A DNA stretch of 48,815 bases. It comes from Octopus bimaculoides. Its lineage: Eukaryota. The notes beneath the pieces are model-generated. The model saw nothing but the letters and a program-made list of their open reading frames with translations. It was not told the origin of the DNA and did no database searches. Positions within the stretch are counted from its first letter, which is position 1, and each line of letters opens with the position of its first letter. Both the position numbers and the translations under genes were made by a program. Of this stretch, positions 1-48,815 are shown piece by piece. Where the stretch lies: positions 185,323,878 through 185,372,692 of the forward strand of contig NC_068982.1 in the NCBI RefSeq assembly GCF_001194135.2. The letters run 5' to 3'.

Positions 1-289
1 AACAGTCTAGTTAGGGTTAGGGTTAACAGTCTAGTTAGGGTTAGGGTTAGGGGATTAATACGATATACACCGTTACAGCGCTAACTGTTTTCAACTGAAT
101 AGACGTCAGTGATTAGTAGAAATTATCGAAATAAGACAATTTTTTACATGAAATAAATTCGAATACAAAATTTTTTTTCTGTTCTATAACACAAAATAGA
201 TAAGTATACGAAGTTTGAAAGTCTTTCGGTACCAAAAACACTACATAAAACATAAATGAAAACTGGTGCCCCCGTTTTGAAATAGATCC
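1..289. mobile_element. Right part of a TTAGGG-bearing TIR MITE (GGATC-ended family)
   Basis: Near-identical to 43271-43538. Ends in ACTGGTGCCCCCGTTTTGAAATAGATCC, the reverse complement of the left TIR at 42892. TTAGGG units at 11-52 are interrupted by AACAGTCTAG. Confidence 0.8.
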
Positions 290-531
290 AAAAACGCTAT
301 TTAGCTATTATTTTTAGCACACCTCACAAACACCTCAATGACAAAAAGAAATGTGTAAACAAGTTGTTTAAATCATTCAATAGGCATCTGATGCAAATGC
401 GTTGAACAACACGTTACAAATTAAATATTTAATAAAAAAAACAAACATTTTGTTAACCAGTTTATAAATTCACATGTTCAGTTGTCAATAGACAGGTAAA
501 ACAAGTGGTTTCAATATATTTGTCAACACAG

Positions 532-741
532 GGCGGTGAGCTGGCAGAATCGTTAGCACCCCGGGCGAAATGCTTAGCGTTCTTAGTTCAAAATCCGCCG
601 AGGTCGACTTTACCTTTCATCCTTTCTGGGTCGATTGAATAAGTACCAGTTACACACTGGAGTCGATATAATCAACTTAATCCCATTGTCTATCCTTGTT
701 TGTCCCCTCTATGTTTAGCCCCCTGTGGGCAATAAAGAAAT
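532..741 (+). mobile_element. tRNA-derived SINE (subtype with AGCCCC..GTGGG.AATAAAGAAAT tail), internal 20-bp deletion
   Basis: A-box-like TGGCAGAATCGTTAG and B-box-like AGTTCAAAATCC. Homologous to 38030-38256. Approximate TSD ATATATTTGTCAA on both sides. Confidence 0.9.
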
Positions 742-794
742 ATATTTGTCAAAACGTGCTTTCTCACAGGCACATGAGTTCTCATGCCCCGCTT

Positions 795-808
795 GTTACT
801 ATGGAAAC
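795..808. promoter_or_regulatory. RFX X-box-like motif
   Basis: GTTACTATGGAAAC matches the consensus GTHNYYATRRNAAC and lies inside the palindrome GCTTGTT...AACAAGC. Motif match only. Confidence 0.3.
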
Positions 809-1310
809 AAGCATGAATGTGTCTGTGACTAACTCTTTATTTATTGATTTATAGCGAAAATGATTTTCACGGCGTTCATTAGCCAAGAAAAGTGTATCAT
901 TACACTGAGAATGCAATCAATTCGAACAGAATTGATGCTGGCAGCCAAACCGATGAGATCCCTTAATATTCATTCCATAGGTTCAGTTGAATTATTTTCT
1001 TTAGCGCCTTTTATGTTTTTAATTATGTAAATTACTACTAGTTAAAAATATACTCAATTCATTTTCTATGTGAAAAAAGAAATAATTTATCTTCAGGCAA
1101 AGTAGATCTGTACTAGGTTCATGAGGCTTTATAGACCTAAACACTGGTGTATCATTCTCCCTTGGCTCTAAAAGAAGAAAAGATAAAACTGTCTTTTCTT
1201 TAAGCATGTAAATTTACGGAAGAATTTACCTTTAATTTCATGAAACGTTTTTCCTTCTACCAGTGGCATGTATTTGGAAGAGAAAAAAAAAAAACCCAAG
1301 AAAAGTATAC

Positions 1311-1750
1311 TGTAGCGAGGTCTACAATTAGAACCTTGCATGTTTAGTGATTAGGGTCAGACCACACTTGGATAATGTGATGTACCCTAAATATCAACCA
1401 ATCAGCTTGCAGAAATGTTCCAGATGTTCCTGCGTAAGGGCCATAAAAGTGAAAGCGCGCCAGAATTAGCGCAGTGATTCGAGATGGTACCAGAGAAGAT
1501 AGACGAACACAGATTTATTGGTCACTGCTCGACCTGTGTTTAAAAGAATTACTTCATCTTCAATGCACTTCTCAAAGTACGTACCATGAACACTGTAATT
1601 TTAGGTGGAGTCAGTGGTCACCAGTTGTAACAGTAAATGTAATGATATATGTTGGAGTCGGCAGTTACCAATTGTAACGGGTGTTGATGTTGCAGATGTG
1701 CAAGATTAAAGAAGAACTGTGATCGAAGTTGTAAACAAACATTTATTTAC
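1311..1750. mobile_element. Possible degraded LTR
   Basis: Starts TGTAGCG like other LTRs here and shares AAACATTTATT with the 40230-40762 LTR-like element. Other end and TSD not found. Confidence 0.3.
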
Positions 1751-1912
1751 TGTTACTTTGTATATAGCCAAAAGCACGACTGGCTGGTATGAATAATATA
1801 ATTCGTAAAGGATGCGAGTTAAAGAGAGATATCGTAGATTTTCCTTGTATAGTTTGTCTTTGTGTTCTCATCATTGTGTAGTAGTAAACCACAGATAGAG
1901 ATAGGCTAATGT

Positions 1913-3470
1913 TGTAGAGAAAAGAAAGTGAGCTAGTGAAAGAGAGTCGAGGAAAGTTGTATGTCTCATAGTGGCTGATTGTTTTCTTTCTCCCTCTGGC
2001 CGTTTGTCTCAAGTGGCTGTCTGCCTGTGGCCATCTCTAGTTGTCTCCGTTCACCAACTGATTTTGGTTTATGGAGTTCTTGTGTAAGAACGACCGTGCG
2101 AACTCAAAAAGGAGAAATGGTGACGAATGGAAAAACAGAGGACTCCTTTTATTTAAACGTGTGTATGTGAGTGATACTTGTGTGTGTATGTGAGTTATTA
2201 CAGCAGATAGAAAGAGTCAGTAACACGTGAGCATTTATACCAGTTCTTAAGTACACATTAGTATGAGTCTGTATGTGAAGTGAGTTGCGGCTGTGAGTGT
2301 GGCAGAGCGATCACTAGTTGTGATGTTGTGGCTTCCATGCCGGGCCGTGATTCTTGTTATACAGATGTGCGTCGCTGGCTGAGATTCTTGTCTGTTTATT
2401 TATCGTGGTGAAGCTGAGTCACCTAACAGAATCGAAGAGAGAGATGTGCCACGGTGGTTTGGTTTGGTGTACATGGAAAGTCGTGTAGACGCTGGTGGAG
2501 ATTGATGCTGGTTAGTAGTAATCGTAGAATCGTGTTGGTCATGACGATGATGCTGGTCAGTAGTCGTAGGCGGCGGTGGTCATCGTTGGCTGGACGGAGC
2601 TGTTGAAGTGGTCGCTGGCTGCTGCTGCTGTCGTGTGGTACACGGAACAGATATCAAAGAGAAACTGAACCGAGACGAATTTGGTGGGTATGAGTTACTC
2701 TATTTATAGCGAATTATCGGCTCCAAGACAGTAGTAGAAAAACATTATCACGTGACCTTATTAAGGGCTGTGATTGGTCAGTTTGCGTTCTGGCGGGAAC
2801 GGTTCGAAGAAGTTGCCGCTTCGAATATTAATCAGTCCCGTGATGACAAGGAATGGGTTCTCCGCTACGCTCGCGTGTGTTTATATTTAAATGAGAAGAA
2901 TGGCGATAGTAGTTTTGTATCTAATGGCGATAGGTAGTTTTGTATGTAATGGCGATCGAGGTGTTAGTTTCACTACACTTGTATTCATAACTATACAAAA
3001 CTAGTTAGAAGGAGAGACATATTGTTGAGAACAATAGATTTCGCTGAGGGTCGACCTGTTATCTCAATTCTAACTTGTCCATGGCCTAGAAGAGGTTAGG
3101 AGGCAAAAACATAAATTGGCTTAGCAAAGCCATATGTTAAATATAACTTGCTGTCATTATTGTTTCTCTGTGAGAAAAATGCTGTTGAAATATTATAGGA
3201 AATTGGCAGATTCAGGTTCGAATCTACTCTATGCCTAAATGAAGTCACTACAGCACCATATCCTCCCCTCTCACCGCACAAATAAGTAGCCAGCCAATTC
3301 TTTGTCATAAGCAAACCAGAGGCGCACACAGGTTGCACAGACAAGTTTGTAAGTGACAAGGTCGTTGGTTGCATCTCAACTTTAGGCTAAATGAATTGTC
3401 GACTATGGAGAACAATATTTTCCCCGCCTCTCATGCGAAGCTATTAATTTATGTTATTAAGGTAACTACA
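1913..3470 (+). mobile_element. Solo LTR, family B (interrupted by LTR A)
   Basis: Begins TGTAGAGAAAAG and ends TAACTACA. Collinear homology to the reverse complement of 5389-5873 (TTTCTCCCTCTGGCC, TTGAGAACAAT, AGAAGAGGTTAG, GGCTTAGC) continues across the 2083-2977 insert. No TSD seen. Confidence 0.65.
2083..2977 (-). mobile_element. Solo LTR, family A (Gypsy-type)
   Basis: TG...CA ends, exact 4-bp TSD CTTG (2079-2082, 2978-2981), AATAAA on the minus strand. Homologous to 7725-7971 and 33251-34348. Confidence 0.9.
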
Positions 3471-3859
3471 AACTACTCTCTACTTCTCGTACATTACACT
3501 TCTGGCAAGCAACTATGTAATTAAGTAAATACTGTGATATACTCCTTCAAAAATAAATGTTAATCAAGGAACGTTTGGAGTCAGTTTTATAATGGGACAG
3601 CATGCAGCCTGACATACGAATATACCAATTAATAAAGCCCCATCTAACCATTCTCCACAGAACTAAATAACACATACAAAAAATAATTTTCCGATTTATT
3701 GAAACCGGGCGCACACACACAATTTTACCGGGAATGCCTTAAACTTGTACAAGTGTTTTAAATGCCCGTTTCCATCAAGGGAAAACCGGTTGCACTTCGC
3801 AGAACATTACTAGCGAGCTAAACAAGAGTTGGCAAGTGACTTACTGTTATGGATGTCAA

Positions 3860-4020
3860 AGCATGACCGTACTCAAGCAGGTCGTCTGAGCACAACGTAC
3901 TGAACACACTGGATATCTTTCCGAAGACCTCGTTAAACTAATGCAGGATGGTTGGCGTGCGTGGATTGAAAATGTCCGAGCAAGCACCACTGTATGATGA
4001 TGATGATGATGAAAATGATG
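3860..4020 (+). mobile_element. LINE (RTE-like) 3' end fragment
   Basis: Translates to ..GWRAWIENVRAS.., typical of RTE ORF2 C-termini, followed by a (TGA)n tail. Confidence 0.45.
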
Positions 4021-5388
4021 TTCCGGCCTCACCTAGTTAATAAAAGAAATTTGAACCCCGTGTTTTTGTAACGCAGGGTGGACTTGATCGTTGGTCAAGA
4101 TATATAACATACTGAAAGTTGGCAAACTTCTTTGGTGTAGTGATAATACGATCGTCTGTTTTACGGCAGATGCTTGCGTGGTTCGATTTCGGTGAATAAA
4201 TTTCATCACTTCTTTTTCCATCTAAGGAGTCCCTGAATATTATGAGCTATTATTTGTATCTATATTCATATCTGAACAACTTCGTAAAATGACTGTGTGT
4301 GTGTACCTACACACATTCATATCTACATATATGAGCGTTTTGCGTGTGAAAGGAACAGTGTGACTGAAACAAATAAAAGAATAAAATATATATATATATA
4401 TATATATANNNNNNNNNNNNNNNNNNNNNNNNNNNNNNNNNNNNNNNNNNNNNNNNNNNNNNNNNNNNNNNNNNNNNNNNNNNNNNNNNNNNNNNNNNNN
4501 NNNNNNNNNNNNNNNNNNNNNNNNNNNNNNNNNNNNNNNNNNNNNNNNNNNNNNNNNNNNNNNNNNNNNNNNNNNNNNNNNNNNNNNNNNNNNNNNNNNN
4601 NNNNNNNNNNNNNNNNNNNNNNNNNNNNNNNNNNNNNNNNNNNNNNNNNNNNNNNNNNNNNNNNNNNNNNNNNNNNNNNNNNNNNNNNNNNNNNNNNNNN
4701 NNNNNNNNNNNNNNNNNNNNNNNNNNNNNNNNNNNNNNNNNNNNNNNNNNNNNNNNNNNNNNNNNNNNNNNNNNNNNNNNNNNNNNNNNNNNNNNNNNNN
4801 NNNNNNNNNNNNNNNNNNNNNNNNNNNNNNNNNNNNNNNNNNNNNNNNNNNNNNNNNNNNNNNNNNNNNNNNNNNNNNNNNNNNNNNNNNNNNNNNNNNN
4901 NNNNNNNNNNNNNNNNNNNNNNNNNNNNNNNNNNNNNNNNNNNNNNNNNNNNNNNNNNNNNNNNNNNNNNNNNNNNNNNNNNNNNNNNNNNNNNNNNNNN
5001 NNNNNNNNNNNNNNNNNNNNNNNNNNNNNNNNNNNNNNNNNNNNNNNNNNNNNNNNNNNNNNNNNNNNNNNNNNNNNNNNNNNNNNNNNNNNNNNNNNNN
5101 NNNNNNNNNNNNNNNNNNNNNNNNNNNNNNNNNNNNNNNNNNNNNNNNNNNNNNNNNNNNNNNNNNNNNNNNNNNNNNNNNNNNNNNNNNNNNNNNNNNN
5201 NNNNNNNNNNNNNNNNNNNNNNNNNNNNNNNNNNNNNNNNNNNNNNNNNNNNNNNNNNNNNNNNNNNNNNNNNNNNNNNNNNNNNNNNNNNNNNNNNNNN
5301 NNNNNNNNNNNNNNNNNNNNNNNNNNNNNNNNNNNNNNNNNNNNNNNNNNNNNNNNNNNNNNNNNNNNNNNNNNNNNNNNNNNNNNNC

Positions 5389-5873
5389 ATGGCTACCGAA
5401 TAAGTGTCACGTGGATCTTGCATGCATGAAGTGGATTCGATCCACCATAGCCAAATTTAAATTAACACTGCAACAAAACTTTTCCCATGGTGGAACAATG
5501 GTTTTTCTCTGACAGCAATTTTACATTTTCCAGATGCCTTTAGCTAAGCCCGATATAATGTCTTCACCACTTGACCCTTTCTAACCTCTTCTACTCCACC
5601 AAAATCTAGAATAGAGATAACAAGACCACCAACTAAATTTATTGTTCTCAATGATATGTCTATTCTTCTGGATAGTTATAAAAGCAAGAAACCCCAAGCA
5701 AAATGTTAGTTTAGTCACCAGTCGGTGACGACTCAACGAGTCCAGTCACATGGTGACGACTCAGTGAGAACGAAGTCTGGCTGACCAGTTAGAACCTTGG
5801 CCAGAGGGAGAAATGAAGGTTACTGCCATCAACTGTGAGACAACATCCCACAACCCTACAACTTTTCGCTACA
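5389..5873 (-). mobile_element. 3' LTR (family B) of the Gypsy element at 5985-7340, truncated by an assembly gap
   Basis: Minus strand reads PPT AAAAGGGGAGA (5874-5884) directly followed by TGTAGCG. Homologous to 1913-3470. Confidence 0.75.
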
Positions 5874-5984
5874 TCTCCCCTTTTAGTTATTTCTTTTTCT
5901 TTGTGAAGCAAGTAATTTTATTTTACTTTATTCACCCCGCCTCCCATTTTAGCATTTAAAAAAAAAAATCTTTTCTACCTGTAT

Positions 5985-7340
5985 CTATAGAAAGGCGTTC
6001 GAGAGATTTAACTTCGAGAACATTTTTCCGCCATTTAGTTTTGAGCACACTTCTTCTGGTTTTGGTAATGGATAGTTGTGTTCGACTAAACAGTCATTTA
6101 ATCCAATTGAAAAATCCACACACACTCTTTGTTCTTTGTTTTTTTTCTTCTTTACATAAACCGTCGGAGGTGCCCAGTCTAAATGGTCGATTTTTTCAAT
6201 TATAGCTAGACTTTCTATCTCTTTATTGACCGGGTCTAACGCCGCAAACGGCACGTTCCGTTTGGGCCTAAAAAAAGATGTTGCCTTTTCTTTAACTGCG
6301 ATCCTCGCTTTTGTTTTAGTACAACAGCCTAATACTTCCAAAAACACATTTGGAAACAATTTAATAAATTTTTTTGTCTCGGTTGTTCGACTGCATTCGA
6401 ACTTTTATCCGTGCCGACTACATTTTCACAGGGAACACTAATGGGGGTATTCCACGTTTAAATAATTCCATGCATTCTGTGCCAGATTGGTTTAATGATT
6501 CTCACTTTGACGAATTTTCTGTTCGATGTACAAACTTTTTTTCTCTAATGACAAACTTTATCTTTTCACGCTTGGTCCAATTTTTTGTCGTCTTAGTTCT
6601 GAAGTGCGGTTTAATGTGTCCTGTGTTCCCACAAGGAAAACACTTTGCACTTTTGAACGGACTCTCTTTTCTCAGGTGCCTTTCACCGCATGCCATGCAT
6701 GGGTTTATCTCCTGTTGTATATCGTTGGATTTCTTCTGTGTCGTGCCTCACTTTTAATATCATATCGCACTCCTCTGACAGTTTCCGGAGAGTTACATCC
6801 TGGTTCATTTCCAGCTTTGCGAGAATTTTCGTTCTGACTTCTGCGTCCTTTTTAGCAGTAAGTCCCTGAGCAAAAATCAGGCACTTGAACGAGTCCGAAG
6901 TTAGTTTATCCAGTTTAAATCTCTCGTACTCTCTGTTCACTCTACCCGCATATGTGGTAAAATCTTCGTCATCGCTTTTCTCAGTGTTCAAACACCTCCA
7001 ACGTGTGTTGATTAACGATGTTTTTTCATTGAACATCTTTACATAAAATGTCAATTGTGTCCGTGAAATCTGTCAGAAACTTTTTTTCATTCAGACTTGA
7101 ATACACATTATTGATCTTACTTGTAAAAACAGTAAAGGACGCTGGTCTTTGAAAAAACCCCTCCAAAACAACAAAAACAAGAAAAGAAAAGAAAAAAGCT
7201 TGATTTTCAGAAAACACAAGAAAGGACGAGAAGAAGTTAAAAGAAAAAAAAAAAAAANNNNNNNNNNAAAAAAAAAAAAAAAAAAAGAAGGAAATGAGAA
7301 TAAGAAAAAAAACATCCGTTTGGTCAGTTCGAATCAAAAT
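5985..7340 (-). pseudogene. Ty3/Gypsy gag-pol remnant (gag, zinc knuckle, N-terminal RT), frameshifted
   Basis: Gag-like DDEDFTTYAGRVNREYERFKL (6683-7054); degenerate knuckle CFPCGNTGHIKPHF (6502-6696); RT N-terminus WAPPTVYVKK..RVCVDFSIGLN..YPLP..FSKLNLSNAFL (5985-6359). Confidence 0.9.
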
Positions 7341-7724
7341 TAATATGGTCGATGTAAATTAATTCAGCAAGTAGATGATCAAAGTTTGTGAGATCGCATG
7401 CTTCATCCGGAGAGGGTTGTGTTTTCCAGTTTAATAAAAGAAATTTCTCCAGATGCTTATATTCAATGAAAATTTCACACCTGGAATTTAGTAGATCAGT
7501 GGAGTTAAAAAAAGACCGGTCATTTTGTATATGTTAGTCTGAAAGATTGCTTGGAAACACACGGTGCGCTATACAAGTTTATCAGATTTTCGTGTTTTCA
7601 CAGTGTGAACATGATAGTAGCTCTAATTTAAATACTGTGTATATTAAATGATATTTATCTCCTACTAGATGGAGTAAGTTTTCTGTTGATCTCACCAATA
7701 ACGAAACAGTACATTATATACATA

Positions 7725-8300
7725 TGTAAGAACGACCGTGCGAACTCAAAAAGGAGAAATGGTGACGAATGGAAAAACAGAGGACTCCTTTTATTTAAAC
7801 GTGTCACACGGTCGAACACAAAATAATATATCAAATATGATATACAAATATGTTATACTACGATAACATAAATAGCCAGTAATGAGACGATAGAAAAGAC
7901 AACCGTATAAGATGAATAACAGAAATATTTATTGTAGCGTTAAAGATGTATGTGTATGTGAGAGTGTGAATGTCCTTGTTAACGTTCGTCCACACAAAAC
8001 GAGTTCTTATTATCTTCTGTGTGGCACGAATGCCGGGGTGTGATAGGCAGTGAAGGGCAGTGAAAACACTTCGTCGGTGTTGTTCGGGGACGTAAGGACG
8101 TTCATGGCCAGTGGATGTATCACACCATATATGAGCGGTAGAAGAAGATAATAGTAACAGCTGGAATTTGAGGGACGACGAATTCCGTAGCCTACTAAGC
8201 TCTTCGTCGTTTTCCTGATCTGCCGCGATCAGCTCGAGATCGATTGTCTCCGGGGCGTGCAGAGCGTTAAGGTGGACGCGTGAAAGCGCGTCTGCTGCAT
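7725..8300 (-). mobile_element. Deleted Gypsy derivative: RNase H-integrase linker/HHCC fragment fused to the 3' part of LTR A
   Basis: 7725-7971 matches LTR A. 7972-8300 encodes ADALSR..YVPEQHRRSVFTALHCLSHPGIRATQKIIRTRFVW (integrase zinc-binding region). Confidence 0.85.
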
Positions 8301-8839
8301 ATTTTCCTGCTAGGGCATAGCAACTGAATCTGGTATTTGTAATCTTCCGCTTGACCATTTCTGTACTTTAGCCATATTGACATAAATCACGGGTCTCAAG
8401 GAAAATTGCAGACAATGTTCTTAAGCTGACTCCTGTGTATGCCACTAAGCCTAGGATATAGCTGCTATCAAATTACTATCATCCAGTAGCCATCCTAATC
8501 TGAAATATGCTTCTCTATAAGAAGGTCGAGAAAGAATGTGGGACCTCACATTTTATGAAGAAGCAGCCTTAAGTAATAGCATTCTTGCTAAGTTGGATGC
8601 ACTGTATAAACCCTTCCCCTTACATATTTATTATATTTTTTATAAGAAAAACGGTAACAGAAATTCCGAAATTCGGCTTGCTAACCTTCGTCAGACTATG
8701 GTACATTAGAGATCATCTTAAATTTATACAGTGTTTGGTAAGTTTTTTTTTTTTTTCTGAGGTAGGTGGAACTATGTTGAAGGATAATTACACTGTAGAG
8801 TAAGTTCTGATGGAAAGATATTATAGAGGGTTGCGAAAT

Positions 8840-8841
<2 letters not shown>

Positions 8842-8891
<50 letters not shown>

Positions 8892-8907
8892 TGCGTGTGC
8901 GTGTGTA
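8842..8907. repeat. (GT)n microsatellite
   Basis: Direct reading of the sequence. Confidence 0.95.
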
Positions 8908-10417
8908 TTATTTATACAATATCATGAATCTAATCTCATAATAGTCATGTCCAATTATTGTTAATTTACCATTTTACATTCGAAAGTGCCTTCAACATGA
9001 AATCGTTCCATAACATGAATTGGCTGTTATGAGACTAAATTTATAATATTGTATAAAGTATATACCCACTAAGTTACCTAATATACGAGTGCCTATCAAA
9101 CGTTTTTGCCAACTACATACAAACATACAAACATACGCAAACACATATACTCACACGTGCAAACAGCTGAGTTTCATCAATTCAATATCCAGTAACCCGG
9201 CATCAGATTTTTAATTTTTCTTAAGCATGTTCACAAGCCGCCAAGGTTATTCTATTATTGTCTGCATTCAAGTTAAAGAGAACAGTCGCTATCGCATAAA
9301 TGTTTTATATCTGCCTTTATCTATTTATATATTTTTCACTCACCCATAAGTGAAAATGTCTTCCAATGTTAATAAGAGTAATCAATTCAGGAAAGGTGTG
9401 AAAGGAAGTCATGTAACTCTCACACTGCACCTGGAAATCGAAAATATACAGTGTTTGAAAGGAGGTAAAAACCAGATTGCTATTGTGTATGACTATATAA
9501 CATAATACATTCTTGAACAATTTATAACATTAAGAAACTAAAGGACAAGTTAATGTAATTTATGACTGATTCTGAATCATGTAAAGATATTGATGTGCAG
9601 CAAATATTTAAAGAAATAAAACCCACAGAACTAGATACAAAGTCATTTAAGTGATTTAGTGAAAAAGCGATCCGAGAGTGTACCTATTTCATAATCAATG
9701 ATCATTGAAAACGCTAATTAATTGCATAAAGATATTGGAACCGTGGAGTCTTGTGTGTTCATAGGTGGTTTAGAAATTTTAAAGTTCTACGTGATATTCG
9801 GAAAGAGAATTTGTCCGGTAAAAGAAGTCGGCCGATTTTGAAGCTAATGAAGACTACTGTTAAATATCTAATGACCTGGTTAAGAAAATAAATAAATAAA
9901 TAATTAAATAAATGAATAAATAAATAAATAAAAATCACATTTCACAAGGTGTCAGGTGATGCCCGTGAGAGTGCTTGGCTGTCCCAATGCCTTAGTTTCG
10001 CCATCGTCCGTGGTAATACTGCGAGCGCGTGGGCTTGCTTCTGTAGGTTCCGTTGAAACCTTGTGCGACCAATTGAGGTACATGGTGTTGAATTGATGTT
10101 TCTTTTTGCTTTTCCTTTCTTTCTTTCTTTCTTTCTCCCACTTTTTCCTTTTCGTCTTTTTTTCTTTCTTCGCTCACGTTTGTGTTTCCTTCGGTTTTGG
10201 ATTTGTATTTTAATATGGTTTTGTAGTTTTGTATTATATACGTATCATATACATATGTGTCATATATGTAATAAAATAAAAGCAGTTATGGTCATTTTTA
10301 AGAGTGAGTCCCAGTACATCGGTATATTTGACAATCCAGTACCACGTAGTCCTCGAGGTTGCCAGGTTATGTATGTATGTATGTATGTATGTATGTATGT
10401 ACGTATGTATGTATTAT

Positions 10418-11062
10418 GGATGCTATTTTGGCGTGTGGTCTACAACTTAAGGGGCAATTATTTTAGGTTACTTTTTAGTTTACTTTTCAATTTCTAAAAA
10501 CCTTTAAGATGTTGGCAAAAGATTTTTACCGGTGATCAGCGAGCGACGAGACGAAGGTAGTTGCATTTTCACGAAGAAATGGTCTTTTAGCTGATGAAGA
10601 AAATGTTGCATCATGTCATCGTTGTGCTGGAGAAATGAAAGAAGCTTCAAGAAAAAGGGAAAAAACGGTGAAATTTTGGCAACTTTCCGTTGCAAAACTC
10701 GCGGCTGCCAAACTTGTGTGACCTACACGCTTATTTTAGTTATTATATTGTTTATTCTTGATTTCTTATTATTTACTAAGTCATAAATGAAACATAATTT
10801 TATCATTATTAAAATAGTAAGAAGTTTGAAAAAATACATTTACAATGCTAAGTATGTATAAAAGAATCTATTGTAAAAAATTTGGATAGCAATTTGATAA
10901 TAAGGATGAAATACAAATTTGAATAATTTTATCGATGAATTGAGCGAACATCTGCTAGAAACGCAAGAACATCTTAGGGGGTTTTAGAAACTGAAAAGTT
11001 AACTAAAAAGTAACCTAAAGTAATCGCTCTTTAAGTTGTAGATCACACGACAAAGTAGCACC
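10418..11062 (+). mobile_element. Merlin (IS1595-like)-type non-autonomous TIR element
   Basis: ~95-bp imperfect TIRs starting GG(A)TGCTA. Internal remnant 10509-10715 translates to AFSRRNGLLA..CHRCAGEMKE..FRCKTRGC (N-terminal Zn ribbon like Merlin transposases). Both flanks are (TATG)n. Confidence 0.6.
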
Positions 11063-11599
11063 TATGTATGTATGTATGTATGTATGTTTGTTTTAACTTT
11101 TTTTTTATCAATAAGAATTCTTCCGAGGAGAAATGAGCCAGTTTCTAATAAAGAAACAAAAGCTTCATCACTGGAATTTGGATAATAACGACGATAATTG
11201 TTACACATCGAACATTAAGAAGTCTCGTATATTTGTATTGCTCCGTTTACAGACTTATCTGTAAAGTTTGTGTTGGCTGGTCTCTTTCTTTCCAAGGGTT
11301 TTCCAGATTACCACTCATTTAATAACATAACCAAGTGCAAGAGTAATTATTGGTATAAATATAAATTTATAATGAGTGTTGAAGAGGTGCAGGTTTCGAA
11401 GTAGTTATCTGCAAATATTCATATCGATGATATTAGTAGAGATGTTCGCATCTGCAGGGCAACTAACGTGTGTATTTTTATATGTATGCATGTGTTATGT
11501 ACATGTGTGTGTGCGAATATGTGATTATCGTTGTCCATCGAATTTGAAAATGATAATTTTCGTCATATGCGTCTTTTAAAGACTGCACATTTCAATCCT

Positions 11600-12300
11600 C
11601 CATGTGCAGCTTTAGTGGTCTATAGGACATGTGAATGTTTGGTTGGAGACGCTAGCTATTAATCTGTGTGTATGCCTCTTGTACTCCTGGTTCCACCTGT
11701 AGAAATAGCTATCCGCACGACAAGATTTCTGCTGGAATATTGGTCAGTTCACGCGATTTTTCTTCCCCGCACCTTTTTGAGATTTTCATGCAGTACTAAC
11801 TTTTCCCAGAATGGTGTTTCGTCCAGGTGGAGTTTCGTTCAGGATGGGAATTTGACTATCAAATGTTAGACTTGGTGTATAGATACTTAGTAATGTGACA
11901 TAGCGGTAATCTGCTCGTTAATGCCAACTGGTGTCTCGGTCAGTTTAGACAACAGACTGTTTCTTATAGTAGAACCATATTAATGATGTTCATCCACGTG
12001 GTAGCCATTTCTGAGGGAAGCGTGGTCCTCACCAATCACATTAAGAGAACCCTCATCATGTTGCTTGGACTGAGTGAGTTCAATGTTACACTTCAGAAAT
12101 TCAGTTAATGGCTATGAGAGTCGTTCGACGCTCGAACTGGCTTGGTGTTACACGTCGAAAGGTTTAGCAGAAGTTTGTTATCCTGTTGAACAATTTTTCG
12201 GCCGTCTTTCGTAGGTCTTTCCTCAGATGGAGGAGCAGCGTTGTTTCTAGATAAGGTGCACAGGTGTTTATCAATCCCAGCTGCCAACGACTATTACCCT
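11600..12300 (-). pseudogene. RTE LINE APE-endonuclease remnant
   Basis: Frameshifted translation includes HDEGSL, GSTIRNSLLSKLTETPVGINE and TLLSIYTPSLT, matching RTE endonuclease motifs. Confidence 0.55.
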
Positions 12301-12881
12301 GTACCGTTGACGTTTTCAGCACAGTCAGACCTACTCCTGTTGCCAGACTTGTCAGAGATCCAAGATTTATATTTCACGTTACAGGAAAAATTGCTCGCGT
12401 AAAGGGAGCTCTGTAGTGAAGTTGGTATTTGTTATTTCCTAGTATCACTATTTTCGCCGTAGAGGAGATACATCCAGTTCCAAGCTACAGGAGGTTACTG
12501 GACGTTTATTCTGGTGGAAACCGCCTTAAAGCAAATCGCCACTCTGTTTTTCTCTCAGAGTTACTCTAATAACCTTTACCTTTCTTGATTCGCCCACAAG
12601 GCATTAGAGAAGTGATTGATAAATGTCGGGGCGTATTCACCTACGTATGTCTGCATACTATATTTCTGGGGTCCGAGATTCTCTGCAATGTCAGTCTAGG
12701 GCCCGCCAAGTAATCACTTTCAAAGTGAGGGCTGATAGCAGTCTTAGTGTGAGAAAAGCTGTAGACTGGCAACAAAGACTAGACACATTAAACTGCTTCC
12801 TATTCAACCGCAAGGGCACCGAACTGAAAGCAAGAAGGTTTCAACCACTACTCTACCTGATGCACCATATAACCCTACACC

Positions 12882-12884
<3 letters not shown>

Positions 12885-12927
<43 letters not shown>

Positions 12928-12940
12928 CACATGCACGCAC

Positions 12941-12971
<31 letters not shown>

Positions 12972-13031
12972 TGTATGTATGTNNNNNNNNNNTATGTATG
13001 TAAGTATATGTATGATAGATCTCTAGCCACT

Positions 13032-13075
<44 letters not shown>
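12885..13075. repeat. Compound (CA)n/(TATG)n/(TA)n microsatellite
   Basis: Direct reading of the sequence. Confidence 0.95.
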
Positions 13076-13079
<4 letters not shown>

Positions 13080-13336
13080 CGATATTCATGCAAGTGTATG
13101 AATTAGTTATTATTTTAGCATTGATAGTGAATGAGCATTCCCTCACCCACCACCATCCCACACTCCTCCCACTCACGTTGTCTACAGACCTCAATTTCCT
13201 GAGTTACTAAGACACCTATTGCTTATTGCTTATTAAATTTGCACGAAGAGAATAGTTAGAGTGTTGGAGGCGAAGGAGGTAGGTCGTGTAAAGTAGCAGA
13301 CACGACTGCATTAACAACATACAAACACCAGCCGAC

Positions 13337-13545
13337 GTGGTCGCTCTGTCTGCAAGAAATAGCAACCACATTTCCCTCAAATTACACACCCTACTCTATC
13401 AATGCATGAAGGGTAAAGACACATTGGATAATGTAATTCTAGACACACTATGCCTGAGAAAAGAAATGAATGGTGGATTGGTTATGTTTGCTGCTGTTTC
13501 GACCGTAGGCCTGTTCAATGGGAACCGACTCAATGGGAGTTAAAC
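13337..13545 (+). repeat. Interspersed repeat (SINE/LINE-tail-like); related pieces near 14990-15060 (-) and 16070-16150 (+)
   Basis: Motif GTCGCTC..CTGC.AGAAATAGCA.CCA.AT.TCCCTCAAAT recurs in both orientations and ends in an (ACC)/(ACT) tail. Confidence 0.5.
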
Positions 13546-13994
13546 ACCACCACCACCGCCACCACCTACTACTACAACTACTACTACTACAGCAAGGTGC
13601 AGTGATGTTAAAGGTAACAGTTAAAGGTAATGTACCAATTTACTGATTATCATCGTCTTTGATAATGATTTCAAATAAATTTGGAGCCTTTTTATCTATT
13701 GTTCTTATAATCTTTTTGTAAGATGTGTCGATGTTTCTCAGATGGTAGAGTGTCGGAGCTCAAATTTTACCGTGACAAAAAAAAAAAAAGTACTGGTCCA
13801 ATATAAGTCAACTTTTCATCTAGCCCTCCCCATGTAGTACCAGTAAATTTTCGGAGTTACTATAATCGACTATTTCCCAAATGCTACCCCAATATGGGGA
13901 AAATTTGGCTTTATGCCTGAAAGTAATCATTGCGGATTTTTTTTTACATAGACACAAGTCCATAAATCTCTGAAGCGAGAAATAGATGCAGATG

Positions 13995-14090
13995 ATTAAA
14001 TCGACCCAGTACTTCACTGATATTATATTTCATTGATCCTAGGAGAATAGAAAACAAAGTTGACGTCGGCGGGATTTGAACTCAGCACTA
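13995..14090 (-). mobile_element. tRNA-derived SINE fragment
   Basis: TCGACCCAGTAC...AAAGTTGAC.TCGGCGGGATTTGAACTCAG is the reverse complement of the SINE core and B box. Confidence 0.55.
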
Positions 14091-14094
14091 TATT

Positions 14095-14790
14095 GGGTGC
14101 AGCTCTCTGCTATTAATATTCAGCAGAGTTCAAACTTTTGGCCAAGGAGTTGGGGCTTACTGTCGGTGATCTGGCCGGTGGTGCACAGACACGCAACATC
14201 CCGAATAGATTTATCCATGACAGCCTCCACCTTATGCGATGCAAATAAAGGGAATGGGTGAGAAACTTAGCATAGGTCGAAAGTCTTCAGTAGGATCAAC
14301 CACTCAGTGCAGCAGATGTTCTCACCGCAGGTAGTTTTGGTCCGCTTTTAAGAGCTGGATCGCAGCAATGTATACTGACATCTGCTCGGTGGTTAAATGG
14401 CCATCTACTGAAACCGTTTAATAACACGTGCTCGGTCCGTCAAAGTTGTCCACCACTCTCGTCCCCTCTATATGTATTGACTCTAGAACCACTACTGCCG
14501 AAACTAGAGACTTTGAGGGGCATCCCGCGAGAACTAGAATGCAGATCTTTACCGGTCTGTGCCGACGATGTCAGCATAAGAGTGTTTTACACTAGGAATA
14601 CTGAGGTGATCGGCACCACTCTAAGAGAGTACGAAGCGGTGACGGAAGCCAAAATTAAAACCATGAAAAGTCGATTGCCTTGCAATTGGGCACCTGTAGA
14701 GGCAGGTCCATGCCGTCCAAAGGCGCCGAGTGGATACTGGACACAGAACGATTAAATTACTCGGTGTTTAGTTTGGTCCAAATCATCAGG
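14095..14790 (+). pseudogene. Tx1/L1-clade reverse transcriptase fragment
   Basis: ORF 14477-14755 has LEPLLPKL and VCADDVS (YADD motif) and EYEAVTEAKI. Upstream frames give SVRQ.CP and QTCAIPNR.IHD-like RT motifs. Confidence 0.85.
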
Positions 14791-15458
14791 AAAACAAAAA
14801 CTGAAACTAAGTGACGAGCAAGTCTCACCTAGAAATGGGCCGAGAAGAAGCTATCGCTGAATTGTCTGGTGGCCATAAATAAAAAGATTGAGTTATATAC
14901 GAAATTGAAGGGGTTGAAGGCAGACACCTTACTTTTCCATCTTTTTAGTGAGGAATTCTTAGGATTATATTATTCAAAGTATTCTTTTCCTAATAAGAAA
15001 GACAATGGGATGTTATTTGAGGGAGATTTGGTTGCTATTTGCAGCAGGTTAGACGACTAAATAGAGACTCCTCCGTTAGAAGTATTTAGTTCGGTAGAGT
15101 ATTTAGTACGGATAACCACTCAGTGGGTAGAAGGTTTAATAGAGTAGTCACTCATTAGAGGATAGTATGTTTATTAGGGTTATAGTGGATCTATTTAGGG
15201 TAGCCATCATATTGTGGGTGGAGTACAGTTGCTTATATCGGTTCTTTGCTACAAGAAAAAAAAAGGCAATGATGGAGCATCTATGTAGTCATTTGTTCTG
15301 CTAAAAATAACAGTTACAACTCCTTTAAAACGTAAAAGCTTAACAACTACAGAAAATAGAACAATGTAGAAGCAGATGTCTGAGATATCTGAGTGTCTGA
15401 CAAGTGTGCTTGAACCAGGCTGATTTGGGCGAAATAACAGCCACTACCATATTGGCTT

Positions 15459-15665
15459 AACATTTTGGCACAAAGACAGAAATTTGTGGGGAGGGATTAA
15501 GTCGATTACATCGACCCCAGTGTTCAATTGGTACTTATTTTATCGACCCCGAAGGGATGAAAAGCAAAGGCGAACTCAGTGAAATTTAAACTCAGAACGT
15601 AAAATCGGAAGAAATACCACTAGGTACTTTTTCCGGCGTGGTAATGATTCTGCCAGCTCACCGCC
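15459..15665 (-). mobile_element. tRNA-derived SINE
   Basis: Reverse complement of the GGCGGTGAGCTGGCAGAATC head, B box and TCGACCCC core. Confidence 0.85.
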
Positions 15666-15680
15666 TTCCCATGTCTTAAA

Positions 15681-15897
15681 ATATTGGTTTCAAATTTTGG
15701 TTCAAGGTCAGCAATTTTGGTGAAGGGGGTAAGTCGATTACGTAGACCCCAGTGCTCAACTGGTATTTATTTTATAGACCCCCGAGAGGATGAAAGGCAA
15801 AGTCAACCCGGTGGAATTTGAACTCAGAATGTGAAGACGGACGACATGCCACCCAGTATTTTGCCCGGCGTGCTAACGATTCTGCTAGCTCGCCGCC
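15681..15897 (-). mobile_element. tRNA-derived SINE
   Basis: Reverse complement of GGCGGCGAGCTAGCAGAATCGTTAGCACGCCGGGC...GAGTTCAAATTCC. Confidence 0.9.
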
Positions 15898-16159
15898 TTA
15901 ATAGTCACGGCCATATTGGAAAGAAGAATGAAAGGCAATGTCGATTTCTGCTGTATTTGAACACAGAACATAAAGAGATGTAACTAGATATCCGTAACTA
16001 CACTCAACTGATTCTGTCATTCACCCCATTCGAGTACTGATGGTTTATTCCAGCCAACGAGGAAGCAGTTGTTGCTCGACCTGGTAGAAACACCTGCTAA
16101 ATTCCCCTCAGATCGCACTCCCTTGTTTTAAATATAGGATATATTCGCTATTTGTTTTT

Positions 16160-16366
16160 TAACTTAGGCGCATGCCAGCAATTTTGAGGGGAAGGGATTA
16201 GTCGATACCACCGATCTCAATACTTGACTGGTACTTTAGTCTATCGACCCCGGAGGGAGGAAAAACAAAGTTGGTCTCAGCAGGATTCGAACTCGGTATG
16301 TAAGGAGTTGGAACAAATACCGCAAGGCGTTTTCCGACGCTCTTACGATTTTGCCAATCCACTGCA
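16160..16366 (-). mobile_element. Older tRNA-derived SINE
   Basis: Diverged head, B box GAGTTCGAATCC, and core on the minus strand. Confidence 0.7.
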
Positions 16367-16517
16367 ATAAGGATACATTCGATAATGTACTCTTAGACGT
16401 ACTCCACCACACATAATTATGGTGTGGTAACGGGGAGAAAACCTCTGGTTACATATCTGTTCGTTCTGTGTCTACTCAAGGCAAAACAACAATAAAGACA
16501 TCAAACTTCTGATATCA

Positions 16518-16760
16518 CAGGGTGATTCACTTTACTAATAAACTACAGCATTCCCAAATCTAAATAGCAATTTATTTTGTTGAAATAAATGTTTATTTGA
16601 AACAAATAAAACGAATCAAACTTAGATGGCGTTTTTTTAACCTTCGCCTCAAGCGTTCCAATTGGAATTCATTTCAAAGTTAAGATTTTAAATCATTCTT
16701 AACACGCCATGGCTGTTGCAGTGATCTCGTAACTGAAGTTATCTTTCGCCACATTTCTTT
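16518..16760 (-). mobile_element. Possible Tc1/mariner 3' end fragment
   Basis: ACAGGGTG TIR-like start; only weak similarity to a mariner C-terminus. Confidence 0.3.
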
Positions 16761-18506
16761 ACAGAAAAGAACACCATTAGAGAGCTCTTGGAAACTAAGG
16801 TAACGCTCAGTCTTCTATTCAAAGGATTGAATTTTATCTAAAATGTCTGCCTGCTTGTCTGTCTGTCTGTCAGTCTCTCTCCCTTCTTCTCTCTTCACAC
16901 ACACACACACACACACTTGTCTTTTATCAGCTCGTAGATGATTGCGTAGCAAGTGGCAACTCGCTACAGGGTGAGCAAACAGCAGAGGAAGAATTCCCAC
17001 GAAGCAAGTGTTTCGGCTCTTGACTTTCTAAGGGATCGGGGCCCACCTAGGCCATGAACTCCTAGGTGCTCTCCTGCTGTTTTGAAGTGACACCGTTTGT
17101 TGGAATTGTTCTCGGAATCTAAATGCACTGATTTATTGTCTTTTTATAAGTTAATATAGCCGTCTCTCATCTTGTACACGTGATTAGTGTCTGGTGCGGT
17201 CTTCAACATTTTTATGGCTAAAAATATAGTCGCAACTAAAATCTTCGTAAGTGCAGGTAATGTCTCGGTTGGCACTGTTTCTGTTCCTGGTCGTGGACAA
17301 TTCACTTCACTTAGCATATTGATGCCATTCAGAAAAGCATTCCTCCGTTTTCCTACGTTTTTGGCGATATTCAGAGAATATATATATATATATATTATAT
17401 ATTTTATTATCTTTATCTTATCATTTTATTATCTTTTATTATTATTTTATTATCATTTTATTATCTTTATCTTATGATATTTAATAAATTGATTTTAATT
17501 GAGTTTTTACCTGTAAATTTTGATTTTATCCCTATATATANNNNNNNNNNNNNNNNNNNNNNNNNNNNNNNNNNNNNNNNNNNNNNNNNNNNNNNNNNNN
17601 NNNNNNNNNNNNNNNNNNNNNNNNNNNNNNNNNNNNNNNNNNNNNNNNNNNNNNNNNNNNNNNNNNNNNNNNNNNNNNNNNNNNNNNNNNNNNNNNNNNN
17701 NNNNNNNNNNNNNNNNNNNNNNNNNNNNNNNNNNNNNNNNNNNNNNNNNNNNNNNNNNNNNNNNNNNNNNNNNNNNNNNNNNNNNNNNNNNNNNNNNNNN
17801 NNNNNNNNNNNNNNNNNNNNNNNNNNNNNNNNNNNNNNNNNNNNNNNNNNNNNNNNNNNNNNNNNNNNNNNNNNNNNNNNNNNNNNNNNNNNNNNNNNNN
17901 NNNNNNNNNAAGTTGTTTAGTCTGGAGTTCAGCGTTCCGTCTATTTCTTCAATTTTTTAGTAGAAAGTCAGGTATACAATCTAAAGATGTATAACCCACT
18001 TTCTACTAAACTGTTAATAAAAGTCAAGGGTGCGTTGTGTATTGTTACTTAATAAATGAAAAGAATGCATTGTAAATAAACAACGAGATAAAAAAAAACA
18101 TATACGTATGCCGAGTGTAGAACCCGACGGGAAACAGACATAGAAGGTCCCTGATTCTTCATCAGTAGTCAACCAAATGGTAATACTCAGTTTCGCACCA
18201 TTAATGATAAGACTGAGAACGTCCCATGCTGGCGGTACCCGCGAAACCGCGGAGAATGTAAGGCCTCGAGCAAACAAAACAACACACAGTGGGCATACGA
18301 AGATATAAAAAAGATATATTATTTAAGACAAAGACTAAATAAAGAGGAAATGAGCAAAATACAACCTTAGGGCCTAAAAGACACACACACACACATCGGA
18401 GTTTGTGTGATTGGGCACAAATAAATATATTTGTCAATGAAATTCCAACATGGTCTGAGTTTCACATTCTACTTTTGTACCTTTAACAATTTTACAATAT
18501 TACATA

Positions 18507-19413
18507 CTAGCAGACATACCTGCCGTTGCTCGGGATTTAAATGACATAGTTTGTATATATGGTACAGTTAAGTTGGAACATGTGATACAGGGAAGTGCAG
18601 CGTTGACGACAAAACATTTGTGGAGTAAATGAAGGGCTAATTCGACTGACATGCCATGCGTCTGTTTGGAAGATTCCAGGCCCTAACCTTGTCATGGAAA
18701 AGCGGGTGGTGGGGGTATGTGATTTTTGAACGCGCCAAAAAGCTCTCAATGAATATACTCTCCTTTGCGGTAGTCGGCGCTGCAGTTACAATACTGAACA
18801 ACCAGCAGACATAGGAGCTACATCTATGTGATAAATTAAGGTTGTGGGCGCGCTCAACTGCACCACATGAGAGAAATCTACATGAAAGAAATGATGTGGT
18901 AAGGGGGTGGATTGGCTGCAGCTGTTACGAATACTAAGCTGCTCATCGCTTTCCATTGTTCTTGCAATAGTTGTGCATGCAGCGTTTTGTGATTGTCTAA
19001 TTGAAGTCTCCTTCTTTTCAATTTCTCTACTACCGCCGTTTTTCGACCAATGAAAGATCTCTTCTTTGGAGACATTATGTCAAAAAATATAACGTAATTA
19101 ACTAAGATGATAACGGTACGTTAATAATGAAATGTCAATAAAAAAAGGTAAATAATATCAATATCTTAGCAAATTTTAAGAAAAGTTACTTCGCAAAGAG
19201 TTACCCTCCTTCTCCACAGTAGTAGCACTTACCACGGGAAAGGGGGTTTTCTGATCTCAGAGACCCCATTACTCATTATGTGAAAAAATTTAAGAGTCTA
19301 AAACCATCTCTAGAACACAAGTAATGTATATTCTCAGTTTGAAGAAAATCAGTTTCGAATTTCAGAAGTTATGCGGGTTTACACACATACATACTGAGTT
19401 TTATATATATAGA
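18507..19413 (-). mobile_element. Non-autonomous Helitron
   Basis: Minus strand begins TC(TATATATATAAAAC), ends with a CCCGAGCAACGGCAGG subterminal motif then CTAG, and sits between A and T. Internal ORF 18878-19075 (MSPKKRSFIGRKT..) resembles RepHel N-termini. Confidence 0.75.
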
Positions 19414-19869
19414 TTATGACAATACAAATACTTTCATGCTTTCCCCAGTATTCAGATTTATACAGTAGCAGTATTAATCGACATTATATATATTATGAGG
19501 AACATGGTATCGGTTCGGTTAGGTTAGGTTACCTGCTTAGCTATCGCTGACGGATTAGAATTGTCAGTGTAGAAACGATGTAACTCTGATCAATTTATTT
19601 GAATCGAAACGTTAAAGTGTGGAGTAGTGACTGCTGAAAAGCACAATAACCGTAGTGATACTATTCAGTCTCGTGTCTCCCCAGATCTAGCAGAGTATGA
19701 TCGAAGGTATTTCAGTTTTCCGCCTTCAAAGATGGTATATTATGGCTATTATTTATAGCAGATCAACTGAGCTTGCAGTAACTCCCACCCTGGCTCGTGT
19801 TTCTTTGAATGGTGCAGCAGAATAAGATGATCTGATAAGACCAAAGACACTAATAGCTAGATAATGGGC

Positions 19870-20370
19870 GTTTTGTGGGGGAAGGGCGAGGTGTTGATGC
19901 ATCCCTCAGGAATATGGCCAGCAGTGGATATTAACTGGTAAAAATGGCTGACAGGGTGAGTGTGGCAACCAGGAAAAGTTGTGTACATAGAAGTAGTTGG
20001 TGATGATAGCTTCAAAGAAGACTGATGTGAGGTAGATGCCTTCGATATAAGAAGAGATTGTTGAAGAACTGTTGGTAGGGGGAGGAGTTTGGAGAGTGTT
20101 CGAAAAAGTTGATAAATTTAAAGAATTGGTAAAGGGTGATTTGGAACCAGAGCCGACTTCTAGTGTCTCTGGTTTTACTGTTGATAGCCAGTCGAACGGG
20201 ATGATTGGTGGGATGTGTAGTACTGCACATGAGCAGATACCATATTTCAAAATCAATTTATAGATGAAGTCTGGACAGGAGAGATAATTCAAAGATATGT
20301 GCAAGAGATTGTTGTCTTAGAGAGGATTATCTGTGGTATGTGGTTTCTGTTCTTGTTTAGTCTCCAGGTA
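19870..20370 (-). pseudogene. CR1/L2-like LINE endonuclease remnant
   Basis: LWFQITL..SPNSS..QQFFNNL and EAIITNYFYVHNFSWL (degenerate GDFNVH motif) in two frames. Confidence 0.5.
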
Positions 20371-20603
20371 AGAGCTAACCAAGCAGACCTACAATTAAAG
20401 CTAATTTTATAGACAAGATCCACACATAACAGCATCATTATTTATTTTCCAAAAATTTCGATTGGCTGATATCATTCTAGTTATTTTCCTTGGTTATTTG
20501 TTTTTAAAGACTTTCAACACACTTGGAGGCAGTTTATATCTTACTTATTGCAAGACTAACCTCAGTTAACCGAATCTTTCCAACTCACTTTATTACATAT
20601 GTT

Positions 20604-21030
20604 GGATCTTTTCGGTTTGGCTCATTTCCGATTTCATTGAAACTTTCTTCACAACTGGAGTGGTGCTGCATGCCAATTACGAAAGTCACAACCAGTTCTT
20701 GGAGAAAAAAAGAAAAAGGCTACGAACCTTTAAAGGCTGGAATTTTTTGAATTAGGGTTAGGGTTTGTAATGCATCATAGAATTTCATTTTGAATATTAA
20801 TTTATCTTTTTTCATTTTCTTTCATAAAATATTTTCACCTTTAAATGCATTTAGCATTAATTTCTCAAAAAATAGAAGTGATTTTCGTAACATCGCGTTT
20901 CGAAAACAAAATCAAAGGCAACGTGGCGCTTTCGATAACATCGTTACAGCGTGTAAAGAATAAATGTATTTGATTGGCTAAAATAACAAAATACTTCAGT
21001 TTTAAAATTCATGACAGTACATGTGCACTA
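20604..21030. mobile_element. Diverged member of the GGATC-ended TTAGGG-bearing MITE group
   Basis: Starts GGATCTTTTC (reverse complement of the 39036-39045 end), carries TTAGGGTTAGGGTT near 20752 and the shared CGTTACAGCG...TGATTGG block. Right boundary uncertain. Confidence 0.45.
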
Positions 21031-21337
21031 TTTTAAGAGTATTACAGTATTATAGTACATGTGCACCATTGTAAGAGTAATTTCCTGTACGAGCTGAGAC
21101 TCGTGCGAATTTTAGTCTTGATGTACTATAGTGGAAATCCGCAGTACGAACGAGCTTCCTATAAGCGACCGCTAGTCGGCGCTGGGCTCGCACACTCTCT
21201 CCCAACAAGCGCAGCTTCCACTCGCTCAGTTCACGTGTTTATCTCGTAATGGCAGCATCCCTATTGCGCTTTTCTCAGCATTTTAAAAAGTTTTGTGCGT
21301 TTTTTCTATTATTTTATGATAATTAGTTGTGTTGGCC

Positions 21338-22800
21338 ATGGATCCTAAGAAGGTTAGTGCAAAAGACACTGCTGTGAAGAAGAAGAAGAAAAAAAAGCTG
21401 ATATGATAGAATTGGAGAAGGAAATCATTGATAGAGGAATGCGTGTAGTGGACATAACACGTAACTGCGACCAAAGCACGTCGACGATCTGCACCATCCT
21501 GAAGAGAAAGGATGAGATCAAGGCCGTTACAACAGCAAAGGGTGTCTCTAGGCTCCCCAAGCAATGCACATCTGACCACGAAAAGATGGAAAAATTACTT
21601 TTCCTGTGGATCAACGAGATGCAAGTCGCAGGGGGTACGATTACGGAGACCATCGTCTGCAAGAAATCACAAGCGCTGTATAGGGAATTCCTGAACAGAA
21701 CCCTGGAACATCGACGGAGGAGACATCAGCAAACGCATTTAAGGCCAGTCGCGGCTGGTTCGATAGTTGTTAAGAAGAGGACAGGTGTTCATAGGTATAG
21801 AGAAGCAGCAAGTTCTATCTGACACGAAGGTAGCTGAATATTTCGTGCGTGAATTCCGTCAGCTCACCGCAGCCAAGGGGTACATCGCACAACAGGCATT
21901 CAACTATGATAAAACTGGCCATTTTTGGTAAAAAAAAAAAAAGGTTCCCCCAAAACCTACATAACTGCAGAGGAGAAGAAAATGCCAGGCCACAAGCCTA
22001 TGAAAGATTGTCTAACTCTCACCCTTTGTGCCAATGTGAGTGGAGACTTGAAGATTAAGCCGCTCTTTGTCTACCATTCCGAAAATCCACGAGCGTTCAA
22101 GTCACACAAAATCCTGAAGGAGAAGATGCAGGTCATGTGGAGAGCAAACGTTAAGGCCTGAGTCACCAGGCAATTCTGCACCGAGTGGGTCAACCTTATC
22201 TTCGGACCAGCAGTGAAAAAGTACCTTCTGGAGAACGATCTTCCTCTCAAGGCCTTCCTCATCCTCAACAATGCTCCTGCTCACTTTCCTAACATTGAAG
22301 ATGATATCTTGGACGAATTTAAATTCATAAAAGTTCTATACCTTTCACGCAACACCACCCCTATCTTGCAGTCCATGTACACCAAACACCTCTTTCGTCG
22401 GTGCTTTGAAGTCACTGAAAATACAAATCTAATCCTTCTTAGTTTTGGAAGGAGCACTACAACATTATTAACTGCCTGAAAATCATCAATATGGCCTGGC
22501 ACTTAGAGGAGCTGACAACAGATGAACTCCTGTAGCTTCAAGAGCAGCAGCATTCAGATGCGGCGGAAGAGATTGATTCCCTGGAGGAGGACAGTGTAGC
22601 GGAGAAGGCTATCTCTACGAATGACATAAAGGCAGTGTTGGCAAAGTGGCCGTACGTTTCTGAATTTGTAGAAAAATATCACTCTGAAGAAGTATCTACA
22701 AGTGCATTCTTCTCTTGATATGTTTCGAATGATACGATCTGCAAGTGTGAAAAGTGAAGAAAGTGTGTCCAAAAAGTTTAAATTAAGCAAAGTGAGAGAG
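21338..22800 (+). pseudogene. Tigger transposase (CENP-B HTH + DDE_1), multiple frameshifts
   Basis: MDPKKVSAK, STICTILKRKDEIK, MEKLLFLWINE, CLTLTLCANVSGD.KIKPLFVYHSENPRAFK, AFLILNNAPAH. Confidence 0.9.
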
Positions 22801-23031
22801 AAAACGCCGGAAATTGTTCTTCTTGAAGTCTTAATTGGAAGGAGATCCTCTTTCCAAACAATAATCCTCATCCTCCCCACTCCACCGTCTTTCTCGTGCA
22901 TAAATCATCTCATCTTTAAGGTAATTAAATTAATAAAACCAGTTTACATATTTCTTTTGTATTCTCTTTTGCTACGTAAGGCGGCGAGCTGGCAGAAACG
23001 TTAGCTCGCCGGTCGAACTGCTTCGCGGTAT

Positions 23032-24478
23032 AACGGCTCTGTGAATTATTGTGAATACTGTTGTGTTACTTTGTGAAAAAAGTCGCGGTAAATAAATGTG
23101 ATTTTTGTGGAATTATTACGGTTACATTTCACGCGAGCTGCTGCAATTTTCCCCAGCTATGACAAGTGGTAGTGTCTCCAGTATGGAGAGCTATGTCAAG
23201 GCCACTGCGGTGAGGAAGCCAGTGCCGCTGGAAACCAAGTTAATCAAGTTGTATATGGAGGAGGTGACCAGAAGCAGGAATTTGATAGAAGTTGAGGGAG
23301 ACTCATACAAATTGTGTCCCCCANNNNNNNNNNNNNNNNNNNNNNNNNNNNNNNNNNNNNNNNNNNNNNNNNNNNNNNNNNNNNNNNNNNNNNNNNNNNN
23401 NNNNNNNNNNNNNNNNNNNNNNNNNNNNNNNNNNNNNNNNNNNNNNNNNNNNNNNNNNNNNNNNNNNNNNNNNNNNNNNNNNNNNNNNNNNNNNNNNNNN
23501 NNNNNNNNNNNNNNNNNNNNNNNNNNNNNNNNNNNNNNNNNNNNNNNNNNNNNNNNNNNNNNNNNNNNNNNNNNNNNNNNNNNNNNNNNAATTGGGACCA
23601 GTGGCGAAATCAAAAGTGCATAAATGGTGGGGATTTCGACTCGAAATGTGGCTTTTTGCCACATTCGAGGACATAGAAAGAATTCCCTACCAGATAGAAG
23701 TGGAGGATGAGAGAACGTTAAATGTTGTAGTCGAGGGAAGGATACCAAATTGCTACATACGCGGGGAAAGAGGTCATATGAAGACCAAATGCCCCCTATA
23801 TGAGTTCACACAGCCACAGCAAGAGAAAGCACAAGCAGAGGAGAAAAACATTGTAGACCACACTGAGGAAATGAAAGAGAGACAGAAGTGTGAAACAGCG
23901 AAAACGAAGAAGAACGAAAATGGAGCTACTAACCCTAAAAAGCGAAAGAAAAATAAGTCAAAGGAACGGTCAACAAAAAAGAAATAGAAAAGCCAGAAAC
24001 TAACAATGTACCTGAGGAGGAGAGAACGGATAAAGATGTCAAATACAAGAGGGTTTTGATAAAGTACGAGAATTGCGAGCAGATGGAGAGAAAAGTCGAG
24101 AGGTTGGAGGAGATAATAAGAGTGAAAATGCCAGAGAAATGTGCCGAGAAATGCATTTTGATACGTGAGGAAAGCTGCTGAGAGTGCATAGAAGAACTTG
24201 GTGAAAATATAATAACGAAACGGGTATGGTTGGTGGAGACACCACCCGCTAGAACTGATTATTTACATGACGTTGAATGTAAAAGTGAAAAACTGGATAA
24301 ATGTAACCACCCGACTTCGGGGGTCGAGTGGACATTGCGCCTCATTTTTTTCATTCTTGCATATTACTATTTTATTTTAAATTACCCCGATTTTATGTTT
24401 ACTGCGTTTTGTACTGTCTTTATGTTTTGTGATGTCTTAAAAATTCTTTGTATAGCCCTTTATGGGTAATAAAGAAAT
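23032..24478 (+). mobile_element. ORF1-only Tx1-like non-LTR element, copy 1
   Basis: Gag-like ORF1 with VEGRIPNCYIRGERGHMKTKCP knuckle. 3' end AGCCCTTTATGGGTAATAAAGAAAT. Flanked by CGGTAT on both sides. Confidence 0.85.
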
Positions 24479-24484
24479 CGGTAT

Positions 24485-26485
24485 TACGGGTCAGTGAGTT
24501 TACTGGTTGGACGTGTTATTACTCGCTGCGAGTTTTTTTAGTATAACGCCACTATTGTTTGGTGGGCGTTGCTGAGATGGAGAAAACGAAGACGTATGCA
24601 GCAGCGACAGGGAGTCGAGTTTCCGTCGTCCCAGGCCTGCTGAAGCAATATGAAATACATTGGAATGAAGACATGGCTGAGAAGGCTGGAAAATATAAAG
24701 AAATGATAAAGATGGAGGGGCCAAACGTAAAGTTGACCCCATCAGAGGAGGGAAAGACGAAAATGGAAATTGGAGTCTTGGAATATAAATCATTTTCAAG
24801 GAGAGTGCAACGAAGGAGGAGGTGGAGGAGTGTTTGAAGGAATTGAAAGAAGATGTGTCGTTTTTTATAAGAGGCAAGACATACGCGACTGTAGAGATCA
24901 CATTTGTATCGGAGGAGGCAGCAAAGAAATACGCCAATAAGACGTTAGCTAAAGGAAATTGGATGCTCTTTCCCAATAAGTTGGGTAGACGTATAACGTG
25001 GATTAGAGTGGGTAGGATCCCACCGAAAATAAAGTTGGAATGGGTAATGGCAGCAGTTTTTCCTGAAAGAGAAGGAGAAGATGTAAGGATAATTATGATA
25101 AGCAGAACCCAACAAACAAATTGCTGGGGGTATGGATTGGAGGTGCTTTTTATGGCAAGTCAGAAAGTTTACAGTGACATACCGGAGACACTGGAACTGC
25201 CTTACGAGGACAAACTGGACATAATGTTGGAGGGGAGACCTCCAAAGTGCTACGAATGTGGCAAAAGAGGTCACGTTAGAAGAAGGTGCCCAGAAATAAT
25301 GGAAAACAAAGAAATGGAAACGCAAGAAGGCGTGATAGAGGAGAGGAAACAGTCACAGGAAGAGGAGCAGAGAGCTGATTTTGAGGAAGCTAAATCAAGG
25401 AAGAGAGAAAGGAGGAGCTCATCGGCGAAAGTCGAACAGGGGAAAAAATGCAAATCACAGGATCAAGGGGGATCACTGAGGAAAGAAGATAATAGCAGCA
25501 GAACATTACCACAAAACCACACAGTCTCACAATCGCACAGACAGACAGATTCACAGATGCATAAACACACAGACATACATACACTCGGAAGCGTAGAAGA
25601 TAACGCAGAGTTGCAGAAACCTAAAAGCACAGAACCTGAAAACAGACACACAGCATGCAGACTTACAGTCACACAAACATGCAGACCCACAGACAGATAA
25701 ACACACAGTCACAAAGAAATATAGAAGAACAGACGCATGGTAGTACAGAATCACAAAAACAAAAAAGAACAGACATACAGACGCAGGAAGTACATAGGAA
25801 CGGCATATATTTGATGTCATATCGATATACACAAAAAATAGAAAAGAAGATATCCAAAATAAAANNNNNNNNNNNNNNNNNNNNNNNNNNNNNNNNNNNN
25901 NNNNNNNNNNNNNNNNNNNNNNNNNNNNNNNNNNNNNNNNNNNNNNNNNNNNNNNNNNNNNNNNNNNNNNNNNNNNNNNNNNNNNNNNNNNNNNNNNNNN
26001 NNNNNNNNNNNNNNNNNNNNNNNNNNNNNNNNNNNNNNNNNNNNNNNNNNNNNNNNNNNNNNNNNNNNNNNNNNNNNNNNNNNNNNNNNNNNNNNNNNNN
26101 NNNNNNNNNNNNNNNNNNNNNNNNNNNNNNNNNNNNNNNNNNNNNNNNNNNNNNNNNNNNNNNNNNNNNNNNNNNNNNNNNNNNNNNNNNNNNNNNNNNN
26201 NNNNNNNNNNNNNNNNNNNNNNNNNNNNNNNNNNNNNNNNNNNNNNGTAGTTTTATTTTGGATAAATTATTGAGATAATTTTGAAAAGAACTATCGAAGA
26301 CCATGAAAGGAACTATTGAGAACTGTTGAAATAATTGAAATAACGCGGCCGCCCCGGGGTGGGGCTGGGGTGGCCGTCCCATCATCATTGTTTAATTTCA
26401 TTGTTCCATTCTATCATGTGTTAATTGTCCCCGCATGTGTGTATTGTCCCATCTGTGTTTAGCCCCTTGTAGGTAATAAAGAAAT
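24485..26485 (+). mobile_element. ORF1-only Tx1-like non-LTR element, copy 2 (diverged family)
   Basis: ORF1 with RRM-like region and CCHC knuckle CYECGKRGHVRRRC. 3' end AGCCCCTTGTAGGTAATAAAGAAAT. Flanked by CGGTAT. Confidence 0.88.
24577..25700 (+). pseudogene. Tx1-type ORF1p (RRM-like + CCHC), one frameshift near 24820
   Basis: ORFs 24559-24837 and 24822-25700 overlap; ATG at 24577 (MEKTKTYAAA). Confidence 0.8.
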
Positions 26486-27159
26486 CGGTATTTCGTCAGT
26501 CTTTACTTTCTGAGTTCAAATTCCGCCGAGGTCGACTTTGCTTTTCATCCTTTCGGGGTCGATAAATTAAGTACCAGTTGCGTACTGGGGTCGATTTAAT
26601 CGATTGCCCCTGCCCCCAAATTTCAGGCCTTGTGCCTAGAGTAGAAAAGATTTTTATAATTGTCATTTTCTTGTAACTGCACCTTTTCTGTTTTAAAACC
26701 CATAAAAAATTATTTGTGGGTGGTTTTGGGACGTTGGAACGGATTAATTATATTTTAATTAATTCCAATGGGGAAAATTGATTTGTTAAACGAGTAAATC
26801 GTAAAACGAGCTCGGTCATGAAACGAATTAAAATCGTACTGCACGGTATCACTGTATTAATTTTTCCAAAAAATTTTTGTGATTTTCATAGGTGACATGA
26901 AAAGTTACATTAGTGTAGAATTTTTCAATAAAATCAGAACAAGCCTATCAAACCGAAAAAATCTCATTCGTGTATTTAGTATATAGAATGCTCCTGTAAG
27001 GTATTTTCTCTCAACATTATTGTTGATATCATTCAAGATGTACTAGCGTGACCATAGGTTTGTGTCAGCTCTAGGTCAGTTATGATCACGCAGAATACTG
27101 ATCAATGTCTTCTAGTCGTTACTATTATCCTATCATATTTTTAACCATTTTCAACAAGT

Positions 27160-27604
27160 TCGTCAATTGTTCGGTGACGGTTCTCCAAGTTCATGAATTT
27201 TCATGATGTTTTCATTCGTTCGGGAAGTCGACGGTCGCCCTGAACGAGGTTGGACCTCAAGCGACAAGTGACCATTCCTAAAGCGTGGAAACCATTCGTA
27301 AACTTGTGTTTTGCTCATGGCAGTAGCCTTGTAAGCTGTTTGGAGCATGACAACTGTTTCGGCTGCCGTTTTTCCTGGCAGAAAACAGAATTTCACGGAA
27401 GCACGTTGTTCCTTCGTTTCAGCCATCGCAAAAAATCGACGAACAGGGGAGAAGCACTGCAAAACAAAGATGCACCACGTGGTGGTAAGACACCACTGGA
27501 AAATGCCTGAGGGTCGCATCAAGTGGCTTCTAGCGGCGGAAGTCTGAACTACAACGGGCTTGTCCTACAGAGAACGTTTCCAGTTACTTTTGGGTACCCT
27601 CTCG
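27160..27604 (-). mobile_element. Mariner element 5' half (TIR + transposase HTH)
   Basis: TA-CGAGAGGGTACCC TIR. ORF 27163-27522 has EQRASVKFCF..GKTAAET..SKTQVYEWFPRFRNG..PRSGRPSTS. Confidence 0.88.
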
Positions 27605-29924
27605 TATGGGTGCTATGAATGTTGCAGCATTTCATCTTTTCTCACAGTTAAGAAGAAACTAAAATGCCATTGAAATAAGCACCACTGATATATTAAGGTC
27701 TACTATCATCGAGTTTATACGAAAGGTATGAAAATCACATATTCTAATTTTATATGCCTCGTAAATCTGAAAACTTACATGTGCAAAGAATCAAGGACTG
27801 AATGCAAACAGACACATACACGCATGCACAAATAAACGCTCTGATCACGGACATACATGCACACATATACACATGCATACATGTCATTCACATATATATT
27901 TCTGCTAACGGCCTTCTCCATACCAAGCTGATCAAGTAGGTATTATGTTCAACTACGAGGATGTGGTGTGGGATGGAGTATCTGAATTCAAATCCACGGT
28001 AGGGTTTCTGAGCAAGTCATTCTATCGTAAAACGCCTGTAGTTTCGCTGTTTAAAGTTGCTAATCTCTCATATGATGAAAACTTGTGTGCATTCTCGCCA
28101 AATTGTACTTCCGAAGATTCTAGAAGCTTTACTCGGGGTTATAAAATGTTAGAATAATGAACCCTCAATCAGAACCACCCTAAACGTTACATGGAACTGT
28201 CGTTTTGTTCCAAGAAATGTAATCTCATTTTCTTCCACTTGACTTTTCATAAAATACTTCGCATACCATATTTGGCAAACCACGAAGTTTAACTCCATAT
28301 GAGGGATTTCTCTCATTAGACCAAGTTTAAGACGATACTTTTCATCCTTCAACTTTCTCTCAAAGAGATTATTCTGCTTGTAACCGGAAACTTTGTCCTA
28401 CAGTTATATGAAATCTTTCAGCTTTCATTTTTCGGCAGTTTCATTATTTCTTAATTCACACATAACGTACATACAACAAATTGTACAGTCTATAAAAAAT
28501 GTCAAGTGTTATTAATAAAGTGTAGAAGATAATCATTTCTCCTGTTGATTATACATGTTCATCGTGATACAACTACAACGTATTTTTCAACAACCATCAA
28601 CTGGAAACTGGTGAAGACAAACATTCACACCTCAAGCTCACTGCTGCCGAAGGTCTGCCAAAGCCACGGACACAGTCTCTTTTTTTCGAGACCAAACCAA
28701 TGCAAAACCGCGTTCAATAAATTGTATCTTGTTTTCTTGAGTGTACAATTAATTCGAGCGATAGATTAATTGTACAGTTTTAATACAAAATATATTTAAA
28801 TACTGATGACATGTATAGATATAATAGTCAGTTGTACAATATGTAGTCAAATATTAACTACATATGGAAATATAATAATAGATCCTCCTCCTCATCACTA
28901 GGTGAAGCTTGCTTGGAGTCCTCTTCAAATCTTTAGGTAACTGAATAACACCTGTGATTGTCAATCCTATAGGTGTTAGTAGGAGTTCTAACTTTTGGAA
29001 CTAAGTGACTCTGGTCATTGTCTTCAATACGATTCTATGTTCAATATCTTGTAAATTTTATCAATACTGACCATATATGTCGATATATAATTCGCTGTAC
29101 AAAACACATTTTTAGCGACGGCAGGCTACTGAATTTCTTTGAAAATTCTTTGTTTGCTGACTTCTATAATCATTTGCAGATTTATTTATCGCTGAGCCCT
29201 ACTGTAGCCTTTCCCCNNNNNNNNNNNNNNNNNNNNNNNNNNNNNAAAAAAAAACACATATTGCCTACAACAGACTCAAACGTGCTGCTCCTTTAAATGT
29301 ACCGCCCAGGGTGGACCGCCTCTCTCGCCCCACCCTAGCTATGCTAGTGCTGATTTGGTTCGAAACGGCGTACATCTTATCAACAAGACGGAATTTGTGA
29401 GTATTCAGCAAATGAACTAACCCAATAATAAACTATTCCCAGCAGAAACTATTTATGAGACTAATTAAAGGTAGAGCTAGATTTGTTCACAGCACTTCTC
29501 TTTTGATTTAACTTTGTATACCGTCAAATTAAAACAGGACGAGTCGTTTAAAATTCAACAAACCATAGTCATTAAGTAAGTTGTCCCACTTCGTTGTATC
29601 TTTTGTTGCCCAGAATTTCGGTATTACTGGAACGAACCTCACATCTTCGTATGAAGTCTTTTTAGGTCAAAGAACAATACCCAGTATTTCATTTTCTGCA
29701 TTTTTATGTTTATTTTCACTAGTTTTTTTTTGTATTTTTTTTTCGATAACTGTGACAGTAACCATTCTAACCTGCGTGACATGCTAAGACAGAACTTTAA
29801 ATCACCAAAAAATATCCTGTATAGTGTATTTTCTTCACTCGATTCATTTTACAAATGCTTTTACATAAACTCCCTTTTTAAAGGTGTTCGCTCTTTACCT
29901 TTAAGTGCTCACATTTTGGCTAAT

Positions 29925-30040
29925 CACGTGCTAGTCGAGTCCATCTAGCTTTACGTGGGCTGTCCACCCCTTCACGTGACAGACTAGCCAAACGCGCCAA
30001 CCAGCTATATAGGGGAAGCTTCTCCCGCTAATTACTCAGT
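29925..30040 (+). promoter_or_regulatory. Candidate Pol II core promoter (E-boxes, TATA, Inr)
   Basis: CACGTG at 29925 and 29973, TACGTG at 29952, TATATAG at 30006, Inr-like TCAGT with A at 30038 (32 nt downstream of the TATA start). Confidence 0.4.
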
Positions 30041-30098
30041 GTGGTGGGTCGTGATGAGAGAGTTAAGTAACGCAATGACAAGCAGAATTATTATAAGA

Positions 30099-30200
30099 CT
30101 AGCTGGCTCGGTGCCGTCAAAAATGACGGCTAATTGTAATATTTTATATATAAATGTGGATGGTAAATCAAATTAATACACTTGTCAATGTTATCTAGTG
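30099..30200 (-). mobile_element. Helitron 3' end
   Basis: CTAG terminus followed by T on the minus strand, with perfect hairpin GCCGTCA-AAAA-TGACGGC at 30113-30130. 5' end not located. Confidence 0.5.
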
Positions 30201-30760
30201 GTTGTCTTTTGAGATGTGACATTGATTATTGCTTGTCACTGAAAGAACACTGGTTCACACATACATTCACATACTTCTTTTGCACACACATACACTCTCA
30301 CACAGTTGAAACGCTGTTTGATTTTTCTTTTCTGCGTTGAATGTTCACCATCCCACTTCCATTGCACACACACACACATATTCACATACCTCCCTTTTAC
30401 ATACACCCATATACTCACACAGAGTTGAAACACTCCCACCACCAGTTTGCCATCACCCCTTCCTTATTCATCTATCATCCTTTCCTTTCTCATTCATATG
30501 TTGTGACGGAGAAAAACACAAGATAATAATTATTATGGTAGAATGTTCTTATCGTGACTCTTAAGACTATGATATTACCAAGGCCTTAGTCACATTGCAT
30601 CTTTCAACCACGCTAAAGTGTTATAATTTGAAACCCATGCTCGCACGTTTTCAATCTTCTCACTTGCAAGAACACGTCTTGTTATATTACTTTGAATTAT
30701 TACACCCACCTAGACTAGGTCTATGCTACTGACGGAACGGAAAATAAGGAAAACTGATTA

Positions 30761-30925
30761 CCGTATTTGTTGGCAAGTAAGACGCACTTATGTTAAGTCT
30801 CAAAAATCGCTCTGGGTCTTATATGCTTTTTATGCATATAATATACGCATGACCTTTTTTTTCCCTTTGAATATCCATTGCTAAAATTGGGGAGCGTGTA
30901 ATATACCCGTGCGTCTTTCATGCTC
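30761..30925. mobile_element. Pogo/Tc2-like MITE fragment
   Basis: TA-CCGTATTT...TAAGACGCAC TIR-like start; degenerate. Confidence 0.35.
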
Positions 30926-33214
30926 TCATCTACTGTCTACAATCATGGTGAAAAGTTTGGAATATAGGTCTGAATATTAGAATCTTTATATTGAATGCTT
31001 AAGTTATATTTGAATCGAATTGTATGTGCTTGGGCATAACAATTTTAATTTGAAACAAAAATGTTCCAAACTTTTGGTTACAAATGTATATATTATCTCT
31101 AATGGATAATCCGAGTTGTTTATCAGAAATCTCCGACCACATTCCAAGAGTGAGTGAGATCGGAAATAGCTGGCATAACAGTCAAAGATCAAACAATAAT
31201 TTAACAAGTGTGTTCTTGCATTTATAAACGATGAAAATCACGTCTTTATAGTGATCAAGCTTAACCCTCTTGATAACTTGTTTTGATTTCGCAGGAAACC
31301 AATTACAATTGGAACATTCTAAATTAGATGAAAAGATACGCGTGTTTCTTCTCATAAATCTTGCCAATTGTTTCGTGTTATTTTAATTGTTGACCTCTAT
31401 ATAGCACCTCTCACCAGTTTGTTTTAATAGCCAAGTCATTTAATTTGAAAGATTTATTAAAAGGTTACCAGACGACGCAGATCTTTAGTCTGTGCGTACC
31501 TCGTGTCTTTGAAGTGGCTTCACCAGTCATATAAGTTTTTACCACTCATGACACTTGACAGATTAAGTCCTTTTCAGCACAGCTGTGCTAAAGACAATTG
31601 TTTTTCTTTGCTGTTATGTGTCTTGCTTTAGCAACAAGCAGCTCCTTAATGACATGGAATTATTTGTGTATCTACTGTTCAATGTCGGATGTATCATGTT
31701 GCAAACTTGTACTTCCTATACATATGAAGAAATAGCAACGTGAAGTATTACAAAATATTCTTTTCTACTCTAGGCACAAGGCCCAATATTACAAAATATT
31801 AAACTCTAAAGATTAACGTGAGAACTAAAAATATTATCGAACCAGTTAGCAAGGACGTATCTCAAAATTCACCGAGAGCTATTTCTCCCACTAATGTCTA
31901 ATATCGTAACATCTCTTGATTCTATGTATAGCAGAATATCAAACTCAAAGACTAATAGATTATAAATTAATTTATAGTATTAATATAATACTAATTTGTA
32001 GCTTTGATATAATGTTTCAAATTTGGTGCATAGGTATAGTCGACTAGATCAAACCAGTAGTCGTTTAATCTCAGCAATATTTTCAGACTTAACAAAGTAT
32101 ATCAGGGCTTTTGTTTGGTGCTCCAACATTTCTGCTAACACTTGTTCTGACTAATAAATAACATTAACTTGATGTTTTTGTAAACCGCAATGAGAGAGTA
32201 ATAAAACAAAATGTATTGTTGCGACCCGAACCATTTATCCCTAGCTTTATGGGAAAATGCAAACGTTAAAAAAAAATGTAATTTCTTCTGTCTGTTTTTT
32301 TTTTCCTTGCCTCGTAGACGATATTTTACTGTTTATTACAGTCAGGGCTTCCGAGACAAGTTTGACAATGCAAAACAAAACTGCTTTAGGGTCCCATGAA
32401 AAGTGATTCGTTTCAAAATTCAAGTGGGCTGTACGGCCTCTACTTGTATATCAAAGCTCTGGACTGATGTAGAAGTTGATGTTTGGGAATTGGAATGCTA
32501 CAACCCTCACGATAAAAGAGCAGGGACTAATGGGGGAAGATATCATTTGGTATCCATTCTACAAGATTTCGTAAATTTGGATGGATGGTGGAAACTTCCA
32601 GGTGCGGTGCCAACTATGTCTGCGCAGGTGGAAGTGGAAATACGCACAAGGCCAGACTTTTGGATTGTGTTATGGAATGGATCCCGCTAGGTGGGAGAAG
32701 ATGTCTGAAGCTTAAGCTGAAGGACCGCTGTGGCTGTTACAAGTAAATGCACCAAACAGCGACGCCAAATCCAAATCCTTCCTTAGTCACTGTAGCTTTA
32801 AATGGAATCATTTGTCCTTCCAGAAAATTTCAATGCATGTGTTGGCACTGATCATCGGACATGGAGAGGAGTGACTGGCAAGAATGGTGACCCCAAACTC
32901 AACAATTATGAAAAGCCTTACTAGACTTCACTCCTGGAAATGGGCTTTATATAACAAACACTTTCTTCCTACACAGCTATCCATAAGTATACTTGACATA
33001 GGAATACTCTGGGACTGTAGTCACTGATAGATTTTGTCATCGTCTCGGACTGCTTATAATTCCGTACTAGACGTTAGTGTAAAGCGTGGGGTTGCACTAT
33101 CATCAACTTGTCGGCAACGTGAGACTATCTACAACAGGGCTAACTCATATAACTGAAAAGTACAACGTGATCTAGAGAATAAAGTGGGAAGCCCTAGTAG
33201 TTGATGGAATCAGA

Positions 33215-34519
33215 TGTTAGTTCGTCCGTCGTTGTCGACAATGATCAAGGTGTAAGGGTCGACCGTGTGAACTCATAAAAGGAGATATGGTGACGAATGG
33301 AAGAACAGAGGACTCCTTTTATTTAAACGTGTCACACGGTCGAACATACAAATATATATCAAATGATGTATATAGATGATGTTATACGTCGATAACATAG
33401 ATGACCAGTAATGAAAGACTACAACTGAAATAAGATGAATAACAGAGATATTTATTGTAGTGTTAAAGATGTATGTCTGTGTGAGAGTGTGAATGCGACA
33501 TATAATAACATTATCAAAGACAGGCCGTCGTACAAAGAAAAGTGTGTATGTGAGTGTTTACAGCAGATAGAGAGTCAATGACACGTGAGCAATTATACCA
33601 GATCTTGGGTACACAATAAGAAAAGTTCTGTATGTGAAAGTGAGGGAGGCTGAGTTTGGCAGAGCTGATCACTAGTTGTGATGTCGAGGCATCGATGCCT
33701 AGCCGTGATTCTTGTTATACAGATGTTCGTCGCTGGCTGTGGTTCTCTTGTCTGTTTGTTTACTGTGGTGAAGCTAAGTCACCTAACAGAATCGAGGAGA
33801 GAGATGGGCCGCGGAGTTTGGTTTGGTGTACATAGTAAATCGTGTTGACGCTGGTAGCGATTGTTGCTGGTTAGTAGTAATCGTAGAATCGTGTTGGTNN
33901 NNNNNNNNNNNNNNNNNNNNNNNNNNNNNNNNNNNNNNNNNNNNNNNNNNNNNNNNNNNNNNNNNNNNNNNNNNNNNNNNNNNNNNNNNNNNNNNNNNNN
34001 NNNNNNNNNNNNNNNNNNNNNNNNNNNNNNNNNNNNNNNNNNNNNNNNNNNNNNNNNNNNNNNNNNNNNNNNNNNNNNNNNNNNNNNNNNNNNNNTATAA
34101 CAAACTATGGGCTCCCGAAGGCTTCAGAATTTTACTCTATCACGTGACCTTATTAGGGGCCGTGATTGGTCAGTTTGCGTTCTGGCGGGAACGGTTCGAA
34201 GAAGTTGCCGATTCGAATAATGATCAGTCACGTGATAGACAAGGAATGGGTTCTCTACTACGCTCGCATTTATTTATATTTAAATGAGAAGATTGTATGT
34301 AATGGCGATAGTAGTTTGTATCTAATGGCGGGAGGTAGTTTCACTACAAAGGGCATCACATGAGAGAAAATAGGGCACGGTGTGTCCAGATGTGGCCAAT
34401 CAGTCTGATGCGTGTTTGGAAGGCTCTGCCGCAGATCGGTCATCGGTGGTCCACTGGGATTGAAGGTTGATGTTTGCGTTTGTGTTTTCTTTGTGCTTCT
34501 GCAATCCTGTCCTATGAGG
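33215..34519 (-). mobile_element. 5'-truncated RTE (BovB-like) 3' end, interrupted by LTR A
   Basis: Terminal C2H2 finger xPICGRAFQTRIRLIGHIWTH, RTE tail GTCGACAACGACGGACGAAC, TSD TCAGA (33210-33214, 34520-34524). Confidence 0.7.
33251..34348 (-). mobile_element. Solo LTR, family A
   Basis: TG...CA ends, exact TSD AAGG (33247-33250, 34349-34352), homologous to 2083-2977. Confidence 0.9.
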
Positions 34520-35249
34520 TCAGATACACATATGCGACACTATTGAATTTAAATTAGAGACCTTCCTCAACAAACTGCGGATGTTGATACGGAGTGAAGA
34601 TTGCTTTGTTCGGCAGTTTCTTTTTTCGGTTATACAATGCCGCGGGCGAAAACGGCTCGGCGTGGCGCAGGTGATAAAGGAAACCCCTGATTTAACCAGG
34701 AAGTTAAAAAAATATCATCCCTAAACGGAAGGAGGCTTGCAAAGTTTGACTTGCAAATAATATCTGGGGTTTAAGCTGGACTCTGACTTTATATTGGCCA
34801 GTAAAGTATTCTAGCAGACCATCTGCCGACTACGTAACAAGAATCCCTCTTTTACACTTTCTATTAAAGACTCGACTGAGGTTCTTCTCTCTACAAAGAA
34901 GAGCATCTATGGGAGGTGGATGAAATAGTTTATTGGTCTGAATCTAGTCACAATATAATCCGGTGGACACGTGGTGCACCTAGAGACGAAGACTAACCTC
35001 TCTGAGGCTAAGTCATAGAGGCGATTAAAGTGTTCAAATGTGACAAGGTTGCGAGGGGAAAATAAAATTCGAACTGAGGTGTTGAAAGCCTTCAATAGAG
35101 AAGGTATGCTCTGGTTGACTCGTGTATGCCAAGTGGCTAGGTCCTCTGGAAAAACACCGAAGCAAGGTAATCCAATAGTCCCTATTTTTAAAAAGGAATC
35201 TTCTTGTTGAGGTGCAGGGAAATAGTCGGGTTCAAGTTAGTCAGAAACG

Positions 35250-35660
35250 AGCAGTTTCATCAACTGTCTATACTTGCTCTGGTGTGTAGTCCACTTCAGC
35301 AATATTTTTTTTCATCTCTTCAGGATAATTAGTAGCAACATCTGTATCCGCGCTCGCAGTTTCACTCGTCCTTTTTATGTTGCGCAAATTCATGCGCTTC
35401 TTAAACCTTTCGAACCAATCTTTACCAGCCATTAGAAGTTTCATCTTCCTTTTTTAGCAAATCGGTGAATAATCTTTTGACTCTTTTTTTTTTTCGAATT
35501 ACCGTCGTGTTTATCAGCACATTACACCGATGCTGATCCTCGATCCATACACTAAAGAGTCTTTCTATGGAAAAATAAGGTCCGGACAGTTAACGAAGTA
35601 GCTTCTTTAACACTTGACATAATTTTATCTCTGTTGTCACATATTGTTCCTACTGTAGAC
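35250..35660 (-). pseudogene. Tigger transposase fragment
   Basis: ERLFSVWIEDQ, WFERFKKRMNLRNIK and ASADTDVATNYPEE in shifted frames. Confidence 0.7.
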
Positions 35661-36252
35661 TTTGCCAGTTTTAACGTTTTAGCGAGATAAGTTGGTGGGT
35701 TGACTGCGGTGATGATGTGTGTTGTTTAGATGTTCGATGTTCATGATGGTGGGCGGATATTGTTGGTAGTGTGGTGGTTATTTTGTTTTTACCATTTGTA
35801 TCGGTATTGTTGTGGCTGTTTAGTCTCAAGTCAATCCTTATTGACCTAAGATAAAAAACAAAAAAAAATTCATTCAACTTTTAAAATATAATGGATTTGC
35901 TTATCTATTTCATACTATGATATTGCTGTTGGTGGCTGTGTTCACGTTGATGATAGAAACACACACACACACATTATATACATTATCTATGAATGTATGT
36001 GTGTGCATATAAAGGGATAATAGTTTTTCAAGTCGTGAACTATATACTTTGATCTTAACTAAAACACATGTGACCTTTGAGCTAAGTAAAAAGTGTAGTT
36101 TAAAGTTGACAATTTTTAAAACTACGCGATTCGCTTTTCGATTAGAGCAAACTTCCAGACCATCTCCTGAAATTAATGGTCATCCTTTACAATTTTCGTG
36201 AGTGCGAAATCCCGTAATCTGAGATAGCCATAACACGGGGGTGGGGGGGATG

Positions 36253-36301
<49 letters not shown>

Positions 36302-36304
<3 letters not shown>

Positions 36305-38420
36305 GAAGGAATACTCACACCAAGTGATGTAATCCTAACTGCATACGGAGGTACCAGGATTCCACAACTGGGCAAAACAGCCAATACAGGGACACACAAA
36401 GGGAAAAAAAAGATGAAGTGTTCTTTTTATATCACAAGAACAGAAGGACCCGAAATTCTCGGACTTAATACTTGTCAAAAGCTCAACACTGTGGCAATCA
36501 ACATTGAAGTGAAAGCAGCAGCTAAGCTGCTAAAGGTATGACAAAACCAACCCAGCCAACTAAGAGACCTAAACCTACACAAGAAGTTGCAACAGTAGCA
36601 GCCAAAAAAGCTCAGCTTGTTAAGGAAGCTCCAAAAGTTTTTGCCAAGGGAACAGCCAAACCCTGTAAGCAGGCTCAACTAGCTAAAGCAACCAAATCAC
36701 CAAAGGTTGTTGGCAAAGGAGTTCAGCCAGGTAAGGTAGCTGGAAAGGCTGCAAAGCAGGCAAAGCCAACACAGCCTATTAAAGCTACTAAACAAGCACA
36801 GCAAACTGCTAAACGAACAGCAAAAACAGTCCCAGCCTAAACAAGGTCAGGCACCGAAGGGTCAGCTTGCTAAACAGGGTCAAACTCCAAAGCAGGGTCA
36901 GGCTCAAAAGCAAATTCAACCCCCAAAACAAGCCCAGCCAGCTGCCAAGACATTGAAACCAGTACAGGCTGCAAAGCAGACGCAACCTGCTGTCCAGGCC
37001 CAGCCAGCTGCCAAATCATCCAAATCAATGCAGAAAGAGATTCTTGATGAAATCCACCCAAGGGTAGATGGGAATGGAAAAATGCAAACTCCGAGCCAAG
37101 TCAGCTGTATATTGGGTAGTCATGTACAAAGACATAAAAAAGATGGTTTCTACATGCCATATCTGTCAAAAGTACGGAAACTCGCAACAAAAGGAGGAAT
37201 CGATACCCAGTGACATCCCAAGATACTCAAGAAGGCCATGGCAAACTATTGGAGTAGATCTGTTCACAGAGAACCAAGAATGGTACTTGATTATGGTCTG
37301 CTACTACTCTGAATTCCCATTTGCGAGAAAAGTGAAAGACCTGAGAGCCAAAACAATAACTACAGTGGCTCGAGGACTTCTAGCAGAGCAAGGAATATCA
37401 GAGCAGATCATATGTGACAACGGAACCCAGTTCACATCTCAGGAATTCAAAAAGCTAACCAATGAATATGGGTTCAATATTATAACCTCATCTCCACACT
37501 GCTCCAAAGGTCTAGGATTCATAGAAAGACAGGTGCAGAGAGTCAAGAGAACACTAGTCAAATGCGGGAAACTAAGGAAGACCTACACCTGGCACTACTG
37601 TCCCTACGAGCGACACCACTGAGGGCTGACATGAAGTCCCCAGCAGAAATGCTGAATGGCAGGTAGTACAAAACCACCTTGCCAACAAAGATCCAACCTC
37701 CTATTGACCAGGAAGAGACAAGGGCAAAGCTAGCAGCCACTCGAGAACAAGGACAGAAATATTACAACAAACCTGCACAGTTCTTACCTGAGATACTTGG
37801 AGGACAATATGTGCATACTCAAGATCCTATAACCAAAACATGGATTCCAGCACAAGTCAGTAGAGCCGAAACTCCACGATCATATATTATAGAAACTGAA
37901 TCTGGTAGGCAGCTGAGCCGAAACAGGGCCCACACCCGCCCAACACCAAAGCTATCGAGGATAACATGCACACCACCTGCAGCATCAGTGACAACACCAA
38001 CAAGAACCCCAACACCCACAGCAGATGATGGCGAGCTGGCAGAAACGTTAGCACGCCGGGCGAAATGCTTAGCGGTATTTCGTCTGCCGCTACGTTCTGA
38101 GTTCAAATTCCGCCGAGGTCGACTTTGCCTTTCATCCTTTCGGGGTCGATTAAATAAGTACCAGTTACGCACTGGGGGTCGATGTAATCGACTTAATCCG
38201 TTTGTCTGTCCTTGTTTGTCCCCTGTGTGTAGCCCCTTGTGGGTAGTAAAGAAATAACACAGAATTCGTGTTTTCACAGAATCATCACCCCCAACGGGCA
38301 CCAACCACCCATCAGCATCCCAACAACACATCAACATTACGCACATCTCTGACACCAGTGCAGAGCACAAGATCCACCAGATGGAGACCGAATACTTTAC
38401 CACCAATTCGATATCTTTAA
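36302..38420 (+). mobile_element. Gypsy-like pol remnant: protease C-half, K/A/P/Q-rich linker, integrase; no RT/RNase H
   Basis: ILTAYGGTRIPQLG..EILGLNTCQKL at 36302-36520. Integrase: GMEKCKLRAKSAVYW..CHICQ, WQTIGVDLF, IICDNGTQFTS, GFIERQVQ, PRSYIIETESGRQLSRNR. Confidence 0.85.
38030..38256 (+). mobile_element. Intact tRNA-derived SINE (empty CGGTAT site at 38073-38078)
   Basis: A box, B box GAGTTCAAATTCC, core, and tail AGCCCCTTGTGGGTAGTAAAGAAATA. Inserted in the integrase C-terminal region. Confidence 0.95.
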
Positions 38421-38819
38421 AAGAAAAAAAAAAGTAAATAATAATTAGTTCTGCTAGATTAGGAAGCAGAAAACCACGTGTGTGGGCAGAATAATCTTAT
38501 GGTTTTGCTGCAGGATTGCCACCCTTGCGCTGACAATCCCTTAATGTAAGGGAGATTACTTCTATTTTTTTTTTCATTGCCAAAAGATCCATTTTCAAGA
38601 AGAAGTGATGTTATATGTTCATAGGTATACGTATACATGAATACATCCCCACTATGTTAAGCGCATCCAGTAAACAATATGAACTGTGAATAAAGCGATA
38701 TACACTCTACTATACATATACAGTTTGTAAACATGCCAAGTGAATAAACACGTTGTTGTTGGCACTCCGTCGCTTACTACGTCGAGGGTTCCAGTTGATC
38801 CGATCAACGTCTTGTTGAC

Positions 38820-39045
38820 AAACCACAGCAGTAATTGTTTTCACCTCAATAGACGTCATTGATTGGTTTAAATTACCGAAATACAACAACTTTAACACGA
38901 AATAACTTCGAAAATGAAGAATCTTCTTAAAAACGCCAAGAGTAAATGATGTTTTAAATGACACATTCTACCTGTATACGAAATTTGAAAGTGTTTAGTT
39001 ACAAAAAATTATTTTTTCTATGTGCCGACCAAAAGGAAAAGATCC
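38820..39045. mobile_element. Right end of a diverged GGATC-ended MITE
   Basis: AATAGACGTCA.TGATT.G...GAAATAA.TTCGAA block homologous to 97-165; ends GAAAAGATCC. Confidence 0.55.
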
Positions 39046-39294
39046 CTTAATTTAGTTAAAAACACGGATTTTCAAAGAGCATCAAAAAAGAAAACAAAAG
39101 AAAAATTGCAACAATTATTCAACGTTAACCGAAGTTACCATATTTGTCATCGAAGAATTGATGTAGTTGTTTCAGCAATGTTTCAGTAGTATCAGAAAAT
39201 CGAAGTCATCACCTGCTGAACTAACCCTAACCCTTCTATTTCTAGTTGTATTCTTTAAACATTTGTCGCGATGTTATGATATGTTGTCGTGGTA

Positions 39295-40060
39295 AGAGGG
39301 TCGGCTGAAAAGTTCAAAGGCTGACCATGGTACTCTCATGGAATATGACTAAATCAGGTTTATTTTTCAACATAGTCTCCCTTGCGGTTCACACACTTCT
39401 TTCATCAGTGTGACAGTACTTGGATGCCATTGATATAGAAGTTTTCATCCTGTAGGTAAAAAAAAATCACCAACAACAGATATGACGTCATCATCACTAC
39501 GATACTGCTTCCCAGCCAAGTGTTTCATCATGTAGGGGAACAGACGATAGTCAGATGGGGCCAAATCAGAATAGGGAAGGTGATCAACCAGTTCAAAACT
39601 ACAGTCACGCACAGCAGCCATTGAAACCAATCCTCTGCATGGATTGTCTCTTTGTCTCTGGCTAAAAGTGATGAAATCAACACCTATCATAGTTTAGGAA
39701 ATGTTCGAGGAAACCAGCTGGATCTGCCTGAAACTGTCAGATTTCCTCGTGATGTGAATAGCCTCGTGCGCTTTTGATTAGGTGTCAGAAGACATGGTAT
39801 TCACCGAGCAGAAACCTTCGTCATGTCAAGTTCATTGTGCGGAATATTCTCAACTCCCTCACCATGTGGTGAACATGATCAATGTTTTCTTCGGTGATAG
39901 CAGCTGCAGAACGTTCAGATCTTGGGTCATCGTCAAAACTTTCCCTTCCCTTCCTAAATTCAGCTGCCCACTTTTGCACTGTTGATACAGCTGGTGCGTC
40001 ATCCTCTAATGCAGCAACTCTCGTAGGATAGCATGTTGCGTTAGGTCTTCATTGTCGCGT
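39295..40060 (-). mobile_element. Mariner element, internally deleted
   Basis: TA-AGAGGGTCGGCTGAAAAGTTC TIR; HLPYSDLAPSDY motif (39445-39690); N-terminal STVQKWAAEFRKGRES..DDPRS remnant. Confidence 0.85.
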
Positions 40061-40229
40061 AGGTGAGCTGGTCTTCACCGTCGCCGTGGTTTGGGTGTAA
40101 GATTATTATGGATTAGGCTAGCAGCTTGACATGGGAACAGGAACAACACTCGCAAACATTTTATGAAACAATATATTCTATTATGATATAATAGGAAAGG
40201 TTCCCCCCCCCCCACATTCAGATAACCAC

Positions 40230-40762
40230 TGTAGAGACTTAGGATATAAGGATCGACTTTCATAATGTCTAGATTCTACGGTCATTAATGACTTACCCAA
40301 GAGACAGGAATAAGTTGGCTTTGAATGAAAATTGAGATGTAATTACTCAAGGCCCTGCTATTGGTTTGTATGGCGAGAGGGGAGGAAATTAAATTGAGTT
40401 TATGGTGCTTACATATAGAAGTGAATAGGAAAGTGGGTTATACATCATTAGATGTACACCTGACTTTCCTATATTAAATTAGAAATATGAACGGAACGCT
40501 GAACTCCAAACTATCAACACAAACAACATTTATTCACGGTGGAAAATATACATCTTTAATCTTGTTTGTTGAGACGTCTTCGGTGTGTGAGAACATGGTT
40601 GTTGGGACGTTGGTATATTGATGTGAGCTGTCTAGCGTGAGTTCGAAAGATGGAGAGACAGCTAGACACGTCCTTGCTCAATCGCTGGCCAGCAAGAAAG
40701 AGATCGATCAAAGCGGGAAAGCTTGGTTGTTGAATTCCACGCATGCGCACGGCGTTACTACA
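40230..40762 (-). mobile_element. LTR-like element, distantly related to LTR B
   Basis: TGTAG...CTACA ends, AATAAA on the minus strand, shared GAGAGGGGAGGA..ATGGTGCT block. No TSD. Confidence 0.5.
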
Positions 40763-41444
40763 AGTGCATTAGAGATAAGTGATTCTTTATAACACAGTCG
40801 CACAGGTACCAAGACTCATGCGTTGCTCTCTGGTGAGTCTCTCAACCTTTACGATAGTTATGGATGGCTTGACAATAGGTGAGGTGCTTGTTCTTTGGTT
40901 GTCCTTAACACAGCACTTGATCTCCGCGGGTTTTGCTTATCACTGGGGAAAAGCGTGCGAATCTTAAGGACATTCACTTTTGTTCTAACTTTGTGGCGTT
41001 ATCTCCTAGAAGCCAATTGGTCGATAAATAGAATGTACACGTGAAACATACGTGGTTTCTCATGGGCTAGCCTGATAACTTAGAAAATGGGTTCGAATCC
41101 TAACTCTCGCTATACAGTCATAAGAAAGAGAATACACTTTTATAGGACTCATCTACGGCATTGGATACCCATTCAAATGATTTTGTTTTTTTAGAAATAC
41201 ATTGAGCCCAATTGTTGTATGATGTATTCGTAGCATCGAAACAGAAATGCAATGACAAGTCTATTTATTACCATACGAGAAAACTGAAGTAGGTCTGCTT
41301 GTTTACTGTTGCCATTCAATTTGATTCATTGTGATTTGGAACCGGGAATCTTCATATAAGTCGACAACAAAATAGTACTAAAGTAATTAAGCAATAGTAG
41401 AATGATTGAATCGGAATTGACAGCTTGCAAGTACTTAAAGTGTG

Positions 41445-41630
41445 TCAGTCGTTTAAACCAAAGCCTGATTTTATTGATCTCGGGGAGAACTAAAGGTAAA
41501 CTTGACCTCAGCTAAAGGTAAAGGATCATACCTACATGCAAAACAATACCAACCTCTGCAGGATTTGAACTCAAGAACATAAAGGCCCGTAACTAAATGC
41601 AGCAAGACATTTTGTACGACGCTCTTACAA
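41445..41630 (-). mobile_element. Degenerate tRNA-derived SINE
   Basis: TTTTATTGATCTCGGG..AAAGGTAAACTTGACCTCAGC..GGATTTGAACTCA remnants. Confidence 0.45.
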
Positions 41631-42111
41631 GCTTTTAAAGCATTTTTTAAAACGCTCAGCTTTCGATGTTCATATACTATAAAAAAAAAAAACCTAAACT
41701 AACTAGTGGTAGTCGTTAGAGCATTAAATAGAATGTCATGCTGTGTTTATTCCAACTTGCTGTGTTCTGAGTCCAGCTAGCGCTAAAGTCAGTTTTCCTT
41801 TTATTCCTTCGGAGATCGATAGAAAGTGGTGAACTAGAACAGTGTATCAGTGAAATTGTAAAAGGGTCGGAAAAGATACTTGTGGCATCTTTTCTGGTTC
41901 TTTTGTGTTCCGACAGCAACAACACAGATGATGCCAAGCTGTAAAGACCCAAGTCTCTGGCCTTTCCCTTGGATAAACTTTAATGGCGTTGCGAAAAGAC
42001 TTGCATGCTTGGACAACTACAAATCTTCCTCAAAGAAAATCTTACTTTGGCCTGCATAAACTTGTGCAGGGGCATGATTAACTTAGCCGATGGGGACTTT
42101 CTCTCTCTCTA

Positions 42112-42188
42112 TTGGTGCATAATTAACGACCGTTTTATAATTTGATAATTAGTTAAAAAGACGGTCGTTAATTATGCACCAACCCAAT
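42112..42188. mobile_element. ~80-bp mariner-derived mini-MITE
   Basis: Perfect 22-bp inverted repeat TTGGTGCATAATTAACGACCGT (42112-42133, 42161-42182) with a 27-nt spacer; mariner-type GGTTGGTGCA end. Confidence 0.8.
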
Positions 42189-42429
42189 TGGCCCATTCCC
42201 AATGGAAGGTGATTTCGCGGTCTCTTCATAGAAACAATGCGGATTTGGTGAATGTCGGTTATGATTAGGGAAAAATGACTATCAGTATAACAGCTATATG
42301 ACAACATTATAATAATAGCCAGTAGTATGATTGCTAGTACGTTCGGTAGTGTATAAAAGATGGTGTTTGGAACGTTTATTTATTAATTTGTTTTTTTCGT
42401 GTAGTGGATTTAGCTTTGATAACAAATTT

Positions 42430-42807
42430 TATTCCTTGGTGGTCGTTCATTTAAGTATATTTTGCGTCGGTGGTGGGTGGCTGTGGTCAGTCTGCTACTT
42501 GTTATGTTGAATAGCGAGCTGTTTTATGTTCTTTTCAGATTATTGTGGAGAGCTTGGGGTCCCAAGTGGGACTGACATAGTCTATAACTGGTATTTTGTA
42601 TTATTTATATTCAGCGACAGTTGTTATTTTCTGTTGGCTAAATATTGCACCTGTGTTTGTCCTAAGTATATGCGGGCAGCAGTTTGATTTTTTCTATTAT
42701 GTCTGTATATAGCTCCTAGTATTTTTATAATTATTTTCTGCGCGTTGTATATAACTGTTGTAGAATGTGATGGTTGGTTTACTTAATGTTCTCGAATATT
42801 GCTTGTG
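42430..42807 (-). pseudogene. Possible Penelope-like GIY-YIG remnant (may continue at 43605-43830)
   Basis: GAIYR and IYLGQT in shifted frames; weak. Confidence 0.3.
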
Positions 42808-42816
42808 ATAAGGGAG

Positions 42817-43595
42817 GGCGAAGGTAAAGGATACACACACCACCCATTTTCGGCGTAACCCTAGCCCTAAAACTAACCTTAAACCTAACCCGGATCTATT
42901 TTAAAACGGGGGCGCCAGTATTTTCTTAACGAAACACTTTGAAACTTGGGACACTGGTAGAATGTGTCATATAAAACATCTTTTACTCTTAGTCTTCTTA
43001 ACAAAAANNNNNNNNNNNNNNNNNNNNNNNNNNNNNNNNNNNNNNNNNNNNNNNNNNNNNNNNNNNNNNNNNNNNNNNNNNNNNNNNNNNNNNNNNNNNN
43101 NNNNNNNNNNNNNNNNNNNNNNNNNNNNNNNNNNNNNNNNNNNNNNNNNNNNNNNNNNNNNNNNNNNNNNNNNNNNTATAATAAATTACGCTGTGCGTAT
43201 CTGTATGCAACAATTTTAGAGTTCGGATTCTAGAGTTAGGGTTAGTTTTAGGGTTAGGGTTACGGTTACGGTTAACAGTCTAGTTAGGGTTAGGGTTACG
43301 GGATTAATACGATATACACCGTTACAGCGCTAACTGTTTTCAACTGAATAGACGTCAGTGATTAGTAGAAATTATCGAAATAAGACAATTTTTTACATGA
43401 AATAAATTCGAATACAAAAATATTTTTCTGTTCTATAACACAAAATAGATAAGTATACGAAGTTTGAAAGTCTTTCCGTACCAAAAACACTACATAAAAC
43501 ATAAATGAAAACTGGCGTCCCCGTTTTAAAATAGATCCCCTAACCCTAACCCTAAACGCCGAAAACGGGAGGTGAGCGTATTCTTTACCTCCGTC
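42817..43595. mobile_element. MULE-like MITE with telomere-repeat core (host of inner MITE)
   Basis: 40-bp TIRs (33/40 identical), exact 9-bp TSD ATAAGGGAG (42808-42816, 43596-43604), (CCCTAA)n-like core. Confidence 0.8.
42892..43538. mobile_element. GGATC-ended MITE with internal TTAGGG tract
   Basis: TIR GGATCTATTTTAAAACGGGGGCGCCAGT vs ACTGGCGTCCCCGTTTTAAAATAGATCC (1 mismatch in 28). Flanks TAACCC|CCTAAC are consistent with a CC duplication. Confidence 0.85.
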
Positions 43596-44385
43596 ATAAG
43601 GGAGATAGGATTTAATGGATGTTACGTTAAGTTTGTTTTTGGAAATTTAAATAGGGTTCGATAGTTACATAGCAGTATCGGAGAACATCCGGAAGATATG
43701 AGTGTGATGTCATGTACGCATGAAGTTGTCTACGTGGGAAGGTCGCGAAGGCATTGGTGTAAAAGAGTGGGTGAGAAAATAGGTTTTTGTTGTTGTTGGA
43801 AATGTTTCTCTAGCAGTTGTTGTTGGTAAACCAATGTTATTGCTGTTACTGTTAATTGTTGTTACAGTATACATTATTAGGCAATAAACACTGTGTGTCA
43901 GCTATAAAAACTGTTTTTCAAATTTAACACCGAACATTGTAAAAAAAAAGTATATATATATTTACATTCTACAACCATATACTCTATTATTGTTATTAGG
44001 TTTACACACACACATATACACACACATCTAAAAATGTGTCTGTTCAACCCATACCATCACAGAAAACGAATGTAGAATGCTGATTACATATAAACGTGAG
44101 CACGCATGTGTGTGTGCATGCACATACGCAATTCCATTTCTGTCTATACATTTATATTCTTATACGTGTATGTATGTGTTCGGGTATATGTCTGAGTATG
44201 TTTGTTCTTTGAACAATATTTATGGTTCTATCATTGAAATGTTAAATTTCCTCTGTTGAACTAAATATTCACCATCTCCCGCCAATGCTTGACACCTTCT
44301 TTCATGTGCACCAGTTACCATTCTTTCTTTGAAGGCGAAATAAACGACTTTTAAATGAGATTGAGTTAACGTCTACCACCATCGT

Positions 44386-44418
<33 letters not shown>

Positions 44419-44429
44419 GTTTGTTGTAG

Positions 44430-44610
44430 TGGTATAATGGCCTTGCAATTAAGAAGTTCGGTTTGCAATCACGAAGTACCGCGCTGGATGCCACTTCGCA
44501 GCAACTTTGGCTTATGTCTTGTCCCATGAGATACCGTAGGCACATGCCTTTGTCCGAAACCTTGTGAGTGGAAGTGGATAAATGGAGACTGGAAATGAGT
44601 CGCCAGAATT
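44430..44610 (+). mobile_element. Degenerate copy of a second SINE family
   Basis: AAGAAGTT...CCTTGTGAGTGGA..TGG..AA.TGGAGACTG resembles, from memory, another abundant octopus SINE. Confidence 0.45.
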
Positions 44611-44750
44611 GTATCTGTTCTTAAATGATAGACGCAATCCGCCATCTGGTTTAACACCACTACATGGACATTGGGTTCCTTTAGTAGGATACATAAATAT
44701 TCTCAATATTTTAATACGTGGGAATGCGACAAGCTGACATATGAGGATAG

Positions 44751-46687
44751 GACAGCATGGTTACTTCAGTCAGGGCTTGTTTTTGAACCATCTTTTGACA
44801 GTGCCTTGTATAGGGATCTCATCACTCTTGCTACAGAAAGGATGAAGCGATGGTAAAAGTTTATCATGCCCAGAAATTGGTGTAGAGCTTTGCTTGTGGT
44901 GGGGCTTGGAAAGGATAAGATAGCTTTCATTTTTTTCTGGCAGAGATGTAGCACCAGCACCTGTGATTCGATGTCCCAAGCGGTCGATTTCTGTAACATC
45001 AAAAATACACTTAGCAGGGTTGATTACTAGACCAGACTGTTTCAGTCTATCAAAAGGAGTCACTAGGTGCTTCTTGTGTAGTTCTGCATTTTGGCTTGCA
45101 ATAAAGATTACATCTAAGTATGCAAAGACAAAAATCAAAACTCCTGCACACGGTGTCCATCAAACGTTGGAAGGATTGTGATACATACGTTTTTCAGGCC
45201 AAAGGGTGTACGTTGGAATTCATACAGTCTGAATGGATTGATCACAGCGGTTTTCGGTACATCGTCGTCTTGTACTAGTATTTGGTGATAACCTTGGATG
45301 AGGTCGACCTTCGAGAAAACCAAGCACCCGGCTAGCTGGGTTGAGAAGTCCTGTATGTGCGAAATGGAGTAGCGGTCGGCTGTCGTAGCTGCGTTGAGAC
45401 GGCTGAAATCTTTGCAAGGCTACCAACCTCCGTTGGGTTTCGGTGCCACATGCAGGGATGACAACCAGGGACTGTTTGATCGGCGAACTATGCTCAACGC
45501 CTCCATATTGTCTAACTCGGTCATTGCGATAGCAAGTTTGTCTGGTGAGAGACAACGTGCACGGCTGTACACTAGGGAGATGGGCGGTGGTGGGGATGTG
45601 GTGTGTCACTCTGTGGCGGGCTTGTAGGTTTGGAGAATGTCGGGGTACCGAGATTGGGGCAACTCGCAAGGAGATTCGAGAATTCATTCTCGGTCTGAGA
45701 GGCGGTTGCCAGAGACACGGAAGGGTATGTATTGCTGTTGATGAATCATCTCCCCTGCAAATCAACCAGTAGCAAGTGTGCTCGAAGAAAGTCCGCCCCA
45801 ATAATGGGTTGATGGACATCAGCAATGGTGAATGCCCATGTGTATTTTTGTGAGCCGATGTTGAGAGAAAAGATGCCGTTAAAGGTTGGCCCCACTTTCC
45901 GTAACGGGGGTCCCTTGCCGACGCTGGGATGACGTTGACTTCTGTTTATGTGTCGATTACGAACCTACGTCCAAAGCTCCGATCGCGGACATAGAGGAGC
46001 AGTTGGTCGTGTTTGTCGGTCACCATGGCATTCAATGACGGTCAGCCCTGGATTTTCCCTGAGCCAATTGCCAAGGGGTCCTGAAGCTGCATGGTTGTTT
46101 GCAATTTGTAGCCTTTTCCCCAAACATTGTGTGGTAGAAGCACAGGTCGTCTTACTTGACTCTATTATGTCTCGGGACTGACCCTATGTCTTTGACCATA
46201 ACACCGCAGGTCCTTGATGTCGGTTTGAGTTATGAGGGCCTTGACCTAGGGTGGTAACTTGTGGAGGAATATTTCCCTAAACAAAAAGGAAGGTGACTCA
46301 CTGGGGGGGGGGGACTAATGCCAACATCTTGTCCATCAGCTCTGAAGGCTTGGTATCACCTAATTCTTCCTCGAGTATTTTGGCTGCAGCTTCCCAGTCG
46401 CTCCACCGGAATTCCACCAGCCTGTCTTTTAACGTGGTGTATTTGTGCGTTGCTGTGGGTTGGATTAAAATGTCCAGCACCCTGGTTGATGTGTCTTCAT
46501 CTAGTGCCACTACTACATACGAATATTTCGTTAGGTCTGAAGTTATTCTGTGTACGTTAAATTGTACTTCCGCCTTTGGCCAGAATTGTGGTAGCTTTAG
46601 TGCTGTGTGATCACTTGCCATGTTCTTTAATTTTCTGTTTGCTTCGATGTACAAAGCAAAAGGTATTGGTCTTCTGTGGGGTCACCA
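44751..46687 (-). mobile_element. Ty3/Gypsy internal region: PBS, gag, protease, RT; 3'-truncated pseudogene
   Basis: PBS TGGTGACCCC (46678-46687); gag ALKLPQFW..LGDTKPSELM; IIGADFL; RT FSKVDLIQGYHQI, PFGLKN, FAYLDVIFIAS, QFLGMINFYHRFI. Confidence 0.92.
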
Positions 46688-46689
46688 GT

Positions 46690-46918
46690 CATAGCTTTTG
46701 TTAAGCTATACACAAAAATTTAACGGAGACCCAGAATGTGTAAGCGAAAGATTTATTCAGTTAAATACATGAGGGTGACAACTGGCAGTCAACTCTTGCT
46801 TAGTTGAAAGCCCGTTTAACCAGAAGTCAACTTCGCCACAGACCAGCTCCCAAGCTAGCCCACAATGAATTTCCTGTTTACAGTTCATCTGCTATAAATC
46901 CTTGGGCAGTGCCCTACA
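46690..46918 (-). mobile_element. Short (~230-bp) 5' LTR
   Basis: Starts TGTAGGGCAC on the minus strand, has AATAAA, and abuts the PBS. Confidence 0.7.
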
Positions 46919-47289
46919 ATAGTCTATTTAGGGATTATTTAAAGTTTTATGGCAAAGACTAGAACCAACTAGACTCCTTATATAAAAATATTTCGTAATA
47001 AAATTGGGAAAATTTTCAGTATCGGAAATGTGCTATGCTAGAGATGAAGTGGGGGAAAACTTACTGTAGTGGAATAGATCTACCTGATCTATTTTATATT
47101 TTTATACTTTATTTATTGAACTTTTGTATACTTGTTGAAAATACAAAATCATTAAATGTAGAAGAAACATAAACACCTGGGAATACAGTAAAGCAACAAA
47201 ATCACGAGAAGGAAAGAGTAAAGTTCTCAGTAAAGAACATTTTTGGAGAATGATTTCAATATCCAAATTGAATATAGGAAACGTGGTAC

Positions 47290-47690
47290 TCGTAATCAAC
47301 ATGAGAGTATTGCAAATGTGGTATAGTACAAGAATTATTGAGAAAGGATGAGTTGGACAGGATAATGAGGAAGCAGCTCATTGCACAGAAAGAAGACTAG
47401 AACAGACTGGATATCATAGTTGTCAACAGAAGTGACTATATATTGTAATTAATGTGGATTGCCTATTAGACACCAGAGTAAAAAAAAAGAAAACAAAAAG
47501 TAAAATATTATACTGACTTGAAGGATAAAATCTTCAAGTGCTGGGACAGAGAAGTTAACAAGTCCATTATTCTGAAACTGTTATTGGAGTCTTGGGAACA
47601 GTGACAAAAATCTGTACCCAAACCTTGAGAACTTTTATCTTAATCTAGGAGTATGTGCAGACAATCCACTATTCCTGAGGCCGACTTGCT
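47290..47690 (+). pseudogene. R4/Dong-like LINE restriction-like endonuclease (RLE) fragment
   Basis: NRLDIIVVNR..INVDCLLDTRV..KVKYYTDLK..W..VIGVLGTVTK matches the PD-(D/E)xK RLE pattern. Confidence 0.65.
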
Positions 47691-47759
47691 TTTCTTCTTT
47701 GCTGGGTCAAAAAACTTCACCTAAACTCTGCTATAACTCCCACCATGTTCCTAAATTAG

Positions 47760-47900
47760 AAATCATCATAATTATTGACATAATCATCAGTTTCTTTATC
47801 ATCATTATCATCTTCATCAACAGTACCATCATTAATGTCTCCATCACCACCACCACGACCACCACCACCACCATCATAAATATAAGAGTAGTCGAGGTTG
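47760..47900. repeat. (ATC)n/(ACC)n low-complexity tract
   Basis: Direct reading of the sequence. Confidence 0.85.
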
Positions 47901-48771
47901 TCACAAATAGCTGGACAATATCTATTACAATATTTTACTGTTTTGAATCCAATTTCCATGGAAGAATCTGGCATCAGCTTTGTTTGCCATCATCACTGAA
48001 ATGTCCTGGGCCTGGTGCTAGATGTATCAAATTGCTATTTTGATGATTTTTGTAATCTTGTTTTTTCCATTCTATTAGGTACATTCTACCTGATTAGTTG
48101 AAACTAACCAATTAATCAGTCAACTTACCAAGCTGTCTAGCACTCAGATAATCAAGTTACTAAGTCATCAAGCTACCCAACAGTCCACCATGTACTCTTT
48201 ATTCAGAAGGAGTACCCTTATTAAAAAAGGGTTTCAATGTAAGTATCTGTTTCTTGTTCACAACATTTGAATGTGTTTAGCAGTAAATATTTACATCTCA
48301 TCATCAGACTTGTTCTCATTTTGTCCCTAATAAAAAATCCAGCTTGGAATATAAAAATGTTCTTCTTATGAACTTCATTCTCTGATTGTTATTGACAAAT
48401 GTGATTTGTTTTCTAGGACTCCCACTGAAGTTTGTTTTATGTTGTTCAGTGTTTGTTAGCATTTGACAAGATACATTGATTTCTGACTGGATATAACACA
48501 TACTGTGTCTTTGAGTGGATATTATGTATATTGGTTTTTGATTGGATATGACACACATATTGATTTCTAATTGGATATGACTCTTATATGCATAGATCAA
48601 TAAATTCTCATCCCCGTTTTTGTTTGCAAAGAGGAGCAGATGCTTTCTAGCTTCAATCCCCATCACATCTGCTTCAGCAACATTAAACAACAATGACAAC
48701 ATTAGCATCAGGAACAATAGTAGCAGCAACTACAAACATTAACAATAGCTATTATAACTAGTACAACAGCT

Positions 48772-48774
48772 GTA

Positions 48775-48815
<41 letters not shown>
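48772..48815. repeat. (TG)/(TA)n microsatellite
   Basis: Direct reading of the sequence. Confidence 0.95.

What the first reader, a model, noticed from the sequence alone, without database searches (positions are those of the whole stretch)
22980..26651. Two diverged retroelements inserted in tandem at one hexamer inside a SINE: a SINE-targeting retrotransposon system
Seen: SINE head, CGGTAT (23026-23031), element 1, CGGTAT (24479-24484), element 2, CGGTAT (26486-26491), rest of SINE. The intact SINE at 38030 carries a single CGGTAT at exactly this position (38073-38078), between its A and B boxes. The two elements start alike (AACGGCTCTGTGAATT vs TACGGGTCAGTGAGTT) and end alike (..GGTAATAAAGAAAT), but their ORF1 proteins are only distantly similar, so this is not a recent tandem duplication. 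Known: several Tx1-clade LINEs are target-specific (tRNA spacers, U2 snRNA, microsatellites, other TEs). Inference: two families independently hit the same site, using an abundant SINE as a safe harbour and splitting its Pol III promoter. I know of no description of this in cephalopods.
Basis: partly seen in the sequence, partly recalled or inferred. Interest (0 to 1): 0.9.

Follow-up and report, generated by a model that had tools for sequence, protein, structure and literature searches.

The report
SINE-targeting ORF1-only LINE derivatives in octopus
Two different half-LINE retroelements, which keep only the first gene of an L1/Tx1-type LINE, sit head to tail at exactly the same six bases inside an octopus SINE, and a gap-free locus from a second octopus species shows the same arrangement, so this is best read as a new example of the known habit of Tx1-like elements of inserting into one chosen spot of another repeat.

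Summary
A SINE is split at 23031/26486 with exactly six bases (CGGTAT, SINE positions 44-49) present three times, around and between two elements (E1 23032-24478, E2 24485-26485). Neither element has a reverse transcriptase. Both are about 1.5-2 kb: a short 5' UTR, a type-I ORF1 (tandem RRM-like fold plus CCHC knuckle) and a 3' tail. They belong to two multi-copy families with about 30% ORF1 identity, so this is not a local duplication. The assembly gaps lie inside or at the end of ORF1, and their flanks are collinear with full-length family proteins.

Full-length octopus relatives carry an ORF2 with APE endonuclease, RT and zf-RVT that is strongly L1-like. They share the same 3' tail, which also ends one SINE subfamily.

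A gap-free Octopus vulgaris locus (L007) holds two other ORF1-only elements in tandem inside a SINE. They sit at a different site (position 10/11) with the duplicated target sandwiched between them. Four further relatives all sit at one site of another repeat, and one full-length relative lies in (ATT)n.

Target-specific insertion is therefore well supported. It is the known Tx1-clade behaviour with a new target. A genome-wide flank census and the autonomous partner are still missing.

The parts
22983..23025 (+). Head of host SINE (subfamily B), SINE positions 1-43, including the A-box-like TGGCAGAAACG
   Evidence: 92% identical to positions 1-49 of the intact SINE
23026..23031 (+). Target-site duplication copy 1 (CGGTAT, SINE positions 44-49)
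23032..24478 (+). E1: ORF1-only non-autonomous LINE derivative (E1/P0010 family) with an assembly gap at 23324-23589. No ORF2.
   Evidence: tblastn with P0010: residues 1-47 at 23183-23323 and residues 167-282 at 23592-23936, 74-84% identity. No RT or EN ORF.
23159..24181 (+). E1 ORF1, decayed. It is interrupted by the gap and has a stop or frameshift near 23985. The zinc knuckle at 23751-23792 is degenerate (C-x2-R-x4-H-x4-C).
   Evidence: (no zf-CCHC hit for E1)
24440..24478 (+). E1 3' tail of type A (..TAGCCCTTTATGGGTAATAAAGAAAT), shared with E2, X1, X2, SINE subfamily A and the full-length LINE L003
24479..24484 (+). Target-site duplication copy 2 (CGGTAT), sandwiched between E1 and E2. 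It may be 7 bp (CGGTATT) for E2.
24485..26485 (+). E2: ORF1-only non-autonomous LINE derivative (E2/P0002 family) with an assembly gap at 25865-26246
   Evidence: tblastn with P0002: residues 1-73 at 24577-24795 and 81-315 at 24801-25583, continuing to residue 341 at 25864. The right flank is 3' UTR with the tail.
24577..25864 (+). E2 ORF1 (tandem RRM-like core plus CCHC knuckle at about 25245-25295), with a frameshift near 24800-24822. The C-terminal 63 or so codons lie in the gap.
   Evidence: Pfam zf-CCHC; AF2 model of P0002 and Foldseek hits to tandem RRM proteins
26447..26485 (+). E2 3' tail of type A (..TAGCCCCTTGTAGGTAATAAAGAAAT)
   Evidence: 88% identical over 42 nt to the SINE-A tails at 700-741 and 38216-38255
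26486..26491 (+). Target-site duplication copy 3 (CGGTAT)
26492..26651 (+). Rest of host SINE (positions 50 to end), with the B-box-like GAGTTCAAATTCC and a type-B tail (..CAGGCCTTGTGCCTAGAGTAGAAAAG)
   Evidence: 90% identical to the intact SINE over positions 44-162; tail alignment A1
38030..38255 (+). Intact reference SINE (subfamily A) with a single, unoccupied CGGTAT at 38073-38078. Its 3' tail equals the E1/E2 tail. It is inserted into a Ty3/gypsy-like pol ORF.
535..741 (+). SINE subfamily A copy with the same tail, flanked by its own ~14-bp duplication (ATATTTGTCAA.AC) in AT-rich DNA. It lacks the CGGTAT region because of a 20-bp deletion.

Best explanation
E1 and E2 are two non-autonomous, ORF1-only derivatives of L1/Tx1-type LINEs ('half-LINEs'). 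They entered one SINE copy in two separate target-primed reverse-transcription events, and a reverse transcriptase/endonuclease (ORF2p) supplied in trans by an autonomous relative did the work.

Proposed steps:
1. The ORF2p recognises the conserved 3' tail (..GCCCCTTGTGGGTAATAAAGAAAT).
2. Its APE-type endonuclease nicks the bottom strand of the SINE between positions 43 and 44 (top strand GCTTAG^CGGTAT).
3. cDNA synthesis starts at the last base of the tail.
4. The top strand is cut 6-7 bp downstream, which produces the CGGTAT duplication.
5. One copy of the duplicated target stays usable, so a second element of another family was inserted there. This gives head-to-tail elements with a target copy sandwiched between them.

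Shown: the nested anatomy; the exact 6-bp duplication; membership of the two elements in different multi-copy families; the absence of ORF2; the shared tail; a second independent tandem-in-SINE locus; and target-specific behaviour in relatives.

Inferred: that the specificity lies in the partner's endonuclease (by analogy with Tx1L); trans-mobilisation; the order of the two insertions; and any 'safe harbour' benefit.
For: Anatomy and the 6-bp duplication.

Distinct families, each with other copies: E1 is 74-84% identical to P0010 and 77-89% to P0117; E2 is 63-89% identical to P0002 and 95-96% to P0001/P0004; E1 and E2 are about 30% identical to each other.

ORF1 type: zf-CCHC and a tandem RRM-like fold (pLDDT about 90 for residues 30-250).

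LINE affiliation: the L003 relative has ORF1 plus a 1132-aa ORF2 with Exo_endo_phos, RVT_1 and zf-RVT. That ORF2 matches human L1 ORF2p at E=2e-71 over the EN and RT regions. L003 has the same tail.

Second locus, L007 in O. vulgaris, with no gaps: SINE head, CAGAAACGTC, X1, CAGAAACGTCAGCACGCCG, X2, CAGAAACGTTAGC.., rest of SINE. Both 3' junctions read AAAGAAAT|CAGAAACG. The whole structure is flanked by the SINE's own duplication ATATTTAACCT.

Relatives L001, L002, L006 and L010 all lie at one homologous site of another repeat, with 19-20-bp duplications. The full-length LINE in L004 lies in (ATT)n.

All four SINE-borne elements have the same orientation as the SINE.

Precedent: the Tx1 clade is target-specific, and tandem copies sandwiching a target duplication are described for Tx1-Mar/SINEU (PMC4494074). 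A type-I ORF1 is consistent with Tx1 (PMC5203782). L1-Tx1 families are annotated as active in O. vulgaris (PMC13282606).
Against: Only two SINE loci (four insertions) were seen, and no genome-wide census of E1/E2 flanks was possible.

The two loci use different SINE positions, so 'the' target is not a single site.

No autonomous element with ORF2 was found at either SINE site.

SINE copies carrying the same tails (A or B) sit in ordinary AT-rich sites with their own duplications. If the tail alone defined the partner ORF2p, these SINEs should share the targets.

The Argonauta relative in L005 has an ordinary 16-bp duplication in non-repeat-looking DNA, so specificity is not universal in this group.

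E1 and E2 are decayed copies, and continuity across the E2 gap is unproven.
Confidence: 0.68

Rival explanations
1. Short-motif preference rather than SINE recognition. The partner endonuclease prefers a short motif (top strand roughly GCTKRG^CRG; bottom strand CYG^CYA(A)GC). That motif occurs at two places in the SINE. SINEs are hit often only because they make up about 12% of the genome and carry most copies of the motif.
For: The bottom-strand contexts of the two sites look alike: CCG/CTAAGC at position 43/44 and CTG/CCAGC at position 10/11 (read). One SINE subfamily is used at two positions. SINEs are 11.6% of the O. vulgaris genome (PMC13282606).
Against: A motif of about 7 bp would occur very many times outside SINEs, yet all four events seen for this subgroup are in SINEs and both loci are doubly occupied. 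With n=2 sites, the similarity may be chance.
Confidence: 0.12
2. The targeting determinant is carried by the ORF1-only element itself. Either its ORF1p binds the SINE or Pol III factors on it, as TRE5-A ORF1p binds TFIIIB, or its RNA pairs with the target through 3' read-through. It would then borrow a non-specific ORF2p.
For: SINEs with the same 3' tails as the target-specific ORF1-only elements do not share their targets. At least five ORF1-only families exist, and several copies keep an intact ORF1 (P0002, P0009, P0010, X1), which suggests ORF1 is needed. The targets lie in the region of the SINE that carries the Pol III promoter-like boxes.
Against: Junctions are precise to the nucleotide and are reused by diverged ORF1s (about 30% identity). 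That fits a sequence-specific nick better than tethering. No 9-mer complementarity was found between any element and its own target. Near-identical tails occur on LINE lineages with different target behaviour (L003, L004, L005), so several partner ORF2p proteins with different endonucleases are a simpler explanation.
Confidence: 0.1
3. There was a single chance insertion. The tandem and the SINE flanks then arose secondarily, by unequal or ectopic recombination or gene conversion between SINE copies, by retrotransposition of a composite SINE-plus-element unit, or by scaffolding error across the gaps.
For: The window has two gaps, so three contigs are joined only by scaffolding. The L007 composite is flanked by one duplication, which is compatible with the composite moving as a unit.
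Against: E1 and E2 belong to different families, and so do X1 and X2, so each tandem needs two insertions at one nucleotide. Each of the three junctions in the window lies in contiguous sequence. If mis-scaffolded, they would be three separate loci with the same CGGTAT boundary, which would argue even more strongly for targeting. L007 is gap-free. The window and L007 use different sites and so are not copies of one composite.
Confidence: 0.05
4. In-situ tandem duplication of one element followed by divergence.
For: Head-to-tail arrangement with similar termini.
Against: The ORF1s are about 30% identical to each other, but each is 63-96% identical to other genomic family members. The host SINE halves are about 90% identical to other copies, far less diverged than E1 is from E2.
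Confidence: 0.01

Closest known systems
Tx1-Mar LINEs and SINEU in crocodilians (Kojima 2015, PMC4494074)
   Same: L1-group elements insert at a defined position of another interspersed repeat. Several families share the target, non-autonomous partners are involved, and tandem copies sandwich a target-site duplication.
   Different: The target there is a Mariner DNA transposon and here a SINE. The non-autonomous partners there are snRNA-headed SINEs and here protein-coding ORF1-only elements. Here, SINEs with the same tail do not appear to share the target.
Tx1L/Tx1D and Tx2L/Tx2D of Xenopus laevis (Christensen et al. 2000, as cited in PMC4494074)
   Same: A LINE that inserts site-specifically into another transposable element family. 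The specificity is attributed to its APE-type endonuclease.
   Different: Tx1L is autonomous and its target is a piggyBac-type DNA transposon. No endonuclease has been identified or tested for the octopus elements.
Keno, Mutsu, Kibi, Koshi (Tx1 clade; Kojima & Fujiwara 2004, as cited in PMC4494074) and NeSL/LIN tRNA-gene-specific elements (PMC4640811)
   Same: Target-specific non-LTR elements that use multicopy small-RNA genes or microsatellites. The octopus relative in L004 lies in (ATT)n.
   Different: Those targets are functional RNA genes or simple repeats, not a retroposed SINE family. The NeSL/LIN elements use a restriction-like endonuclease.
HAL1 ('half-L1') of mammals (mentioned in PMC5753468; the details here are from my own knowledge)
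   Same: Non-autonomous LINE derivatives that keep ORF1 and the termini but lack ORF2, and that propagate as families.
   Different: HAL1 has the type-II L1 ORF1 (Transposase_22) and no target specificity. The octopus elements have a type-I ORF1 (RRM plus CCHC) and are site-specific.
LINE/SINE pairs with a shared 3' tail (Kajikawa & Okada 2002, as cited in PMC4494074)
   Same: The last 40 or so nt are shared between LINE, ORF1-only elements and SINE subfamilies (alignment A1).
   Different: Here the SINE is also the insertion target of elements from the LINE group whose tail it carries.
Dictyostelium TRE5-A and yeast Ty3 (Pol III-directed integration; from my own knowledge)
   Same: Retroelements associated with Pol III-transcribed, tRNA-like units.
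   Different: Those elements integrate at a distance outside the gene through TFIIIB/TFIIIC contacts. Here insertion is at exact nucleotides inside the unit.

Membership tests
Tx1 clade / L1 group of non-LTR retrotransposons | ORF2 with an N-terminal APE-type endonuclease, an RT and a C-terminal zinc-binding motif | tested here: not met
   E1 and E2 have no ORF2, so they are at most non-autonomous derivatives. Relatives with the same ORF1 family and tail do have one: L003 ORF2 has Exo_endo_phos, RVT_1 and zf-RVT and matches human L1 ORF2p at E=2e-71.
Tx1 clade / L1 group of non-LTR retrotransposons | RT-domain phylogeny places the element inside Tx1 rather than L1 proper | not testable with these tools
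   No labelled Tx1 or L1 reference set (Repbase, RTclass1) was available. Indirect evidence: among the LINE superfamilies annotated in O. vulgaris, L1-Tx1 is the only one from the L1 group (PMC13282606).
Tx1 clade / L1 group of non-LTR retrotransposons | Type-I ORF1p (RRM domain(s) plus CCHC zinc knuckle) | tested here: met
   zf-CCHC in E2, P0010 and P0103. In the AF2 model of P0002, residues 30-250 have pLDDT about 90, and the top Foldseek hits are tandem RRM proteins. PMC5203782 links this ORF1 type with Tx1.
Target-specific non-LTR retrotransposons | Independent copies at the same nucleotide of a repeated target, in fixed orientation, with target-site duplications | tested here: met
   Window: two families at SINE position 43/44. 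L007: two families at SINE position 10/11. L001, L002, L006 and L010: one site of repeat R. The sample is small, and genome-wide enrichment was not tested.
Target-specific non-LTR retrotransposons | The element-encoded endonuclease cleaves the target sequence specifically | not testable with these tools
   The partner ORF2 is not identified. This needs biochemistry.
HAL1-like ORF1-only non-autonomous LINE derivatives | ORF1 and LINE termini retained, ORF2 absent, and propagation as multi-copy families with defined ends | tested here: met
   E1, E2, X1, X2, L002, L006, L010 and L008/L009 are all 1.5-2.0 kb with a 5' UTR of about 80-130 nt, ORF1, a 3' UTR and a tail.
HAL1-like ORF1-only non-autonomous LINE derivatives | Derived from the mammalian L1 type-II ORF1 (Transposase_22) | tested here: not met
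   No Transposase_22 hit. The ORF1 is the RRM plus CCHC type. This is an analogue of HAL1, not a member.
Stringent LINE/SINE partnership (shared 3' tail) | The 3'-terminal sequence of the SINE is homologous to that of the LINE | tested here: met
   Alignment A1. The SINE-A tail matches the E1, E2, X1, X2 and L003 tail (88% over 42 nt). The SINE-B tail matches the L002, L006 and L010 tail.
tRNA-derived SINE (host) | The head is recognisable as tRNA-related and carries A and B boxes | tested here: inconclusive
   ARAGORN and Rfam give no tRNA call, even at E up to 10. By eye, there is a B-box-like GAGTTCAAATTCC and an A-box-like TGGCAGAAACG. Octopus SINEs are annotated as tRNA-Core and tRNA-Deu in PMC8967140.
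Pol III-tethered integration (TRE5-A / Ty3 type) | Integration at a characteristic distance outside the Pol III gene, without a fixed target sequence | tested here: not met
   The insertions are inside the SINE at exact, reused nucleotides.

The most novel reading that the evidence does not exclude
The ORF1-only elements carry their own targeting module, either ORF1p or an RNA feature, and merely borrow a generic ORF2p. This would explain two things: why SINEs with the very same 3' tails land in ordinary AT-rich sites while the ORF1-bearing elements land at exact sites of a SINE or of repeat R, and why so many independent families have kept ORF1 but discarded ORF2. It would be a LINE system in which target choice is separated from the endonuclease.
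Probability: 0.1. Interest if true: 0.85.

Novelty: new member of a known kind. Interest (0 to 1): 0.55.

Why it matters
Target-specific LINEs are studied both as examples of 'polite' genome parasites and as templates for programmable gene insertion. A cephalopod group would extend the known target range of the L1/Tx1 group in three ways: small protein-coding half-LINEs insert at exact nucleotides of an abundant SINE, related families use other repeats or a microsatellite, and the target SINE itself carries a tail from the same LINE group. It would also give a compact system for asking which component sets the target, because the cargo is only ORF1 plus a tail of about 40 nt. For octopus genomics, it explains a class of annotated 'uncharacterized CCHC-domain proteins' and of nested SINE/LINE annotations.

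Tried and rejected
1. Genome-wide census of flanks. This was not possible. The word-indexed protein search found only O. bimaculoides UniRef proteins without contigs. Scans of the metagenome and viral collections for ORF1, the SINE core and the tail found nothing, so no octopus DNA is held there.

2. RNA-guide idea. No shared 9-mers were found between any element and its own target beyond shuffle expectation.

3. A common host repeat upstream of the L003, L008 and L009 elements. The flanks are not homologous, so no target claim is made for those. A recurring ..CCGACAG just 5' of them is left unexplained.

4. tRNA identity of the SINE head. ARAGORN and Rfam were negative.

5. Local tandem duplication, rejected.

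6. An ORF2 hidden in the gaps. Rejected for E1, because the gap is inside ORF1. Unlikely for E2, given the gap size and the gap-free ORF1-only relatives.

7. Clade assignment from names of ORF2 homologues. The hits carry no useful names.


Full report
**What is in the window.** BLAST places SINE positions 1-49 at 22983-23031 and positions 44-162 at 26486-26603 (alignment). The host SINE is therefore split, with exactly CGGTAT (positions 44-49) duplicated, and a third copy of CGGTAT lies at 24479-84 between the two inserts. Both inserts end in ..GGTAATAAAGAAAT. Their first 16 bases match at 12 positions. Otherwise they align only around a zinc-knuckle region and over the last 35-40 nt.

**Gaps, tested first as requested.** The gaps were bridged with full-length family proteins found later.
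- E1: the left flank ends on the codon for residue 47 of P0010, which is the last base before the gap. The right flank begins at residue 167. About 355 nt are missing, against 266 N. The N count does not keep the frame, but the flanks are collinear parts of one ORF1, so the gap cannot hide an ORF2.
- E2: the left flank ends at residue 341 of 404 of P0002, and the right flank is 3' UTR with the tail. The 382 N can hold the remaining 63 or so codons plus UTR. Continuity is plausible but not proven.
- All three CGGTAT junctions lie at least 239 bp from a gap, inside contiguous sequence. If the scaffolding were wrong, they would represent three loci with the same boundary, which would not weaken the inference.

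**What the inserts are.** Neither insert encodes a reverse transcriptase or endonuclease.
- Each is a short 5' UTR, one ORF and a 3' UTR of about 200-300 nt. The E2 ORF has a Pfam zf-CCHC knuckle. The E1 knuckle is degenerate and its ORF is frameshifted, and the E2 ORF is frameshifted too, so both copies are dead.
- An exhaustive HMMER search found 486 homologues. Those whose source could be traced are cephalopod proteins from O. bimaculoides, O. vulgaris, O. sinensis and Argonauta hians. The window is therefore from O. bimaculoides or a very close relative.
- E1 belongs with P0010 and P0117 (74-89% identity). E2 belongs with P0001, P0002, P0004 and P0154 (63-96%). E1 and E2 ORF1s are only about 30% identical to each other. 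They are two separate multi-copy families, not a diverged local duplication.
- An AlphaFold model of P0002 is confident (pLDDT about 90) for residues 30-250. Its best structural matches are tandem RRM proteins. Together with the knuckle, this is a type-I LINE ORF1p, the type associated with Tx1-like elements in non-mammalian animals (PMC5203782).

**Relatives with DNA context.** Ten loci could be fetched through annotated ORF1 homologues.
- L003 (O. vulgaris) holds three tandem full-length LINEs with a period of 5273 bp and 99.4% identity. ORF1 is followed by a 1132-aa ORF2 with Exo_endo_phos, RVT_1 and zf-RVT. That ORF2 matches human L1 ORF2p at E=2e-71 across the endonuclease and RT regions.
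- L004 (O. sinensis) and L005 (Argonauta) are also ORF2-bearing.
- L1-Tx1 is the only L1-group superfamily annotated in O. vulgaris, with 13 recently active families (PMC13282606). The group is therefore L1/Tx1. A formal RT phylogeny could not be run.
- The last 40 or so nt of these LINEs, of the ORF1-only elements and of the SINEs align (alignment A1). Tail A (..TGTCCCCTCT.TGTAGCCCCTTGTGGGTAATAAAGAAAT) is shared by E1, E2, X1, X2, LINE L003 and the SINE copies at 535 and 38030. Tail B (..AGGCCTTGTGCCTA..AAAGAGAAA) is shared by another ORF1-only lineage and by the host SINE subfamily. This is the classical shared-tail relation between LINEs and their dependants.
- Every close relative of E1 and E2 that could be inspected is also ORF1-only and 1.5-2.0 kb with defined ends: X1, X2, L002, L006, L010 and L008/L009. 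Half-LINEs are therefore a regular form in this group, analogous to mammalian HAL1.

**Test of targeting.** The fetched loci are still informative, because they were chosen by ORF1 similarity and not by their flanks.
- L007 was retrieved through the closest available O. vulgaris relative of E1 (P0087, 53% identical to P0010). It reads as follows: the SINE's own duplication ATATTTAACCT; SINE head GGCGAGGTAG; CAGAAACGTC; X1 (1.65 kb); CAGAAACGTCAGCACGCCG; X2 (2.0 kb); CAGAAACGTTAGCACGCC..; the rest of the SINE; ATATTTAACCT.
- This stretch of L007 is gap-free. Two diverged ORF1-only elements again sit in tandem in one SINE, in SINE orientation, with the target sandwiched between them. Both 3' junctions are identical (AAAGAAAT|CAGAAACG).
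- The site is SINE position 10/11, in the A-box-like region. It is not position 43/44, and the CGGTAT of that SINE is unoccupied.
- Four further relatives (L001, L002, L006, L010; tail B) all lie at the homologous position of another repeat, with 19-20-bp duplications such as AGCAAGCCAGGCTACTCCAG.
- The full-length LINE in L004 is embedded in (ATT)n. The Argonauta LINE in L005 has an ordinary 16-bp duplication.

**Mechanism.** The best-supported reading is two sequential target-primed reverse transcriptions into one SINE copy.
- A trans-supplied ORF2p recognises tail A and nicks the bottom strand at GCTTAG^CGGTAT. cDNA synthesis starts at the last tail base, and the second nick falls 6-7 bp downstream.
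- That the endonuclease sets the site is inferred from Tx1L (Christensen et al. 2000, as cited in PMC4494074). It is not shown here.

**Observations that complicate the mechanism.**
- The two SINE sites share a loose bottom-strand context (CCG/CTAAGC and CTG/CCAGC). A short motif, rather than 'the SINE', might therefore be what is recognised.
- The SINEs that carry tail A or tail B are themselves dispersed in AT-rich sites with their own duplications. They do not share the targets of the ORF1-only elements that carry the same tails (note). The simplest answer is that several autonomous lineages have near-identical tails but different endonucleases; L003, L004 and L005 show that such tails do go with different target behaviour. 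The more novel answer is that the ORF1-only element itself carries the targeting determinant. No element-to-target complementarity was found.

**Comparison and novelty.** In how it works and what it belongs to, this is a target-specific L1/Tx1-type system whose visible members are ORF1-only dependants.
- I found no description of a SINE as the target, or of site-specific ORF1-only families, in the searched literature. That library is incomplete, and Repbase could not be consulted.
- I rate it a new member of a known kind, with two less usual features: protein-coding half-LINEs as the targeted cargo, and a target SINE that carries a tail from the same LINE group.
- The Pol III promoter-splitting and 'safe harbour' points are consequences or interpretations. 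The A and B boxes are identified only by resemblance to the consensus, and ARAGORN and Rfam do not call the head a tRNA.

**Verdict.** The decisive census, the partner LINE and the endonuclease assay remain to be done.

Noticed in passing
L007:8590-12494 (O. vulgaris OX597815.1): A second tandem-in-SINE case. Two different ORF1-only elements (X1, X2) sit at SINE position 10/11, with target duplications of 10-11 bp and 19 bp. The X1 ORF1 looks intact over about 375 codons.
   Followed up: yes
L001:9790-11780; L002:9917-11652; L006:9446-11186; L010:~9900-11771: Four ORF1-only elements with tail B all lie at the homologous site of another interspersed repeat ('R'). R has a foldback-like structure with ~90-bp direct repeats. 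In L001 the element's 3' end is deleted, and L010 has an inverted copy of its own 3' region at its 5' side. The identity of repeat R was not determined.
   Followed up: partly
L003:4438-19184: Three head-to-tail full-length L1/Tx1-type LINEs with a period of 5273 bp and 99.4% identity. Unit 1 has an open 1132-aa ORF2. The junctions differ in tail length and in a short spacer (ACACTGATAAG versus ACACCCGATAG). This may be a recently active family. A similar ..CCGACAG precedes the 5' ends of the L008 and L009 elements, and this is unexplained.
   Followed up: partly
L004:9720-15370: A full-length LINE of the same group is flanked on both sides by an (ATT)n microsatellite, which suggests a microsatellite-targeting lineage in O. 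sinensis.
   Followed up: partly
window 10-299 and 43259-43548: A 290-bp repeat, 96% identical between the two copies, that begins with telomere-like TTAGGG/TTACGG motifs. It is possibly the end of another element family.
   Followed up: no
window 37068-38257 and 7858-8358(-): ORF fragments of Ty3/gypsy-like integrase (Pfam rve, Integrase_H2C2). The SINE-A copy at 38030-38255 is inserted into the reading frame downstream of the first one.
   Followed up: partly
window 21403-21822: A 139-aa ORF with a weak Tc5/pogo-type HTH hit (below the Pfam cut-off), probably a remnant of a Tc1/mariner-superfamily transposase.
   Followed up: partly
window 15449-15899 (- strand): Two SINE-B copies in direct succession (76% identical, start-to-start spacing 232 bp), separated by about 20 bp. 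Further degraded SINE fragments lie at 13994-14088 and 16192-16356, making a local SINE cluster.
   Followed up: no
window 535-741: This SINE-A copy has a 20-bp internal deletion that removes exactly the CGGTATTTCGTCTGCCGCTACG region, which contains the E1/E2 target.
   Followed up: no
P0011, P0037, P0049, P0103, P0126 and P0002 (C-termini): Long ORF1 homologues share a conserved C-terminal motif (..L+..FP.DVG..) after a low-complexity linker. In the P0002 model it is short and only moderately confident. Its function is unknown, and it is missing from several ORF1-only families.
   Followed up: no
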